Of a stretch of 64,000 nucleotides of DNA, positions 1 through 64,000 are shown in pieces (position 1 is the stretch's first letter; each line of letters opens with the position of its first letter). The translations under genes and the position numbers were made by a program. Location of the stretch: positions 6,039,319 to 6,103,318 of the forward strand of contig OZ251539.1 in the NCBI GenBank assembly GCA_965243135.1, in the 5' to 3' direction. The notes beneath the pieces were generated by a model, which searched no databases, was not told the origin of the DNA, and worked only from the letters and a program-made list of their open reading frames with translations. Origin of the DNA: Alphaproteobacteria bacterium (GTDB lineage: Bacteria > Pseudomonadota > Alphaproteobacteria > MPNO01 > UBA830).

Positions 1-1
1 C

Positions 2-565
2 ACGCCCGCGGCCGGCGAAGTCCTGTCGCCGACCGGCCGGGCGTTTCTCGCCGGATTGCTCGAGCACGCGATTCCCGCGACGGTCTTCGCGTCGCCCACG
101 GTCAACGGGTACCGGAGGTTCCGCCCGAATTCCCTCGCCCCCGACAGGGCCGCCTGGGCGTGCGACCATCGAGGCGCGCTGATGCGCGTGATCTCGGACC
201 CGGCGGACCCGGCGTCGCGGGTGGAGAACCGCGCGGGCGAGCCGGCCGCCAACCCGTATCTGTTCGTCGCTTCCCAGATCGCCGCCGGACTCGACGGGAT
301 GGAGCGGAACCTCGACCTGCAACCGCCGGACGACGCCCCTTACGAGGCCGACCGGCCGCGGTTGCCCGCGACGCTCGGCGACGCGCTCGAAGCGCTCGAG
401 GCCAGCGCCCTGTTTCGCGAAGCTTTCGGCGCCAGGTTTCTCGATTACTATCTTCGGCTCAAACGCGCCGAACTGGATCGTTTCCGGCGATGGTGCGAGG
501 ATAACGGGGACGATGGCGGCGACGTGACCCCATGGGAGCAGAACGAGTATTACGACTTCTTCTGA
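2..565 (+). CDS. Glutamine synthetase-family protein, C-terminal part (5' truncated by window edge)
   Basis: GS catalytic-domain motifs PTVNGYRRF, DHRGALMRV, RVENRAGEPAANPYL and LPATLGDAL; ends VTPWEQNEYYDFF; frame is open to the window start. Confidence 0.85.
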   Translation, partial: TPAAGEVLSPTGRAFLAGLLEHAIPATVFASPTVNGYRRFRPNSLAPDRAAWACDHRGALMRVISDPADPASRVENRAGEPAANPYLFVASQIAAGLDGMERNLDLQPPDDAPYEADRPRLPATLGDALEALEASALFREAFGARFLDYYLRLKRAELDRFRRWCEDNGDDGGDVTPWEQNEYYDFF

Positions 566-581
566 CTGCGGGAGACGGGGC

Positions 582-1925
582 ATGGACGGAACGGCGATTC
601 GCCCGAACGATTTCGGAGACCTGATCCGGGAGGATCGCGTGCATCGCCGGATCTACACCGAGGACGCGATCTTCCGCGCGGAGATGACCAAGGTCTTCGG
701 CGGCGTCTGGGTGTATCTCGGCCACGAGAGCCAGATTCCCCGCAACGACGACTTCGCGCGCACCCGGCTGGGGCTTCGCCCGCTGATCCTGGTGCGCGAT
801 TCGGAGGGGCGCATACGGGCGCTCTACAACCGCTGCACGCATCGCGGCTCGACCGTGTGCCGCCGCGACTCCGGTTCCGCGAAGGCGTTCCAGTGCCCGT
901 ATCACGGCTGGACCTTCCGCAACTCCGGAAAGCTCGGCGGCGTCCCGTGGCCGGAGGGGTATGCCGACGGCGTCGACGATTCCAGGTTCAATCTCGCGCA
1001 GGTTCCGCGGGTCGAATCGTTCCGCGGCTTCATTTTCGGGACGCTGAACGTTTCGGCTCCGCCGCTGCCGGACTATCTCGGTCCGGTCGCGCGCCCGCTG
1101 GAGGAGTGGCTCGACCGCCATCCCGGAGGCAGGGTTGCGTTGTGCAACGCCAATCGCCTGAAGCTGCACGGCAACTGGAAACTGGTCTACGACAATTCGG
1201 CCGACGGCTACCACGTTCTGTTTTCGCATCGCTCGCTGCTCGCGATGGAAAACCGCATGTCGGAGGGCAAGGGCATGGCGTTCTACAGGGAGTCGCCCGA
1301 TACGCGGCCGATGTACGTATACGCCTACGCCAACGGCCATCACTTCAAGGACAAGCGCGGCAACGTCGAGCGCGGCCGCCCGGGCGCGCTCTGGGAAATC
1401 GAAAGCGCGCATCCGGGGATGGAGCATTTCGAGGACAAGCTGCGGCGGGAGCATCCCGAGCGCGCCGACGAGTTTCTCGACCTCGCCTCCTCCGAACCCG
1501 TCAACATCAACGTATTCCCGAATCTCCACATCCTCGGCAACCACGTCCAGGTCGTGCAGCCGCTGTCGGTCGCCGAAACCGACACGACGTGGTGGGGAAC
1601 CGCGGTCGTCGACGACGACGGCGCGCTCGACGGCGCGGTCGACGACATCAACGCCGTCCGGATGCGCACCCAGGAAGGCTTCCCGAATTTCGGGGAGGTC
1701 GACGACCTGATGAATTTCGAACAGATCCAGGAGGGGCTCGCCGCCGAGGAGGACGAATGGGTCTACACGCATCGCGGTCTCGGCCTTCCTGAGCGCTACG
1801 CCGTTCAGCCGGACGGCTCCATTCGGGGTCCCGCCACAGACGAGGTCTTTCTGCGCGAGTACTTCAGGCACTACCGCGACCTGATGACGTCCGAGCCGGA
1901 TATCCGGATCATGCGGGAGCCATGA
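582..1925 (+). CDS. Rieske aromatic ring-hydroxylating oxygenase, alpha subunit
   Basis: Rieske motif NRCTHRG...CPYHGW; mononuclear iron motif DGYHVLFSH; GGGAG RBS upstream. Confidence 0.93.
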   Translation: MDGTAIRPNDFGDLIREDRVHRRIYTEDAIFRAEMTKVFGGVWVYLGHESQIPRNDDFARTRLGLRPLILVRDSEGRIRALYNRCTHRGSTVCRRDSGSAKAFQCPYHGWTFRNSGKLGGVPWPEGYADGVDDSRFNLAQVPRVESFRGFIFGTLNVSAPPLPDYLGPVARPLEEWLDRHPGGRVALCNANRLKLHGNWKLVYDNSADGYHVLFSHRSLLAMENRMSEGKGMAFYRESPDTRPMYVYAYANGHHFKDKRGNVERGRPGALWEIESAHPGMEHFEDKLRREHPERADEFLDLASSEPVNINVFPNLHILGNHVQVVQPLSVAETDTTWWGTAVVDDDGALDGAVDDINAVRMRTQEGFPNFGEVDDLMNFEQIQEGLAAEEDEWVYTHRGLGLPERYAVQPDGSIRGPATDEVFLREYFRHYRDLMTSEPDIRIMREP

Positions 1926-1974
1926 ATTTCCGTCCGTCGGTCGCCGCGCCGCGTTCCGTTTCCGGAGAGGGTCG

Positions 1975-2559
1975 GTGAAGGCGCGTTCCCCGTCCGAAAG
2001 CTCCCACTACGTGAGCGCCGAATTCTATCGCGATCTGATCGCGAACTTTACCGGGTGGGCGACCGACGACGCCGAGGCGTCCGATTCCGGGCTTCGCGAT
2101 TCCTGCCGGCGGCTCCTCGAGAAGGAAGCCCGCCTGCTCGACGAAGCCCGCCACGAGGACTGGCTCGCCCTCTACGCCGACGAGTGCCTCTACTGGGTGC
2201 CGGCTTCCCCCGGCGGCGGCGACCCGCGAAAGGAAGTCGCCGTCGCCTTCGACGACCGGCGCCGTCTGGAGGACCGGATCTACCGGCTTCGCAGCGAGTA
2301 CGCCTGGTCGCAGCAGCCCGCGTCCCGCACCAGCCGGATCGTTTCCAACGTCGCCGCGTACCTTACCCGCGATGCCGACATCGTGATGGCGCGGTCGAAT
2401 TTCCTGACTTCGGAATTCCAGGACGGCGATTACCGCACGTGGGCGGGATGGTATGCGCACCGTCTGCGCCGACGGGCGGATTCCTGGGAAATCCTCGTCA
2501 AGCAGGTCAACCTCATCGACTGCGACCGGAATCTCCGCAATCCCAGCATAACGCTCTGA
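1975..2559 (+). CDS. Aromatic ring-hydroxylating oxygenase, beta subunit
   Basis: EARLLDE..W.ALY...YWVP, RLEDRIYRL and WSQQPASRT motifs; follows the alpha subunit. Confidence 0.9.
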   Translation: MKARSPSESSHYVSAEFYRDLIANFTGWATDDAEASDSGLRDSCRRLLEKEARLLDEARHEDWLALYADECLYWVPASPGGGDPRKEVAVAFDDRRRLEDRIYRLRSEYAWSQQPASRTSRIVSNVAAYLTRDADIVMARSNFLTSEFQDGDYRTWAGWYAHRLRRRADSWEILVKQVNLIDCDRNLRNPSITL

Positions 2560-2576
2560 AGCGAGCGGCGGCCGGA

Positions 2577-3029
2577 CTACGCCAACCGGTCGAGGTCCGC
2601 GAGCACCTGCGCCGGATGGTCCGCGGGTTTCACCTGCTCGTAAGCCGCGGCGACGCGGCCGTCCGGTCCGATAAGGATCGATTTGCGCGGCGCGCGCGGA
2701 CTGTCCGGCGCGGACACGCCGCAGGCCACGGAAACGGACCCGTCCTCGTCGCTCAGCAAATCGAAAGGGAAGGAGAATTTCTCTCGGAACGCCTTGTTGC
2801 TCGCCGGGCTGTCGTAGCTGACGCCGACGACGGAGGCGTTGCGCGTTTCGAAGTCCTGGATTCTGTCACGGAATCCTTTGCCTTCGATGGTTCATCCGGG
2901 CGTGTCGGCCTTTGGATACCACCAGAGCAGAACGTAACGGCCGGTGAAATCGTCCTTCTTCACCGTCGTTCCGTCCTGATTCGGAAGAGCGAAATCGGGC
3001 GCGTCGGCGCCCGTCGGGATCAACGCCAT
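2577..3029 (-). CDS. bcp: BCP/PrxQ-type peroxiredoxin, selenocysteine-containing (in-frame UGA at 2892-2894)
   Basis: MALIPTGADAPDFALPNQDG...WWYPKADTPG-[TGA]-TIEGKGFRD...VVGVSYD...FPFDLLSD...KPADHPAQVL in one frame of 151 codons; TGA replaces the peroxidatic Cys of YPKAxTPGCT. Confidence 0.88.
2848..2887 (-). promoter_or_regulatory. Candidate bacterial SECIS hairpin
   Basis: Minus strand just 3' of the UGA reads TCGAAG-GCAAA-GGATTC-[CGTGACA]-GAATCC-AGGA-CTTCGA, giving two perfect 6-bp stems and a G-containing apical loop. Confidence 0.75.
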
Positions 3030-3085
3030 GCGGGCATCTCCGTGCTGGGGAACGCGCTCGCGGCGCGTCCGGTTCTCGGGGCGGG

Positions 3086-3262
3086 TCAGAAGTAGTCGGG
3101 CGCGCTGCGCTTCCGGCATCTCAGGCAGAGGCGGTTGTGCCAGCCCTCGCTCATGAACTTTTCGCCGCAGGAGAGGCAGCTTCGCTCTCCGGGGACATTG
3201 TGCGCGGCCTTGTGGTCGTCTTCGACGAATTCATCGTCCTGCAGCATCGATGTTTCATTCAT
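3086..3262 (-). CDS. Small zinc-ribbon protein (58 aa)
   Basis: RSCLSCGEKFMSEGWHNRLCLRC has two CxxC pairs, resembling a small alphaproteobacterial protein family. Confidence 0.7.
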   Translation of the reverse strand: MNETSMLQDDEFVEDDHKAAHNVPGERSCLSCGEKFMSEGWHNRLCLRCRKRSAPDYF

Positions 3263-3340
3263 GCCCGTTGTCCCAATCTTATCGTTTGTTTCGTTGCCCC
3301 GGATCGTCCGAGGGCGCCGTGCGGTGTCGCCGCGCCTCCG

Positions 3341-3604
3341 CGCATCTCCCTTCGCCGAGCGCGCGGAGAGGATTATTTTTTCGGGACGCCCGCTCGAAAG
3401 CCTGCACCCCTTCCTCTTCCGCGCCGGAACGGTTTTCCACCGCAGCCTCGAAGACAGGTTACAGAAAACGCGGAGCGTGCGCAATCGCCCTGGGGGACGG
3501 CGCGAGCGGCCTTCGGCGGCGCCGTTTTCGCTCGAGCGGCGAGTCGACGGCTCCAGGTCGACGGGCGGGTCGGAGAGCGCGGCGTTCCGGCGCGTCGCGC
3601 TTCA
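3341..3604 (+). repeat. Imperfect direct repeat, copy 1
   Basis: Shares 'ttccgcgccggaacggttttccac' and 'gtcgacgggcg.gtcggagagcgcggcgt' with 4535-5122. Confidence 0.7.
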
Positions 3605-3734
3605 GGCTTGAACAGGCGGGGCGTTGCGCGATCATGCGTTGCAGGCGATGCTCATGGTCGCGCTGTCCGCTGGTTCGTTCGCCTGTCGTCAGCGCCTGAG
3701 TGCGTCATTCACGCGTTGCCAACAATGACGCAGA

Positions 3735-4496
3735 ATGGAGAGCATCATGCCCGGCATCGTCGATATCCTGCGGAACGATCCGGAACCGTTCCCCGAATGG
3801 TTGGCCGCCAGCCCGCCGCGCTTCGATCGCGAGAAATTCTTCGCCTGCCGTACCGTCTATTATCCGGGTAGCGGAGACGATGGCCAGCCAGTGAAGCTCT
3901 GCGCGTTGGCCCACGCCGCGCACGCGTTCCTCTATGTCGACCAGAGTGTGGAACGGGAAACGCTCGCCGAAACCCTGCGCAACCCGGAGAGGGGCCTTCG
4001 CGGCTATGCGGTCGTCCATCAGGAACAGCTGACGGAGGACAGGTTGCGGCCGGGCGGGTGGACGCCGCACGTTTCCCCGGAAGAGGCGCAGCGCTCCACC
4101 CGTTTCAAGGATAGCTTTGCAGTTCCGTTCGCATGGTTCGTTGCATTCGACCGGCAGGAGGGCTTCGGCGACGACCACGGGCCGGAGCGCCTCGCGATCC
4201 TGTTCGTCGGCGGCGACGGCGTCGCCAGCTACGATGCCCTCTATTGCCAAGAGGACGGTACGCCGCCGCCGTTCCTGGCGGTTATCCAGGACCATGGTTT
4301 CGGCGGCAGTTACACGAGCTTTGGCGATGGAGGGATTCTGGCGAGAATCGCCCGAGAGCGCCGGATTCTGCCAGCGTATCTGTTGGTCGCGAGAAACTCC
4401 AGACCGTGGTCAGGCTATGCGGACACCGGCGCTATCGCCGAACCTGGCGGTATGCATGCGCATCTGAGGCGCCTTTTCCGTCGCAATCCCCCATAG
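3735..4496 (+). CDS. Hypothetical protein
   Basis: 253 aa ORF with protein-like composition (YYPGSGDDGQPVK, QDHGFGG); no family recognised. Confidence 0.7.
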   Translation: MESIMPGIVDILRNDPEPFPEWLAASPPRFDREKFFACRTVYYPGSGDDGQPVKLCALAHAAHAFLYVDQSVERETLAETLRNPERGLRGYAVVHQEQLTEDRLRPGGWTPHVSPEEAQRSTRFKDSFAVPFAWFVAFDRQEGFGDDHGPERLAILFVGGDGVASYDALYCQEDGTPPPFLAVIQDHGFGGSYTSFGDGGILARIARERRILPAYLLVARNSRPWSGYADTGAIAEPGGMHAHLRRLFRRNPP

Positions 4497-4534
4497 CGGC
4501 CGGAATCGATCTTCGCCGGACAGCGTTGCGTTCC

Positions 4535-5122
4535 GCGTCTTTCCCTTCTCCGAGTTCGCAGAAGGATTGTTTCCGGGACGTCCGCTCGCAAGCCGACGCT
4601 CCCATTCCTTTTCCGCGCCGGAACGGTTTTCCACTGTGGCCTCGAAAAGGGCCCGCTATCAACTCGGGATGGGTTGGCCGGTGAGTCAGGGCGCTGGGGC
4701 GGCGGCGGCGAACGCCCTGACATAAGCGCACGCCAAGTGAGCGTATCGCGCCGCCGTCCGAACCTGCGTGGCCCGAGCAACTTTTCGATCGTCGGCAGGC
4801 TCTTGCCAAGAGCCTGCGCTCGCGAAACCAAGCTGTGCCGCAAGCCGTGGACGCGGATGTCGCCCGAACCGGCGCGCTGCGTCGCCGGGAGCGCTGCAGG
4901 TCGGCGAGATGGGCGCTTGGCTTCCTGTCGGAAATGACCCGAAGATTGTCCAGGTCGCGGGGTAGGGCGGTGAGCAACCTCGCCGCCGCGCGCGACAACG
5001 TTGCCATCGCCGGTCTTGTCGTCGGGCGATTCGCCCGCCTCCAGGTCCAAGTTCTCCTGACGAAGCGCGTCGACGGGCGCGTCGGAGAGCGCGGCGTCCC
5101 GTTTCCGGAGCGTCGCGCATCA
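4535..5122 (+). repeat. Imperfect direct repeat, copy 2, interrupted by an integrase remnant
   Basis: 4535-4646 aligns with 3341-3452, and ~5040-5122 aligns with ~3550-3604. Confidence 0.65.
4700..5010 (-). pseudogene. Tyrosine recombinase/integrase C-terminal remnant
   Basis: Spread over three frames: LSRAAARLLTALPRD...HLADLQR / DIRVHGLRHSLVSRAQALGKSLPTIEKLLG / TQVRTAARYAHLA (HxxR and catalytic Tyr boxes). Confidence 0.8.
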
Positions 5123-5148
5123 AACCCGAAGACGCCGCCGCCGAACGG

Positions 5149-5571
5149 CTAAAAGGATCGGGATCCCGTAATCGCGGCGATGGCGGCGGTGGCCACCTCG
5201 AGGTCCTGCTCGCCGGTGCCGGATCCCACGCCGACTCCCCCGATGCAATCGCCGTCGACGACGATGGGCAGCCCGCCGGGCAGGTTGATGCGCTCGCCGT
5301 CGGTGCCGACCGCGAGCTTCATGTCGATGCCTTCGGCGATTCCGCCGGTCGGCGCTCCGTAGCAGGCGGCCGTGCGCGCCTTTCTCAGCGAGGTCTGCAT
5401 GGACATGTGGAACGCGCCGTCCATGCGTGCGAACGCGAGCAGGTGGCCGCCCTCGTCGACTACCGAGATGCACTGCGGCTGCCCCATTGCGGCGGCCTTC
5501 GCGATCCCCGCGTGGAGCGCCTTGAGCGCGCCTTCATGCGTCAGTTTCAGTTTTCGCGCCGTTTCGCTCAT
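5149..5571 (-). CDS. GlcG/HbpS-family heme-binding protein
   Basis: ISVVDEGGHLLAFARMDGA, KARTA, LPGGLPI...IGGVGVGSG...D motifs. Confidence 0.9.
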   Translation of the reverse strand: MSETARKLKLTHEGALKALHAGIAKAAAMGQPQCISVVDEGGHLLAFARMDGAFHMSMQTSLRKARTAACYGAPTGGIAEGIDMKLAVGTDGERINLPGGLPIVVDGDCIGGVGVGSGTGEQDLEVATAAIAAITGSRSF

Positions 5572-5645
5572 CCGTCCTCTCCCTGTCCGGTCGGCTTCGC
5601 GCCGCCTCGTCTCGAATCGTCGGCAGTCTTCCGGCAAAGGCGCAA

Positions 5646-6878
5646 TCATGCAAGGCGCGGTTGCCGGCCGCCGGTGCGCAGCAGAAGCAGCGTCACAAGC
5701 CCGATGTTCAGAAAGTTCCAGGCGATGCCGTTAATGAACGCTGCCTGGTACGAAGCCGTGAGATCGTAGATCCAGCCCGATACCCAGCCGCCGAGCGCCA
5801 TGCCGACGATGGTCGCCATGATGAGGATTCCGACGCGCTCGCCGGCGACTCGCGCTGGCATGTATTCGCGGACGATGATCGCGTAGCTCGGAACGATCCC
5901 GCCCTGCGCGAGGCCGAACGCCAGCGAGACGACGTAGAGCGAGGTAAGGCCGTCGAACGGAAGGTACAGAAACAGTGCGACGCACTGCATCGCCGATCCG
6001 AGAAGCAGGGTCCTCGCGCCGCCGATCCGGTCGGCCAGAAGGCCCGAGACGATTCTGCTGACGGCGCCGCCCGCCAGCATCAGCGACAGCATCTCCGCGC
6101 CGCGGGCGACGCCGTAACCGAGGTCTCCGCAATAGGCGACGATATGCACCTGCGGCATCGACATCGCGACGCAACAGCCGATGCCCGCGATGGCGAGCAG
6201 AACGATCAGGCTCCGCTGGGAAAGCGCGACCGTCTTCAGGCCCGAAAGGCCGCCGCCTCCGGCGGCTGCGTGATCCTCCAGCGGCGGACGCCTGCGAAGA
6301 AGGAGGGCGAGCGGCACCATGGCGAGACAGATGATGCCGATGGCGACGTAGGCCGCCCGCCAGTCCGCGAAGTCGAGAACGAACCGGATGAACAGGGGCC
6401 AGACGACGCCCCCGAAATAGTTCCCGCAGGCGGTCAGGGCGACTGCGATCCCGCGGCGCTTGCGGAACCAGTGCGAGACGTCGGCGATCAGCGGTCCGAA
6501 CGTTCCGGCCGTTCCGATCCCGATAAGGATTCCCTGAATCAGCGCGAACTGCCAGATGGAATCCGCCATCGCCGCCAAAATGAAACCTGCGGCCAGGGCG
6601 AAAGCGGTGACTATCAGCGGAAGAACGATTCCAAGGCGGTCGACGTAGCGGCCGATGATGAGATTGCCGAAGGCGAAGCCGGCCATTGTCAACGTATAGG
6701 GAAGCGAGGCGCTTGATCGCTCGACGCCGAACTCGTTCTGGACCGCCGGCAGGACGACGACCACGGCCCAGAATCCGACGCTGCCGATCGTTCCCAAAAG
6801 CATCGATACGGCGAGGCGCAACCGGGCGTAACGCCCGTCCGGAGAACCGGGGCCGAGTCGGCGGGATGCCGCTGTCAC
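5646..6878 (-). CDS. MFS transporter
   Basis: About 12 hydrophobic segments; GRYVDRLG and GLLADRIG motif A. Confidence 0.9.
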   Translation of the reverse strand: MTAASRRLGPGSPDGRYARLRLAVSMLLGTIGSVGFWAVVVVLPAVQNEFGVERSSASLPYTLTMAGFAFGNLIIGRYVDRLGIVLPLIVTAFALAAGFILAAMADSIWQFALIQGILIGIGTAGTFGPLIADVSHWFRKRRGIAVALTACGNYFGGVVWPLFIRFVLDFADWRAAYVAIGIICLAMVPLALLLRRRPPLEDHAAAGGGGLSGLKTVALSQRSLIVLLAIAGIGCCVAMSMPQVHIVAYCGDLGYGVARGAEMLSLMLAGGAVSRIVSGLLADRIGGARTLLLGSAMQCVALFLYLPFDGLTSLYVVSLAFGLAQGGIVPSYAIIVREYMPARVAGERVGILIMATIVGMALGGWVSGWIYDLTASYQAAFINGIAWNFLNIGLVTLLLLRTGGRQPRLA

Positions 6879-7112
6879 GGCCGCTCCCCGTGCAGAGCGA
6901 GAATAGGCTCTTTTTCGTTATGGGCTTCAGTCTGGGCTTCCGTCTGCGGGGCAGGGCGCTTCCACGCGCCGGTCGGAACGTACTGGGCGCGCGGCCGTAA
7001 GCGGTCACGCCGTCCGGAACGCGCGGAAGAACAGGCGGGCCGATCCGGTCTGGGCTGACGGTGCGTCTCTGCGCAGAAGAAGGTCACTGAACGATGCTGC
7101 TGGAGGATGCCG

Positions 7113-8345
7113 TTACGGCCGCGCCTTTCCGGCCGCCGCCTCCTGTTCCCGGCTCCAGCGTTCCACGGGAGTGTCGTCGATGCTCCAGTGAATCAGAGCG
7201 GCGATGCCGCCGAGAGCGATCGCGAGCCACCATCCTGCGTCGTAGGTGCCATAGAGATCGTAAAAGTAGCCGCCGAGATAGATGCCCATGAAACTGCCGA
7301 CCTGGTGGCTGAAGAATACGATCGCGAAGAGCGTGGCCATGTAACGGGGGCCGAATACCTTGGCGACGATGCCCATGGTGAGCGGCGCCGTCGACAGCCA
7401 CAGCAATCCGAAGATGGAGGCGAATCCGAGAACCGTGATCTCGTTGACGGGCAGCATGATGAATACGAGGAACAATATGCCGCGGGAGAGGTACAGGAGG
7501 CTCAGCAGGTTCTTCATCCGCCACCGCGATCCCATCCAGCCGGCGGCGATCGTTCCGAAGATGTTGAACAGCCCGATCGCCCCGAGGGCCCAGGCGGCGA
7601 GCCAGGGATTGGCGCCCGCGTCTTCGAGAAAGCCCGGCAGGTGAGTGCCGACGAACTGGATCTGGAAGCCGCAGACGAAGAACCCGGCGACCAGAAGAAG
7701 GTAGCCGCGATGCTGGCTGGCTTCGCGAAGAGCCGACGACAGACTCTGGTGATCCGGCCTTGCGAGAGTGGCCGCGCTGCCGGCCTGCATCGACAGCGTC
7801 AGCGGGACGCATACCGCGACGATGATTCCGAGCACGACGATTCCGTCGGACCAGCCGAAAGCGCTTATCAGTCCGGCGTTGGTCGGCGCGAAAACGAATT
7901 GTCCGGCGGAGCCGCCGGCGGTGACGATGCCGAGCCACAGGCTTCGCCTCTTGTCGGACGCGACCCGCCCGACAAGGGCGAGCGGCAGGGTGAAGCCGAT
8001 GCCCGAAGCCCCGAGGCCCACGATAAGGCCTGCCGACAGCGTCATCGCCTCGGGCGACGTGGAGACCGATATCAGCGCGACGCCGACGGCGTAGAGGGCG
8101 CCGGACAGCGCGATTATGCGAATCGGACCCAGCCGGTCGCCGAGAGCGGCCACGAAGGGAGCGGCGGCGCCCATGGTGAAGTTCTGTATGGCGATGGCGA
8201 ACGAGAATTCGCTGCGTCCCCAGCCCAGATCCTGGCTGAGCGGCACCAGGAACAGGCCGAAATTCTGGCGCGAGCCGTTCGCGATCAGGAGGAGCGCCGT
8301 TGCGGCGAACAGGACATAAAACGGCGTGCGCCAGAACGGCGTCAT
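7113..8345 (-). CDS. MFS transporter
   Basis: RQNFGLF, LGDRLG, FFVCGF and FFSHQVGSFMG; hydrophobic profile. Confidence 0.9.
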   Translation of the reverse strand: MTPFWRTPFYVLFAATALLLIANGSRQNFGLFLVPLSQDLGWGRSEFSFAIAIQNFTMGAAAPFVAALGDRLGPIRIIALSGALYAVGVALISVSTSPEAMTLSAGLIVGLGASGIGFTLPLALVGRVASDKRRSLWLGIVTAGGSAGQFVFAPTNAGLISAFGWSDGIVVLGIIVAVCVPLTLSMQAGSAATLARPDHQSLSSALREASQHRGYLLLVAGFFVCGFQIQFVGTHLPGFLEDAGANPWLAAWALGAIGLFNIFGTIAAGWMGSRWRMKNLLSLLYLSRGILFLVFIMLPVNEITVLGFASIFGLLWLSTAPLTMGIVAKVFGPRYMATLFAIVFFSHQVGSFMGIYLGGYFYDLYGTYDAGWWLAIALGGIAALIHWSIDDTPVERWSREQEAAAGKARP

Positions 8346-8631
8346 TGCGAAACTCCACGGGATTGCCGAACTCCATCATAGCACGCGGCGGCGTTTCCGG
8401 GAGAGATGGCGGAGTGGCCGCCGGGCGAGGCGGGCAACGCTCCGGAAGGCGGGCGGAGTTCGGGACCGGACGGGAACATTGCCGGCAAGACGCCTCGCCG
8501 TCTCCGTTCGCGGACGGCGCGGCGGATAGGCGAGAGTCCCGGAAGGGCGGGAATCAGGGTATAAATTCCGCGGTCTCGACGGTCCGGCCCGTGTGTCGGT
8601 TGCGAGACCGTAGATCGAGAAGGGAACGGCC

Positions 8632-8853
8632 ATGTGGGGCTGGAGGGCGCTGAAGATACTGCTTCACTTGGCTGCGCTTGCCGGTCTTTGCCTTGCATTC
8701 TTGTTCAGCCTGTTTCTCGGGCTTCAGGTCCGCCCCCTTTACGGCAACGTCGGCATCGCAGCGACCGTGGTTTTGGCGGGGCTCTACGTCTATTTCGGCA
8801 TCTTGAGGAGATCCCGGCGGACGAAGCCCGGAAAAACGACGGGACGGACCTGA
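8632..8853 (+). CDS. Small membrane protein
   Basis: 73 aa with two hydrophobic helices and a basic tail; AAGGGA upstream. Confidence 0.55.
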   Translation: MWGWRALKILLHLAALAGLCLAFLFSLFLGLQVRPLYGNVGIAATVVLAGLYVYFGILRRSRRTKPGKTTGRT

Positions 8854-9044
8854 AACGCGAGGGGACGTGGAGCGTCCTTGCTGGGGCGCAGGGCGATTTC
8901 TTTGGCGGGGACGCCGACGACGAGAATTTCGACGAGCGGGGGCCGTAGGAATCGTCCGGCGCGAATCCGCGCGCCCGGCGAAAGCCGGCGTTCGTCCGAA
9001 CGACCGCACGGGTCGGACGCGCCTGCCCGGTTCGCCGCTCGTCG

Positions 9045-10478
9045 CTACTGCCCTGCGCCGCCCATCCGTTCGTCGAAGTTCGCCGGCTCGTCGTCGAGTC
9101 GTTTCTTGGCCTTCAGCACATCGATCCGCCGTTGGAGATCGGCGTACGGTTGACCGCCCGGGTCGAGCAGGTCGAGCAATGCGCTCCAGTGCCTGACCGC
9201 GGCTTGTTCGTCGCCCGTCGAGAGGGCGAGCGCGCCGGCCAGCCAGAGGCCGCGGCGATTTCGGGCGTCCAGGGCGAGAATTTTCTCGACCACGGGAGCG
9301 AGCTCGTCGCGACTCGGCGGTCTCGGCTCTGCTTCCGCGGCGATGCTGTCGGCCCACGCCATCAGCAGGCCGACGTCGTCCGGCCGCAAGGCCGACGCCT
9401 TGGCGTACGCCGCTTTCGCCTTTTTCCTTTCGGCCAATACGGCATAGGCGCGCGCCAGCCGTTCCCAGCCGGCCGCATCGTCGGGAGCGTCTTCGAGCCG
9501 GGCGGCGAGCCCGTCGACCATCGAGCGGATCATCGCCATGCGCTCTTCGGCGGAAAGTTGCCGGGCCGCTTCGATATCCTCCCGGGTCGGCCCCGGTCCG
9601 GCCTTCGACCGGCCTTTCATCCTTTCGAGCGCGTCGTCGCCGACGCCGGCCTCGGCCGCCAAGGCCGAGATTCGCGGGCGCAGGAACCCGAGCAGCGGAG
9701 AGTCGGGCGGCAAATCTGCTTCCAGCGCCAGCCAACGGTCCAACGCCTTTTTCAGGCGTCCGCCCTGCCGGTCCGCGACGCCGAGATAGTAACGGGCGCG
9801 AGGATCGCCGGCGTCGCGGCGCAGAGCTTCGTCGAAAGCGGAGGCGGCCTGCGGCGTCACCTGGCCGTCGGCTGCCCGGGTCAAGGCTTCGCCGCGGAGC
9901 GAGAAGAATTCGGCGCTGGACGGCGCGATTTTCGCGGCTTGCGCATAGGCGTCGGCGGCCTTCTCGTGGCGACCGAACTGCGTCAGGATCTCGCCCAGCG
10001 CCCGCCAGCGCGACAGATCGTAAGGGTTTTCGGCCAGTTCGGAGGCAAGCGCCGAGACCCGATCCTTCGACGGTCGGTTCGCTTCGGCGGCGACCGTCTC
10101 CGGCCCGGCAGGACGGGCCGGCAGGTCCGGATCGCCGTGAACCAGATAAACGGCGGCGGCGATCGCGGGCACGCCCACCGCCGCGGCGGCGGCCGCCAGC
10201 GGGGCCCTTCCGACTGGCCGGCGGTCGCCGGTTTCGGAGCGGTCGCCGTCGAGGGCGAGAATGCGGCGCCCGATTTCGGCCTTCGCCGCTTCGGCATGTT
10301 CCTGCGAGATCATCCCCGACTCGAGATCGCGATCGACTTCCCGCAGCCGGTCGCGATGAACCTCCAGTTCATGGCTCTCGCGGGACGGCGGCGCCCGGCC
10401 GCCGCGCAGCAAAGGCAGGGCCACCAGCGCGCCGGCGCCGGCGGCCATGAGCGTCAGGACGACCAGCAAGAGCGTCAT
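9045..10478 (-). CDS. ccmI: Cytochrome c maturation protein CcmI (TPR-containing)
   Basis: N-terminal TM, HRDRLREVDRDLESG...AEIGRRIL, TPR helices, MIRSMVDGLAARL; overlaps ccmH stop. Confidence 0.88.
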   Translation of the reverse strand: MTLLLVVLTLMAAGAGALVALPLLRGGRAPPSRESHELEVHRDRLREVDRDLESGMISQEHAEAAKAEIGRRILALDGDRSETGDRRPVGRAPLAAAAAAVGVPAIAAAVYLVHGDPDLPARPAGPETVAAEANRPSKDRVSALASELAENPYDLSRWRALGEILTQFGRHEKAADAYAQAAKIAPSSAEFFSLRGEALTRAADGQVTPQAASAFDEALRRDAGDPRARYYLGVADRQGGRLKKALDRWLALEADLPPDSPLLGFLRPRISALAAEAGVGDDALERMKGRSKAGPGPTREDIEAARQLSAEERMAMIRSMVDGLAARLEDAPDDAAGWERLARAYAVLAERKKAKAAYAKASALRPDDVGLLMAWADSIAAEAEPRPPSRDELAPVVEKILALDARNRRGLWLAGALALSTGDEQAAVRHWSALLDLLDPGGQPYADLQRRIDVLKAKKRLDDEPANFDERMGGAGQ

Positions 10479-10939
10479 TCCTTCGGCGTCGCGAGCATGG
10501 CCTCCAGCCGGCGTTTCTCCTGTTCCGAAAGCGGCTCCGCCTCCTCCCGGACGCGGCGGCACCGGATCGCGATCGCGGCGACGCCGACGGCCAGCAGCGC
10601 CCATGGCCCGATCCACAACGCGAAGGTCGCCGGCTTGAACGGCGGTCGCAACAGCACGAACTCTCCGTAACGCGCGACGATGTAGTCGACGACCTGGTCG
10701 TCGCCGTCGCCCGCTTCGAGGCGATCGCGCACCAGCAGGCGCAGGTCGCGGGCGAGGGGCGCGTCGGAATCGTCGATCGACTGATTCTGGCACACCAGGC
10801 ATCTCAGCGAACGACCGATTTCCCGCGCTCGGGCTTCCAGCGCAGGGTTCTGGAGGATTTCGTCCGGCTCCAGGGCAGGGACGGGAAGCGCCGAAAAAAG
10901 GAAGGCGACCAGCGGCGCGAAGAAGAAGAACGCCCTCAT
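10475..10939 (-). CDS. ccmH: Cytochrome c maturation protein CcmH (CycL)
   Basis: LRCLVCQNQSIDDSDAPLARDLR, RYGEFVLLRPP. Confidence 0.95.
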   Translation of the reverse strand: MRAFFFFAPLVAFLFSALPVPALEPDEILQNPALEARAREIGRSLRCLVCQNQSIDDSDAPLARDLRLLVRDRLEAGDGDDQVVDYIVARYGEFVLLRPPFKPATFALWIGPWALLAVGVAAIAIRCRRVREEAEPLSEQEKRRLEAMLATPKE

Positions 10940-11484
10940 GGGTCGCCCGCCCTGGCGAGAGCCGGACGGATGATCCGGTCGAGCTCGCCGGGATTGATCG
11001 GTCCGACGTGCCGATGGCGAATGCGTCCTTCTGCGTCGACGACGAAAGTCTCGGGGTATCCGGAAACGCCCCAGTCGATGGCCGCGCGCCCGTTCGCATC
11101 GGCGCCGATCCGCGAATAAGGGTTTCCGAGCTCGTCGAGGAACGCCAGAGCGTCCGCCGGCTTGTCCTTCACGTTGACGCCCATCACCGGCACGCCTTCT
11201 TCGGCGAGGGTCATCAGCACGGGGTGTTCGACGCGGCATGGCGGGCACCACGACGCCCAGAAATTCACCAGCGATACCCGGCCCATCAAATCCGCGGTCT
11301 CGAGGCCCTGCTCGCGACCGGCGATCGGCGGCAACGCCAGGGTCGGAGCCGGCTTTTCGATCATCGGCGACGGGATGCGGGAAATGTCCTTTCCGCCGGG
11401 ACCGATCTGCCAGAGATAGGCACCGAAAACGGCCGCCAAAACCGCTAGAAGCAGAGCCGGAGCGATATGGACAGCGCGGATCAT
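10936..11484 (-). CDS. ccmG: Thiol:disulfide interchange protein CcmG/DsbE
   Basis: VNFWASWCPPCRVEHP, IDWGVSGYPETF. Confidence 0.95.
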   Translation of the reverse strand: MIRAVHIAPALLLAVLAAVFGAYLWQIGPGGKDISRIPSPMIEKPAPTLALPPIAGREQGLETADLMGRVSLVNFWASWCPPCRVEHPVLMTLAEEGVPVMGVNVKDKPADALAFLDELGNPYSRIGADANGRAAIDWGVSGYPETFVVDAEGRIRHRHVGPINPGELDRIIRPALARAGDP

Positions 11485-11911
11485 AGCCGAAGCGCAAGTC
11501 CGGAACGAACGGGAATTTCTTTCATGGCGGGCGCAAGTCCTGACCGGGCCGACGGGCTTTCGAAGATACGACGATTGGCCCGAGGGCGGAAGGTCGAACG
11601 CATTTCTTCCGCCACGTGCCGGTTCGCCAGCGCGCGCTCGGGCACTGGCGGCCCGTTCGGGTGTCCAGTGAGTCACGCTGGCCTCCGGCGTCGCCGGCAG
11701 GGGCCGTGTTCCAGCCTTGCAGGTTCTGGACATCCACGCGAACGCCGAGTGCATGGAATCTCCGGCGATGCGCATTCTTTTTCACCGGTATCCGGCCAGT
11801 TTGACGAACGAACAATTCCGCGAGGCGGCACAGAAATCCGGCTGACCGGCGATGAACGCCGACGCAATGAGCCTGACGGGACCCGGCAGGACTCCGGTTC
11901 AACTGACCAAG

Positions 11912-13993
11912 CTATCGGTCCGTTCGCAGGTCATCGAGAAACTCGGAGGCTGGCTCCACGCCGGTGACCAGGAGACGGTCGCGCGCGCGCGTGCAAGCGA
12001 CATAGAGAAGATGCCGCTCGGTCTCGTAGGTATCCTCAAGGTCGGCTTCGTCGGCGACGCTCTCGATTCTGGATTGCAGCGGCAGGATTTCGTCGTCGCA
12101 CGCCGCGACCGCCACGGCGCGGAACTCTAACCCTTTGGCAAGATGCATGGCGCCGACCGCGACGCTGTCCACGGTCGCGACCGCGCGTTCGCCCAATTTT
12201 GCGAAGGACATTCCAGCAGATCGGACAGCTTCGACTGCGCGTTCCATTTCGGCCTCGGACCGGACGAAGACGCCGATCTCGTGCGGGGCGTACCCCTCTT
12301 GCCGCAGGGCGGAGAGCCACGCGGAGACGGCGGCGCGTTCCGTATCCGCCGATTCGTGGATCTCGACGGCCGGTTCCGGTCCGTTGAACGCCGAGACCGC
12401 GCCGCGCCGGCTCTCGGCAATGCCGTCCACATCGGAAATTTCGCCCGGCAGAAGTCGATCCGCCTGCTGCCGGATCTGGTGGGAAGTCCGGTAGTTGACG
12501 GTGAGCGTCAGAGACCGACCGCGCACGTCCACGCCAAGCGCGCGCCAAGAGAACGGCGTCTGGAAGATTCGTTGCCCGAGATCGCCGGCGAAGAACAGGC
12601 AGTCAGGCCGGTTCTCGCCGAGGGCGGCGAAAAAGCGGAGCGCCGGCACGTCGATATCCTGCGCCTCGTCGATGACGCAAAAATCGAACGGAGGACGACT
12701 CGCTTCCGCAAAATGCCGCTCAAGGCGGCGAAACAGTTCAGGCTCCGTCAGCCGTCCCCGTTCATCGAGCGTAGAGCGCACCCTGGAAAAGATGGACCAG
12801 AGGATGGCGCGTTGCGTCTCTGCCAGCCGCGTTTTTCGCCCCAACCGCGCAACGTCTCGATAAGCTTCCCAGCTCTCGATCTGCCACGCATCGATCACTT
12901 TGCTCCATTCCGTACGCAGGAAGCGTCGGCTGAACTTGCGTTCCCCGGCTTGGTCCGCCGCCCTGTCGATCAGTTCTCCGATCTCTTCGTCGGAAGCGAA
13001 GACGGGCGTTCCGAAATTGGCCTCGTAAAGGCGATATCCGATGCCGCGCATCGAGTGAACTTCAAGGCGCTCGGCGATGCTCGGCTGGTTGTGGATCAGG
13101 CGTCGGAGCCTCGTGCGCAACGCGTTCGCGAGAGCGTCGGAGAATGTCGCGAGAAGGGTCCGTGCATCCGGGTGCGCGCGGGCGAGATGGACGGCGCGAT
13201 GAAGCGCTACGACCGTCTTTCCCGTTCCGGCGGATCCCGATACGCGGACAGCGCCGCCGTAGTCGCGTTCGATGATCCGGCGCTGCGCCGGGTGGAGGAA
13301 GACGGTCCATTTCTCCCACGGGTATTCGAGCGCGCGCTTCAGCTCTTCCACGTTCGCCATAACGCGAAAGCGGCGCTGCGCGTCCGGATGTTCGAACGGG
13401 TCTTCGTCCGCGGCCGCCGGTGCCGGCCGATCGGGCGCGCCGCCGGTCGCGAGCTGCAACAACGCTTCTGCCGCCTCCGCCGGCAGGCGTTCGGCGAGAT
13501 CGAGCAGGCTATCCTCGTCTGCGCGCCTCACTTCCTCCAGCCACTCGGCGGGAACGCCGTAGCCGAGCAGCTCGTCTTCGGGCGTGTCGGCGAAAAGCGC
13601 GGGCTTCGCCGAGGAGCCCGGCAGGTCTTCCGCGCCGTAGCTCGGTCTTACGGTTTCGCGCACGGTCTCGCGAATTTCGACGATCTGTGCGGCGCCGGTT
13701 TTGGGGTGGCGACCGATTCGTCGTCGCTCGGCCCAGCGATAGGCATCGTCGTGATGGGCGACATAGGCGAGCAGCAGGCTCGAGGCGGTCTTGTGGACGA
13801 TCAGGCGGATGTCGCGGCTTGACCGGACAGACCAGAAATTCTTGTCCTTCGCGCGGTCGAGCTTGTGAAGCGACAGTCCGGGCGACGAGAGATTCATCTG
13901 CAAGTCGAAGGCCGTCATCTTGGCGGCTTTCTGCTCCTCGCCGGTCAGCTTTGCAAGGCTGGCGGTGAACGTATCTGCGATTCGGAACAGCAC
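11912..13993 (-). CDS. SF1 UvrD-like helicase with N-terminal RelE/ParE-like domain
   Basis: Walker A GSAGTGKT, DEAQD, GDLGQRI, NYRT, KGLEF, LYVACTRAR; N-terminus LHKLDRAKDKNFWSVR..DIRLIVH...YVAHHDDAY; GTG start one base after the protease stop. Confidence 0.88.
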   Translation of the reverse strand: MLFRIADTFTASLAKLTGEEQKAAKMTAFDLQMNLSSPGLSLHKLDRAKDKNFWSVRSSRDIRLIVHKTASSLLLAYVAHHDDAYRWAERRRIGRHPKTGAAQIVEIRETVRETVRPSYGAEDLPGSSAKPALFADTPEDELLGYGVPAEWLEEVRRADEDSLLDLAERLPAEAAEALLQLATGGAPDRPAPAAADEDPFEHPDAQRRFRVMANVEELKRALEYPWEKWTVFLHPAQRRIIERDYGGAVRVSGSAGTGKTVVALHRAVHLARAHPDARTLLATFSDALANALRTRLRRLIHNQPSIAERLEVHSMRGIGYRLYEANFGTPVFASDEEIGELIDRAADQAGERKFSRRFLRTEWSKVIDAWQIESWEAYRDVARLGRKTRLAETQRAILWSIFSRVRSTLDERGRLTEPELFRRLERHFAEASRPPFDFCVIDEAQDIDVPALRFFAALGENRPDCLFFAGDLGQRIFQTPFSWRALGVDVRGRSLTLTVNYRTSHQIRQQADRLLPGEISDVDGIAESRRGAVSAFNGPEPAVEIHESADTERAAVSAWLSALRQEGYAPHEIGVFVRSEAEMERAVEAVRSAGMSFAKLGERAVATVDSVAVGAMHLAKGLEFRAVAVAACDDEILPLQSRIESVADEADLEDTYETERHLLYVACTRARDRLLVTGVEPASEFLDDLRTDR

Positions 13994-13994
13994 T

Positions 13995-16490
13995 TCAGGC
14001 CTCCACCGCAACCGGGGCGCCGATCCGGTTCGCGACTTCGGCATATAGATCGACCTCGGTTTCCGGAGTTCGGATGCCGACGACCAAGGCGTATCTCGCC
14101 GCTTGATCGTATCGTTCGAGCGCATGACGAGTTTTCCACCATCCCGGCGCAGGATAGACGGCGATGTGTCCGCGGCTCGCGAGATCGGCGGCGTTTCCCC
14201 GCCAAATATCTCCATGCAAAGATCCCCGGTGACGCCCTCGCGCTCCGATCAGCCACTCTGGATCTCCGTCGCCTGAGTCGGTTCCCGCCTCCTCGTTTCG
14301 CGCCGCTGCGTTGATCCGGCCGCGAAATGCGTCGATCTTCTCAAGGGGACGTTTGACGTCGAAGCGGAGGCCGTGAGATTCGTACCGGTAGCGCGACCGA
14401 ACGCCCCGCTGCGACGGGTTGGGCTCGATGAAATAGGAGAGCGTCACTCGCATTTCTACCGGCATCTCTCCCAAGCCTTCCAGAACGTCGATTGGCCATG
14501 GAAGGCTGTGGAGGTGCATGTTTCTCGTGGTGGGCGTTTTGCCAGCCTCTCGCTTAAAGGGATGCAGGCTTTCCTGGACGATCATGGTCAGGGAATTCGC
14601 GACGCTCCAGAGCGCCCGGTCGAGATCGGGACAACCGAACCCGCAGCGCCGCAACAGTTTTCCGTAATCTGCCTTCGACGGATCGCCGGTTGCGGGCAAG
14701 TATGTTCGCTTCATGGCGTCGGTCCATTCCGCCGACTGCACGATGAGCGCCCGAATCGTTTCCGGCCAAAATTCGGGATAGGCCGCCATCACCTGCGCCG
14801 CCATGCGGGACGCAAGCGCCGTCGCGGCGCTGGTGGCGTTGGTTGTTGTGAAGAGCCGGTCGGCCGGTTGGTGGTTGGTCATCAACAGGCTCAGGCTCGG
14901 CATCGGGACGGCGCTCAGCGAATCCTTCGCGGCGTTGCCGCCTTCGAGCACGACATCGGGTTTCAGCGGCCAGTGCGGCTGCCACGTCAAGGAGGTCGTG
15001 CTGAACGGGATCAGCCCGCCTGGCGGCGCGACGGGCGAATAGCCGTCCGCGTCCGGCTCGGTGATCCGTGCGAGGTCGGTGCAGGCGCCGGCGGTGAGCA
15101 CGTTCCATGCCTGGGCCGGATCGTGCACCCCGTCTGTGTCGTTGCTGTCGGGATATTCGAAACATGCGTTCTGATCCTTGATGTTTCCGGCGGAGACGAC
15201 GATCAAGCGCGGAGTCTCGCCCTGTCCGTCGGCGTCCGCCGCGAGCGCATCCAGCGCCGCTGACCAAGCGGATGGACGGCCCCGATCTCGATTGTCTCGG
15301 GCCGTAACGGCCATGCTGAACACCCTTTGCCGAAGAGGGGCGGTGATCTCGGGTCGCGCAATGGCCTCCTTGGTCAAATATCCATGATGACGAGGATCGT
15401 TTCCCGTCGCTCCTTCCATTGGCAGCAGTTTCACCGATTCCAGACGGTGGTCGATTTCCAGGGGATCCCTGCCGGAAAGATGGTCCGTCAAGTTGCCCGC
15501 GAGGGCCAACCCCGCCATCTGCGTCCCGTGGCCTTCGTCGTCGTTGGTTCCCCAAGCGGGTTCGACGGTATGCAGGTCTTCGGCGGCGAGCGCGGAGGAC
15601 AGAAATCTGTGGCCGCGATTGACGCCTGTATCGAGCAGGCAAACATGGGGTGCCTCGTCGTTGTCGGAGTACTGGATTCGGGCCAATAGATCGTCGAGCC
15701 ATTCCCGTTGCTCGTCGCGGCGCATGGAATCGAAAAATTCCGCTGTCTCCTTCGCTCGCCGCAATTCGGCAATGCTGTTGAGCGTCACTATGGAACGCCG
15801 CATCTTTTCGGCCGACGCGCGAACCAGCAGTACGCTCCGCTCCGGAAAGAACAACTCTCCTTGGGCGATCTCTATTTCCTGCGCTTCGGCCCCTTGGCGA
15901 AATGCGGCGATTGCCGCTGTCCGATTTCGCCGAACGGGCAGCCACATTTCCCACCAGAACGACTCCGCGTCGTCGGTCGGGAAGGCTTCGGGATCGTCCG
16001 TCCAGAGCGCATGCAGACTTGCCATGCGGATCCTCTCGATGGCGTCGATCAGCCGCCGGTTGTCGCGAGGGCGCCCGGCTCCGTCCCGCTTCTCCGTCAA
16101 ATAGTCGCGAATGAGGTTTTCGAAGTGATCGAGCTTTCCCTCGGGTACGAAAACGGTGGCGCTGGTGCGGCCGTCCTTTTGGCGGACATTGAGCAGCTCG
16201 ATTCCCGAACGTTCCCTCGTCAGGCTTTCGAAGGCCATTTCAATGTCCGGAAAACTTTCGAACTCGACCCGAAGCCCCAGCCCCTCTTCGATCTCGACAA
16301 CTTGTTGAGCGTTCCGATCGGCTTCCAACCGAAGAGCGTCGATTTGCCGTTGCAGGGATCTCCCGTGCCGGGCCCGGTCTCGAACCGGAACCGGAGGCCG
16401 TCCGCCGCGAACCGGCGAACGATACGCTTCGGTCTCCGTTACGTCTTCGAGGACGAAGTGCCGATGTCGCTCCTCCTTTCCGTTCGCCAT
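13995..16490 (-). CDS. ietS: S8 subtilase-family serine protease (IetS-like)
   Basis: Catalytic triad motifs CLLDTG, GHGTQMAG and ATSAAT; oxyanion VSAGN; KPDVV; directly downstream of an AAA ATPase. Confidence 0.88.
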   Translation of the reverse strand: MANGKEERHRHFVLEDVTETEAYRSPVRGGRPPVPVRDRARHGRSLQRQIDALRLEADRNAQQVVEIEEGLGLRVEFESFPDIEMAFESLTRERSGIELLNVRQKDGRTSATVFVPEGKLDHFENLIRDYLTEKRDGAGRPRDNRRLIDAIERIRMASLHALWTDDPEAFPTDDAESFWWEMWLPVRRNRTAAIAAFRQGAEAQEIEIAQGELFFPERSVLLVRASAEKMRRSIVTLNSIAELRRAKETAEFFDSMRRDEQREWLDDLLARIQYSDNDEAPHVCLLDTGVNRGHRFLSSALAAEDLHTVEPAWGTNDDEGHGTQMAGLALAGNLTDHLSGRDPLEIDHRLESVKLLPMEGATGNDPRHHGYLTKEAIARPEITAPLRQRVFSMAVTARDNRDRGRPSAWSAALDALAADADGQGETPRLIVVSAGNIKDQNACFEYPDSNDTDGVHDPAQAWNVLTAGACTDLARITEPDADGYSPVAPPGGLIPFSTTSLTWQPHWPLKPDVVLEGGNAAKDSLSAVPMPSLSLLMTNHQPADRLFTTTNATSAATALASRMAAQVMAAYPEFWPETIRALIVQSAEWTDAMKRTYLPATGDPSKADYGKLLRRCGFGCPDLDRALWSVANSLTMIVQESLHPFKREAGKTPTTRNMHLHSLPWPIDVLEGLGEMPVEMRVTLSYFIEPNPSQRGVRSRYRYESHGLRFDVKRPLEKIDAFRGRINAAARNEEAGTDSGDGDPEWLIGARGRHRGSLHGDIWRGNAADLASRGHIAVYPAPGWWKTRHALERYDQAARYALVVGIRTPETEVDLYAEVANRIGAPVAVEA

Positions 16491-16510
16491 ATCGGGGAAA
16501 GAACTTTCGG

Positions 16511-17506
16511 TTATCCGTTTCTACTATGCAGCCGGTCGGCGATGACCTTGCGCTCCTCGATCATCGTCCGGATATCGGCTTGGCGGACCTTGGCGCGTTG
16601 TTGGATCAGCGCGTTCTTCAGCACTTCGTTCGCGGCGCGCGTGACCTCGGCGTAGTTCAATCCCTCGGCTGCCCTGGCGAGAATCATCCACTGGACGGGG
16701 GTTACGGCGCTTCCGGCTAAGCGCGTCTCGAGCAGGGCCGCGATCTGCGGTTGGGTGGGCAGGTCGTAGTGCAGGACGTCGTCAAAACGGCGGAACAACG
16801 CCGAATCGAGGATCTCAGGGTGGTTGGTCGCCGCAACGATGAGGCTGTGCGACCGGTCGTGTTCGATCATTTGTAGAAAGCTGTTCAGCACGCGGCGAAT
16901 CTCGCCGATGTCGTTGGCGATTCCGCGCTGAGAGCCGATAGCATCGAACTCATCGAAAAAATAGATCCCTCGGGTCCGGCTGGTGGCGTCGAACACCTGC
17001 CGAAGCTTGGCCGCCGTCTCTCCCATAAATTTCGTGATAAGGCCGTCCAGCCTGACCAAGAAAAGCGGAAGCCCGAGTTCGCCTGCGAGAACGGAGGCCG
17101 TCAGCGTCTTGCCCGTGCCCGGGGGGCCGACCAGCAGCAGCTTGCGCCGCGGCGAAAGGCCGTGATCCAAGATCTTTCCGGCATGACGCTGTTCGCGGAT
17201 GACGCGCTCGATCTGCTCGGAGAGAGGCTTGCCGAGGATCATCTCTTGCAGCCGGGTCTTCGGATAGGAAACCTCCAGAATGTTCGCCAGTTCGCCGCGC
17301 GGGCGGCTGATCGGCACGGGCGCTCCGGCTTCGCGTCGGCCCTTGGCGTCGTCGATCATGGCGCGGAGCTCTTCGGCGAGCTTGCCGTGGCCTCGCCGCG
17401 CTTCGTGGGCGGCGACCTGCATGGCGACCGAGAAGAAACGGTCGTCGTCGCCCTCCAGATGCGATTTCAGCAGCGCCTTGAGCTGATCTGCGCTAGCCAC
17501 GGACAT
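16511..17506 (-). CDS. ietA: AAA+ ATPase (IetA-like)
   Basis: GPPGTGKT, FFDEFD, AATNHPEILDSALFRRFD; N-terminal QVAAHEARRGH. Confidence 0.9.
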   Translation of the reverse strand: MSVASADQLKALLKSHLEGDDDRFFSVAMQVAAHEARRGHGKLAEELRAMIDDAKGRREAGAPVPISRPRGELANILEVSYPKTRLQEMILGKPLSEQIERVIREQRHAGKILDHGLSPRRKLLLVGPPGTGKTLTASVLAGELGLPLFLVRLDGLITKFMGETAAKLRQVFDATSRTRGIYFFDEFDAIGSQRGIANDIGEIRRVLNSFLQMIEHDRSHSLIVAATNHPEILDSALFRRFDDVLHYDLPTQPQIAALLETRLAGSAVTPVQWMILARAAEGLNYAEVTRAANEVLKNALIQQRAKVRQADIRTMIEERKVIADRLHSRNG

Positions 17507-17530
17507 CCTCCCAATGACGCGACAGCCGAT

Positions 17531-20325
17531 TCATACCCGAAACACCTTCATTGCTTCGTCGCCCAGATGGTTGATGACCTTGACGGCGATGCGGCCCGAG
17601 GCGGGGCGGCTGAAGGGGCGGGAAACGTCGCTGTGGAGCGTTGCCCAGGCATCCGGATCGATCTCGGCTTTGAGCGTGGTCTTGAGCGCTTTGTAGGGGT
17701 CGTCCGCTCCCAGAAAATAGGCATGGCGAACGAAGAAGCTTTCTTCGTTGTAGTTGGTGTCGACGAACCAGCAGGCGATGCCCTCGGGGCCGTCGCTTCG
17801 GATTTCGCCGGTATTGGGGTGAAACACGTCGACGCCGTTGATCCGTACCTGGATTTGGCTGTCCTCCAAGTCTTCGATTTCGATGTCGGGTTCGCCGAAG
17901 ACGACGAACAGGTTGCCCTTGCCCGTATTCTTGAGGTCGGTGGCCATGTGCAGATCGGCGTTGATCCGCGCCTTGAGAACGGGTACGCGGCCGAGCTTCT
18001 CGAACTCGGTGGCATGGGCCTCGTAGCTGAAAGCGCAGGAGATGAGCACGTCGAAGCCGGCGTCCGCCGCTTCGCGCGCCGCGGCGACAAGGTCGGGACG
18101 CTGCACGGTGCCGAATTCGGGTCCGATGAAGATGCCGGCGCTGCGCTCAACGCTTTCCCCCCCCCCCCCCCCCCCCCATCTTCGGCGTAACGGCCTTCGG
18201 CGCAGACGTGGTCGCCCGCCCGGGGGGCGAGGGAGGAGAACGCGATGCGATCCTCCCGATGCGCCTGCTGGACGCCCGCTGTCTTCAGGTTCTCCAGGAT
18301 CATGGCGACGAAATCCGGTGTTTCGCCATAGCCGAGCCTGCCGTCGGCCAGGCTGCGGAACGCCTCGTCGTTTTCGTCCACCGCCAGCGTCTGATGCGGC
18401 GCGACGCTCTCGACGGTGAACGGTCCGGCGACGCGGACGCGAGTCCTGTCCTCGTAAGGTTTGTCGTAGAGATATTCGGTGTCGGCCTTCACGGCGATGG
18501 AGGCATCGATTTCCTTCTGGCGAGCGATGCGGGCCGCCCACCATTCGGCATGCGCCGCCTTCGCTTCGTCCGGCCAGCCGGCACCGGCTTCGCGCGGGAT
18601 TTGCCATTCCTCCCGTGCCTCGCCCAAGGCGGCATTGAGCGTCTCGCGCAGCGGCTCCAGCGTTTCCTGCCATGCTTCCCAAATGGTGTCGATTTCCGCG
18701 TTGTTGGCGATGGACTTGAGGGTGACATGGGGGACGCGCTCGTAGACGAAGCCCTGGCGCACGTCGCCGCCGGTCGGAGTTTCGGCGGGCGCGCGGTTCG
18801 TGAGTTCGGCTTCCCTGCGTTGGCCTTCCGGGCTGTCGGCGAGCAGATACCACGGGTAGCGCGAGCCCATGATCCGCATGCGGGCAAGCGCTAAAGCGAC
18901 ACGGGAGGTGTCGATGGTAATCCAGCGCCGGCCCCACTGCTCGGCGACATAGGCGGCGGTACCGGAACCGCAGGTTGGGTCGAGAACGAGGTCGCCAGGG
19001 TCGGTGGTCATCAGGAGACAGCGTTCGATGACCTTGGGTCTTGTTTCCACCACATAAGTTTGATTGGTTGTAAAACCGCTTGTATCGGTCCATACGTCTC
19101 CAAAACTTCTCACCGGATAATCGTCGATATAAAGTCTGTATCTTAACTTGTTCCCCTGAATTGAAATACGACCAGATAGAGAAATTCGTTTCATGCCGTC
19201 AGGATAGCTGACTTGCCAATGTCGATTATTATTCGGGCGATAAATCCTTCCTTCAAACTTGAATGGTGTGTCGATATTCGCTTGACCCGAGCTCTCCAAT
19301 GAGACATATCGAAAAATCCTGCCCTTTATTTTTGATGGAGACAATAGTTTCTCCTTATCATTTATCATCCGATATGAGAATGGTTCTATTTCAATGTTTT
19401 TATAGAAATTATCGTGCCATTTTTCTTCAAAAACAGGTCTGAATTTGCATTGTTCTATAATTTTTGCGTACCAGATTATTCTGTCTCCAGTTCGCCCAAT
19501 AAAATTCGATTCAAGACTTCCCGTTTTCGTAAAAAAGATTTCCCTAACGAAATTCCCCTCGCCAAACACCTCGTCCATCACTACCCGAACGCGATGCACG
19601 TTCTCGTCCCCGATCTGCACAAACACCGAGCCGCTCTCGGCCAACAGGTCCCGCGCCACCGTCAGCCGGTCGCGCAGATAGCTCAGATACGAATGAATGC
19701 CGTCCCGCCATGTGTCGCGGAATGCCTTCACCTGTTCTGGCTCCCGTGTGATGTGCGCCGCCTTCCCGTCCTTAACGTCGCGGCTGGTGGTGGACCATTG
19801 GAAGTTGGAGTTGAAGCGTATGCCGTAAGGCGGATCGACGTATATGCACTGCACCTTGCCGCGCAGCCCCTCGCGCTCGGCGAGGCTGCCCATGACTTGG
19901 AGCGCGTCTCCCAGGATCATGCGATTCGACCAGTTGGCCTCATGCCGATAGTATTCTGTCCGCTCCGCGCCTTCCGGCAGACCGTTGAAATCGGCGAAGA
20001 GATCCGGCGCGTCCTCCGTTGCATCGTCGCGGCGGCGCTTCGCTTCGCGCAGCAGGTCATCGATCAGAGCCTTGGGGTGGACCTTCTCCTGGATATAGAG
20101 GGGCGGAGCTTGGACGATCAGGTCGGCTTCGTCCTGCTCGTCCTTGCCGCGCCAGACTAACTGTGGATCGAGGTCGCGGTTGCGGCGCTCGTAGACGAGG
20201 CGGACCGGAGCCTTGTCCTCGTCCGCCATCAATGGCTGGCCCTCGGCCGACGGATTGTTGAGCCGAGTCGCCCCTTCGTGCGTCAGGGTTTCGACTTGCA
20301 GGGGGTTCTTCGGTTCTCGCGCCAT
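17531..20325 (-). CDS. mod: Type III-like Mod adenine DNA methyltransferase, frameshifted at a G21 tract
   Basis: ILGDAL, YVDPPYG and DPTCGSGT in the 5' frame; conserved C-terminus (IFIGPEFGTV...RIAVKVINHLGDEAMKVFRV) lies in another frame after the homopolymer. Confidence 0.88.
18157..18177 (-). repeat. Homopolymer G21 (C21 on + strand) inside mod
   Basis: Directly visible; the frame switch of mod falls exactly here. Confidence 0.95.
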
Positions 20326-21107
20326 CACGCCGCGACTCGCCGCAGGAGTTTGCGGTCGAGATCCCCACGCGACTCCAGAGACGAAACCATGTCGCCGCCC
20401 ACGTCCGACAACCTGGCGAGATCCGCCCTCGGGATCTCGGCCTGATTCTCGAAGACGAGGATCGACTCGAACGCAAGCTCGTGCCGATGGAAATGCGACA
20501 GCATGATCGTCGTCAACCGCGCTTTGTCGCGGTTGGGTACGCCGTAGAGGAACAGTGGAACGCCGTCCTTGCCTTCGATCCGGTAGTCGACGGGATAGGC
20601 GTTGGCGTTCGGCACGTCCGGTCGGTAGTCGGGTTGGAACTTGTCCCCGCCCACCAGATGAGAGAGGAGGTCGGCCAGATCGTCGTAGAAGGTGGAACCG
20701 ACGTTGGAGCGTGAGAGTAGCGTCAAGTCGTAGATCCTGGTCAGCGCCTGTCCGAAACGGAAGATGGCTTCCGACAGCCGCTCGGGGGAGGCGTCAAGGC
20801 AGAATGCCCCGCCATCCCATTGCAATTCGCTCTCGGCCATGATGCGTTCGAGCAGCATCCCCCGTGCTCCTTCCAGGAACGAATCGACATCATGCTCGTA
20901 GCTGATATGCATAAGGGTATGGCCGCGGTCTGACAGCCGGAAGCCGCCAGCCGACGCCTCGGCGAGATGGATCGGAAAACGGTCTCCGTCGGGGAACTGA
21001 AAGCGCGTCTGCAGCGTTAACGCACCATCCGGACGCCGTTCGATTCGTATATCCTCGCAGAGGCGTTCGCAAAGCAGTCTTTGAAGCGCATCGTGGTCGG
21101 CGATCAT
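20325..21107 (-). CDS. DUF1828-like protein
   Basis: TRFQFPDGD..IHL...RLSDRGHTLM..SY N-terminal motif; C-terminal YPVDYRI...LFLYGV resembles a nuclease-like domain; stop overlaps mod start. Confidence 0.7.
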   Translation of the reverse strand: MIADHDALQRLLCERLCEDIRIERRPDGALTLQTRFQFPDGDRFPIHLAEASAGGFRLSDRGHTLMHISYEHDVDSFLEGARGMLLERIMAESELQWDGGAFCLDASPERLSEAIFRFGQALTRIYDLTLLSRSNVGSTFYDDLADLLSHLVGGDKFQPDYRPDVPNANAYPVDYRIEGKDGVPLFLYGVPNRDKARLTTIMLSHFHRHELAFESILVFENQAEIPRADLARLSDVGGDMVSSLESRGDLDRKLLRRVAA

Positions 21108-21574
21108 AACGGCAGTCCCAGCTGATCGTGTTCAGCGCCGATCCCGCTCAGATTGAAGTCGTCGATCAGACAGGCTAACGCACCTTCGAGAGTTTCGTAT
21201 CGATCGGTCTCCTCTGCCTCCCGCTCTGGCTTTCTTGCCGTCGCGATCGCTTTTTCGGTAACGCGGTGGATACGCGAACGCCAGACGATATCGTCGTGCG
21301 CATAACTCGGACCATTGTAGCGCGTCAGAGTGAGTGGCGGCCCGTCAGGTGGAAGATATGCGATACCGCAGGAGAAATCGTTCGCGTCTGTCAGATTCTG
21401 ACGCACGTAGACCGAAAAATGAGCATCCTTGCCCCCCGCACCCTTGAAGCCGCGTTGGCGATGCGCAGGTCTTGTCTTAGGTTTGTCCGACCGGCTCGCG
21501 CCTGGGTTTGTCACCCGCTTCGGCATCGACCGGAGAGCGTCGATTTCTGCTTTCGTATAGGGCCGAATGTTCAT
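21104..21574 (-). CDS. Hypothetical protein (DUF6978-like partner of DUF1828 proteins)
   Basis: EIDALRSMPK, VYVRQN...DFSCG, LTRYNGPS and IHRVTE motifs; ATGA overlap with the next gene. Confidence 0.6.
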   Translation of the reverse strand: MNIRPYTKAEIDALRSMPKRVTNPGASRSDKPKTRPAHRQRGFKGAGGKDAHFSVYVRQNLTDANDFSCGIAYLPPDGPPLTLTRYNGPSYAHDDIVWRSRIHRVTEKAIATARKPEREAEETDRYETLEGALACLIDDFNLSGIGAEHDQLGLPL

Positions 21575-21900
21575 CGCCGAACCCACTCTCCGCCGCACGA
21601 GACGAACCGCGGATCGTGGCAATCGCTGGCGAGGCGGGCGGACATCTTGCGTTCGTCAGCTTTCATGGCCCGGAATATGACCGTCGGACGGAATTTCGCT
21701 CCGAAAGCGGAAGCGCCCGCTTCCCGCGTCGCAGTTGAGCGGCGGTGAACCAGAAGTGTAGGTCTGAATCGAGACAACGACGCTTGCGTCGCGTCTGTCC
21801 GCCGAAAGATCAATCCGTCATCAAGGGTTTTACCGAAACGCTTTCGGATTATTCGGTCGCGCAGTTGTTCGACCCGCATCGATGTATTTCCACAGATCAT
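21571..21900 (-). pseudogene. Degenerate PIN/VapC-like remnant
   Basis: MICGNTSMRVEQLR resembles the VapC N-terminus MILVDTSVWIDHLR; ATGA overlap with the res stop. Confidence 0.4.
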
Positions 21901-24900
21901 CCGGGCAGCGCGCTCTGTCGCTGAGAAATGTCTCCGATATCCGGTCGGCTTCCGCCAGATGTTTGGTGCGCGGCGGCGCGGGGGGCGGACAGGAACGGTT
22001 CGAGCATCTCTTCGAAGCGGATTTTAACCGATTCGCTGAGATCCTTCTCCATTTCGTAGGGGTCGCTGAACTCGGCGAAGGCCCAGTGACCGTACGTATC
22101 GAGCCGGTTCACGCCGGGGACCCAGCAGTTCTCCATCGTCATTTTTTTATCTTTCGCGTCTTCTCCACGGTAGCCCTTGATCTCGACGATCAGATGGAGG
22201 GGGTCGTCGATGCCGCGCCCGTCGTTCACCAGGAGGATGAAATCGGGAATGTAGGTCCGGGCTGCGGAACCTGATCGGTAGGGGACTTCCAGTCCCAGAC
22301 CCTGATTCTTGACGTAGGCGCGAACCCGCGGATGCGCTTCGGCGATGCGGCAGAACTCGACCTCCCAGTCGCTGTCGCAGATTGCCCAGTTGACGTGGCA
22401 GCGGGAGGGCTGGGTTTTCCAGCGGGTCTTCTTCGAGGTGGTGAAGCGGACATGAGACGTCGAGCCGGCTGGATTATAGGGGTCGAGAACGACAGTGATC
22501 GGTTTTTCACCCATATGGCGAGCGACGATTCCCAGCGTGATGCGTTCGCAAGCCATATCGGCGAGCTCCTGGTACGCAAGCTGCGCTGGCCAAGTGCCCC
22601 CCTTACAGACGAGGTGTCCGTCGAGCCATTGACGCGTAATCCGCTTGAGCTGGCCGAAGAGATGGAGTTTCGGATCCTCGCCCGGATCCCGCCACTTCGT
22701 CTCCAGCAGCCGCTTCGTCAGGTGGAACAACAAGGTCGAGCGGCGCATCTCCTTGAGATGCTCAAGGTTCAGGGTCACGCCTTCGCCGACGATGCCTTCG
22801 TTGCGGGTGATCGAAGGGCCGACGAGGTCGGGCGTGAGTACAAGGGTGGAGTCTTCGTTGAACTTGGCTTCAAGGCGTTCTTCCGGCAGTTCGACCCGGT
22901 ACCCGGCGACTCGCGGGAACCGGATCTCGCAGGTGTCGCGATCCGGCGTGACGGCTCTGACCTGCACCACGTCGCGCGGCTTCGGCGGCGACGCGATCAC
23001 CGGCACGGCCGTGAAGTCGAAAGGGATGCCGAGCACGTCGGCATATTCGGGGTCGAGCAGGTTCTTGTCGTTGAGATCGTACGACTGTCGGCGAAGCGCC
23101 CGCCCGACCACCTGCTCGCACAGCAGCTGCGTACCGAAGGCGCGCACGCCGAGAACGTGAGTGACAGTGTTGGCGTCCCAGCCCTCCGTCAGCATGGAAA
23201 CCGAAACGACGCAGCGGGTCTCGCCGCCAAGCCGTCCCGCTCTTCCGACGGTATTCACCGCCTCGCGGAGCAAGTCCTGATCGGAGAGGTCATCCGCCCG
23301 GCGGCGGTCGCCGGTGCGGGCGACGACCTCGCGGCGAAAGCGGTCTATTTCGTCGGCGGCAGCGGCGCGGAATTTGCTGTCCAAGGTCTCGCCGGATTCG
23401 AGCTGCCGGCTGTCAATGAGGAGAGTGCGCGGTCGGCCGAGCGAATTGCCGTGGTCGTCGAAATTGCGGAACAGCGGAAGGCGGCCGTTTTCGAGGGTCG
23501 TGGAGCCGTCGGCGTTTTCGCGGAGGAAGCCGGAAACGTAGTCGTAGACGAGCTTCGAGGTCGATACGTTGTTGCAGACCACGATGAAGCACGGCGGAAC
23601 CTCGATATCGGCCTCCCGCCATGCTTCGAACGTTTCCTTGTAGTGTCCATAGAGAGCTTCGAGCGCGGTCTGGAGTTCGACAGGAATGCTCAACGGATCG
23701 AGCGCGGAGGCATTTCCGCCCTTCTTTTTCGGCATTTTCTTGCCGATATGGTCCCAGAGATTGCGGAACTTGGGCATCTCGCTCCTGGAGATGACGTTAT
23801 CGGCCACCGGCACGCGCGGCAGCTTTACGATTCCGCATTCGATCGCGTCCATCAGCGAGAAGTCGCTCGCTGTCCAGGGGAAAAGCGTACCTTCCGCATA
23901 GCCCGAGCCGCGCAGGAAGAACGGAGTTGCCGAGAGGTCGATCACGCGGGCGAGGCTCAGCTTCTGTCCGACCGCTTCCAGCCCCGAAACCCAGAGCCGG
24001 GCCGCTTCCCGATCCTTCTCCGCTTCCTTGCGGTCGTCGCCGGTGAGGGCGTTTTCCTCGCCGTCGTCCGGCTTCTCGCGATAACAATGATGCGCTTCGT
24101 CGTTGAGCGCTATCACGCTTCTGAGCCCCAGGAGCTCGGGCATGACGCGCCGCAACATCTGCCCTTCGCTTTCGAGAGACTGGATTTCGCCGTTCCGGTC
24201 CACGCGACCCTGGAGAAGCGCGCGGCCGCCGTTGGAGACCGTCATTGTCTCGCGCAGCTTGAAAGCGTGGAAGTTGGTGACGACGATCTTCGCCCGTTCC
24301 AGGTCGCGCAGCATGTCGGTGGGGACGAGTTCACGACTGCGGTAGTAGCTGTCCGGATCGTTGGGCAGCAGTACGCGAAGGCGGTCACGGATCGTTATGC
24401 CCGGCGTCGTCACCAGAAAGCCTCGGGTAAAGCGCCCGCTGTTCGGCCGGCGAACCGCGTTCACGGTTTGCCATGCGATCAACATCGCCATGACCGCTGT
24501 CTTGCCGGCTCCCGTGGCGAGCTTCAACGCCAGTCTGGCAAGCCCCGGGTTCGCTTCCGCGTTTACCGTTTCGAGGTGATCGAGGAATCGCCGCCCGGCG
24601 TTGCCCAGCGCCGGCGCCACCTCGGTCAGCCAGATCACCGTTTCCACCGCCTCGACCTGGCAGAAGAAAGGACGAAAGCCATCGGATCGACCGCGGCGCC
24701 AGTGCTTCAGCAGCCGGGCGGTTTCCGGCGTCACCCGCCACCGCGCTTCCGGCAACGCGCGCCATTGGTCGACGGCTCGGCGGAGGCTGTCGATGATCTC
24801 CGTCAGATCGTATTGCTGACCATTGGCGGCGAGCCGCTGCGCCTCTGCGTCGAAGACCATCTCATGTTGGTTTCCTTTGCGCTTCTTCGGCTTCGGGATC

Positions 24901-25037
24901 GGCGTAATGAACGAGAACCGCCGCCGCCGGTCGACAACGCGGTTTGTCGGTTGACCGGTTTCATCAAGTTCCCAGTGGCGAGAGGGATATTCGTAAGGCG
25001 AGTTGAGAACTGGACGTTCGAAGAAACGATCCGTCAT
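21897..25037 (-). CDS. res: Type III restriction endonuclease Res subunit (SF2 helicase plus PD-(D/E)xK nuclease)
   Basis: PFFCQVEAVET, LATGAGKT, NDEAHH, DLSATP, MLTEGWD, QVVGRALRR; C-terminal YIPDF...VEIKG. Confidence 0.92.
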   Translation of the reverse strand: MTDRFFERPVLNSPYEYPSRHWELDETGQPTNRVVDRRRRFSFITPIPKPKKRKGNQHEMVFDAEAQRLAANGQQYDLTEIIDSLRRAVDQWRALPEARWRVTPETARLLKHWRRGRSDGFRPFFCQVEAVETVIWLTEVAPALGNAGRRFLDHLETVNAEANPGLARLALKLATGAGKTAVMAMLIAWQTVNAVRRPNSGRFTRGFLVTTPGITIRDRLRVLLPNDPDSYYRSRELVPTDMLRDLERAKIVVTNFHAFKLRETMTVSNGGRALLQGRVDRNGEIQSLESEGQMLRRVMPELLGLRSVIALNDEAHHCYREKPDDGEENALTGDDRKEAEKDREAARLWVSGLEAVGQKLSLARVIDLSATPFFLRGSGYAEGTLFPWTASDFSLMDAIECGIVKLPRVPVADNVISRSEMPKFRNLWDHIGKKMPKKKGGNASALDPLSIPVELQTALEALYGHYKETFEAWREADIEVPPCFIVVCNNVSTSKLVYDYVSGFLRENADGSTTLENGRLPLFRNFDDHGNSLGRPRTLLIDSRQLESGETLDSKFRAAAADEIDRFRREVVARTGDRRRADDLSDQDLLREAVNTVGRAGRLGGETRCVVSVSMLTEGWDANTVTHVLGVRAFGTQLLCEQVVGRALRRQSYDLNDKNLLDPEYADVLGIPFDFTAVPVIASPPKPRDVVQVRAVTPDRDTCEIRFPRVAGYRVELPEERLEAKFNEDSTLVLTPDLVGPSITRNEGIVGEGVTLNLEHLKEMRRSTLLFHLTKRLLETKWRDPGEDPKLHLFGQLKRITRQWLDGHLVCKGGTWPAQLAYQELADMACERITLGIVARHMGEKPITVVLDPYNPAGSTSHVRFTTSKKTRWKTQPSRCHVNWAICDSDWEVEFCRIAEAHPRVRAYVKNQGLGLEVPYRSGSAARTYIPDFILLVNDGRGIDDPLHLIVEIKGYRGEDAKDKKMTMENCWVPGVNRLDTYGHWAFAEFSDPYEMEKDLSESVKIRFEEMLEPFLSAPRAAAHQTSGGSRPDIGDISQRQSALPG

Positions 25038-25189
25038 TGTCGACGATCCCCGGGTCGAGTGTCCCAAGCTCCAGCCAGCGCCGCGCCCTCATGACGCAGA
25101 CCTTCTCCTTGATGGCGCCGTCGGCCACGCGGCATCGACAGCTAACCCGAAATTGTACGTAACTCTGGGGTCGCTATGTCTGTAGCGGA

Positions 25190-25320
25190 TTTAAGCGCGT
25201 GATCGACGCGATGTCGAGTCCGATATCGACGCCTTTCCGCCGCAAAGCGGGCATGAGGTCGTCGTCGGTCAAATCGGCGACCCTGCGGCGACCGTTGAGG
25301 AGATTCTTCCAAGCCTGCGG
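25190..25320 (-). pseudogene. NYN-domain RNase remnant
   Basis: Frame reading LTDDDLMPALRRKGVDIGLDIASIT resembles the NYN motif QKGVDMRIGLDIAS. Confidence 0.45.
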
Positions 25321-25585
25321 TCTCCGACCCCATGATCGGCTTCGACCTACGCGACCCTCGCCGAGCCGAAGCGCGAAACTCCGCTAGCTGCAGATATCCA
25401 CCGAAGGAATGCAGCTTCGGTCATTCGAGACGCGAGCTAGGAAAAGCCCCGAGGGTTCAGCCTCGCTGTCGGAGAGAGTTCCCAGACTGGATTCCGAGAG
25501 TTCCAAAGGTAACGCAAGGATCGTTGATCGGCCGGGTCGCGTGAAGTCCGCACTGGCGCCGCAACGACGATTTCGGAAAACCGGC

Positions 25586-27577
25586 TCAGAAAGCGCGTCG
25601 GACCGCTTCGTCCGGCGACGCCGCGGTTCGACGCCGGGGAGCGCCGACGCGAAGGCGCCGGTCGCTGAGAGACACGCAACCGCCGGCCGCCATCATGATC
25701 GCGCCAGCCCAGATCCACGGCACGAGAGGGTTATGATAAAGGCGCGTCGTCCATCCGCCGTCGCCGTCCGGTTCGCCCAGAACTGCATAGACGTCCGCCA
25801 TCAACGTCGTGTGGATCGCCGCTTCGGTCGTGGCGGACCGTTCGGCCGGATAACTCCGTTTTTCCGGATGCAGCACGGTCACAGTCCGGCCTTTTCGCAG
25901 AAGCTCGTAGACGCCGCGAGTCGCCGCGTAGTTGGGGCCTTCCACGGCGTCGGCGCCGCGGAAGCGCACTTCGTAACCCGCGAGTTCGACGGTCTCTCCC
26001 GGGCGCATGACGAGGATGCGTTCCGTCTGCCATGCGGACGAGGCGGCGATGCCGGCGACGACGATCCCGAGCGCCGCGTGGGCGATCGCCGTTCCCCATG
26101 CCGAGCGCGGCAACTTTGCGGCGCGCTTCAGCGCGGCGGACAGGGGAAGCCTGAACGTCCCCGTTCTTTCGAGAAGTTCGATGCCGGCCCCCGCCACCAG
26201 CCATGTCGCTATGCCGAGCGCGAGCGCCGCAAACAGGTCGCTTCGCGAGTCGAAGCCCGCGGTTGCGACCGCGACGCCCACGGCGAGAGCCGCTGCCGCC
26301 TTGAGCCGGCCGAGGACGCCGGACAGGTCTCCCCGTTTCCATGCCATCGCCGCGCCCGCAGGGCAGGCGATCAGCAATGGGATCATCAGCGGCACGAAGG
26401 TGGCGTTGAAGAACGGCGCGCCCACCGAAACCCTGCCGCCGCCCACCGCGTCGAGCAGGAGCGGGTAGAGGGTGCCGATCAGAACGACGGCGCAAGCGGT
26501 CGCAAGCAGAAGATTGTTCAGCACCAGCGCGCCCTCGCGGCTGATCGGGGCGAACAGGCCGCCGGGCTTGAGGGCCGGCGCGCGCAGCGCGTAAAGGACG
26601 AAGCCTCCTCCGGCCACGGCGACCATGAGCGCCAGGATGAAGACTCCTCGCTCGGGATCCGTCGCGAATGCGTGAACGGAGGTCAGCACGCCCGAGCGGA
26701 CGAGGAAGGTTCCCAGAAGCGACAGGCCGAAGGCGATGATCGCGAGAAGTATCGTCCAGCTCTTGAGGGTGTCTCGCCTCTCCACCACGAGCGCCGAATG
26801 CAGCAACGCGGTTCCGGCGAGCCACGGCAGAAAGGAGGCGTTTTCGACCGGATCCCAGAACCACCATCCGCCCCAGCCGAGCTCGTAGTAGGCCCACCAG
26901 CTGCCGAGCGCGATCCCGACCGTGAGCGCGGTCCAGGCCAGCAGGGTCCAGGGCCGCACCCATCGTGCCCACGCCGCGTCCACGCGCCCCTCCAAAAGCG
27001 CGGCGATCGCGAAGGAGAACGCCATCGAGAACCCGACGTAGCCGAAGTAGAGAAAAGGCGGGTGAAAGGCGAGGCCCGGATCCTGCAGCAGGGGATTCAG
27101 GCCTTGCCCCTGCGCGGGCGCCGGGTGGAGCCGTTCGAACGGATTCGAAGTGAAGAGCACGAAGGCCAGAAAGCCGGCGCCGATCAATCCGTGAACGCCC
27201 AGCACGCGGGACCTCAGCCCGGCCGGCAGATTGCGCCCGAACTCCGCGACCATCAGCCCGAACAGCGCGAGGATAAGCACCCAGAGCACCATCGAGCCTT
27301 CGTGGTTTCCCCACACGCCGGTGATCTTGTAGAGCATGGGTTTGAGCGTGTGCGAGTTCGTCGCGACCAGCTTTACCGAAAAATCGGAAACCGAGAACGC
27401 GTGGATCAACGCGCCGAAGGCCGCCGCAACGAGCAGGAACTGGCCGCGCGCCGCCGGCGCCGCGACGCTCATGAGAGCGCCGTGCCCGAAATGCGCGCCG
27501 ACGAGCGGCAGGGTTCCCTGCACCGCCGCCAGGGCGAAGGCCAGCGCCAGCGCGAAATGTCCGATCTCGGCGATCAA
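25586..27577 (-). CDS. ccmF: Heme lyase CcmF
   Basis: WGNHEGS, GLNPLLQ, HPPFLY, SWWAYYELGWGGWWFWDPVEN, SVHAFA. Confidence 0.97.
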   Translation of the reverse strand: MIAEIGHFALALAFALAAVQGTLPLVGAHFGHGALMSVAAPAARGQFLLVAAAFGALIHAFSVSDFSVKLVATNSHTLKPMLYKITGVWGNHEGSMVLWVLILALFGLMVAEFGRNLPAGLRSRVLGVHGLIGAGFLAFVLFTSNPFERLHPAPAQGQGLNPLLQDPGLAFHPPFLYFGYVGFSMAFSFAIAALLEGRVDAAWARWVRPWTLLAWTALTVGIALGSWWAYYELGWGGWWFWDPVENASFLPWLAGTALLHSALVVERRDTLKSWTILLAIIAFGLSLLGTFLVRSGVLTSVHAFATDPERGVFILALMVAVAGGGFVLYALRAPALKPGGLFAPISREGALVLNNLLLATACAVVLIGTLYPLLLDAVGGGRVSVGAPFFNATFVPLMIPLLIACPAGAAMAWKRGDLSGVLGRLKAAAALAVGVAVATAGFDSRSDLFAALALGIATWLVAGAGIELLERTGTFRLPLSAALKRAAKLPRSAWGTAIAHAALGIVVAGIAASSAWQTERILVMRPGETVELAGYEVRFRGADAVEGPNYAATRGVYELLRKGRTVTVLHPEKRSYPAERSATTEAAIHTTLMADVYAVLGEPDGDGGWTTRLYHNPLVPWIWAGAIMMAAGGCVSLSDRRLRVGAPRRRTAASPDEAVRRAF

Positions 27578-28020
27578 CTGCCGTCCGCCTTTCCGTTGCC
27601 TTGCCAGCGGCCGGATTCCTTCAGCGCTTCCGCGACCTCGGGCGGCATGTAGGTCTCGTCGTGCTTCGCCAGAACGCCGTCGGCGCGAAAGACGCCGTCG
27701 GGCAGCAGGCGTCCCTCCACGACGACGCCCTGACCTTCGCGGAACAGGTCCGGCAAAATCCCTTCGTAAATCACCTCCACCTCGTTTTTAAGATCCGTCA
27801 CGCGGAAGGCGACTCTGGCGCCCTGTTTGAGCAGGCTGCCCGTCTTCACCAGGCCGCCCATCCGCATCCTTTCGCCGGAAGCTTCCCGGGCGGCGATTTC
27901 GGAGGGGCTGCGGAAGTAAACGAGGTTGTCGTCGAGCGCCGTCAGCACCAGGGCGGCGGCGGTTCCGGCAGCCAGGGCCGCGAGAAGGAGGACGGACAGG
28001 CGGCGATGCTTGCGCTTCAT
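27574..28020 (-). CDS. ccmE: Heme chaperone CcmE
   Basis: LPDLFREGQGVV, LAKHDETYMPPE. Confidence 0.97.
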   Translation of the reverse strand: MKRKHRRLSVLLLAALAAGTAAALVLTALDDNLVYFRSPSEIAAREASGERMRMGGLVKTGSLLKQGARVAFRVTDLKNEVEVIYEGILPDLFREGQGVVVEGRLLPDGVFRADGVLAKHDETYMPPEVAEALKESGRWQGNGKADGS

Positions 28021-28190
28021 TCGGGCCGGTCCGCCCCGCGGCGGTCCGCTTCGAGGGCCGCGAGCTCTTTCTCCCGGGCTCGCATGGTCCGTATGCTGGC
28101 GATCGCGAGCGCCGCGAGCGTTGCCGCCGCGATTCCCCAGGCTGGCCAGACATAGGCGCCGTAACCGCCCATTTGAAGGAATTCGTTCAA
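28017..28190 (-). CDS. ccmD: Heme exporter protein CcmD
   Basis: MGGYGAYVWPAWG plus TM plus charged tail; lies between ccmC and ccmE; start codon uncertain. Confidence 0.88.
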   Translation of the reverse strand: MNEFLQMGGYGAYVWPAWGIAAATLAALAIASIRTMRAREKELAALEADRRGADRPE

Positions 28191-28218
28191 CGTCGGTTTC
28201 TCCGCCGGACCGCCCGCA

Positions 28219-28962
28219 TCAGGCCGGCGCGTCTTCCTGCCCGGCGCGCAGCCGGGACAAACGCAGGGCGCGGACACGCCGCGCCGCGAGTTCGCCGCGC
28301 GCCCGCACGATCACGAGCGACACGAACAGCATCGTGAAACCGGCGGCCATGAGCAGAAGCGGAATCAGCATCGATACGTGGATCGACGGCAGGCCCAGCT
28401 TGCTGACGCTCGCCGGCTGGTGCAGCGTGTTCCACCAATCGACGGAGAACTTGATGACCGGCAGGTTGATCGCTCCGAAGAGAGCGAGAATCGCTGCCGA
28501 TTTTTCCCCTCGCGCCGGTTCGTCGAACGCGTTGGCGAGCGCGATGAAGCCGAGATACAGGAAAAACAGTATCAGCACGGAGGTCAGTCTGGCGTCCCAT
28601 ACCCACCACGCGCCCCACATCGGCTTGCCCCACAGGGAGCCGGTTGCGAGGCAGATCAGGGTGAAGCAGGCCCCCACGGGAGCCGCCGCGCGCGCCAGGA
28701 CATGCGCCACCGGGTGCCTCCAGACGAGGCCGACGGCGCTGGCGGCCGCGACGCAGGCGTACGCGAACATCGCCATCCACGCGGCGGGAACGTGGACGTA
28801 CATGATGCGCACCGTCTGCCCCTGCTGGTAGTCGGGCGGAGAGGCCGCGAACGCGAAATACAATCCCGCCGCCAACGCCACCGCCGCCAGCGCGGTCGAC
28901 CAGGGCAGAACGGCGTTCGCGAGGCGCAGAAAGCGCGTCGGGTTGGCGAAACGATGCAACAT
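28219..28962 (-). CDS. ccmC: Heme ABC transporter permease CcmC
   Basis: RIMYVHVP, WGKPMWGAWWVWDARLTS, WWNTLHQ. Confidence 0.97.
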   Translation of the reverse strand: MLHRFANPTRFLRLANAVLPWSTALAAVALAAGLYFAFAASPPDYQQGQTVRIMYVHVPAAWMAMFAYACVAAASAVGLVWRHPVAHVLARAAAPVGACFTLICLATGSLWGKPMWGAWWVWDARLTSVLILFFLYLGFIALANAFDEPARGEKSAAILALFGAINLPVIKFSVDWWNTLHQPASVSKLGLPSIHVSMLIPLLLMAAGFTMLFVSLVIVRARGELAARRVRALRLSRLRAGQEDAPA

Positions 28963-29048
28963 GAGCGAGTTCTCCGCGCGGCCAGCCCGCAATCAGTAGC
29001 GCCTTGCGGCGCTCGATTGAAGGTTCTTGTTTCCGCTCCGCGGCAAGG

Positions 29049-29714
29049 CTATTCGACCGACGCTTTCAGCGCCGCCGCGCAGGCCCACGGGCAGAGCGCG
29101 AGGCAGCCGAGCGACATGGCGCACAGCATCAGGAGCGGCGGAGCGACGGCGAAGCCGCCGATCGCCGCTTGCACGGCCGACGTTCCGAAGACGAGCACCG
29201 GGACGAGCAGCGGAAGCACCAGCAGAGACAGCAGAACGCCGCCGCGCCGCGCGCCGAGGACGAGGGCGGCGCCAAGCGCGCCGATCTGGCTTACGACGGC
29301 CGTCCCCGCGGCCATCGCGGCCGCCATCGCGCCCAGCCCGGCCGGCTCCAGGCGAAGCATGACTCCGATCGCCGGCGCCGCGACCAGAAGGGGCAGGCCG
29401 GTCGTGAGCCAGTGCGCGCACACTTTGGCCAGGACCGACAACCACAGCGGAAAAGGCGCGAGGACGAGTTGGTCCAGAGTGCCGTCCTCGAAGTCGCTCT
29501 GAAACAGCCGGTCGAAGGACAGCATCGCCGCCAGCAGCGCGGCAACCCAGAGAATGCCGGGCGCAATTCGCGCGAGCAGGTTCGGTTCCGGGCCGACGCC
29601 GAACGGAAACAGGGCGGCGGCGATCGCGAAAAAGGCGATAACGAGCAGAGTATCGCTCGATTGACGCAGGGCCAGGCGAACGTCGCGTTCCGCGACGGCG
29701 TAAAACGCCCTCAC
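29049..29714 (-). CDS. ccmB: Heme exporter permease CcmB
   Basis: LFPFGVGPE, DFEDGTL, LVLPLLVPVLVFG. Confidence 0.95.
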   Translation of the reverse strand: MRAFYAVAERDVRLALRQSSDTLLVIAFFAIAAALFPFGVGPEPNLLARIAPGILWVAALLAAMLSFDRLFQSDFEDGTLDQLVLAPFPLWLSVLAKVCAHWLTTGLPLLVAAPAIGVMLRLEPAGLGAMAAAMAAGTAVVSQIGALGAALVLGARRGGVLLSLLVLPLLVPVLVFGTSAVQAAIGGFAVAPPLLMLCAMSLGCLALCPWACAAALKASVE

Positions 29715-30349
29715 TGCGGACCGCCCGGCGACGGAGCGTAATCGGAGACGTCGAGGCTCCGGCCGTCGATGTCGAGCGGGTCGTTGCTCGAAACGACCGC
29801 CATGCCGCCGTCGGCGCAGTGCCGGCCGATGGCCTTCGCGACGGTCGTCGCCGCCGCCGCATCGAGAGATGCCGTCGGCTCGTCCAGCAGCCAAAGCGGC
29901 GCGTCGGAGGCCAACGCGCGCGCCAGCGCCAGACGCCTGGTCTGTCCCGCGGACAGGAAACGCGCCGACAGGTCGGCCAGGGCGGCGATGTCCATGCGGC
30001 GCAGCGCGCCCGCCAGTTCTTCTTCGCGGACGGCGCTGCGCAGGCGGGCGTGAAACGCCAGATTCTCCATGACCGTCAGCGCCGGCTTCACGGCGTCGCG
30101 ATGGCCGAGAAAATGGATCGCGCCGTTGAATTCCTCCCGGTCTTCGCGCGCCGGCCGGCCGTTCCAGCGGACTTCTCCGGCGGCGGGCCGGGCGAGTCCG
30201 GCCATCAGCCGCAGGAGGCTCGTCTTGCCGGCGCCGTTGGGTCCGCGCAGGACGAGCGCGCCGCCCGGCGCGAGCGAAAAATCGAGGCCCTGAAACACGA
30301 GGCGCTCGCCCCGGATGCAGGCCAGGCCGTGTCCGGCGAAGCCCTTCAT
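29711..30349 (-). CDS. ccmA: Heme ABC exporter ATPase CcmA
   Basis: GPNGAGKT, LGHRDAVK, LSAGQ, LWLLDEP. Confidence 0.96.
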   Translation of the reverse strand: MKGFAGHGLACIRGERLVFQGLDFSLAPGGALVLRGPNGAGKTSLLRLMAGLARPAAGEVRWNGRPAREDREEFNGAIHFLGHRDAVKPALTVMENLAFHARLRSAVREEELAGALRRMDIAALADLSARFLSAGQTRRLALARALASDAPLWLLDEPTASLDAAAATTVAKAIGRHCADGGMAVVSSNDPLDIDGRSLDVSDYAPSPGGPQ

Positions 30350-30569
30350 GGCGCGGCGGCAACATCCGCCGCGCCGGCGAACGCCAAGGGCCGCGGCGAC
30401 CTGCAGCCGAAGGTCATTGTCTTGAGCGCCTCCCGCCGCGGCGTGCCGGTCATGCGCGAGGCGTCGCGAGCAAGGGGCGAGGAAGGCTGGGTCGTCCGGC
30501 AGGATTTTCGGTCCGTAGGTTTCGCCCGCCCGATTCGGCCTCCGGGCTCCGACGTTCGCGCGCGTCGTC

Positions 30570-31013
30570 TCATGAAAAAATCGTCGCGTTGCTTCCGTCA
30601 GGGAATCGCCGCAGTAGATCGCTCGGTCGTTCCGCCCATCGGATCATCTTGTCCGGATCTCCCAAGTCTTCCGACTGCCGTTTGTCGGCGATTTTGGCGA
30701 TGGCAACCGGAACGAAATCGGAATCGATCCATCGAGGCGCGATTCTGGCAGCTGCGTCCGCGCCTGGTTGTCCGGCTATTTTATTGCGACCGAGCCTGGT
30801 CGCCTTCAGTTCGACGGGCGTTACCCAGTTTTTTCCTCCGGCGGCTACGAACGAATAATCGCAACGCTTGCTGCGCGCAGGCGCGTTCTCGTCTTCCGAA
30901 CGAGGTTGCGGCGCGTTTTCCAGAGAAATCGAACATTCTCCCTTCTGAACTTCATTCGTTTCCACGTGCGATTCGTTCGAGTTTCCTCGAACGCAATCGA
31001 CTATATTCGTCAT
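30570..31013 (-). CDS. Putative PD-(D/E)xK-like protein partnered with the ATPase (possibly decayed)
   Basis: KRCDYSF...PVELK...Q motif; ATGA overlap with the ATPase stop. Confidence 0.5.
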   Translation of the reverse strand: MTNIVDCVRGNSNESHVETNEVQKGECSISLENAPQPRSEDENAPARSKRCDYSFVAAGGKNWVTPVELKATRLGRNKIAGQPGADAAARIAPRWIDSDFVPVAIAKIADKRQSEDLGDPDKMIRWAERPSDLLRRFPDGSNATIFS

Positions 31014-32434
31014 TCCGACTTTCCCATGCGACTTCTTATTTCCGCCCAGTTGTTGTGAAGAGCAGCGGATACCCTGGAAAAACCAGAGGGGTAAAGTCCG
31101 GTCTCCTCGAGACGGATTTCCTTGACGACGGATCCCCCTTCTTGCGGTTCGAACGACCAAGCTCCGACCTGATCCGTTCGCAGTGCCATCTCGCCGTTCG
31201 GAAGGCCATGCCTCGCGTCGCTCGGGAGTTCGGAAATTTGAACCAGATTCGCCAGTTCTTCCAATATCCACTCGCTGTGGGTCGTGACGATCACCCTGAC
31301 TCCCGTTCGGACGATCATCGCGAGTTGGCGCGTGAATTCGACCTGCATCCCGGGATGCAGGTGCGATTCCGGTTCTTCGACGATCAGCACGTCGTCGGGT
31401 CGGACCAGGTGCCGCAGGTACAGGACCAGCGGCGCCAGCTCGGATACCATGGACGAAGCGTTCGTCAGCGGCAAAGTCCGTTTCCATCCGTTTGGCCGAT
31501 AGGCGAAGGCCGGATAGCCGCTCGCCCTGCGAATCCTTACGGATCCCTCAAGGATTCGGTCTTCGATGGGCGCGCCGAGGTCCGGTCGAGATTCGGAGCG
31601 CGGCTGCGGCTGACCGCCAAGTTCGGCGAGTCGTTCCAGAAAGTCCGCTAGAACGCCGGGGAGCGCGGCCGTCGATGAACCTTCCCTCGGCGCGCCGACG
31701 ATCAAGGCGCCATGCGCATGCATGATGCCGGTCCTGTCGGCGGGGAGATAAAACGGTCGAAAAATCAGCGCGCCGCAAACCTGCCGTAGAACCATATCAG
31801 CGACAGCTCGCGCCAAAGAATGAATTTCGTCCGTTTCCCATCTCTTCAAGGATGACGCAAGCGTTTCTATGTCTTCAATTTGTTCTTGGTCGTAGATTTG
31901 AACATTCTTTGGAACTTTCGTCGCAATCGTAGCCTTGCGCGCGCCAATCAATATGTCGTGCCGGGCGGATTCGTTGTTTCTTCTTATGATAACTTTCGCC
32001 TCATTTTTATTTCCTCCTGAAATCAAGAATTTAGACTCGCTTATCCCGAAACATCTGCATAATTCGTCTTCAATTTCCGACGAATTCGATTGAGAAATCA
32101 TATCGCTAATTCCGTCGGCTAAAATATCCGGTATCGCAATATCGTCTCCAATCCTAACTTCTCCATTAAATGTTTTTTTCGTCCATTCAATCACTTCTCG
32201 CGATATGGATTTTTCGTATCCGTAATTTGTTGAACTAACGAAAGGAAATCGACCAGAAATACAGCCGGCATTGTTGAAAAATTTATGAAGCGCATAAATC
32301 AAAATAGTGAGATAGGATTTGCCCGCGTTGCCGGGGCCGACAAATACCGTCAACGGTCGCAGGTCTATTTTGGCTTTTGAAATCGGACCGAAGTCGGAGA
32401 CCTCGATTTCAAGATCGTTGGGCGCGTTGTTCAT
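31010..32434 (-). CDS. ABC-type ATPase of the AAA_15/AAA_21 (AbiEii-like) class
   Basis: DFGPI...LTVFVGPGNAGKS, YLPADR, ASSMVSELAP, IVEEPESHLHP, TTHS. Confidence 0.88.
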   Translation of the reverse strand: MNNAPNDLEIEVSDFGPISKAKIDLRPLTVFVGPGNAGKSYLTILIYALHKFFNNAGCISGRFPFVSSTNYGYEKSISREVIEWTKKTFNGEVRIGDDIAIPDILADGISDMISQSNSSEIEDELCRCFGISESKFLISGGNKNEAKVIIRRNNESARHDILIGARKATIATKVPKNVQIYDQEQIEDIETLASSLKRWETDEIHSLARAVADMVLRQVCGALIFRPFYLPADRTGIMHAHGALIVGAPREGSSTAALPGVLADFLERLAELGGQPQPRSESRPDLGAPIEDRILEGSVRIRRASGYPAFAYRPNGWKRTLPLTNASSMVSELAPLVLYLRHLVRPDDVLIVEEPESHLHPGMQVEFTRQLAMIVRTGVRVIVTTHSEWILEELANLVQISELPSDARHGLPNGEMALRTDQVGAWSFEPQEGGSVVKEIRLEETGLYPSGFSRVSAALHNNWAEIRSRMGKSE

Positions 32435-32651
32435 TTATCGGTTTCCGATTTTCCCGTTCCGTATCCTGGCGAACGCTAATGCGAAAAAGAATCCCGGCCA
32501 GCCGTTCCCCGTTCTTCGTTGCGAAACCAGAGCCGAAAAACGAAGCTACGCCGCGGCGGCCGTCGATCGCGCGAAGGGAATCGCGCAAGCGCCCATGGTG
32601 CGTCGGTCCGGTTGCATGAATTTTCCCTTGGCGGCTTGCGTCCGTCTTCCG

Positions 32652-33425
32652 TTACAGGGCGAATCTGTGGATGATCGCAAGCCGCAGGAGACCGAGGCTG
32701 TTTTCGACGCGGTAGGGACAGGCTCTCCTTTCGCCTCCCCGGCGGCAACTGCTGTTGGCGGAGCGATTGAGGGTGTGCTTGCTCTGCCCGAAATCCAGAT
32801 ACGAGCCTTCGATCCGCAGCGTCCAGGCATTGGTGAGGGCGGTTTCGGCGCCGACCCCGATCACCCAGCCGATTTTGGTCGGTCGGTCGCGGAAGGAATC
32901 GTCGGGGTCTACATGCCACGCGCTGGGGTCAATTCCGGGACCGTCTAGATCGGTGACCGAATTTTCGATCCAGGCGGCCGCCAGCCCTGCGGTGGCGAAG
33001 ATGGTCGCGGGTCCGATGGCGTGCTCCAATCCGGCGCGCGCCGTGGCGAGCCATTGGAGTTTCGACGCCGCCGTCTCGTCTCCGACGTTCGGGTCCAAAG
33101 CCTTTGTGAACGCCGGAAGGTCGGCGAACACCGTGTCGATTTCGATTCGGACGGGCACGGCCTCGAACTTCATTCCGATCAGTACGCCGCCAGCGAGTCC
33201 GGGGTCATCGTAATCGACGCTATAGCCAGGATTGCCCGTGTTGGAAAAGCCGTCGACATCGACGATCCGGTTACGGGTATCCGCTGCGCCGACGAAGACG
33301 CCGCCGTAAACCCCCGAGGCGGCATCCACGGCGTTGGTGGAATAGCCGAGAACGAGCGCGGCCGATAAGCAGACAGCTGCATACCGCCGAGCGGCACCGA
33401 ACTTCAAAACGACGCGTTCCTTCAT
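32652..33425 (-). CDS. Outer-membrane beta-barrel protein (Omp25/RopB-like)
   Basis: Signal peptide, GVYGGVFVG, WLATARAGL, GWVIGVGAE, LRIEGSYLDFG. Confidence 0.78.
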   Translation of the reverse strand: MKERVVLKFGAARRYAAVCLSAALVLGYSTNAVDAASGVYGGVFVGAADTRNRIVDVDGFSNTGNPGYSVDYDDPGLAGGVLIGMKFEAVPVRIEIDTVFADLPAFTKALDPNVGDETAASKLQWLATARAGLEHAIGPATIFATAGLAAAWIENSVTDLDGPGIDPSAWHVDPDDSFRDRPTKIGWVIGVGAETALTNAWTLRIEGSYLDFGQSKHTLNRSANSSCRRGGERRACPYRVENSLGLLRLAIIHRFAL

Positions 33426-33631
33426 GGTCACCATATCCGTTTTCCACAGAGAAGCATCCGAAGATCGCTTCCAGAATACCAAAATGCGCCGAAGTAGTCG
33501 AGGATCTCGCGTTCGCGCCGCTCGGCGCCGGCTCGACGGCGGCGAACAGGAACCTTTTCCTCCAAACCGTCCGCCACCAACGTATAATTTTCAAATTTAT
33601 AAAGATCGCTGGATGCCGTAATCTGCTTCTC

Positions 33632-34563
33632 TAGAGCGAAAAAGATCCCGGGATCTCGCCATGCCGTTTCAGAGCCGCCGGTCCCCGCTGGAACTCGCCG
33701 CGGACATTCGAGCGGCGTTGGAAACCATCAGCCGGTCAAGGTCGGAACCAGTGCATCGGGTGACGCGAGCGGCCATGCTGCTCGCCTACGCTTCCGGCGC
33801 GACGATCTCTTCCATCGCCCGCAGCCTCGGCGCCGATCGTCAGAAGGTCGGGCGCTGCGTCGACAAGGCGCTTCGGCTTGGCGCGCTGGCTGCGTTGGAG
33901 GACCTGCCGAGATCCGGCCGCCCGCCGCAGATTTCTTCGGAAGCGCGGAAGTGGGTTGTCGCGCTGGCTTGCCGGAAGCCGAAGGACTTGGGCTATGCGG
34001 AGGAGTCGTGGACGATGAAGCTGCTGGCGCAGCACGTTCGGCAGCATTGCGAAGGAGCGAACCACCCGAGCCTTTCGAAACTGGCGCCCGCAACGGTGTG
34101 GAAGATTCTTTCGCGGCAGGAAAACCGCCCTCGCAAGAACTCCTATCGCCTTGAACGACGGGGTTCGACAGGAAGGTAGTTGAAGCGCCAACGTTCTGCG
34201 GGCGGGTCGCTGCGCGAGCGGGAAAGCCGATCGGACGCGCCGTCGGTCGCCCGCGTTTCCCGCGACGGGAAACCGGGCGTCCAGGCGATCGGCAAGACCG
34301 CGCCCGACCTTCCGCCCGTTCCCGGACGCCGCTCCGCCCACGCCTGCGAGCGCAAGCGTCACGGTCGCGACCGGCATGGACGCGGCGACCGGTCGCAGTG
34401 CGGTCGTCGACCCGGGATCTCGTCGCCTTTCGCCGGCAGCTGGACGCCAGTCGCCCTCCGGCAACCAGGCTCCGGCCGTTCCGGACAACCGCGCGCGCCG
34501 AAACGCGAGCCTTTCCGGCGGTCCGCCGGTGCGAGCTCGCGTTCAAGCCGAAGCATGGGCTGA
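33632..34563 (+). mobile_element. IS630-family element, decayed transposase
   Basis: Intact HTH part 33661-34179 (DLPRSGRP, ACRKPKDLG, WTMKLLA), then degenerate GKPGVQAIGKTAPDLPPVPG..KRHG and FKPKHG; cTAGAGC at ~33632 resembles an IS630 end. Confidence 0.85.
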
Positions 34564-34986
34564 GCGGAGTCGGTAAGGCCGCTTGCGCCCCGCTTCCCGG
34601 GGCGGACTCGAAGCAAGAGCCGCGGCGTCGTCCGGACGTTCCTTTTCCGGCGCTCGGGCTTCCGGCAGGAATCGTTTGGCTATGCGCCGGGCGCGCTCCG
34701 GCGCCGGCCTCCCGTCGCAAGGCTCGCCTCCCGTCAGAAAGCGAAGGATGCCTTCGTGGGGGCGATCCCGCGCCGGTTCCGGCCCGCGCGTCCCCGGAGC
34801 CGGTCCGGTTCAAGTAAGGCTCTCCGAAGAACGACCCGCGTGGCGAGTTCGCCGTTGAAGTTGAAGAAGTGCGCCCGCGCGGAGGGCCCGCGTCCGGGAG
34901 CGAGGATCCCGAGGGCGGCCGCGCCGCTCTTGGAAACCGCGTCGTCTGCGGCTATTTTGCCGTCGGATCGACATGGAGACGACGAC

Positions 34987-37662
34987 GTGAGCGTTACCGG
35001 ACAAGACACGCTGAAGGCGCGGCGCACCCTCGAAGCGGGCGGCCGCGCGTACGATTACTTTAGCCTGGATGCCGTGTCGGAAGCCGGTTTCGGCGATATC
35101 TCGCGACTGCCCGCCTCGCTCAAGGTGCTCGTCGAGAACATGTTGCGTTACGAGGACGGCCGCTCGGTGACCGTCTCCGACATCGAAAGGGCCGCTCGGT
35201 GGGTCGATACGCGCCGCTCCGACCTCGAAATCGCCTATCGGCCCGCCCGCATTCTTCTTCAGGACTTCACTGGCGTGCCGGCCGTGGTCGATCTGGCGGC
35301 CATGCGTCAGGCGATGGTCGACCTCGGAGGAGACCCGCAGCGCATCAACCCGCTCAGCGCCGTCGATCTCGTGATCGACCACTCGGTGATGATCGACGAG
35401 TTCGGCAGCAGCGACGCGTTCTCCAGGAACGTCGAACTCGAGTTCGAGCGCAACCGGGAGCGCTACGAGTTCCTCAGATGGGGCGCCAACGCTTTCGACA
35501 ACTTCCGCGTCGTGCCGCCCGGCACCGGAATTTGCCACCAGGTCAACCTCGAGTACCTGTCGCAAACCGTCTGGGTGACGAAGGGCGCCGATGGCGCGGA
35601 CATCGCCTATCCGGACACCGCCGTCGGCACCGACAGCCACACCACGATGGTCAACGGCCTCTCCGTTCTTGCCTGGGGAGTCGGCGGCATCGAGGCGGAG
35701 GCGGCGATGCTGGGCCAGCCCATATCCATGCTGCTGCCGGAAGTGGTGGGGTTCAGGCTCGCCGGCCGGTTGCGGGAGGGCGCCACCGCGACCGACCTCG
35801 TCCTGACGATCACCCAGATGCTGCGAGAACGCGGAGTGGTCGGGAAGTTCGTCGAGTTCTTCGGCACGGGCGTGGGCGAGCTGTCCCTTCCCGATCGCGC
35901 GACGATCGGGAACATGGCGCCCGAATACGGCGCCACCTGCGGGTTTTTTCCGGTCGACCGAGAAACCTGCGACTACCTCGAGTTCACCGGCCGCGACCGG
36001 GCGGCGCTGGTCGAAGCCTATGCTCGCGCGCAGGGCATGTGGCGCGGCGACGATGCGCCGGAGCCGGTGTTCACCGATACGCTCGAACTCGATCTGGACG
36101 CCGTGGAACCGTCGCTCGCCGGGCCCCGCCGGCCGCAGGACCGGGTCGTCCTGTCGCAGGTCCGGCAGACGGCGCTCGACGCCATCGCCGAACACCGAGG
36201 CGCGGAGCCGGCCGACGCTCCGAGGCAGGACGGCGGGGTGGAGGACGGCGACGTCGTTATCGCGGCGGTCACCAGCTGCACCAACACGTCGAATCCTTCG
36301 GTTCTGGTCGGCGCCGGGCTGCTGGCGCGCAACGCCGTCGCCCGCGGACTGAAGGTCAAGCCGTGGGTCAAGACTTCGCTCGCGCCGGGCAGCCAGGTCG
36401 TGCGGGACTATCTGGAAAAGGCGGGTCTGCAGGACGACCTCGATCGCCTCGGCTTCAATATCGTCGGTTTCGGATGCACGACCTGCATCGGGAATTCCGG
36501 GCCGTTGCCTGAAAAGGTGGCGGCCGCGGTGGACGACGGCGATCTCGTGGTCGGCGCCGTGCTGTCGGGAAACCGCAACTTCGAGGGCCGCGTTCATGCG
36601 CAGGTGCGCGCCAATTTTCTCGCGTCGCCGCCGCTTGTCGTCGCCTACGCGCTCGCGGGTTCGCTCAAGGTCGACCTTACGCAGGATCCCCTCGGAGAGG
36701 ATTCGGACGGCAATCCCGTCTACCTGAAGGACGTGTGGCCCGCCGACTCGGAAATCCGGGACACGATCAGGGATTGCCTGACGTCCGACATGTACCGGAG
36801 CCGCTACGCCAACGTCTTCGAAGGCCCGGAGCAGTGGAAATCCATCGACAGCCCCGGCAGCGAGACCTACGCTTGGCAGGATTCGAGCACCTACGTCAAA
36901 TACCCCACGTTCTTCGCCGGCATGGAACGCGAACCGGACGAGGTCGTCGATATCGAGGGGGCCCGGCCGCTCCTGATCCTCGGAGACTCGGTCACGACCG
37001 ACCACATCTCGCCTGCGGGCGGCATCCAGCGCGAAAGTCCCGCCGGGGAGTATCTGCTCGAACGCCAGATCCGGCCGGCCCAGTTCAATTCCTACGGTTC
37101 GCGGCGCGGCAATCACGAAGTGATGATGCGCGGCACGTTCGCCAATATCAGGATTCGCAACGAGATGGCGCCGGGCGTCGAGGGCGGCGTCACCCGCCAC
37201 CAGCCGTCGGGCCGGCAAATGCCGGTCTACGACGCGGCGATGGAGTACCGGAAGGACGGGGTGAACCTCGTCGTCGTCGGCGGCAAGGAATACGGTACCG
37301 GATCGTCGCGCGATTGGGCGGCCAAGGGGACGGCGCTGCTGGGCGTCAAGGCGGTGATCGCCGAAAGCTTCGAACGCATCCACCGCTCCAACCTGATCGG
37401 GATGGGCGTGCTGCCCCTGCAGTTCAAGCCCGGCACGACGCGCCGGGCGCTCGCTCTCGACGGCACCGAGGTCTACGACATCGCGGGCATCGCCGAAGGC
37501 CTCGCGCCGCGCTGCGAGCTGTCGTGCAGCGTCCGCCGGGCGGACGGCGAAACCGCGAGCTTTCCGCTGGATTGCCGTATCGATACGCTGGACGAACTCG
37601 ACTATTACAGGCACGGGGGCATCCTGCGGTACGTCGTCCGCAACATGCTGGAGGCGGCGTAG
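34987..37662 (+). CDS. acnA: Aconitate hydratase A
   Basis: QDFTGVP, GTDSHT, SCTNTSN, GCTTCIGNSG, TTDHISPAG, GSSRDWAAKG. Confidence 0.98.
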   Translation: MSVTGQDTLKARRTLEAGGRAYDYFSLDAVSEAGFGDISRLPASLKVLVENMLRYEDGRSVTVSDIERAARWVDTRRSDLEIAYRPARILLQDFTGVPAVVDLAAMRQAMVDLGGDPQRINPLSAVDLVIDHSVMIDEFGSSDAFSRNVELEFERNRERYEFLRWGANAFDNFRVVPPGTGICHQVNLEYLSQTVWVTKGADGADIAYPDTAVGTDSHTTMVNGLSVLAWGVGGIEAEAAMLGQPISMLLPEVVGFRLAGRLREGATATDLVLTITQMLRERGVVGKFVEFFGTGVGELSLPDRATIGNMAPEYGATCGFFPVDRETCDYLEFTGRDRAALVEAYARAQGMWRGDDAPEPVFTDTLELDLDAVEPSLAGPRRPQDRVVLSQVRQTALDAIAEHRGAEPADAPRQDGGVEDGDVVIAAVTSCTNTSNPSVLVGAGLLARNAVARGLKVKPWVKTSLAPGSQVVRDYLEKAGLQDDLDRLGFNIVGFGCTTCIGNSGPLPEKVAAAVDDGDLVVGAVLSGNRNFEGRVHAQVRANFLASPPLVVAYALAGSLKVDLTQDPLGEDSDGNPVYLKDVWPADSEIRDTIRDCLTSDMYRSRYANVFEGPEQWKSIDSPGSETYAWQDSSTYVKYPTFFAGMEREPDEVVDIEGARPLLILGDSVTTDHISPAGGIQRESPAGEYLLERQIRPAQFNSYGSRRGNHEVMMRGTFANIRIRNEMAPGVEGGVTRHQPSGRQMPVYDAAMEYRKDGVNLVVVGGKEYGTGSSRDWAAKGTALLGVKAVIAESFERIHRSNLIGMGVLPLQFKPGTTRRALALDGTEVYDIAGIAEGLAPRCELSCSVRRADGETASFPLDCRIDTLDELDYYRHGGILRYVVRNMLEAA

Positions 37663-37668
37663 CCGCCT

Positions 37669-38808
37669 TCAGCGGCCGGGGTCCCGCAAACGCCACGCGA
37701 TGAAGGCGCCCAGCGCCATGGCTGCGCCTCCCGTCAGAAAAACCGGAACGTGGCTGTCGGCGCGGGCGAACAGCGCCACGTAACCGTACCCTCCCGCCGC
37801 CTGGAGGCAGCCGCCGACGACGTTCATGCGCCGCCATACGGTCGGAAACCATTCGCCCGCGAGCTGGCGCGTGCGTCCCGTGATGATGGCGGAAAAACCG
37901 GGCTGGGCGCCGACGGCAAGCGACGACAGCGCCAGCGCCCACGAGGCCGTCTCCAGCACCGGCAGGGCGACGCCGACGGCCAGCGCCGAGAACACGAGCA
38001 CGAGGCCGCCGCGGAAGCCGATCGCGTCGGCGAGCCTGCCCCACAGATAGGTGCCGGCCAGCGCGCCGGCGCCGAAAAGCACCCAATGCATGCCGCCGAA
38101 CTCCACGGTTCGGCCGAGTCCGCGCACGAGGTAATCCACCCAATAGACGGTATGGGGGATCAGCCCGAGCATGAAGAGCGTCTGCGCGGCGGTCAGCGCC
38201 CGCACGATGCGCGCGGCCGGCGCGGGCCCGTTCGCGCCGGTTTCGTCGGCCCGTTCCAGCGAACCGGCTTTCCAGCCCCATAAACCGACGACCGTGCCCG
38301 TCGCGCCGAGCGCCGCAAGTCCGGCCCACGCTGCCGCAAGTCCGCGATCGAGCAGGAACGGCACGAGGGTTCCCGTCAGCAGGATCGCCGCCCCGACGCC
38401 GGCGAACGCGATTCCGGTGGCGGCTCCCAGCCTGTGCGGCGGCGCATGACGCGTGACGACCGCCAGGGCGAGGATCATCATTGCGCCCATCGCGGCTCCG
38501 ACCAGGGACCGCCAGAACGCCAGCCAGGCGAAACCCCAGGGCAGGACGCTGGCGGCGAGGCAAAGCAGCGAAATCAGCAGGCAGAGCCGGAGCCAGAAGA
38601 TTTCGTTCCGCCTCATGAGCGGCGCCGCCAGAATGCCGCCGAGGAAGAACGCGAGATTGAAGGCGCCCACGGCCCCGGCTTCCGCCGCCGTCATCTGTCC
38701 GGAATTCACCAGAGCGGGAATCATCGGCGCGTAGGAAAAGCGACCGAGCCCCATTCCGACCATCAGCGTCGCGGCCCCGGCGACCGACAGGCGCAGCCAC
38801 GGGCTCAT
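37669..38808 (-). CDS. YbfB/YjiJ-family MFS transporter
   Basis: VGMGLGRFSYAPMIP, WGRLADAIG; hydrophobic. Confidence 0.85.
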   Translation of the reverse strand: MSPWLRLSVAGAATLMVGMGLGRFSYAPMIPALVNSGQMTAAEAGAVGAFNLAFFLGGILAAPLMRRNEIFWLRLCLLISLLCLAASVLPWGFAWLAFWRSLVGAAMGAMMILALAVVTRHAPPHRLGAATGIAFAGVGAAILLTGTLVPFLLDRGLAAAWAGLAALGATGTVVGLWGWKAGSLERADETGANGPAPAARIVRALTAAQTLFMLGLIPHTVYWVDYLVRGLGRTVEFGGMHWVLFGAGALAGTYLWGRLADAIGFRGGLVLVFSALAVGVALPVLETASWALALSSLAVGAQPGFSAIITGRTRQLAGEWFPTVWRRMNVVGGCLQAAGGYGYVALFARADSHVPVFLTGGAAMALGAFIAWRLRDPGR

Positions 38809-39689
38809 TTCTTCGCGCTTCCTGAGCGGTTGCTGCGCAGACCGATGTAGCAGGTGCTCGTGCAGATCATCGTTGCGCCGAGCCATGTCCAGACGTCCGT
38901 GGTCTGGCCGAAAACCAGCCAGCCGAGCAACGCGATCATCGGCATTTGCACGTAGGTGACGATGATGGCGAGGCTCGCGGGAGCGACGCGGAACGCGCGC
39001 GTCTGGCATTGTTGAGCTCCCACCGTGCAGGCGCCGAGCGCCAGCAGCAGAGGAAGGTCTTCGATGCCGGGATCGTTCCAGCCCCAGACGGCGCCGAGGG
39101 CGGCGGGAGGAATCATCAGGGCGTACAGATAGAAGACCATCGCGTTCGGGTTCTCGGTCGCCGTCAGTTTCTTCGTCCCGATAAGCGCGGCCGAGAAGGA
39201 GGCGGCCGCGAGAACGGTGGCGAGCGCCGGCAACGAGATTTCGATCAGGCCAGGGCGCAGGATGACCAGCGTGCCCGCGAACCCCGCCGCGGTCGCCGTC
39301 CAGCGATGGACGTCCACGCGCTCGGCCAGCCAGACCGCGGCGAAGACGACCGTGAAGAGGGGCATCGTGAACATCAGGGCGCCGGCGTCCGCAAGCGGAA
39401 TGAACGCGATCCCGTACATCCACGCGACGGCGCCCGCATAGCTGAACGCCATGCGCCACAGATAGAGCGGCATGTGGCGCGTTCGCAACGCTCCGGGTCC
39501 GGCCATGAACACCCAGGGCAGCATCATCGCGGATCCGAGCAGCGCTCTGAAGAGGACGAGCTGGTTCGCCGGGAAGCTCTCGGAAAGCGCGCGAATCACG
39601 ACGTAGATCAGCGCGTAGAAAGCGCTCGAGAACAGCATCCAGATAATGCCGCGCAGCGAGGCGTTCAGGCTTGGCGGTTGCGAACGCAT
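38805..39689 (-). CDS. DMT/EamA-family transporter
   Basis: About 10 TM segments; FTMPLF..LAERV...RW...GF.G..VILRPG. Confidence 0.9.
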   Translation of the reverse strand: MRSQPPSLNASLRGIIWMLFSSAFYALIYVVIRALSESFPANQLVLFRALLGSAMMLPWVFMAGPGALRTRHMPLYLWRMAFSYAGAVAWMYGIAFIPLADAGALMFTMPLFTVVFAAVWLAERVDVHRWTATAAGFAGTLVILRPGLIEISLPALATVLAAASFSAALIGTKKLTATENPNAMVFYLYALMIPPAALGAVWGWNDPGIEDLPLLLALGACTVGAQQCQTRAFRVAPASLAIIVTYVQMPMIALLGWLVFGQTTDVWTWLGATMICTSTCYIGLRSNRSGSAKK

Positions 39690-39752
39690 GCGAATTCCCG
39701 GATAGTGGCCGTCGGCTTCGGCGGCGAAACGGAACGACGGAGGAGGCGCTCA

Positions 39753-41111
39753 ATGTCCACCGAACAGCATGGTGCGTCCACTCCCGCGCCGCGGTCTTAT
39801 TTCGCGGCCGCGCCCGATTTTCCGGCCGGCGACGATTCTCCGCGCGCGTTCCTGGAACGTTGCATCGAGACGATCGACGCCGAGGAGACCCTGATCGGCG
39901 CTTTCGTCGAGACGGATTTCGAAAAGGCGCGAACGGATGCCGACGCTTCGACGGCGCGATGGTCCTCGGGCCGGCAGTTGTCCCGGATCGACGGCATGCC
40001 GGTCGGAATCAAGGACATCATGGAAACCGCCGATATGCCGACCGCGCAGGGGTCGCCTCTGTTCGAAGGCTGGAACGGCGGTCGCGACTGCGCCGCGGTC
40101 GCGGCGTTGCGCGAGGCCGGCGCCGTAATCCTCGGCAAGACCGTCACGACGGAGTTCGCCGCCACGCATGCGCGAGGGACGCGCAACCCCTGGGATCCGG
40201 ATCGCACGCCCGGCGGTTCTTCGAGCGGGTCGGCGGCCGCGGTGGCGGCGGGCATGGCTCCGGCCGCGCTGGGTTCGCAGGTGATCGGATCCACGATTCG
40301 GCCCGCCAGTTATTGCGGGGTGTTCGGGTACAAGCCGAGCGTCGGCGGCATCAACCGCGGCGGCAGCTTCGACGGCTTCAGTCAGAGTTGCACCGGTCTC
40401 ATCGCGGCCAGCCTGGACGAGGTCTGGACGGTCGCCCGCGAAATCTCGGTCCGGGCGGGCGGCGATCCGGGGCATGTCGGCATCGCCGGTCCGATGCAAC
40501 TGCCTGCGTCGGCGCGGCCCTCATCGGCGGCGTTTCTCCGGACCGCTGGCTGGGACAAGGCCACCGAAGATGCCAAGGCCGCGTTGCGCGAAGCGCGGGA
40601 GCGGGTCGAGGCGGCCGGCATCCGGGTCGTCGACATGACGACCGCGCCGGGCGTGGCCCTGGTGGAAGAGGCGATCGGCGACGCGTTCTCGCTTTCCATG
40701 CGCATCAACGCCTGGGAGGGGCGCTGGCCGCTCAACACGTACAAGCGCGACATGGATCCGGCCGATCTCAGCGACACCGCGCTTGAACGCCTCGATCAGG
40801 CCGAGGCGATGACCCAGGAGGAATACGGGAAACTGCTCGACGAACGGAATCGGGTGCGCAAGGTTTACGACGGGCTTCTGGACGAGGTGGACGTCTGCGT
40901 TACCTTGTCGGCGCCGGCGGCGGCGCCGCTCGGTCTGGATTGGACCGGCGATCCGTCTTTCACCGTCCATACGTCGCTGATCGGGATGCCTTCGGTTACC
41001 TTGCCGGTGCTGCGGGACGCCGGCCTTCCGCTCGGGCTGCAGGTCGTCGGCTTCACCGGCAGGGACGCGGCGCTCATGGCGGCCGCGGGCGCGGTGATGG
41101 CCCTTTTCTGA
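39753..41111 (+). CDS. Amidase signature family enzyme
   Basis: GIKD, GKTVTTEFA, TPGGSSSGSAAAV, GSTIRPASYCGV. Confidence 0.93.
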   Translation: MSTEQHGASTPAPRSYFAAAPDFPAGDDSPRAFLERCIETIDAEETLIGAFVETDFEKARTDADASTARWSSGRQLSRIDGMPVGIKDIMETADMPTAQGSPLFEGWNGGRDCAAVAALREAGAVILGKTVTTEFAATHARGTRNPWDPDRTPGGSSSGSAAAVAAGMAPAALGSQVIGSTIRPASYCGVFGYKPSVGGINRGGSFDGFSQSCTGLIAASLDEVWTVAREISVRAGGDPGHVGIAGPMQLPASARPSSAAFLRTAGWDKATEDAKAALREARERVEAAGIRVVDMTTAPGVALVEEAIGDAFSLSMRINAWEGRWPLNTYKRDMDPADLSDTALERLDQAEAMTQEEYGKLLDERNRVRKVYDGLLDEVDVCVTLSAPAAAPLGLDWTGDPSFTVHTSLIGMPSVTLPVLRDAGLPLGLQVVGFTGRDAALMAAAGAVMALF

Positions 41112-41282
41112 AGGGCGAGGGCGGGCGCAGGGGCGCGATTCGCCCTTTTCGGAGCGGGGCGTCCGCGTCGTGTCGGGACGCAATGGAGAGTTCGCGTTGT
41201 CAACGTAGAGGCGGCTGACTCTCCGCGGACTTCGTTGCGCCCTGTCAACGGAACCATCGTCTTGGTATCGAGAGAGGCTGGA

Positions 41283-41405
41283 ATGATTGAAGAATTCGCC
41301 AAGAAAATCCCGTCACGATTGATGGAAGTGTCTGGATCGGTATTTTACTCTGGACGCGACGCGTTTTCGGCACCATGCGATTTATACGTTCTCGGCTTAC
41401 GATAA
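41283..41405 (+). pseudogene. 5' remnant of a gene (possibly UDG-like family)
   Basis: MIEEFAKKIPSRLMEVSGSVFYSGRDAFSAPCDLYVLGL then stop; GAGAGG upstream; resembles N-termini that continue ...LGLNPGG. Confidence 0.4.
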
Positions 41406-41754
41406 TCCGATACCGCGAAGTTCGGATGAGCGACGATTCGCCGAGGCGGCAGTCTGATTCCGGCTATGGCGGATATAGTTCCAGAATCGGCAATGGACAG
41501 GCGAACGCTCACGAACCGTTCATTCCGGCATTAGATCAGGGCGTACGGCAAACGAGTCGTTTGACGGCTCGGGTTGCCGTGACCGGCCGGTGGACTCAAA
41601 AAGCCCGTTTTTTCGCCATTCGGAACCTGCAGCGGACCTTCCGCCAACGGAAGCAAATTTCCTGGCGCAGCCGGAGTTGGCAGGGCGCAGCGAGGGGTTC
41701 CTTCGATGCGGTCGGTTTCGTAGATTTACCTGCGGCAACCATGCGGGAGGCAAC

Positions 41755-42741
41755 ATGATCGACGCGGCCATCGTCGGTATGGGGCGCTGGGGGCGGATTC
41801 TGGTGGATTCGGTTTCTGGAGGCAGCGACGTTGTTCGCTTCGTCGCGGGATCCACCCGAACGTGGGCGAAAGCCGCTGACTATGCGGCCGAGAAGGGATT
41901 GCGGCTACATGCGACCTACGAGGAATTGCTGGCCGACCGCGAAGTGGATGCAGTGGTGCTGGCGTCGCCGCACACGGCGCATTTCAATCAGATCATGGCC
42001 GCCGCGGCGGCCGGAAAGCATGTGTATTGCGAAAAGCCGTTTTGCCTGACCGCTGCGGACGCGCGCGAGGCTCTCGATGCGTTGGCCGCGAAGGGCCTTC
42101 GCGCGGCGATCGGGCACAACCGCAGATTCTCGCCGAACGCTGTCGCGCTCAAACGGATGATCGAAGCTGGCGAACTCGGCGACATGATTCAGATCGAGGG
42201 CAACTTTTCCGCCAATATGGCGGGCTATTCCGGTGAGTGGCGCGACGACCGCGCCGAGAGCCCGGCTGGCGGCATGACTTCGCTCGGCATTCACGTGGTC
42301 GATATGTTGATCGATCTGTTCGGGTCGATCCGAAGCGTGCGGGCGGCAAGCAGGCGCGTCGCGATACCGCTCGGCATCGACGATGCGACCGCGGTGCTGG
42401 TGGACTTCGAAGGCGGGCAACTGGGTTATTTGGGCACCGTGGCTGCAACCGGCCCGCTATGGCACGTTCGCGCGTTCGGCACGCGCGGCTGGGGCGAAAT
42501 CGTCGGTCATGATCGGCTGACCGTCCAGATGGCGGACGGCGCCGTCGAGACGAAGACGTGGGAGGGCTACGACTATCCCGGGCTGGCGACGGTTGCTGAC
42601 GCGCTCGAATCCTTCGCGCGGGACTGCGAGGGCGGCGATCCCTTTCCGGTTTCTCCGGAACAGATACGCCATGGCACCGCCGTTCTCGAAGCTATCGTGG
42701 AGTCGGCGGAAACCGGAAGCCAGATTCGGGTCGCGCCGTAG
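41755..42741 (+). CDS. Gfo/Idh/MocA-family oxidoreductase
   Basis: GMGRWG, AGKHVYCEKP, GHNRRF, GIHVVD; GGGAGG RBS. Confidence 0.92.
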   Translation: MIDAAIVGMGRWGRILVDSVSGGSDVVRFVAGSTRTWAKAADYAAEKGLRLHATYEELLADREVDAVVLASPHTAHFNQIMAAAAAGKHVYCEKPFCLTAADAREALDALAAKGLRAAIGHNRRFSPNAVALKRMIEAGELGDMIQIEGNFSANMAGYSGEWRDDRAESPAGGMTSLGIHVVDMLIDLFGSIRSVRAASRRVAIPLGIDDATAVLVDFEGGQLGYLGTVAATGPLWHVRAFGTRGWGEIVGHDRLTVQMADGAVETKTWEGYDYPGLATVADALESFARDCEGGDPFPVSPEQIRHGTAVLEAIVESAETGSQIRVAP

Positions 42742-42891
42742 CGGCGAAAACGCCGGACAGGCAAGCGCCCGGCGGGGCGCGCGCCGCGAACGGCAGAGCC
42801 TCGCAGCCGGGGCCGCGCTTCTTTCATCCACAAGCCGTCTCCGGCATTATCGCCGCGCCCGTTTGGACCTTTGCATGCGAGGAGATACGAC

Positions 42892-43341
42892 ATGTCCGTG
42901 CCCGCCGGTTACGAAGGCATTACCCCATATATCTGCGTCGCGAACGCGGCGGAAGCGCTCGCGTTCTACGGGCGCGCGTTCGATGCGAAGGAGGAATACC
43001 GTATCGCGAATCAAGGCCAGATCGGCCATGCGGAAATGACGATAGCAGGCGCGAGGTTCATGCTGTCGGATCCATGGCCCGAGAGCGGCGCGGTCGATCC
43101 CGGGGCGTTGGGCGGAACGCCGGTTACGTTGCATCTCTACGTCGAGGACGTGGATGCAGTCGTCGCGCGCGCCGTGGCGGCCGGAGCCGAGCTGACGCGC
43201 GAGATTGCGGATCAGTTCTACGGCGACCGGTCGGGCATGGTTACCGACCCGTACGGGCATCGCTGGAGTTTCGCGACCCGCATCGAAGACTTGACGCCGG
43301 AAGAACTGCGGCGGCGGGCGACGGAACTGTTCGGCGAATGA
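42892..43341 (+). CDS. VOC/glyoxalase (PhnB-like) protein
   Basis: ITPYI, IGHAEM, DQFYGDRSG...DPYGHRW; AGGAG RBS. Confidence 0.92.
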   Translation: MSVPAGYEGITPYICVANAAEALAFYGRAFDAKEEYRIANQGQIGHAEMTIAGARFMLSDPWPESGAVDPGALGGTPVTLHLYVEDVDAVVARAVAAGAELTREIADQFYGDRSGMVTDPYGHRWSFATRIEDLTPEELRRRATELFGE

Positions 43342-43403
43342 ATGCTGCTTGCCGAGCGACGGATGTTTGACGGACAACAAACCCTTGCTCGCCCGAAAAC
43401 CTG

Positions 43404-43760
43404 TCAGCGAGGTTTAAGGTCTTTTTTGCATCCTTGGGCCGGAGTTTCCGCGAAAAGCTTTTCCGCCCTCGCGCCGAGTTCTTTGACCTGGCCAGCAACG
43501 AACGTTTCCTGAACCGTTCCGGGCAGACGATGACGGGATCGCCGACGGGCGAACCGGAGCGTCCGTCGGCAGCTTTGTCGTACCTGTGAAGGGAGCAAAC
43601 TCCGCCGGCTCTTCCGGCATCGCGGAAGGCCGTTCTGGAAAGGGCAGGGGCCGGGTTCTCCCTTGCCCGGCGCTACCTGAGCCAGTCGGCGGCGCTCCTC
43701 GCCCGCAAGGCCGAGGAACGGTTGTCCGTACCATTCGGCGATGCCGTAGCGCGCCGTCAA
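43404..43760 (-). pseudogene. NotI-family restriction endonuclease, frameshifted and truncated
   Basis: YGIAEWYG...CPF...CRK, then GGVCSL..Y...PVIVCPERF in a shifted frame (Cys-cluster motif); coding signal is lost afterwards. Confidence 0.7.
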
Positions 43761-44653
43761 AACACCGGGCCGCGGGTGATGACCAGTTCCGGGATGCGGA
43801 CGTGATGCGTGTTCTTCATCATCACGCGAACGGCGTATAGCCCGTGTTTCCTTACCAGCTGCAGGATTTCCGGCGCTTCGTCGTAAGTCATCAAGAAATT
43901 CGCCTTGCTGCCGGCAAGCAACTCGAACAGGCGCGCGTGATCTATCCCGTTATGGGCGTACAGCCGCTGGCCGGCGCGTTTCCCGCCCGCGGTGTACGGC
44001 GGGTCGACAAAGACCGCGGCGTTGCGCCCGAGGGCGCCTAGCAGCGTTTCGAGCAGTTGCACGCCGTCCGTTTCGCAAAATCCAATGCGGTCTGCGCACT
44101 CCGCGAGCTCGCGCAGCCGGCCGACTATGGTTTCAGGATACCAGCGGGACGCGACGCCCTTCCCGTTTTCTCCGACGCGAGGAAGAGACGCGCCGGGCGC
44201 GAGAATGCCGCCGCGCCGCGTCCGATTGAGCACCAGAGTGCGGAAGCCGCGCTCGAGCACGCTTTCGGGGCGCTTGCGCGCAAGCGCGCTCACCGCTTCT
44301 CTCGTAGGCTCGAACTGCAGGATCCGTTCGCGGAGTTCCGCAGCGTGCCGCAGCGCGGCATGCCAGAAAGCGGCGACGTCGCGGTCAAGCTCCGCCATGA
44401 GGCAACGTTCCACCAAGCCTTCCATCACGGCCGTCAGCGACGTGATCCCGCCGCCGGCAAAAGGCTCAACGAGGAGGCGCGGCGGCGGGTCGGCTCTTGC
44501 GAGCCAGACGCGGACATGGGGAACAAGCCACGTTTTTCCTCCAGGATATCGGAGTGGGCTGCGCTGGGGCACCGAGGCGACGTTCACGGCCGGAATTGGC
44601 GAAATCTCGACGCGCCGATCGGACAGTATTTCTGGATCCAGAACGGTCGCCAC
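43757..44653 (-). CDS. Dam/D12-class amino DNA methyltransferase
   Basis: SPLRYPGGK, EPFAGGG, FVDPPY, MTYD; start codon uncertain. Confidence 0.9.
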   Translation of the reverse strand: MATVLDPEILSDRRVEISPIPAVNVASVPQRSPLRYPGGKTWLVPHVRVWLARADPPPRLLVEPFAGGGITSLTAVMEGLVERCLMAELDRDVAAFWHAALRHAAELRERILQFEPTREAVSALARKRPESVLERGFRTLVLNRTRRGGILAPGASLPRVGENGKGVASRWYPETIVGRLRELAECADRIGFCETDGVQLLETLLGALGRNAAVFVDPPYTAGGKRAGQRLYAHNGIDHARLFELLAGSKANFLMTYDEAPEILQLVRKHGLYAVRVMMKNTHHVRIPELVITRGPVF

Positions 44654-45741
44654 GCCGTTTCCCCGATTTTGTCGATTTCGGTGAATCTGCCACTTCGTTC
44701 CCGAATCGGATAACGCGAAGATGCGGTTTTCATTGAAATAATTCCGCAATTACCCACACTTGAGGACCGAATGGGTCGGCGAAGCGGGAACCTGAGGCGG
44801 CCAATCGCTCTCGCGGCGGAGATTGCCGGCCGCCTGCGCGGCAGGTCGATAGGGAGGCGGACAGGTGGATGCCCGGCGACGTTTCGCCGCCCATGCGCTT
44901 TTCAGGCGGCGGCCATAGGCGGCGCGCGAACGCGTTCGGCGATGGGGGCGAACGGCCAACAGGCGGTGGAGATTGCCGAAACGGCCTTGAGATCTCGCTT
45001 CGGCGACCTGAAGGCCGTTCGGGTTCGCGCGGCTGCGACGACGGTGGATGCGAACGTCTTCCGCGGCGGCATGGTTTGCCGGCGGCTTGGATCTCCCGAC
45101 ATGGCGTCCGGCAATTGCTTCTCCTGTCTATTTGAAGCGCAATCCAAGCGGTCGCCGCTCTCCGTCGCGGGCGCGCGTTGGCTGGCGAGTCAAGATGCCG
45201 GGGCGGCGGCGCAATCGCCGCGGAAAAGGTGGAGATCGCAGTTCGTGTTGACCCGCCCTCCATTGCGTCGATAATCCCGTCGGCGCCTTTTCAAGGCGCG
45301 GACACGCTATGGAAACGACGGATGATCGGAAATGTCGCTGCCGCTGCCGCCCTATTCGCGTACTCTCGCGGTGCGGCGGCCGGTTCCGCCCGGTCGGCGG
45401 ACGGGTTCTTGGAGGCCGGGCGAACGGAGCCTGCATGCAGGACTTCGAGGGCGAGCGGAGCGGCGCGCATCGCCGCGTCGCCGGAGGCCGGCAAGTTCGC
45501 TCGTCCGCGGGGAACTGTCCGTCAGGTTCTCGGTTGCGGGCCGGCGGCGCGGGCGGCGGCCCGGCTCTCGGCGCTTTTCGCCTCGGGAGAGCGGTCTCAG
45601 GACGGACAAGGGCGGACGCGCGTTTTCTCGCGCGCTCTTCGCGGCGTCGAACGACGGGCCGTCGGCCGGACGGCGACGTTGCGCAGGCCGCCGCCGGAAC
45701 GATCGGCTTCTGCGCTCCCCGGCGCGGGGTTTCGCGCGGTC

Positions 45742-46701
45742 ATGTGGTTCTGCTCGCTGGCCTCGGCGGCGGTTTTCGCGCCCGCGCTGGCGGAGCCGAC
45801 GCTCTGGAAAGCGTCCTGGCCCGATACCGACTTCGCGAAGAAGTCGGTCGAGTTCTCGGAAATCCGGTCGGGAGGGCCGCCGAAGGACGGCATCCCGCCG
45901 ATCGACCGCCCGCTGTTCGTGCCCCAGGCGGAATACCGGGGGGCGGGCGAAAGCGAACCGGTCATCGCCTTCGCGCGCGACGGCGACGCGCGCGCCTATC
46001 CCCTGCGGATCCTCATCTGGCACGAGATCGTCAACGACGTCGTCGGAGGAATCCCGGTATCGGTGACCTACTGTCCCCTGTGCAATTCGGCGCTCGTCTT
46101 CGACCGCAGGCTGGACGGAAAGGTGCTGGATTTCGGGACCACCGGCAAGCTGCGCAATTCCGATCTCGTCATGTACGACCGGCAGACCGAGAGCTGGTGG
46201 CAGCAGTTCACGGGCGAGGGCATCGTCGGCGAGATGACCGGCCGAAGGCTTCGCATGCTTCCGGCCCGCGTCGAATCGCTCTCCAGGTTCCGCGCCCGCT
46301 TCCCGGACGGCTCGGTGCTCGTGCCGAACGATCCCGGCATGCGGCCTTACGGCGTCAATCCGTACGTCGGGTACGACACCTCGGCGCGTCCGTTTCTCTA
46401 TGACGGAGACCTGCCGGAGGGAATCGCGCCGCTCGCCTACGTCGTCAGGGTGGGGGACGAGGCGTGGCCGCTCGAAACGCTTCGGGAGAAGGGCAGGATC
46501 GTCGCCGGAGATCTCGTCCTGAGCTGGTCTTCCGGCCGCAACTCGGCGCTGGACCGGCGGGAGATCGGCGAGGGGCGCGACATCGGAAACGTCGTGGTTC
46601 TGCGCCGGACGCCGGAAGGATCGGAGGAGGAGGAGGTGCACGATCTCACCTTCGCCTTCGTCTTTCACGCCTTCGTCGAAGGCGGCACGTTGCACGAATA
46701 G
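45742..46701 (+). CDS. DUF3179-family exported protein
   Basis: SGGPPKDGIPPID, WHEIVND, TYCPLCNS, GKLRNSDLVMYDRQTESWWQQ; start uncertain. Confidence 0.85.
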   Translation: MWFCSLASAAVFAPALAEPTLWKASWPDTDFAKKSVEFSEIRSGGPPKDGIPPIDRPLFVPQAEYRGAGESEPVIAFARDGDARAYPLRILIWHEIVNDVVGGIPVSVTYCPLCNSALVFDRRLDGKVLDFGTTGKLRNSDLVMYDRQTESWWQQFTGEGIVGEMTGRRLRMLPARVESLSRFRARFPDGSVLVPNDPGMRPYGVNPYVGYDTSARPFLYDGDLPEGIAPLAYVVRVGDEAWPLETLREKGRIVAGDLVLSWSSGRNSALDRREIGEGRDIGNVVVLRRTPEGSEEEEVHDLTFAFVFHAFVEGGTLHE

Positions 46702-46719
46702 TTTCGTTCCGGAGAAGCC

Positions 46720-48762
46720 ATGGAAATCGCCTATTCCGTCTGTCCTCACGATTGCGCGAGCGCATGCACTCTCGACGTCGAACTGGAAGCGCCGGACCGC
46801 GTCGGGCGCGTGCGCGGATCCGAAGCCAACGCCTACACCGCGGGCGTGGTCTGCGCCAAGGTCGCGCGCTATGCCGAACGGATCCATCATCCCGGCAGGC
46901 TGACCCGCCCCCTCAGGCGAAAGAACCCGAAGTCCCCGAGTTCGACGATGGCGGATTTCGAGCCGGTTTCCTGGGACGACGCGCTCGACGTCGTCGCCGA
47001 AGCCCTCGACGGCGCGGCGCGCGTCCACGGAAGGGAGAGCGTGTGGCTCTACAACTATGCCGGCACCATGGGCAGGATACAGCGCGACGCCATCGTCGGC
47101 CTGCGCAACGCCATGGGGTACTCGCGCCAGCACAACACGATCTGCTCGTCGATCATGCTGGCGGGAATGGAAGCCGGACTCGGCGCGCAGCGCGGATGCG
47201 ACCCCCGGGAATTCGCCGAATCCGACCTGATCGTCGTGTGGGGATCGAATCCCGTCCACACCCAAGTCAATCTGATGACCCACATCAGCCGCGCCCGCAA
47301 GGGCAGGGGAGCGCGCCTCGTCGTGATCGATCCCTACAGGACGGCGACGGCGCAGGCGGCCGACGTCTACCTGCAGCCGCTTCCCGGGACCGATGCGGCG
47401 CTCGCGTGCGCCGTCATGCACGTGCTGTTCCGGGACGGGTACGCGGACCGCGACTACATGTCCCGATACACCGACGATCCGGCGGCGCTCGAACGGCACT
47501 TGCGGACGCGCGGCCCCGAGTGGGCGGCGGCCGTCGCCGGCGTCCCGGAAGCGGATATCGAAGCCTTCGCGCGCGATTACGGAACGGCCGAACGGGCGAT
47601 CATCCGCCTGGGCTACGGGTTCTCGCGTTCGCGCAACGGCGCCGCCGGCTTGCATGCCGTGAGCTGCCTGCCGTCCGTCAAGGGAGCCTGGAAGCATCGG
47701 GGCGGAGGTCTCTACGGATCGATCGGACAGACGTTCGATCTCGACGCGCGCGCGGTCACCGGAGTCGAGGATCCCGCCGTGCGCTTGCTCGACATGTCGC
47801 GGCTGGGGCCCATTCTGAACGACGACCCGGACTGCCTCGGCGGCGGCCCTCCCGTCGCCGCCATGTTCGTCCAGAGCTCGAACCCGGCCGTCGTCGCGCC
47901 GGAATCGGGCGCCGTCCGGAAGGGGATGTTGAAGGACGGCTTTTTCCTGTGCGTTCACGAACAGTTTCTGACGGATACGGCGAAACTCGCGGACATCGTG
48001 TTGCCGGCGACGACGTTCCTGGAACATGACGACCTTTACACCTCGTACGGCCAGACCTGCCTCCAGATCGGTCCGAAAGTCGTCGATCCCCTGGGCGAAG
48101 CGCGAAGCAACCTCGATGCGGTGTCGGATCTGGCCCGTCGGCTGGGCGCGCCCGGGTTCGAAAAGACGGCCTGGACGCTGATCGACGAGGTTCTTCGCGC
48201 GTCGGGATACTGCGGCGCAGACGAACTCCGGGAGAAGCGCTTCATCGACGTCGCGCCGGCTTTCGAGGAAGCGCACTTTCTGACCGGCTTCGCTCATCCC
48301 GACGGCCGGTTCCGGTTCAGAGCTCGCTGGAACGGTCCGGACAGTTCGAAGCTCCCCCAGTTGCCGGACTATGCGCCGATCGTCGATCGGGCCGACGAGG
48401 CGCGGCCGTGGCGTCTGGTGACGGCGCCGTCGCGCCATTTTCTGAACACCAGTTTCACCGAGACGGAAACCTCGATCGAGCGGGAGAAGCGGCCCGAGAT
48501 CATGCTGCATCCTTCCGACCTCGACGCTTTGGGAGTCGGCGCGGGAGACCGCGTGCGCATCGGCAACGACCGCGGCGACCTGGTGTTGCCCGTCCGGCCG
48601 TTCGAAGGCGTGAAGCCCGGCGTGGCCGTTGTCGAAAGCGTCTGGCCGAACGCGGCCTTCGAGGAGGGGATCGGAATCAACCTGCTGACTAGTTCCGAAC
48701 CCGGGGCGCCGAACGGCGGCGCCGTGTTTCACGACACCGCGATCTGGATCCGGCAGGCCTGA
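46720..48762 (+). CDS. Molybdopterin-dependent oxidoreductase
   Basis: CPHDC...C...CAK Fe-S motif, WGSNP, PGTDAALA, TDTAKLADIVLPA. Confidence 0.92.
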   Translation: MEIAYSVCPHDCASACTLDVELEAPDRVGRVRGSEANAYTAGVVCAKVARYAERIHHPGRLTRPLRRKNPKSPSSTMADFEPVSWDDALDVVAEALDGAARVHGRESVWLYNYAGTMGRIQRDAIVGLRNAMGYSRQHNTICSSIMLAGMEAGLGAQRGCDPREFAESDLIVVWGSNPVHTQVNLMTHISRARKGRGARLVVIDPYRTATAQAADVYLQPLPGTDAALACAVMHVLFRDGYADRDYMSRYTDDPAALERHLRTRGPEWAAAVAGVPEADIEAFARDYGTAERAIIRLGYGFSRSRNGAAGLHAVSCLPSVKGAWKHRGGGLYGSIGQTFDLDARAVTGVEDPAVRLLDMSRLGPILNDDPDCLGGGPPVAAMFVQSSNPAVVAPESGAVRKGMLKDGFFLCVHEQFLTDTAKLADIVLPATTFLEHDDLYTSYGQTCLQIGPKVVDPLGEARSNLDAVSDLARRLGAPGFEKTAWTLIDEVLRASGYCGADELREKRFIDVAPAFEEAHFLTGFAHPDGRFRFRARWNGPDSSKLPQLPDYAPIVDRADEARPWRLVTAPSRHFLNTSFTETETSIEREKRPEIMLHPSDLDALGVGAGDRVRIGNDRGDLVLPVRPFEGVKPGVAVVESVWPNAAFEEGIGINLLTSSEPGAPNGGAVFHDTAIWIRQA

Positions 48763-48814
48763 AGCTGGAATTTTCGGTCCGGAGGCGCTATCTCGTTGGG
48801 AAACGGATGTCGAT

Positions 48815-49531
48815 ATGCCGGCTGACAAGAACAGGAGACATTTGCCGACGCAGGCCGACCAGGTTTCCGAGTTTCTGGCGAAGGTCGCGGAGACGCCCGT
48901 CGTCAGGTCGGCTTCGGGACGCGGCAGGCTCGTTTTCGCCATGGACGCGACGGCGAGCCGCGAGCCCAGCTGGGATCAGGCATGCCATCTGCAGGCCGAG
49001 ATGTTCCGCGCGACCGACGGACTCGGCGGACTGGAAGTGCAACTGGTGTTTTACCGGGGCTACGGGGAATGCAAGTCGAGTCCCTGGGCGTCGTCGTCGA
49101 GCGAGCTGGTGAGCCGGATGGTGAAGGTCCGATGCCTCGGCGGTCTGACCCAGCTGCGCAAGGTGCTGAATCACGCGATTCGGGAAACCGACGCCAAACG
49201 GGTCAACGCCCTCGTCTTCGTCGGCGACAGTTTCGAGGAAGACATCGACGCCGTGTGCCACGCGGCCGGCGAGCTCGGCTTGCGCGGCGTGCCGGCGTTC
49301 ATGTTTCAGGAGGGGACCAACCCGCTGGCGACCCAGGCGTTCCGGCAGATCGCGAAGCTGACGGGCGGCGCCCATTGCAGTTTCGATCTTTCGTCGGCGC
49401 GGCAGCTCAAGGAGCTGCTGAGCGCGGTGGCGGTCTTCGCGGCCGGCGGGAGGGCGGCGCTCGAGCGATTGTCCGACCGGAGCGGCGGCGCCGTCCGCAT
49501 GATCGCCGGCCAGATCGGGCAATCCGGTTGA
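48815..49531 (+). CDS. VWA-domain protein
   Basis: FAMDATASR (MIDAS-like), GGLTQ, FVGDSFEE. Confidence 0.85.
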   Translation: MPADKNRRHLPTQADQVSEFLAKVAETPVVRSASGRGRLVFAMDATASREPSWDQACHLQAEMFRATDGLGGLEVQLVFYRGYGECKSSPWASSSSELVSRMVKVRCLGGLTQLRKVLNHAIRETDAKRVNALVFVGDSFEEDIDAVCHAAGELGLRGVPAFMFQEGTNPLATQAFRQIAKLTGGAHCSFDLSSARQLKELLSAVAVFAAGGRAALERLSDRSGGAVRMIAGQIGQSG

Positions 49532-49541
49532 GCGAAACGGG

Positions 49542-50228
49542 ATGCCCTACGTCGTACTCGGCCTTGCGGTCGCGATCGGGTTGTTTTTCATCGTCAGGGG
49601 ACTGCGCGGCACCAGCCCGCGAAACCTCGGCCGCATGCTCGCCATGGTGGTTTCGATCGTGGCGGCCGGCACGTTCGTGTTTTTCGCGGCGACGGGCCGG
49701 CTCGGCCCGTTCGGCTGGGCGGCGGCCCTGTTGCCGCTGTTCTTTCGCTGGCGCCAGGTCCGTCGGATGTTCAAGAGCATGAGAGGGCCGACGCCCGGCC
49801 AGAACTCGGACATCGAGACGCGCTACCTGCGCATGACGCTCGAGCACGACAGCGGCGTCCTGCGCGGAACGGTTCTGGAGGGCAGATTCCAGGGCAGAAA
49901 CCTCGGGGAGATGTCGCTGGACGAACTGCTCGACCTGCTGCGCGAGTGCCGACTTCACGACATGCAGTCCGCGACCGTTCTGGAGTCCTATCTGGACCGC
50001 GTTCACGGCGACGGGTGGCGCGAAGGGGCCGACGCGCCGCCGTCCGGCGGATCGATAACTCGCGACCAGGCCTACGAAATCCTCGGCCTGAGCCCCGGCG
50101 CGCCGGAGGACGAGATACGCGAAGCGCACCGGCGCCTGCTTCAGGCGAACCATCCCGACCGCGGCGGGTCGACCTTCATCGCGGCGCAGATCAACCAGGC
50201 GAAGGACGTGCTTCTTTCCGGCGCTTGA
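49542..50228 (+). CDS. Membrane protein with C-terminal J domain
   Basis: N-terminal TMs; AYEILGL...HPDRGGS...INQAKD. Confidence 0.88.
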   Translation: MPYVVLGLAVAIGLFFIVRGLRGTSPRNLGRMLAMVVSIVAAGTFVFFAATGRLGPFGWAAALLPLFFRWRQVRRMFKSMRGPTPGQNSDIETRYLRMTLEHDSGVLRGTVLEGRFQGRNLGEMSLDELLDLLRECRLHDMQSATVLESYLDRVHGDGWREGADAPPSGGSITRDQAYEILGLSPGAPEDEIREAHRRLLQANHPDRGGSTFIAAQINQAKDVLLSGA

Positions 50229-50364
50229 CGGGGCGACGCCGCTTCGCGCAAGGACGGACGCCGCGCCCGCGGCTTCCCGACGCTGCGCGTCAGGTTGCAT
50301 GGCCGGCGACCGCGTGGCACACACGCTTGATCGCGTCTCCGGGCGCGCTCGCGGAACGGGAGAC

Positions 50365-51246
50365 ATGGAGAACAGAGTAAGGAAGGCGGTATTTCCCGTC
50401 GGCGGGCTGGGAACCCGGTTCCTGCCCGCGACCAAGGCCATGCCCAAGGAAATGCTCCCCGTCGTCGACAAGCCGCTGATCCAGTACGCGGTCGAAGAGG
50501 CGCTCGCGGCCGGGATCGAGGAGATCATCTTCGTTACCGGCCGCGGCAAGGCCGCGATCGAGGATTTCTTCGATCACAGCTTCGAACTCGGTCACGTGCT
50601 GAGCCAGCGCGGCCGCGAATCCGAGCTCCACGCCATCGACGGACCCGTTCTCGAGCCCGGCCGCGTCGCCTACACGCGCCAGCAGGAGCCGCTCGGTCTC
50701 GGGCATGCGGTCTGGTGCGCGCGCGAACTGGTCGGACGCGAGCCTTTCGCCGTGCTGCTGGCCGACGATCTGATAATGGCCGATCCGCCCTGCCTCGCGC
50801 AAATGATCGAGGTGTTCCGGGAAACGCGGGGCAATGTCGTCGCGGCCGTGGACGTGCCGCGAGAGCATGCGGCCCGGTACGGCATCCTCGACGCGGCTTC
50901 CGACGACGGACGGCTGGTCGAGATCAAGGGCATGCTGGAAAAGCCCGACCCGGCCGTCGCGCCCTCGACGTTGAGCATCACCGGTCGCTACATTCTGCTG
51001 CCCGGCATATTCGAGCGTCTGGCCGAAGGGCGGGTGGGAGCCGGCGGCGAGATCCAGCTGACCGACGCCATGGCGGGCATGATCGGCGCCGCGCCGTTCC
51101 ACGGCTTGCGATTCGAGGGCCGGCGGTTCGATTGCGGCGACAAGGCCGGCTTCTTCGAGGCCAACCTGGCCTACGCTCTCGCTCGCGAAGACCTTCGGGA
51201 CGAGGTCGGCGAAATTGTCGCAGCCTACGCGGCGGCGCTCGGCTGA
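50365..51246 (+). CDS. galU: UTP-glucose-1-phosphate uridylyltransferase
   Basis: GLGTRFLPATKAMPKEML, LGLGHAV, EIQLTDA. Confidence 0.96.
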   Translation: MENRVRKAVFPVGGLGTRFLPATKAMPKEMLPVVDKPLIQYAVEEALAAGIEEIIFVTGRGKAAIEDFFDHSFELGHVLSQRGRESELHAIDGPVLEPGRVAYTRQQEPLGLGHAVWCARELVGREPFAVLLADDLIMADPPCLAQMIEVFRETRGNVVAAVDVPREHAARYGILDAASDDGRLVEIKGMLEKPDPAVAPSTLSITGRYILLPGIFERLAEGRVGAGGEIQLTDAMAGMIGAAPFHGLRFEGRRFDCGDKAGFFEANLAYALAREDLRDEVGEIVAAYAAALG

Positions 51247-52574
51247 TGCGCATCGCCATGATCGGAACCGGCTACGTCGGCCTCGTTTCGGGAGCGTGCT
51301 TCTCGGAATTCGGCATCGAAGTCGTCTGCGTCGACAACGACGGCCGCAAGATCGACAGCCTTCTCGCCGGCGAACTGCCGATCTACGAACCCGGACTCGA
51401 CGGCCTGGTCGCCAGAAACGTCGAAATCGGCCGCCTTTCCTTCTCGAAAGAGCTTCCCGAGGCGGTCGGGGCGGCGGACATCGCGTTCATCGCGGTGGGC
51501 ACTCCAAGCCGGCGCGGCGACGGACACGCCGACCTGTCCCACGTCTACGAGGCCGCCGAAGAGATCGCGCGGGCGCTCGACGGCTACACCGTCGTCGTGA
51601 CCAAATCGACCGTCCCGGTCGGAACCGGGCGCGAGGTCGCCCGCATCATCCGCAGGATCAGGCCGGAAGCGTCGTTCGACCTCGCGTCCAATCCGGAATT
51701 CCTGCGCGAGGGATCCGCGATAGAGGATTTCATGCGCCCCGACCGCGTCGTGGTCGGCACCGACAGCCCGCGCGCCGCGGAAATTCTCGGAACCCTCTAT
51801 CGCCCGCTCTTTCTGCGCGAAACCCCGATTCTGTTCACGTCCGTCGAGAGCGCCGAACTGACCAAATACGCCGCCAATACGTTCCTCGCGACGAAAATCA
51901 CGTTCATCAACGAGATCGCCGACCTCTGCGAGAGGCTGGGAGCCGACGTCCAGGACGTCGCGCAGGGCATCGGGTTCGACGGGCGGATCGGCGGCAAGTT
52001 CCTTCATGCCGGCCCCGGCTACGGCGGCTCGTGCTTTCCCAAGGACATGATCGCCCTCGTCAAGACCGCGCGCGACAACGACATGGAGCTGCGGATCGTG
52101 GAAGCCGTCGCCGAGGTCAACGAACGGCGCAAGCGGGACATGGCGGGCAAGATCATCGCCGCCTGCGGAGGGTCGGTGGAGGGCAAGACGATCGCGCTGC
52201 TGGGCCTGACGTTCAAGCCGAACACGGACGACATGCGCGAGAGTCCGAGCCTCGTCGTCGTTCCGGCGCTGCACGAGGCGGGCGCGTCGGTGCGCGCTTT
52301 CGATCCGAAGGGCATGGACAACGCCCGGGCTCTCCTGCCCGGCGTGGAGTTCGGCAACGACGCCTACGGCGCGATGGAAGGCGCGGACGCGCTCGTCATC
52401 GTCACGGAGTGGAACGAGTTCCGCATGCTGGCTCTCGAACGCGTGAAGAAACTGCTGTCGAAGCCCGTCGTCGTCGACTTCAGGAACATCTACAAGGCCG
52501 AAGAGATGCGAAACGCGGGTTTCGATTACCACGGGGTGGGACGCGCGCCCGTTCTGGCGGCGGCGGATTCATGA
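51246..52574 (+). CDS. ugd: UDP-glucose 6-dehydrogenase
   Basis: GTGYVG, KSTVPVG, NPEFLREG, GYGGSCFPKD. Confidence 0.96.
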   Translation: MRIAMIGTGYVGLVSGACFSEFGIEVVCVDNDGRKIDSLLAGELPIYEPGLDGLVARNVEIGRLSFSKELPEAVGAADIAFIAVGTPSRRGDGHADLSHVYEAAEEIARALDGYTVVVTKSTVPVGTGREVARIIRRIRPEASFDLASNPEFLREGSAIEDFMRPDRVVVGTDSPRAAEILGTLYRPLFLRETPILFTSVESAELTKYAANTFLATKITFINEIADLCERLGADVQDVAQGIGFDGRIGGKFLHAGPGYGGSCFPKDMIALVKTARDNDMELRIVEAVAEVNERRKRDMAGKIIAACGGSVEGKTIALLGLTFKPNTDDMRESPSLVVVPALHEAGASVRAFDPKGMDNARALLPGVEFGNDAYGAMEGADALVIVTEWNEFRMLALERVKKLLSKPVVVDFRNIYKAEEMRNAGFDYHGVGRAPVLAAADS

Positions 52575-53959
52575 TTCGCGAAGGCGGGCACCGCTTCGAT
52601 CCGACGATATTGCGGGAATACGACATCCGGGGCGTGGTCGGCGAAACCCTGAGCGAAGACGACGCCTACGCGATCGGACGGAGCTTCGGGACGGTGATCG
52701 CCCGGGACGGCGGCGGCTCGGTCTGCGTCGGATACGACGGCCGCCTGACGTCGCCGTCTCTCGAGCGGGCGGTCGTCGCGGGCCTCAACGACTGCGGCGT
52801 CGACGCCGCGCGCGTCGGGCTCGGGCCGACGCCGATGCTCTACTTCGCCGTGCACGACGCCGCCTGCGCGGGCGGGATCATGGTTTCCGGATCGCACAAT
52901 CCGCCCGAATACAACGGATTCAAGTTGATGCGCGGAACCCGCCCCTTCTTCGGCGCCGACATCCTCGCGCTCGGCGAGATCGCCGCCGAGGCGGACTACG
53001 CCGCCGGGAGGGCCGGCGACAGTTCCGAGCGGATGTTGGACCGCTACGTCGAGCGGATAGCCCGGGACTACGCGGCGGACCGCGGGCTCAAGGTCGCCTG
53101 GGACGCCGGCAACGGGGCGGCCGGCGAGGCGATGGCGAAACTCGCGCGGAAGCTGCCCGGCGAGCACGTCCTGCTCAACGCCGACATCGACGGAACCTTT
53201 CCCGCGCATCATCCCGATCCGACGGTGGAGGCCAACCTCGAACAGCTGCGCGAAGCGGTGCTGACGGAGAAATGCGATCTCGGAATCGCTTTCGACGGAG
53301 ACGGAGACCGAATCGGCGTCGTCGACGGCGCGGGCGAAATTCTCTGGGGCGACCAGCTCATGACGGTGTGGGCCGCCGACGTGCTGGCGGCCAATCCCGG
53401 CGCGGTCGTGCTGGCGGACGTCAAGGCGAGCCAGGTCCTGTTCGACCGGATCGCGGAACTCGGCGGCAAGCCGGTGATGTGGCGTTCGGGCCACTCGCTG
53501 ATTAAGGCGAAGATGGCTGAAACCGGAGCCTTGCTCGCCGGAGAAATGAGCGGCCACATCTTTTTCGCGGACCGGTATTACGGCTACGACGACGCGCTGT
53601 ACGCCGCGGTTCGCCTTCTCTCGCATCTCGCCCGCGGCTCGGAAAGCCTGGCGCAAATCCGCGCGAGCCTGCCGCGGGCGTTCAACACTCCGGAACTCAG
53701 ATTCTCCTGTTCGGAGGATCGCAAGTTCGCGTTGGTCGAAGAAGCGCGCGCGAGGCTCGCCGCCGCGGGCGCCGAAATCTCCGGCGTCGACGGCGTGCGG
53801 GTTCTGACGGAGGACGGCTGGTGGTTGCTGCGAGCGTCGAACACGCAGAGCGTGGTGGTGGCGCGTTGCGAATCCAGGACCGCCGACGGCCTTGGACGAC
53901 TCAAGGCGGCCTTGGCGGAACAGCTTCGCGCGAGCGGCGTGGATCCGTCCGGCCTCTGA
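52571..53959 (+). CDS. Phosphomannomutase/phosphoglucomutase
   Basis: REYDIRG, GSHNP, FDGDGDR, GEMSGH, RASNT. Confidence 0.95.
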   Translation: MIREGGHRFDPTILREYDIRGVVGETLSEDDAYAIGRSFGTVIARDGGGSVCVGYDGRLTSPSLERAVVAGLNDCGVDAARVGLGPTPMLYFAVHDAACAGGIMVSGSHNPPEYNGFKLMRGTRPFFGADILALGEIAAEADYAAGRAGDSSERMLDRYVERIARDYAADRGLKVAWDAGNGAAGEAMAKLARKLPGEHVLLNADIDGTFPAHHPDPTVEANLEQLREAVLTEKCDLGIAFDGDGDRIGVVDGAGEILWGDQLMTVWAADVLAANPGAVVLADVKASQVLFDRIAELGGKPVMWRSGHSLIKAKMAETGALLAGEMSGHIFFADRYYGYDDALYAAVRLLSHLARGSESLAQIRASLPRAFNTPELRFSCSEDRKFALVEEARARLAAAGAEISGVDGVRVLTEDGWWLLRASNTQSVVVARCESRTADGLGRLKAALAEQLRASGVDPSGL

Positions 53960-53976
53960 CCGGGCGTCCCGGCTCG

Positions 53977-55263
53977 TCAGGATCCCGGAGCCGTCCGGAC
54001 GACCAGGCAGTCGATCTTGCGCCGTTTGAGGGCGCGGCAGGAATTCTGCGCCGTGAACCTCGACGCGACGAGCACGCGCGCTTCGTAGATTTTCAGCCCG
54101 CGGCGAATCTTGCTGTTGCGGGTGACGATCCTGTATCTGCGGCCCTGAAGGCTTGGAACCGTGCGGGCGGCCTTGGTGATGGCGCGGCGGGCGTAGTCGT
54201 AACGATTGAAGGCGCCGACTTGAATCGACCATGCGCCGCCGCTCCGGCGCCCCGCGAGCGCGGCGGTCGCCTTGGGCCTGGGCGTGGGTACGGGCACGAA
54301 TTTGGCCAACGCCGCGGTCGCTTTGGGCCTGGGCGCCGGTACGGGCCTGGGCACGGGCTTTCGCCTCGGCCTGGGCACCGAAGCCATCCGGGTCGGCGCG
54401 GCTCGCGTGGCGAATCCCTTGTCGAGCAGCCGCGCGATGTGCCGGTTGCGCCGCTTCGCGCTCTTGCCGCCGAAGACCACCGCGATCAGCCTTCTGTTTC
54501 CGCGTTCGGCGGAGGCCACGAGATTGTACCCCGAAGCCCGTATGTAGCCGGTCTTGATGCCGTCTAGTCCCGCGTAGCTGGCCAGCAGGCGGTTGTGGTT
54601 GCGGTAGTTGCGGCCGCGCCATTTCCAGCTTCGGCGCGAGAACTCTCGATACTCCTTCGGAAAACGCTTCAGCAGCGCGCGGGCGAGGATCGACATGTCT
54701 CTCGCCGTGCTGAGCTGCCGGCGGTTGGGGAGTCCGGAGGCGTTCTTGAACGTCGTGTTGCGCATGCCGAGCTTGCGCGCGCGCTTGGTCATGAGCACCG
54801 CGAACTTCCGTTCCGTTCCGCCCATGGCTTCGGCAAGGACGGTCGCGACGTCGTTCGCGGATTTCGTCACCAGGGCGGGGATCGCGTCCCGCACAGTGAT
54901 CGTCTCGCCGCGCCGGAGTCCCAGCTTGGACGGGGAGCGCCCCTGCGCGACCCGCGACACGGGCAGTTTCTGACCCATGCGGAGCTTGCCGGCGCGAAGG
55001 GCTTCGAAAGTCATGAACAGAGTCATGATCTTCGTGAGGGACGCAGGGTATTTTTTCGTGTCGGCGTTGGCCGCGTGAAGAACGCGGCCCGTGCCGGCCT
55101 CGACGACGATGGAGGCGTATCTCGCCGCCGCCGGCGGCGCGGCGGCAACGGCCATCGCGAGACTCGCCACGAACAGCAGTCGGAGCAAACCACTCTCCCA
55201 TAGAGTCCGGCCGGCAGTCCCGGCGATCCTTCCGGTGGGTATCCTTACCCATCCATACCACAT
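53977..55263 (-). CDS. D-alanyl-D-alanine carboxypeptidase (S11) with C-terminal SPOR-like domain
   Basis: PASLTK (SxxK), SAN (SxN), IKTG; WSIQVGAF; start uncertain. Confidence 0.9.
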
Positions 55264-55416
55264 AATATAGCATGCATGTCGAACCTTTGCAGAATCGGAT
55301 CCGAACCCGCCGGATCGCGAGGTCCGCCCGGAACTTGCCGCTTGCCGGACGTTCGCGCCATATTGCCTTCGCTCGGCGGCGCAGTTACTATCGCCGCGAC
55401 AGAGATCGGGAACCGC

Positions 55417-55773
55417 ATGGCGAACAACCCGTACCCTTGGGCCGTCCGGATGAACGTTAGGGACGGCCGCCGCGGCGACGAGGACGCCGATACCGGCGTC
55501 GTCGTGCGCTCCAGACCCAAGAAACCCTCGATGTACAAGGTCGTCATGCTGAACGACGACTACACGCCGATGGAATTCGTGGTCCATATCCTCAAGCGCT
55601 TCTTCAACAAGTCCAACGAGGACGCGACCCGCATCATGCTGCACGTCCATCGCAAGGGCGTCGGAATATGCGGCGTCTACACCTACGAGGTCGCCGAGAC
55701 CAAGGTTCAGCAGGTGATGGATCTCGCGCGTCAGCATCAACACCCGCTCCAGTGCACTCTCGAAAAGGCCTGA
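55417..55773 (+). CDS. clpS: ClpS adaptor
   Basis: [26 protein letters not shown]. Confidence 0.96.
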
Positions 55774-55777
55774 ACAA

Positions 55778-58102
55778 ATGCTTTCGCCCAATCTGGAAAC
55801 ATGTCTGCGGCGCGCGCTCGGGGAAGCCGGGCGGCGCGGTCACGAATACGCCACGCTCGAGCATCTCCTGATGGCGATGACCGAGGACCAGGATGCGCTC
55901 GCCGTCCTCCAAGCCTGCGGGGTCGACGCGGACAAGCTGGCCGAAGACCTTCGGAAGCACCTCGACAACGAAATGTCCAGCCTCGCGGTCGAGGGAGGGG
56001 AGGATCCCAAACCGACGGCGAGCCTTCAGAGAGTGATGCAGCGGGCGGCCATCCACGTCCAGTCGTCCGGCCGTCAGGAGGTCACGGCGGCGAACGTGCT
56101 CGTCGCCATGTTCTCGGAGCGCGACAGCCACGCGATCTACTACCTGCAGCAACAGGACATGTCGCGCTTCGACGCGGTCAACTACATCAGCCACGGCATT
56201 TCCAAGGTGCACGGCCGATCCGAGCGGCCAGCCGCGCGCAGCGCCGAAGAGGACGGCGAGCGGGAGAACAAGAAGGCCGGCGAGGCGCTCGACGCCTATT
56301 GCGTCGACCTCAACCGGAAGGCCGCCGAGGGCAAGGTCGATCCGCTCATCGGGCGCGAAGCCGAAGTCGAGCGGACGATACAGGTGCTTTGCAGGCGGAC
56401 CAAGAACAATCCGCTGCTCGTCGGCGATTCGGGGGTCGGAAAGACGGCGATAGCGGAAGGACTCGCCCGTCAGATCCACAACCGCGAAGTTCCGGACGTG
56501 CTGTCCGGCGCCACGATCTTCGCGCTCGACATGGGCGCGCTGCTGGCCGGCACCCGCTATCGCGGGGACTTCGAGGAAAGGCTCAAGGCCGTCGTCGCGG
56601 AGATCGAGAACCGGGAGGGCGCGATCCTCTTCATCGACGAAATCCACACCGTGATCGGCGCCGGCGCCACGAGCGGCGGCTCGATGGACGCTTCCAATCT
56701 CCTCAAGCCGGCGCTCCAGAGCGGCGGCCTGCGCTGCATCGGCTCGACCACCTACAAGGAATACCGGTCGTATTTCGAGAAGGATCGCGCGCTGGCCCGC
56801 CGGTTCCAGAAGATCGACGTCAACGAACCTTCCGTCGAGGACGCCGTGAAGATACTGCGCGGCCTCAGCTCCTACTACGAGAGCCATCACCGCGTCAGAT
56901 ACACGGCGTCGGCGCTTCGCACGGCGGTCGAGCTCGCGTCGAGATACATCACCGACCGGAAGCTGCCGGACAAGGCGATCGACGTCATCGACGAGGTCGG
57001 GGCGGCGCAGATGCTGCTGCCGGAAAGCAGGCGCCGCAAGATCATCACCGTCAAGGATGTCGAGACCGTGGTCGCCAAGATCGCCCGCATACCGCCGAAG
57101 AGCGTTTCCCGATCGGACAAGGAAGCGCTGAAGAACCTGGAGCGCGATCTGAAGACGGTCGTGTTCGGCCAGGACAAGGCGATCGGGGCGCTGGCGTCGT
57201 CGATCAAGCTCGCCCGCGCGGGCTTGCGCGAACCGGAAAAGCCCATCGGCTGCTACCTGTTCTCGGGTCCGACCGGGGTGGGCAAGACGGAGGTGGCGCG
57301 CCAGCTCGCGATGACCCTGGGCATCGAGTTGGTCCGGTTCGACATGTCGGAATACATGGAGCGCCATTCGGTATCCCGCCTGATCGGGGCGCCGCCCGGC
57401 TACGTCGGCTTCGACCAGGGCGGGTTGATGACCGATGCGATCGACCAGCAGCCGCACGCCGTGATGCTGCTCGACGAGATCGAGAAAGCCCATCCCGACG
57501 TCTTCAACATCCTTCTCCAGATCATGGATCACGGGCGGCTGACGGATCACAACGGCAAGTCCGTGGATTTCCGGAACGTCGTCCTGATCATGACGACGAA
57601 CGCCGGCGCGGCGGAGATGGCCAAGCCGGCGATAGGCTTCGAGCGCACGGCGCGCGTGGGCGAGGACGAGGACGCCATCAAGCGCATGTTCACTCCGGAA
57701 TTCCGCAATCGGCTCGACGCGACCATCGCCTTTTCCAGTCTCGGCCGGGACGTTGTCCTGCGCGTGGTCGACAAGTTCATCATGCAGCTCGAGGCCCAGC
57801 TCGAAGATCGCAACGTGACCTTCGAACTGACCGACGCGGCCCGCGCCTGGCTAGCCCGCAAGGGGTACGACGAGGCCTACGGCGCGCGGCCCCTCGCCCG
57901 GGTCATCCAGGAGGAGATGAAGAAGCCTCTGGCGGACGAAATCCTGTTCGGCAAGTTGTCGAAGGGCGGGGTCGTGCAGGTCGACGTGGGCGGCGAAGAC
58001 GCGCTCAGCTTCGAGATTCAGGCGTCGCCCCCGAAAAAGTCGTCTCCGAAAACGAAGAGTCCCGACCGCGGCGACAAGGTCGGCGAACTGGTCGAGGGGT
58101 GA
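55778..58102 (+). CDS. clpA: ClpA ATP-dependent protease ATPase subunit
   Basis: Two AAA modules ([16 protein letters not shown]); no M-domain; follows clpS. Confidence 0.97.
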
Positions 58103-58110
58103 GGCTCCCG

Positions 58111-58902
58111 TTATCGGGGGCCGCGTTGCCGGAGGACGAAGTTCCGTATCGTCGCGGTCGCGCGCCTGGAGGCGTCCGCGTCGGGGTCGGCGGTTACGAA
58201 CGCGTGGGGACAGCCCTCGAACTTGACGACCTCGGCGCTCCCTCCCTTCCTTCGATAGAGATCCGCGAAGGCGTCCGCGCGCTCGTGTTCGACGTTTTCG
58301 TCCGCCGTTCCCTGAACGATCAGCATCGGCGGCAGTTCGGCCGCTTCTCCGCGCTCCAGCAGAAGAAACGGATTGCCTTCCGCCATGGCTTCCTCGTCGG
58401 GAAAATACGCATGGTGCGCGTCGACGAGGCGCTGGTTGCCGCGCGCCTTCGCCATGCGGTAGCGCGCAAGCGGGTCGAGAATCGGCCAGCAGGCGACGAG
58501 GAAGTCGAGGCGAGTTCCGGCGGGCCAGCGCGGGTGCTCAGGACTGAGGGCGACGAGTCCGATCTGCTGTCCGCCGCTCGAAGAACCCAGGCCGCCCACC
58601 GGTCCCGCGTCGATGCCGAGCCTCTCCGCGTTCTCCCGGAACCAGCGCGCGCCGTAAGCGACATCCTCGACCGGCGCGGGATACCGCGCTGTCGCCGAAA
58701 GCCTGAAGTCGAGGGCGAACACGCAGACGCCGGCGGCGGCCAGATCCCTGTGGACGGCTTCGTTGTTCGTCCGGTCGCCGGATCCCCACGCTCCGCCGTG
58801 GACGTCGATCACGCAGGGAACTGGCCCCGGCGCGTCGGGACGGTAGAGCCTGCCCAGCAGGGTTTGGCCGTCGACGACCCTGTACGCGACGTCCTCGTTC
58901 AC
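58111..58902 (-). CDS. Alpha/beta hydrolase (HSL-like)
   Basis: HGGAW, GSSSGG nucleophile elbow, GTADE, PHAF. Confidence 0.88.
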   Translation of the reverse strand: MNEDVAYRVVDGQTLLGRLYRPDAPGPVPCVIDVHGGAWGSGDRTNNEAVHRDLAAAGVCVFALDFRLSATARYPAPVEDVAYGARWFRENAERLGIDAGPVGGLGSSSGGQQIGLVALSPEHPRWPAGTRLDFLVACWPILDPLARYRMAKARGNQRLVDAHHAYFPDEEAMAEGNPFLLLERGEAAELPPMLIVQGTADENVEHERADAFADLYRRKGGSAEVVKFEGCPHAFVTADPDADASRRATATIRNFVLRQRGPR

Positions 58903-60056
58903 GGGGTTTCGCGCCTGAACGGGGAAAGTTCGCCCAGCGCGTCCATCTCCTGCTCGACGCCGAGGCGCTCCCGGCGGAGGTAATCGGCGACCGCGTCGCG
59001 AAAGCGCTCGTCGCGGATCCAGTGGGCGCTGTAGGTGGGCGTCGGCAGATAGCCCCGGCTGATCTTGTGCGGTCCCTGCGCGCCCGCTTCGACCTTGCTC
59101 AGACGGTGCTCGATCGCGTACTCGATCGCCCGGTAGAAGCAGGCCTCGAAGTAGAGCATGCTGTAGCGCGCCGAGCAGCCCCAGTTTCGCCCGTAAAGCG
59201 CGTCGGCGCCGCGCAGGTTGAGCGCGCCGGCGACGTGATCTCCGTCGTGTTTCGCCATCACCAGCACGATGCGGTCCGCCATGCGCTCCCGCAGCAGATG
59301 GAAGAAGTCGCGGTTGAGGTAGGCGTGCGCCCATTTGCGGTCGACCGTGTTCAGGTAGAACCGGTAGAACGCGTCTATGTGTTCCGGGCGAACGTCGTCG
59401 CCCGAGAGCGTGCGGATTTCCACCTCGGCGTTCGCGGCCTTCCGTTCCTTGCGGATCATCTTTCGCTTGCGGGAATTGAGCGACGCGAGGAAGTCGTCGA
59501 AGGTCCCGAATCCCTGGTTGATCCAGTGGAATTGCTGGCCTTGCCGAAGCAGGAGGCCCATTTCTCCGAGTTCGCGCCATTCGCTCTCCGGCGGGAAGGT
59601 CACGTGGAGCGACGAAGCTTCGTGCTGTTTCGCGAGCTCGAGGAGGCCGGCGGCCAGCAGGCGGCGCGTTCCGGGGGCATCCTGCCCGGGGGCGACCAGC
59701 AAGCGCGAGCCCGTCACCGGCGAGAACGGCACCGAGACCTGCAGCTTGGGATAGTACCGTCCGCCCGCTCGTTGATAGGCCTCCGCCCAGCCCCAGTCGA
59801 AAACGTACTCTCCGTAGGAATGGCTCTTCAGATAGCAGGGGACGGCGCCGATCAGCCGTCCCGATTTCTCGATCGCGACGTGCTGAGGCAGCCAGCCGGA
59901 TTCGCCGGACGCGGCCTGCGATTCCTCGAGCGCTTTCAGGAAAGCGTGCGAGACGAACGGATTGCCCTCTCCGGCGCAGGCGTCCCAGAGTTCGGCGTCG
60001 GCGTCGTCGATGCTTTGCAGCACCTTGATCGTGACGGGCTCTCCGCCGTCCGGCAT
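58899..60056 (-). CDS. GNAT-fold FemAB-like (DUF482) protein
   Basis: KSHSYGEYVFDWGWA, LYGRNWG, EAGAQGPHK.SRGY. Confidence 0.92.
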   Translation of the reverse strand: MPDGGEPVTIKVLQSIDDADAELWDACAGEGNPFVSHAFLKALEESQAASGESGWLPQHVAIEKSGRLIGAVPCYLKSHSYGEYVFDWGWAEAYQRAGGRYYPKLQVSVPFSPVTGSRLLVAPGQDAPGTRRLLAAGLLELAKQHEASSLHVTFPPESEWRELGEMGLLLRQGQQFHWINQGFGTFDDFLASLNSRKRKMIRKERKAANAEVEIRTLSGDDVRPEHIDAFYRFYLNTVDRKWAHAYLNRDFFHLLRERMADRIVLVMAKHDGDHVAGALNLRGADALYGRNWGCSARYSMLYFEACFYRAIEYAIEHRLSKVEAGAQGPHKISRGYLPTPTYSAHWIRDERFRDAVADYLRRERLGVEQEMDALGELSPFRRETP

Positions 60057-60058
60057 GG

Positions 60059-60523
60059 TCACGCGATCTCGAACGCCGCGTCGACCTCGACCGCGGCGCC
60101 CGCTGGCAGCGAGGCGACGGCGACGGCGAATCGCGCATGCTTGCCCCTGTCGTCGCCGAGCGCCCGCACCAGCAGATCGGATGCGCCGTTGACGACGGCG
60201 GGCGGCTCCGTGAAATCCGGCGTCGCATTGACGAAGCCGCCCAGTTTCACGGCTTTCGCGCGGTCCGCTCCGTCCCCGAGCGCCGCTACGAGCTGGGCGA
60301 GGATGTTGAGCCCGCAAAGACGGGCGGCGGCATAGCCCCGATCGACGGAAAGTCCGTCGCCCAGCTTGCCCACGATGCGCTCCTCGCTGGTGATGGAGAC
60401 CTGACCGGCGACGAAGAGCTGGTTTCCGCAGATTCGGAAGGGTACGTAATTGGCTGCCGGGAGCGGCGCAGTCGGCAGAGCCAGTCCCATCTCCCGCAGG
60501 CGTTGTTCGATGCGTCCGGTCAT
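60059..60523 (-). CDS. RidA/YjgF-family protein
   Basis: ANYVP, VVNGASDL, GKHARFAV...LP. Confidence 0.92.
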   Translation of the reverse strand: MTGRIEQRLREMGLALPTAPLPAANYVPFRICGNQLFVAGQVSITSEERIVGKLGDGLSVDRGYAAARLCGLNILAQLVAALGDGADRAKAVKLGGFVNATPDFTEPPAVVNGASDLLVRALGDDRGKHARFAVAVASLPAGAAVEVDAAFEIA

Positions 60524-60729
60524 AGCCCGATCCTCCTGTAGCGTCGGCCGAGCTTACCGATCCCGGGGCGATCCTTCCAGCGCGAGGCGTTTTGCGCCCT
60601 TTTCGCGCCTGCTTCCGGGTCCGCTCTCCGGCTGTCGCGGGCATGTTCGGCCGGAAGAGCGCCGGGGCGGGCGGCAATGGACCGGCAGTTTCGCTCCCCC
60701 ACCGCAAGCTCCGGGGGGCGCGGCGCGGC

Positions 60730-61068
60730 TCAGTGCAGCCTGGCGACGCCCGTCGCTTGCGACAGCAACTCCTCGCCGTCGTCGCTGTCGATCACGTGAT
60801 CGCCGAGCACGGCGAGACGGTCGGGATCGTCGATCGCGGCCAGCAGCGCCTCGAGGCGCGTCGCCGTGCCCGCACCGAACTTCCGCGCCGCCTGACGCAA
60901 CAAGATCGCCCGCTGTCGTTCCAGCCCCAGTTCCTTGCCTTCGGAGAGGCCCAGCTCCCTGCCCTCGGCCTTACCTTCGGAGAGGCCCAGCTCCTTGCCT
61001 TCGGCCCAGCCCCTGGCCCGACTCTCGTCGACAGCCTGATCCATCCGTTTGGCCAACAACGATCCCAT
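60730..61068 (-). CDS. Stand-alone Rpn C-terminal (RpnS-like) protein, distal cassette, 112 aa
   Basis: GGGGAG..ATG; MGSLLAKRMDQ...WAEG(xxxG)6 LERQR...ARLH; intact frame. Confidence 0.65.
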   Translation of the reverse strand: MGSLLAKRMDQAVDESRARGWAEGKELGLSEGKAEGRELGLSEGKELGLERQRAILLRQAARKFGAGTATRLEALLAAIDDPDRLAVLGDHVIDSDDGEELLSQATGVARLH

Positions 61069-61233
61069 CTCTTCCAACTCCCCTGTCTCCTCGAACGACT
61101 TCAGCTTCTTCAGCGTCTCGCCGGTCAACTGCCCGCTGCCCTCCGCCGCCTGACGCACCAATGCCGCAACCAGACCGCGAAGCTTCGCCTCCGGGCGTGA
61201 CCGCGCCGTAAGCTCCGATCGGCGAGGCGCGGC

Positions 61234-61632
61234 TCAGTGCAGCCTGGCGACGCCCGTCGCGCGCGACAGCAACTCCTCACCGTCGTCGCTGTCGATCACG
61301 TGGTCGCCAAGCACGGCAAGACGGTCGGGATCGTCGATCGCGGCCAGCAGCGCCTCGAGGCGCGTCGCCGTGTCCGCATCGAACTTCCGCGCCGCCAGAC
61401 GCAACAAGATCGCCCGCTGTCGTTCCAGCCCTTGCTCCTTGCCTTCGGTCAACCCCATCTCCCTGCCTTCGGAGAGGCCCATCTCCCTGCCTTCGGAGAG
61501 GCCCATCTCCCTGCCTTCGGAGAGGCCCAGTTCCCTGCCCTCGGTCAGCCCCAACTCCTTGCCCTCGGCCCAGCCCCTGGCCCGACTCTCGTCGACAGCC
61601 TGATCCATCCGTTTGGCCAACAACGATCCCAT
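61234..61632 (-). CDS. Stand-alone Rpn C-terminal (RpnS-like) protein, proximal cassette, 132 aa
   Basis: Same RBS and ATG; 11 tetrapeptide repeats; intact frame. Confidence 0.65.
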   Translation of the reverse strand: MGSLLAKRMDQAVDESRARGWAEGKELGLTEGRELGLSEGREMGLSEGREMGLSEGREMGLTEGKEQGLERQRAILLRLAARKFDADTATRLEALLAAIDDPDRLAVLGDHVIDSDDGEELLSRATGVARLH

Positions 61633-61797
61633 CTCTCCCAACTCCCCTGTCTCCTCGAACGACTTCAGCTTCTTCAGCGTCTCGCCGGTCACCTGCCCGC
61701 TGCCCTCCGCCGCCTGACGCACCAACGCCGCAACCAGACCGCGAAGCTTCGCCTCCGGGTGCGACCGCGCCGTAAGCTTCGAGGGGCGAGGCGCGGC

Positions 61798-62967
61798 TCA
61801 GTGCAGCCTGGCGACGCCCGTCGCGCGCGACAGCAACTCCTCACCGTCGTCGCTGTCGATCACGTGATCGCCGAGCACGGCAAGACGGTCGGGATCGTTG
61901 ATCGCGGCCAGCAGCGCCTCAAGGCGCGTCGCCGTGTCCGCACCGAACTTCCGCGCCGCCAGACGCAACAAGATCGCCCGCTGTCGTTCCAGCCCTTGCT
62001 CCTTGCCTTCGGTCAGCCCCATCTCCCTGCCTTCGGTCAGCCCCATCTCCCTGCCTTCGGAGAGGCCCAGCTCCTTGCCTTCGGAGAGGCCCATCTCCCT
62101 GCCTTCGGAGAGGCCCATCTCCCTGCCTTCGGTCAGCCCCATCTCCCTGCCTTCGGTCAGCCCCAACTCCTTGCCCTCGGCCCAGCCCCTGGCCCGACTC
62201 TCGTCGACAGCCTGATCCATCCGTTTGGCCAACAACGATCCCATCTCTCCCAACTCCCCTGTCTCCTCGAACGACTTCAGCTTCTTCAGCGTCTCGCCGG
62301 TCACCTGCCCGCTGCCCTCCGCCGCCTGACGCACCAACGCCGCAACCAGACCGCGAAGCTTCGCATCGGCCTCCGGGTCGGTCGCCTCCTGCAACGCCGA
62401 CAGTGCCGGCCACAAATCCTCCCACCGGCCTTGCTCGACCAGCGCCTGCGCGTACAGCACGTTGTCCAGCATCGCATCCTCGACGCCCACCCGGCGAAGG
62501 TCAAGCAGAAAGTAGCGCTGCTGCAGCTGGAACGGCTGAAGTTCCTCGTCGACCGGCCCGACCATCTCCTTCATTTCCCGCGGCGCCGACCACCGCCTCT
62601 TCCCGCTGTAAACCACCACCGGCAGCACCGGCGGCAGCTTCCCGCCGGGCAACCGCTTTTCCTCCTCCAGCTTCGTGTATATCTGCGCCGTGTACTTGAT
62701 CATGCGCAGCGGCATATTCTGGTCGACCGTCGACTGGAACTCCGTCAGGACGACGACGTAGAGTTCGCCGTCCCCCTCGCGGAAGTTCACGCGCCAGACC
62801 ATGTCGCTGCGCTGCTGTCCCAGCCGGGCGTCCACGAACTCCGTCGGCATCGTCTGCAGGGTGTCGAGGTCGAGGCGGCCGGCCAGTTCTTTCGAAACGA
62901 AGCCGCGCAGCAGGTCGCGGCACACCCGCGGATGGCTGAACAGGGACTTGTACTTGGCGTCGTCGTT
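61798..62967 (-). CDS. Rpn/YhgA-family recombination-promoting nuclease (PD-(D/E)xK)
   Basis: DAKYKSLFSHP, RSDMVWRV, EFQSTVD..MPLRM..Y, LPPVLPVVVYSG..W, xxEG repeats; no canonical start before the first motif, first GTG is at 62925. Confidence 0.88.
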   Translation of the reverse strand, partial: NDDAKYKSLFSHPRVCRDLLRGFVSKELAGRLDLDTLQTMPTEFVDARLGQQRSDMVWRVNFREGDGELYVVVLTEFQSTVDQNMPLRMIKYTAQIYTKLEEEKRLPGGKLPPVLPVVVYSGKRRWSAPREMKEMVGPVDEELQPFQLQQRYFLLDLRRVGVEDAMLDNVLYAQALVEQGRWEDLWPALSALQEATDPEADAKLRGLVAALVRQAAEGSGQVTGETLKKLKSFEETGELGEMGSLLAKRMDQAVDESRARGWAEGKELGLTEGREMGLTEGREMGLSEGREMGLSEGKELGLSEGREMGLTEGREMGLTEGKEQGLERQRAILLRLAARKFGADTATRLEALLAAINDPDRLAVLGDHVIDSDDGEELLSRATGVARLH

Positions 62968-63219
62968 CCGTCTCCTCTCCGGTCTCTGCGCCCCGGTCGG
63001 CGGGCCGCGTGCAGATAGTCAGCCTATAAGACGAACTTATAACATATTTATGACATGTTCAAGAGATCTGCTCGCGCTGCGCCGTTTTTGTCGGTTCGCC
63101 GACGCCGCGCGGACCGCTCCGCCCGCTCGTCGGCAAGCCCGCAAGGGCCGCGCGGACGCTGGACGGGGCAGGGGCGGTTTGCGATAGTGCGGCCGACCGT
63201 TTCCGTCCGGAGCTCCGCC

Positions 63220-63564
63220 ATGACCATCGGCACCAAACTCTACACAATGCTCAACGGGGAACTCGTGGGTTCCGATTCCCAAGGCAACCGCTATTACCGG
63301 TCTCGCCGGACAAGCGGGCGGGAGAGGAGATGGGTTCTCTATAGCGGCGCGGCCGAGGCGTCGCGAGTTCCGCCCGAATGGCATGCCTGGCTTCATCGCA
63401 CGACGGACGAGACGCCCGGCGCGGAACCTCGGCGGAACTGGCAGCGGGAGCACGCGTCCAATCCCACCGGAACGGATCGAGCGTACCGGCCGCCCGGCCA
63501 CTTGCTCGAAGGGGCCGAACGGGCGCCGGCCCGCGGCGACTACGAACCATGGCGGCCGGTCTGA
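63220..63564 (+). CDS. NADH:ubiquinone oxidoreductase subunit NDUFA12 homolog
   Basis: GELVGSD.QGNRYY, RRWVLY, VPPEWHAWLH, NPTGT, YEPWRP. Confidence 0.93.
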   Translation: MTIGTKLYTMLNGELVGSDSQGNRYYRSRRTSGRERRWVLYSGAAEASRVPPEWHAWLHRTTDETPGAEPRRNWQREHASNPTGTDRAYRPPGHLLEGAERAPARGDYEPWRPV

Positions 63565-63578
63565 AAGGAGAGACGGGC

Positions 63579-64000
63579 ATGCGCAGAAATCCGATCGAGA
63601 TCGTCATGGGCGCCGTGGTGCTGGCGGTGGCCGCGTTCTTCCTGATTTTTTCCTACAGCAGGGCCGGCATCGACACGGTCGAAGGCTACGGAATAACCGC
63701 GAGGTTCGACCGCGTCGACGGCATCGGTCCCGGTTCCGACGTCCGGATGAGCGGCATCAAGATCGGCACGGTCGCGTCGTCGGATCTCGACCCGAAGACG
63801 TATCTGGCGGTGGTGCGCATGAGCATCCGGCCGGACGTCGAAATCCCCGCCGACACCTCCGCCGCCGTCTCGTCCGACGGACTGCTCGGAGACAGGTTTC
63901 TCGCGCTCTCTCCCGGCGGAGCCGACGAAATGCTGCCGCCGGGCGGCGAGATCGTCGTCACGCAGGGCTCGGTCGACCTGATGTCGCTCCTTGGGCGGGC
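63579..64000 (+). CDS. mlaD: MlaD (MCE) lipid asymmetry protein, 3' truncated by window edge
   Basis: MRRNPIEIVMGAVVL..., ARFDRVDGIGPGSDVRMSGIKIG, DGLLGD..L.LSPGG, TQGSVDL; AAGGAG RBS; follows NDUFA12. Confidence 0.9.
   Translation, partial: MRRNPIEIVMGAVVLAVAAFFLIFSYSRAGIDTVEGYGITARFDRVDGIGPGSDVRMSGIKIGTVASSDLDPKTYLAVVRMSIRPDVEIPADTSAAVSSDGLLGDRFLALSPGGADEMLPPGGEIVVTQGSVDLMSLLGR

Follow-up and report, generated by a model that had tools for sequence, protein, structure and literature searches.

Why should a genome keep, directly behind a gene for an Rpn nuclease, further copies of only the end of that gene? Few toxin-antitoxin defence genes are as widespread as rpn, and both the reason for the fast variation of Rpn tails and the job of separately encoded tail copies are questions raised by Zhong et al. 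(2023; PNAS 120:e2307382120; PMC10400941). In the window, by which we mean the whole 64,000-nucleotide stretch of DNA analyzed here, the question arises on the minus strand. There, the ORF list, a repeat finder, and a three-way alignment all place a 1.17-kb rpn frame (PF04754; 61798-62967) followed by two in-frame, diverged copies of its final ~0.5 kb, bearing out the layout proposed in a first-pass annotation. In the order of transcription, the features are as follows.

63025..63062, minus strand: conserved upstream region, a candidate promoter and operator (TTGAAC 63062-63057, TATAAG 63041-63036, inverted repeat TATAAG-N5-CTTATA 63041-63025)
62962..62980, minus strand: Shine-Dalgarno sequence GGAGAGGAGA (62980-62971), then the site of a 7-nt deletion, from paralog alignment
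61798..62967, minus strand: rpnL frame, running over 389 codons between the conserved N-terminus NDDAKYKSLF and the stop and lacking a canonical start (ORF list, Pfam)
61798..62244, minus strand: RpnS-1, intragenic small ORF of 148 aa with 15 four-residue units, ATG at 62244 (tandem repeat 61999-62189, period 24, 7.9 copies)
61750..61797, minus strand: spacer 1, the beginning of the ancestral 3′ UTR fused to gene-internal sequence, from alignment and paralog 3′ UTRs
61234..61749, minus strand: cassette 2, tail-only, with the RpnS-2 ORF at 61234-61632 (132 aa, 11 units; tandem repeat 61435-61568)
61186..61233, minus strand: spacer 2, a copy of spacer 1 that differs at 5/48 positions by sequence comparison
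60730..61185, minus strand: cassette 3, tail-only, with the RpnS-3 ORF at 60730-61068 (112 aa, 6 units; tandem repeat 60933-61006)
60584..60729, minus strand: 3′ flank common to dispersed paralogs, the end of the copied rpn unit, from 3′ flank alignments of W3, A1, A2, B, C, D, and E

Two repeat families of 300 and 272 nt have three copies each, with spacings of 612/564 and 564/504 nt, respectively (repeat finder). The rpn frame stops at 61800-61798 and the tail-only copies at 61236-61234 and 60732-60730; read-through of these in-frame TGA stops was considered and rejected, since unit lengths divisible by 3 account for their common frame and no other evidence is in its favor. Reading of the sequence confirmed the previously annotated internal ATGs at 62244, 61632, and 61068 and the sizes of the small ORFs they open (148, 132, and 112 aa), and the internal ribosome-binding motif and ATG are retained in all three copies. 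Each cassette begins 48 nt past the preceding stop, on the same strand as the parent rpn, and in cassette 2 the 117 nt ahead of the ATG match the parent gene with no differences. Spacer 1 contains an 8-bp GC hairpin immediately 3′ of the stop (fold -17.8 kcal/mol), with no U tract. The 3′ flank has a 15-nt deletion relative to the dispersed paralogs and ends ~60 nt ahead of the ATG of a RidA-like gene (60523). The upstream element is kept in all 6 close paralogs aligned; a consensus promoter scan of 60500-63200 returned 0 sites, and we therefore only infer a promoter role for it. The locus sits between housekeeping genes, outside any recognizable defence island, and PADLOC had no model matching it. 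Its RidA-like and NDUFA12-like neighbors are adjacent in two of three same-genus genomes (gaps of 171 and 264 nt), compared with 2672 nt here.

The long frame encodes a recognizable nuclease. When translated from a GTG start, its residues 2-161 match Pfam Transposase_31 (PF04754; E 1.6e-27, 96.9 bits against a cut-off of 21) over profile positions 17-170 of 203, while the NCBIfam RpnA and Rpn family models were matched below threshold only. The PD-(D/E)XK signature residues of RpnA are D11, D63, E82, and Q84, and its D11A variant is dead (Kingston et al., 2017; PMC5350276). By sequence alignment, equivalents of the RpnA catalytic residues D11, D63, E82, Q84, and R94 are all present in the rpnL frame, and an alignment with E. 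coli RpnE and a homolog from another alphaproteobacterial locus (L033, described below) gave D3, D55, E76, Q78, and R88 (window numbering) as invariant. The first-pass annotation had described a full rpn gene; the long frame is indeed there, but it is not intact, having lost its ATG through a 7-nt deletion. Position 62967 is the first codon of the conserved N-terminus rather than a start. The deletion corresponds to one copy of the direct repeat GAACGAT/GAACGAC and takes away the ancestral rpnL ATG: all five other close paralogs read GGAGGAGACGGAACGATGAACGAC, and GAACGAT is missing in the window. The first in-frame ATG, GTG, or TTG of the rpnL frame is GTG 62925, 14 codons in, with none of the three between the upstream stop (63021-63019) and that codon, and the D11 equivalent precedes this sole remaining canonical start. 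This assembly thus has no translatable full-length gene with a start before the N-terminal HD/DD motif. None of 13 listed runs was recorded as RNA, and four public runs were examined at the locus, as contigs. In one of these four (run X1), a contig of 3363 nt, anchored without mismatch in the unique flank (62955-63100), carries an insertion of 7 letters at 62962 relative to the window, which produces the ATG form; both alleles, deleted and ATG-bearing, occur in public contigs, and the missing start codon may reflect strain variation or an error in the consensus. Given the loss of the nuclease ATG, the locus in this assembly is probably toxin-null and would make small proteins only.

The earlier suggestion that the duplicated unit is an RpnS expression unit agrees with what every copy contains, namely an SD-like motif and an internal ATG with the 5′ edge of the duplication upstream of both. 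The nine subfamily tails all retain GGGGAG..ATG, with equivalent motifs in more distant paralogs. More broadly, an internal ATG with a preceding GGAG/AGGA-type motif was found in all 21 tails printed from this genome and in 5/5 at locus L033, and these internal starts span five different amino-acid contexts. Four independent duplications have their 5′ edges ~125, 30, 62, and 24 nt ahead of the internal ATG, always upstream of its motif, so that the SD is retained in each. The nine subfamily tails have nine different lengths, from 96 to 172 aa and all multiples of 4. Repeats begin ~20 residues after the Met of the small ORF, the 24-nt DNA repeat corresponding to two 4-aa units, and the non-repeat tail parts are 87-100% identical across the subfamily.

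In each small protein, a long helix bearing the 4-residue repeats (15, 11, and 6 units) is predicted to lead into a small bundle of helices. AF2 modeled the 100-aa tail of a paralog with a pLDDT of 83.6, as a helix at residues 4-51 plus three short helices; the 132-aa form reached a pLDDT of 65.5 and was poor across the repeat region. For two tail models, Foldseek returned nothing from the PDB at E <= 0.001, and the matches from VIA-align wide were all generic helical bundles (Z < 8); the RpnA-S crystal structure, a dimer of three-helix bundles, was not returned by the fold searches, and PDB sequence and profile searches gave nothing relevant to the tails. An hhalign comparison of the tail with E. 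coli ypaA gave a probability of 2% and no detectable sequence similarity. DUF4351 (PF14261) was matched neither in three window proteins at E <= 0.1 nor in 15 aligned tails at E <= 10, and its HMM found nothing at E <= 1 in the six-frame whole genome. A language-model (ESM) feature search with the last 67 residues placed DUF4351 in 19 of the 30 nearest clusters (score 0.91), which we treat as a lead only.

Across the genome, the subfamily appears to lose its nucleases more readily than its tails. Five of seven nuclease-bearing copies are dead, and a frameshifted, tail-intact version of rpn has itself been copied to four loci. All nine inferred frame-disrupting events hit the part that only RpnL has, leaving the nine RpnS frames untouched; for this bias, P lies between 0.008 and 0.12, according to the target sizes that are assumed. 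The close paralogs A1 (165.7 kb) and B (1.112 Mb) are intact and each already encode their own intragenic RpnS, with tails of 172 and 100 aa, respectively, compared with 148, 132, and 112 aa here. From its identities, another paralog (A2) had looked like a hybrid with a foreign N-domain; DNA alignment identified it as a 5′-truncated, multiply frameshifted copy. Between cassettes 2 and 3, 6.5 non-synonymous differences over ~291 sites and 7.5 synonymous differences over ~99 sites give a ratio of ~0.29 (Fisher p ~0.03), and the spacers differ at 5/48 positions compared with 14/390 in the coding part (p 0.046). These selection signals stem from very small counts and could equally reflect gene conversion among the nine tails. 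Not every spare tail has been kept, as three tail-only copies elsewhere in the genome have decayed (5981051-5981422, where Met is now Lys, 4054139, and 3032336). Frameshifts accumulating at a neutral rate had been named in the first-pass annotation as an outcome that would count against its reading; in the subfamily, the tails have 0 frame-disrupting events against 9 in the nuclease parts.

The first-pass annotation had also proposed a search for rpn loci with trailing tail-only copies in this genome and its relatives, and such loci exist. A second, unrelated rpn locus in the genome, the ankyrin-Rpn locus K, has two tail-only copies. L033, one of five loci found in the genomes of other species, belongs to an alphaproteobacterial MAG and comprises an rpn with two tail-only copies and a third upstream. 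No ortholog of the subfamily was found in 30 related genomes (best identity 39%). The tail profile matched 4 of 400 other genomes sampled from the class, and searching JGI metagenome contigs against the tail alignment yielded 253 pattern stretches, none of which encodes a relative.

Taken together, we consider it probable that this is an Rpn-type (PD-(D/E)XK, YhgA-like) toxin/intragenic-antitoxin gene whose 3′ part has been tandem-duplicated twice, whose orphan tails are under selection, and whose toxin is probably null. An rpn unit would have inserted between two housekeeping genes that are adjacent in two related species. The duplications would then have arisen by recombination of a ~35-nt gene-internal stretch (CCCGGAGGC..GCGAAGCTTCGCGGTC) with a similar stretch in the gene's own 3′ UTR, an origin read at the junction by comparison with the 3′ UTRs of the paralogs; this exchange would yield a copied unit extending from ~125 nt before the internal start to ~48 nt past the stop. 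The result encodes a single long frame together with three small ORFs that correspond to RpnS and RpnSs of E. coli, every small ORF having an SD-like motif and ATG. Because the copies are separated only by a hairpin that lacks a U tract, the three small ORFs are probably on one transcript, which would start at the conserved upstream element. In E. coli, RpnS blocks RpnL only when the two have the same repeat number, and a mismatch by a single repeat is enough to prevent inhibition (Zhong et al., 2023; PMC10400941). By analogy, the small proteins may pair with an Rpn tail of equal length and keep the nuclease inactive. Under such a same-length rule, only the intragenic 148-aa form would suit the long protein of the gene itself, and since the nine tails have nine lengths, the spare tails would match neither their own gene nor any paralog. 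The two spare forms would instead be orphan tails maintained by selection, and they may also supply homology for recombination that gives the nuclease another tail length.

Other explanations have to be weighed against the maintenance of orphan tails by selection. That a single tail was expanded through mis-assembly of the 24-nt repeats is close to refuted. The region is repetitive, and the short-read contigs of public runs break within it. However, the copies carry point substitutions outside the repeats, different spacers, and unequal numbers of 24-nt repeats, so the array is not a collapsed or duplicated assembly read. The substitutions listed in the first-pass annotation (GEMG/EEMG, QVTG/QLTG, RLAARK/RQAARK, GADT/DADT/GAGT, and IND/IDD) were all found in the copies, and its argument from divergence against an assembly duplicate holds: per 390 coding positions outside the repeats, the parent and cassette 2 differ at 5, the parent and cassette 3 at 13, and the two cassettes at 14 (1.3-3.6%). 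In addition, an independent metagenome contig from an unrelated study (run X4; 61723-61819, with 4 mismatches and a 6-nt insertion) spans one junction between a stop and the next copy, and the layout recurs at locus K and in another complete MAG chromosome. A real array could still be neutral debris, the product of unequal recombination in a repeat-rich, decaying rpn locus, with functionless tails too young to have broken. The long gene without its start, the five dead nuclease-bearing copies among seven, and the degradation of three other tail-only pieces are in keeping with this, as is the low divergence of the copies, which implies that mutations have had little time to accumulate. We nevertheless regard debris as rather unlikely, given the non-synonymous/synonymous ratio of ~0.3 between the tail-only copies, a spacer that changes faster than the coding part, the 9 frame breaks in nuclease parts against 0 in nine tails, and the independent origin at locus K and L033 of a two-spare layout in which SD and ATG are kept. 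The equivalent downstream copy in E. coli is, moreover, translated (Zhong et al., 2023; PMC10400941).

If the tails do have a role, the spare copies may serve as a cassette reservoir, a reading that we likewise consider rather unlikely, in which recombination within the identical ~200-nt segment 5′ of the repeats would swap tail length and reset pairing specificity, comparable to CDI/Rhs systems. Over the 201 nt 5′ of the repeats, the gene and cassette 2 show 100% identity, and over the last 189 nt they differ at 5 positions, a pattern that recent duplication explains equally well. Loss of rpnSs by fusion of an N-terminal domain to the rpnSs region has been reported (Zhong et al., 2023; PMC10400941), and the presence of nine lengths among nine tails is also in line with swapping. 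A search of public contigs for collapsed or swapped tails, as the first-pass annotation had suggested, produced one possible collapsed joint and no swapped allele anchored in unique flanks among the contigs examined. The joint comes from a low-depth contig of run X4 that connects 60919 to 62185, the would-be collapsed single-tail form; with a depth of 5.5, one side of 30 nt, and a position within 24-nt repeats also found in short-tailed paralogs, the joint may derive from a paralog. We rejected both this joint and another in run X1 (61561>60974) as evidence, because both fall within repeats common to paralogs. The main idea of the first-pass annotation, that three antitoxins jointly neutralize the gene's own toxin or paralogous toxins of the genome, appears improbable. 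The intact paralogs A1 and B would need antitoxins, and the 87-100% identity of non-repeat tail parts would be compatible with shared use. However, each intact paralog has an intragenic RpnS of its own, and lengths of 148, 132, and 112 aa face 172 (A1) and 100 (B) in a set of nine tails with nine lengths. If the same-repeat-number rule of E. coli applies, under which a one-repeat mismatch already prevents inhibition (Zhong et al., 2023; PMC10400941), this weakens the idea both for one toxin and for paralogs. A more speculative reading, also rather unlikely, would treat rows of length-variant RpnS cassettes as a heritable library of mutually orthogonal tails. Recombination in the identical segment 5′ of the repeats would change the tail in one step and give a pairing that escapes a phage factor aimed at the old pair, displaced tails would persist as expressed orphan antitoxins, selection would keep lengths different, and dead-nuclease copies would spread because the small protein alone is useful.

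The genome offers a compact natural experiment on these questions, with nine tails of nine lengths, two independent two-spare arrays, and a subfamily in which all tail frames are open and nuclease parts have been seen to decay or to lose their starts. Expression of the spare tails would mean that Rpn antitoxin modules persist where no toxin matches them, which would argue either for cross-protection looser than the same-length rule of E. coli or for a standalone function of RpnS. Silent tails would make the locus a record of how duplication and fusion alter tail length. Were the library reading true, it would represent cassette-exchange diversification of a toxin-antitoxin defence gene, extending to a heptad-repeat Rpn subfamily fused to ankyrin repeats.

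Among known systems, CDI and Rhs loci have a main cdiA or rhs gene followed by orphan C-terminal toxin/immunity cassettes with homology that allows tail replacement by recombination; the swapped tail is a toxin, and each cassette brings its own immunity gene. The locus described here similarly has a main gene followed by tail-only cassettes that keep homology to it. Unlike in CDI/Rhs, the tail here would act as antitoxin or pairing domain, joined to a nuclease that stays the same, and the likeness is one of gene layout. With intragenic RpnL/RpnS pairs (RpnA-D of E. coli and RpnP2), the locus shares an N-terminal Transposase_31/PD-(D/E)XK domain with equivalents of D11, D63, E82, and Q84, a conserved internal start, a hypervariable 4-residue repeat early in the small protein and on a predicted long first helix, and many copies per genome with tandem duplications. 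It differs in that the ATG of the long protein is deleted in this assembly and in its position between housekeeping genes. For some species, Zhong et al. (2023; PMC10400941) name stand-alone DUF4351 (PF14261) small proteins as RpnS encoded by a gene of its own. Like these, the tails described here are small, predicted to be helical, and equivalent to Rpn C-termini, but they have no match to the Pfam HMM.

The first-pass annotation knew of no description of free-standing, arrayed RpnS cassettes. That nothing of the kind has been described is not borne out: free-standing RpnSs genes, rpnESs (ypaA) and rpnCSs, have been reported as duplicates of the rpn gene that precedes them (Zhong et al., 2023; PMC10400941), and the anatomy in E. 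coli K-12 matches. There, ypaA begins 12 nt past the rpnE stop, its homology starts 15 nt ahead of the internal ATG, it has one additional 4-aa repeat compared with the rpnE tail, and RpnE is annotated as inactive. The ypaA unit is carried by 5420/5426 E. coli genomes, never with more than the parent and one spare. As for RpnE-S-s (ypaA) and RpnC-S-s, a copy here immediately follows, in the same orientation, the rpn gene from whose tail it derives; as for ypaA, it begins just 5′ of the internal SD and ATG, and its number of short repeats is not that of the parent tail. In both cases the parent nuclease is compromised, annotated as inactive in K-12 RpnE and lacking a start here. The differences are two tandem spares instead of one, a larger unit (~125 nt of coding sequence ahead of the internal start plus 48 nt of UTR, compared with 15 nt and 12 nt for ypaA), a DNA repeat of 24 nt, and a high-GC alphaproteobacterial host. 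Literature searches for arrays of more than one RpnSs led only to Zhong et al. (2023), its commentary, and Kingston et al. (2017), and Fig. S1B, Fig. S3, and Dataset S1 of Zhong et al. (2023) may already contain examples. The arrangement is therefore a doubled version of the published E. coli one and not a new kind of system; what remains new is the presence of two spare copies and the recurrence of that layout.

The locus is most likely an Rpn toxin gene with an intragenic antitoxin that has undergone two tandem partial duplications of the antitoxin unit, the toxin start having been lost in this strain and the tail frames kept open. The first-pass annotation described an rpn gene with two tail-only copies, and the stops, the repeat families and a three-way alignment of the tails (W1, inside the long gene; W2 and W3, the tail-only copies) confirm this arrangement. 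Its internal ATG positions and small-ORF sizes were matched exactly on re-reading. The main features are as follows.

61798-62967, minus: long rpn reading frame, stop at 61800-61798 (ORF list and sequence reading)
61236-61234 and 60732-60730, minus: further stops in the same frame as the long gene (ORF list and sequence reading)
62361, 61749 and 61185, minus: unit-start anchors (three-way alignment)
62244, 61632 and 61068, minus: internal ATGs, read from the sequence
63025-63041, minus: perfect 6-bp inverted repeat TATAAG-N5-CTTATA, overlapping a -10-like hexamer and in the same position in five paralogs of the source genome (G000)
55778-58102, plus: ClpA-like ATPase (this and the next two from translations by eye)
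60059-60523, minus: RidA-like gene
63196-63564, plus: NDUFA12-like gene

A repeat finder returned a 300-nt and a 272-nt family, each with three copies in the window and with start-to-start spacings of 612/564 nt and 564/504 nt, respectively, as well as 24-nt tandem repeats within each array copy. The three-way alignment places the start of each tail-only unit at CCCGGAGGC-GAAGCTTCGCGG and its end 48 nt past the stop. The small ORFs opened by ATGs 62244, 61632 and 61068 encode 148, 132 and 112 aa, and over 390 compared positions outside the repeat region there are 5 differences between W1 and W2, 13 between W1 and W3, and 14 between W2 and W3.

The long frame contains the Transposase_31/YhgA-like domain PF04754 (E 1.6e-27), while its NCBIfam matches, to RpnA and Rpn family models, were all sub-threshold. 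RpnA is inactivated by mutation of D11, D63, E82 or Q84 (Kingston 2017, PMC5350276), and alignment to RpnE of E. coli and to a homolog from a MAG indicated that all four equivalents are kept in the window frame. In five close paralogs from the same genome the start region reads GGAGGAGACGGAACG-ATG-AACGACGAC; by paralog alignment, the window gene is missing one copy of a GAACGAT direct repeat, and the ATG with it. From the upstream stop (63021-63019) up to GTG 62925 there is no ATG, GTG or TTG. This GTG lacks an SD sequence and lies past the D11 equivalent, 14 codons into the conserved N-terminus. The start codon was probably lost recently, since the nuclease domain bears the mark of purifying selection relative to its nearest paralog (7 non-synonymous and 13 synonymous changes, ratio 0.17). 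Public contigs conflict as to the deletion: a 3363-nt contig of run X1, anchored with 0 mismatch in the unique upstream flank (62955-63100), has 7 extra letters, giving the ATG form, while one from run X3, also flank-anchored, stops at 62962 and does not have them. The 7-nt deletion would therefore be polymorphic among strains, with a consensus error as the less likely alternative.

A GGAG/AGGA-type motif precedes the conserved ATG in 21 of 21 G000 tails inspected and in all five tails of L033, a locus in another alphaproteobacterial MAG. The distance from motif to ATG is 9-11 nt in most tails and only 3 nt in the two cassettes of the ankyrin-Rpn locus K, and the amino-acid contexts of the motif are G-E-L, G-D-L, E-G-S, K-G-V and E-G-D. 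Unit 5′ edges in four independent duplications lie about 125, 30, 62 and 24 nt upstream of the internal ATG. With motif and ATG inside every unit, the sequence bears out the earlier idea that the duplicated units are expression units for RpnS, the small antitoxin made from an internal start in the gene for RpnL, the long nuclease toxin. A consensus scan found no promoter. A TTGAAC..TATAAG element with the 6-bp inverted repeat is kept ahead of all six close paralogs, and the three tails would be co-transcribed from it, since only a GC hairpin with no U tract lies between array copies. TATAAG-N5-CTTATA may serve as an operator through which the helix-turn-helix-like small protein regulates its own locus.

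G000 is rich in rpn paralogs, with 41 matches at E <= 0.001. Frameshifted copies and a second subfamily with N-terminal ankyrin repeats are located on G000:C1 as follows.

167200-168293: A2, frameshifted
2076054-2077095: C, frameshifted
4060019-4061057: D, frameshifted
5641988-5643012: E, frameshifted
2731355-2733398: K, ankyrin-Rpn
5976816-5981422: L, ankyrin-Rpn
4881718-4883226: M, ankyrin-Rpn
2157800-2159998: N, ankyrin-Rpn

A2, C, D and E have in common a 5-nt deletion that shifts the frame of the nuclease domain, with small-protein frames that are intact and differ in length; because the frameshift is shared, a dead-nuclease, tail-intact version must itself have been copied to four loci. 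In the distant ankyrin-fused subfamily, locus K comprises a full gene with two tail-only copies behind it, each starting ~30 nt before its ATG and only 57 nt past the preceding stop. Locus L has a tail-only copy ~2.5 kb upstream that equals its gene's tail in length (72 aa). A degraded rpn N-domain was found by tblastn at G000 2741998-2742438. Tail alignment identified five loci in other species' genomes. L033 (OZ243958.1, locus coordinates 2138-5835), from an unrelated MAG, has a tail-only copy, one full rpn gene, a pair of tail-only copies and another full rpn gene, with RGE[EKR] repeat counts of 3, 11, 5, 4 and 9 in that order; the remaining four loci carry full rpn genes, single or in tandem. 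Orphan tails, lacking any N-domain within 4 kb, are present in two further genomes. Three or four full-length rpn genes stand in tandem at L040 (G304:C1:366000-374000) and G002:C2:1147916-1151488; such rows have been termed "rpn gene arrays" (Zhong et al., PMC10400941).

Three signals, all weak, agree in suggesting that selection keeps the spare tails. W2 and W3 differ by 6.5 non-synonymous changes over ~291 sites and 7.5 synonymous changes over ~99 (ratio ~0.29, Fisher p ~0.03), and 5 of 48 positions have changed between their spacers, compared with 14 of 390 coding positions (p 0.046). Moreover, all nine frame-breaking events inferred in the window subfamily hit the RpnL-only part, leaving the nine RpnS frames untouched: the 5-nt deletion common to A2, C, D and E and a second of 5 nt common to A2 and E (events 1-2), six more in A2, namely four deletions, one nonsense codon and a truncated 5′ end (events 3-8), and the start deletion in the window (event 9). 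The chance of a 9:0 split is 0.008 to 0.12, according to the counting scheme for the repeat region and the copy numbers. Such constraint could also be mimicked by gene conversion between tails, and the degradation of three other tail-only pieces in G000 argues against selective upkeep.

The dispersed rpn unit (60584-63070 in the window) is bounded, at the six close-subfamily loci, by shared flanks of defined extent, ~95 nt 5′ and about 150-165 nt 3′ of the gene. The paralog 3′ UTR stretch GCGCCCGG-CGGCGGAGCGAAGCTGCCGGTC resembles the gene-internal GACCCGG-AGGCCGATGCGAAGCTTCGCGGTC, and because the array junction is a hybrid of both, the sequence points to tail duplication by recombination between short imperfect direct repeats. 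The array itself looks like an insertion in the window genome, since nothing lies between the RidA-like and NDUFA12-like genes in two related species: these genes are adjacent and divergent in two of three same-genus genomes (gaps of 171 and 264 nt, versus 2672 nt in the window). As judged by eye from translations, the array's neighbors are ordinary housekeeping genes, with no recognizable defense genes among them.

In E. coli, RpnL is reported to be blocked only by an RpnS of equal 4-aa repeat number (Zhong et al. 2023, PMC10400941). The nine tails of the window subfamily are 96, 100, 104, 108, 112, 132, 148, 164 and 172 aa long, no two equal and every one a multiple of 4. Ankyrin-subfamily tails (72, 72, 86, 93, 107 and 121 aa, with an outlier of 103) differ by multiples of 7, so their repeat, of DARAEAS type, is a heptad. 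By analogy, the mismatch in tail lengths weakens the first-pass suggestion of three small proteins acting on one toxin or on the paralogs. We consider unlikely a bolder reading, in which the array acts as a store of cassettes for exchanging tails and of orthogonal antitoxins.

Sequence comparison detected no similarity of the tail to E. coli ypaA (hhalign probability 2%) or to DUF4351, and fold searches with predicted tails did not retrieve the RpnA-S structure. A language-model feature search placed the tail beside DUF4351 clusters (19/30 matches, score 0.91). The AF2 model of a 100-aa paralog tail (pLDDT 83.6) has a long helix (4-51) with the repeats, then three short helices; this predicted repeat-bearing helix agrees with RpnS as described in the published account. 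RpnS can be encoded inside the rpn gene or separately, and two downstream copies, ypaA (rpnESs) behind rpnE and a second rpnCS behind rpnC, are expressed and arose independently from their own upstream genes; rpnSs may be lost when the N-terminal domain fuses to the rpnSs region (Zhong et al. 2023, PMC10400941). The first-pass annotation was aware of no account of free-standing, arrayed RpnS cassettes; separately encoded downstream copies (RpnSs) are already in print there, and the window's tail copies are elements of that kind. Direct inspection of E. coli K-12 revealed the same anatomy as the window array: 12 nt separate the rpnE stop from the ypaA start, homology to rpnE sets in 15 nt ahead of the internal ATG (AAAAGGAGAGATTA-ATG), and ypaA has one 12-nt repeat more than the RpnE tail. 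At megablast level, the ypaA unit was matched in 5420 of 5426 complete E. coli genomes, in 1 to 2 places each and never 3, whereas the window has two spare copies beyond the parent tail. Relative to the case as published there, the two spare copies, their recurrence and the diversity of tail lengths are what the present locus adds.
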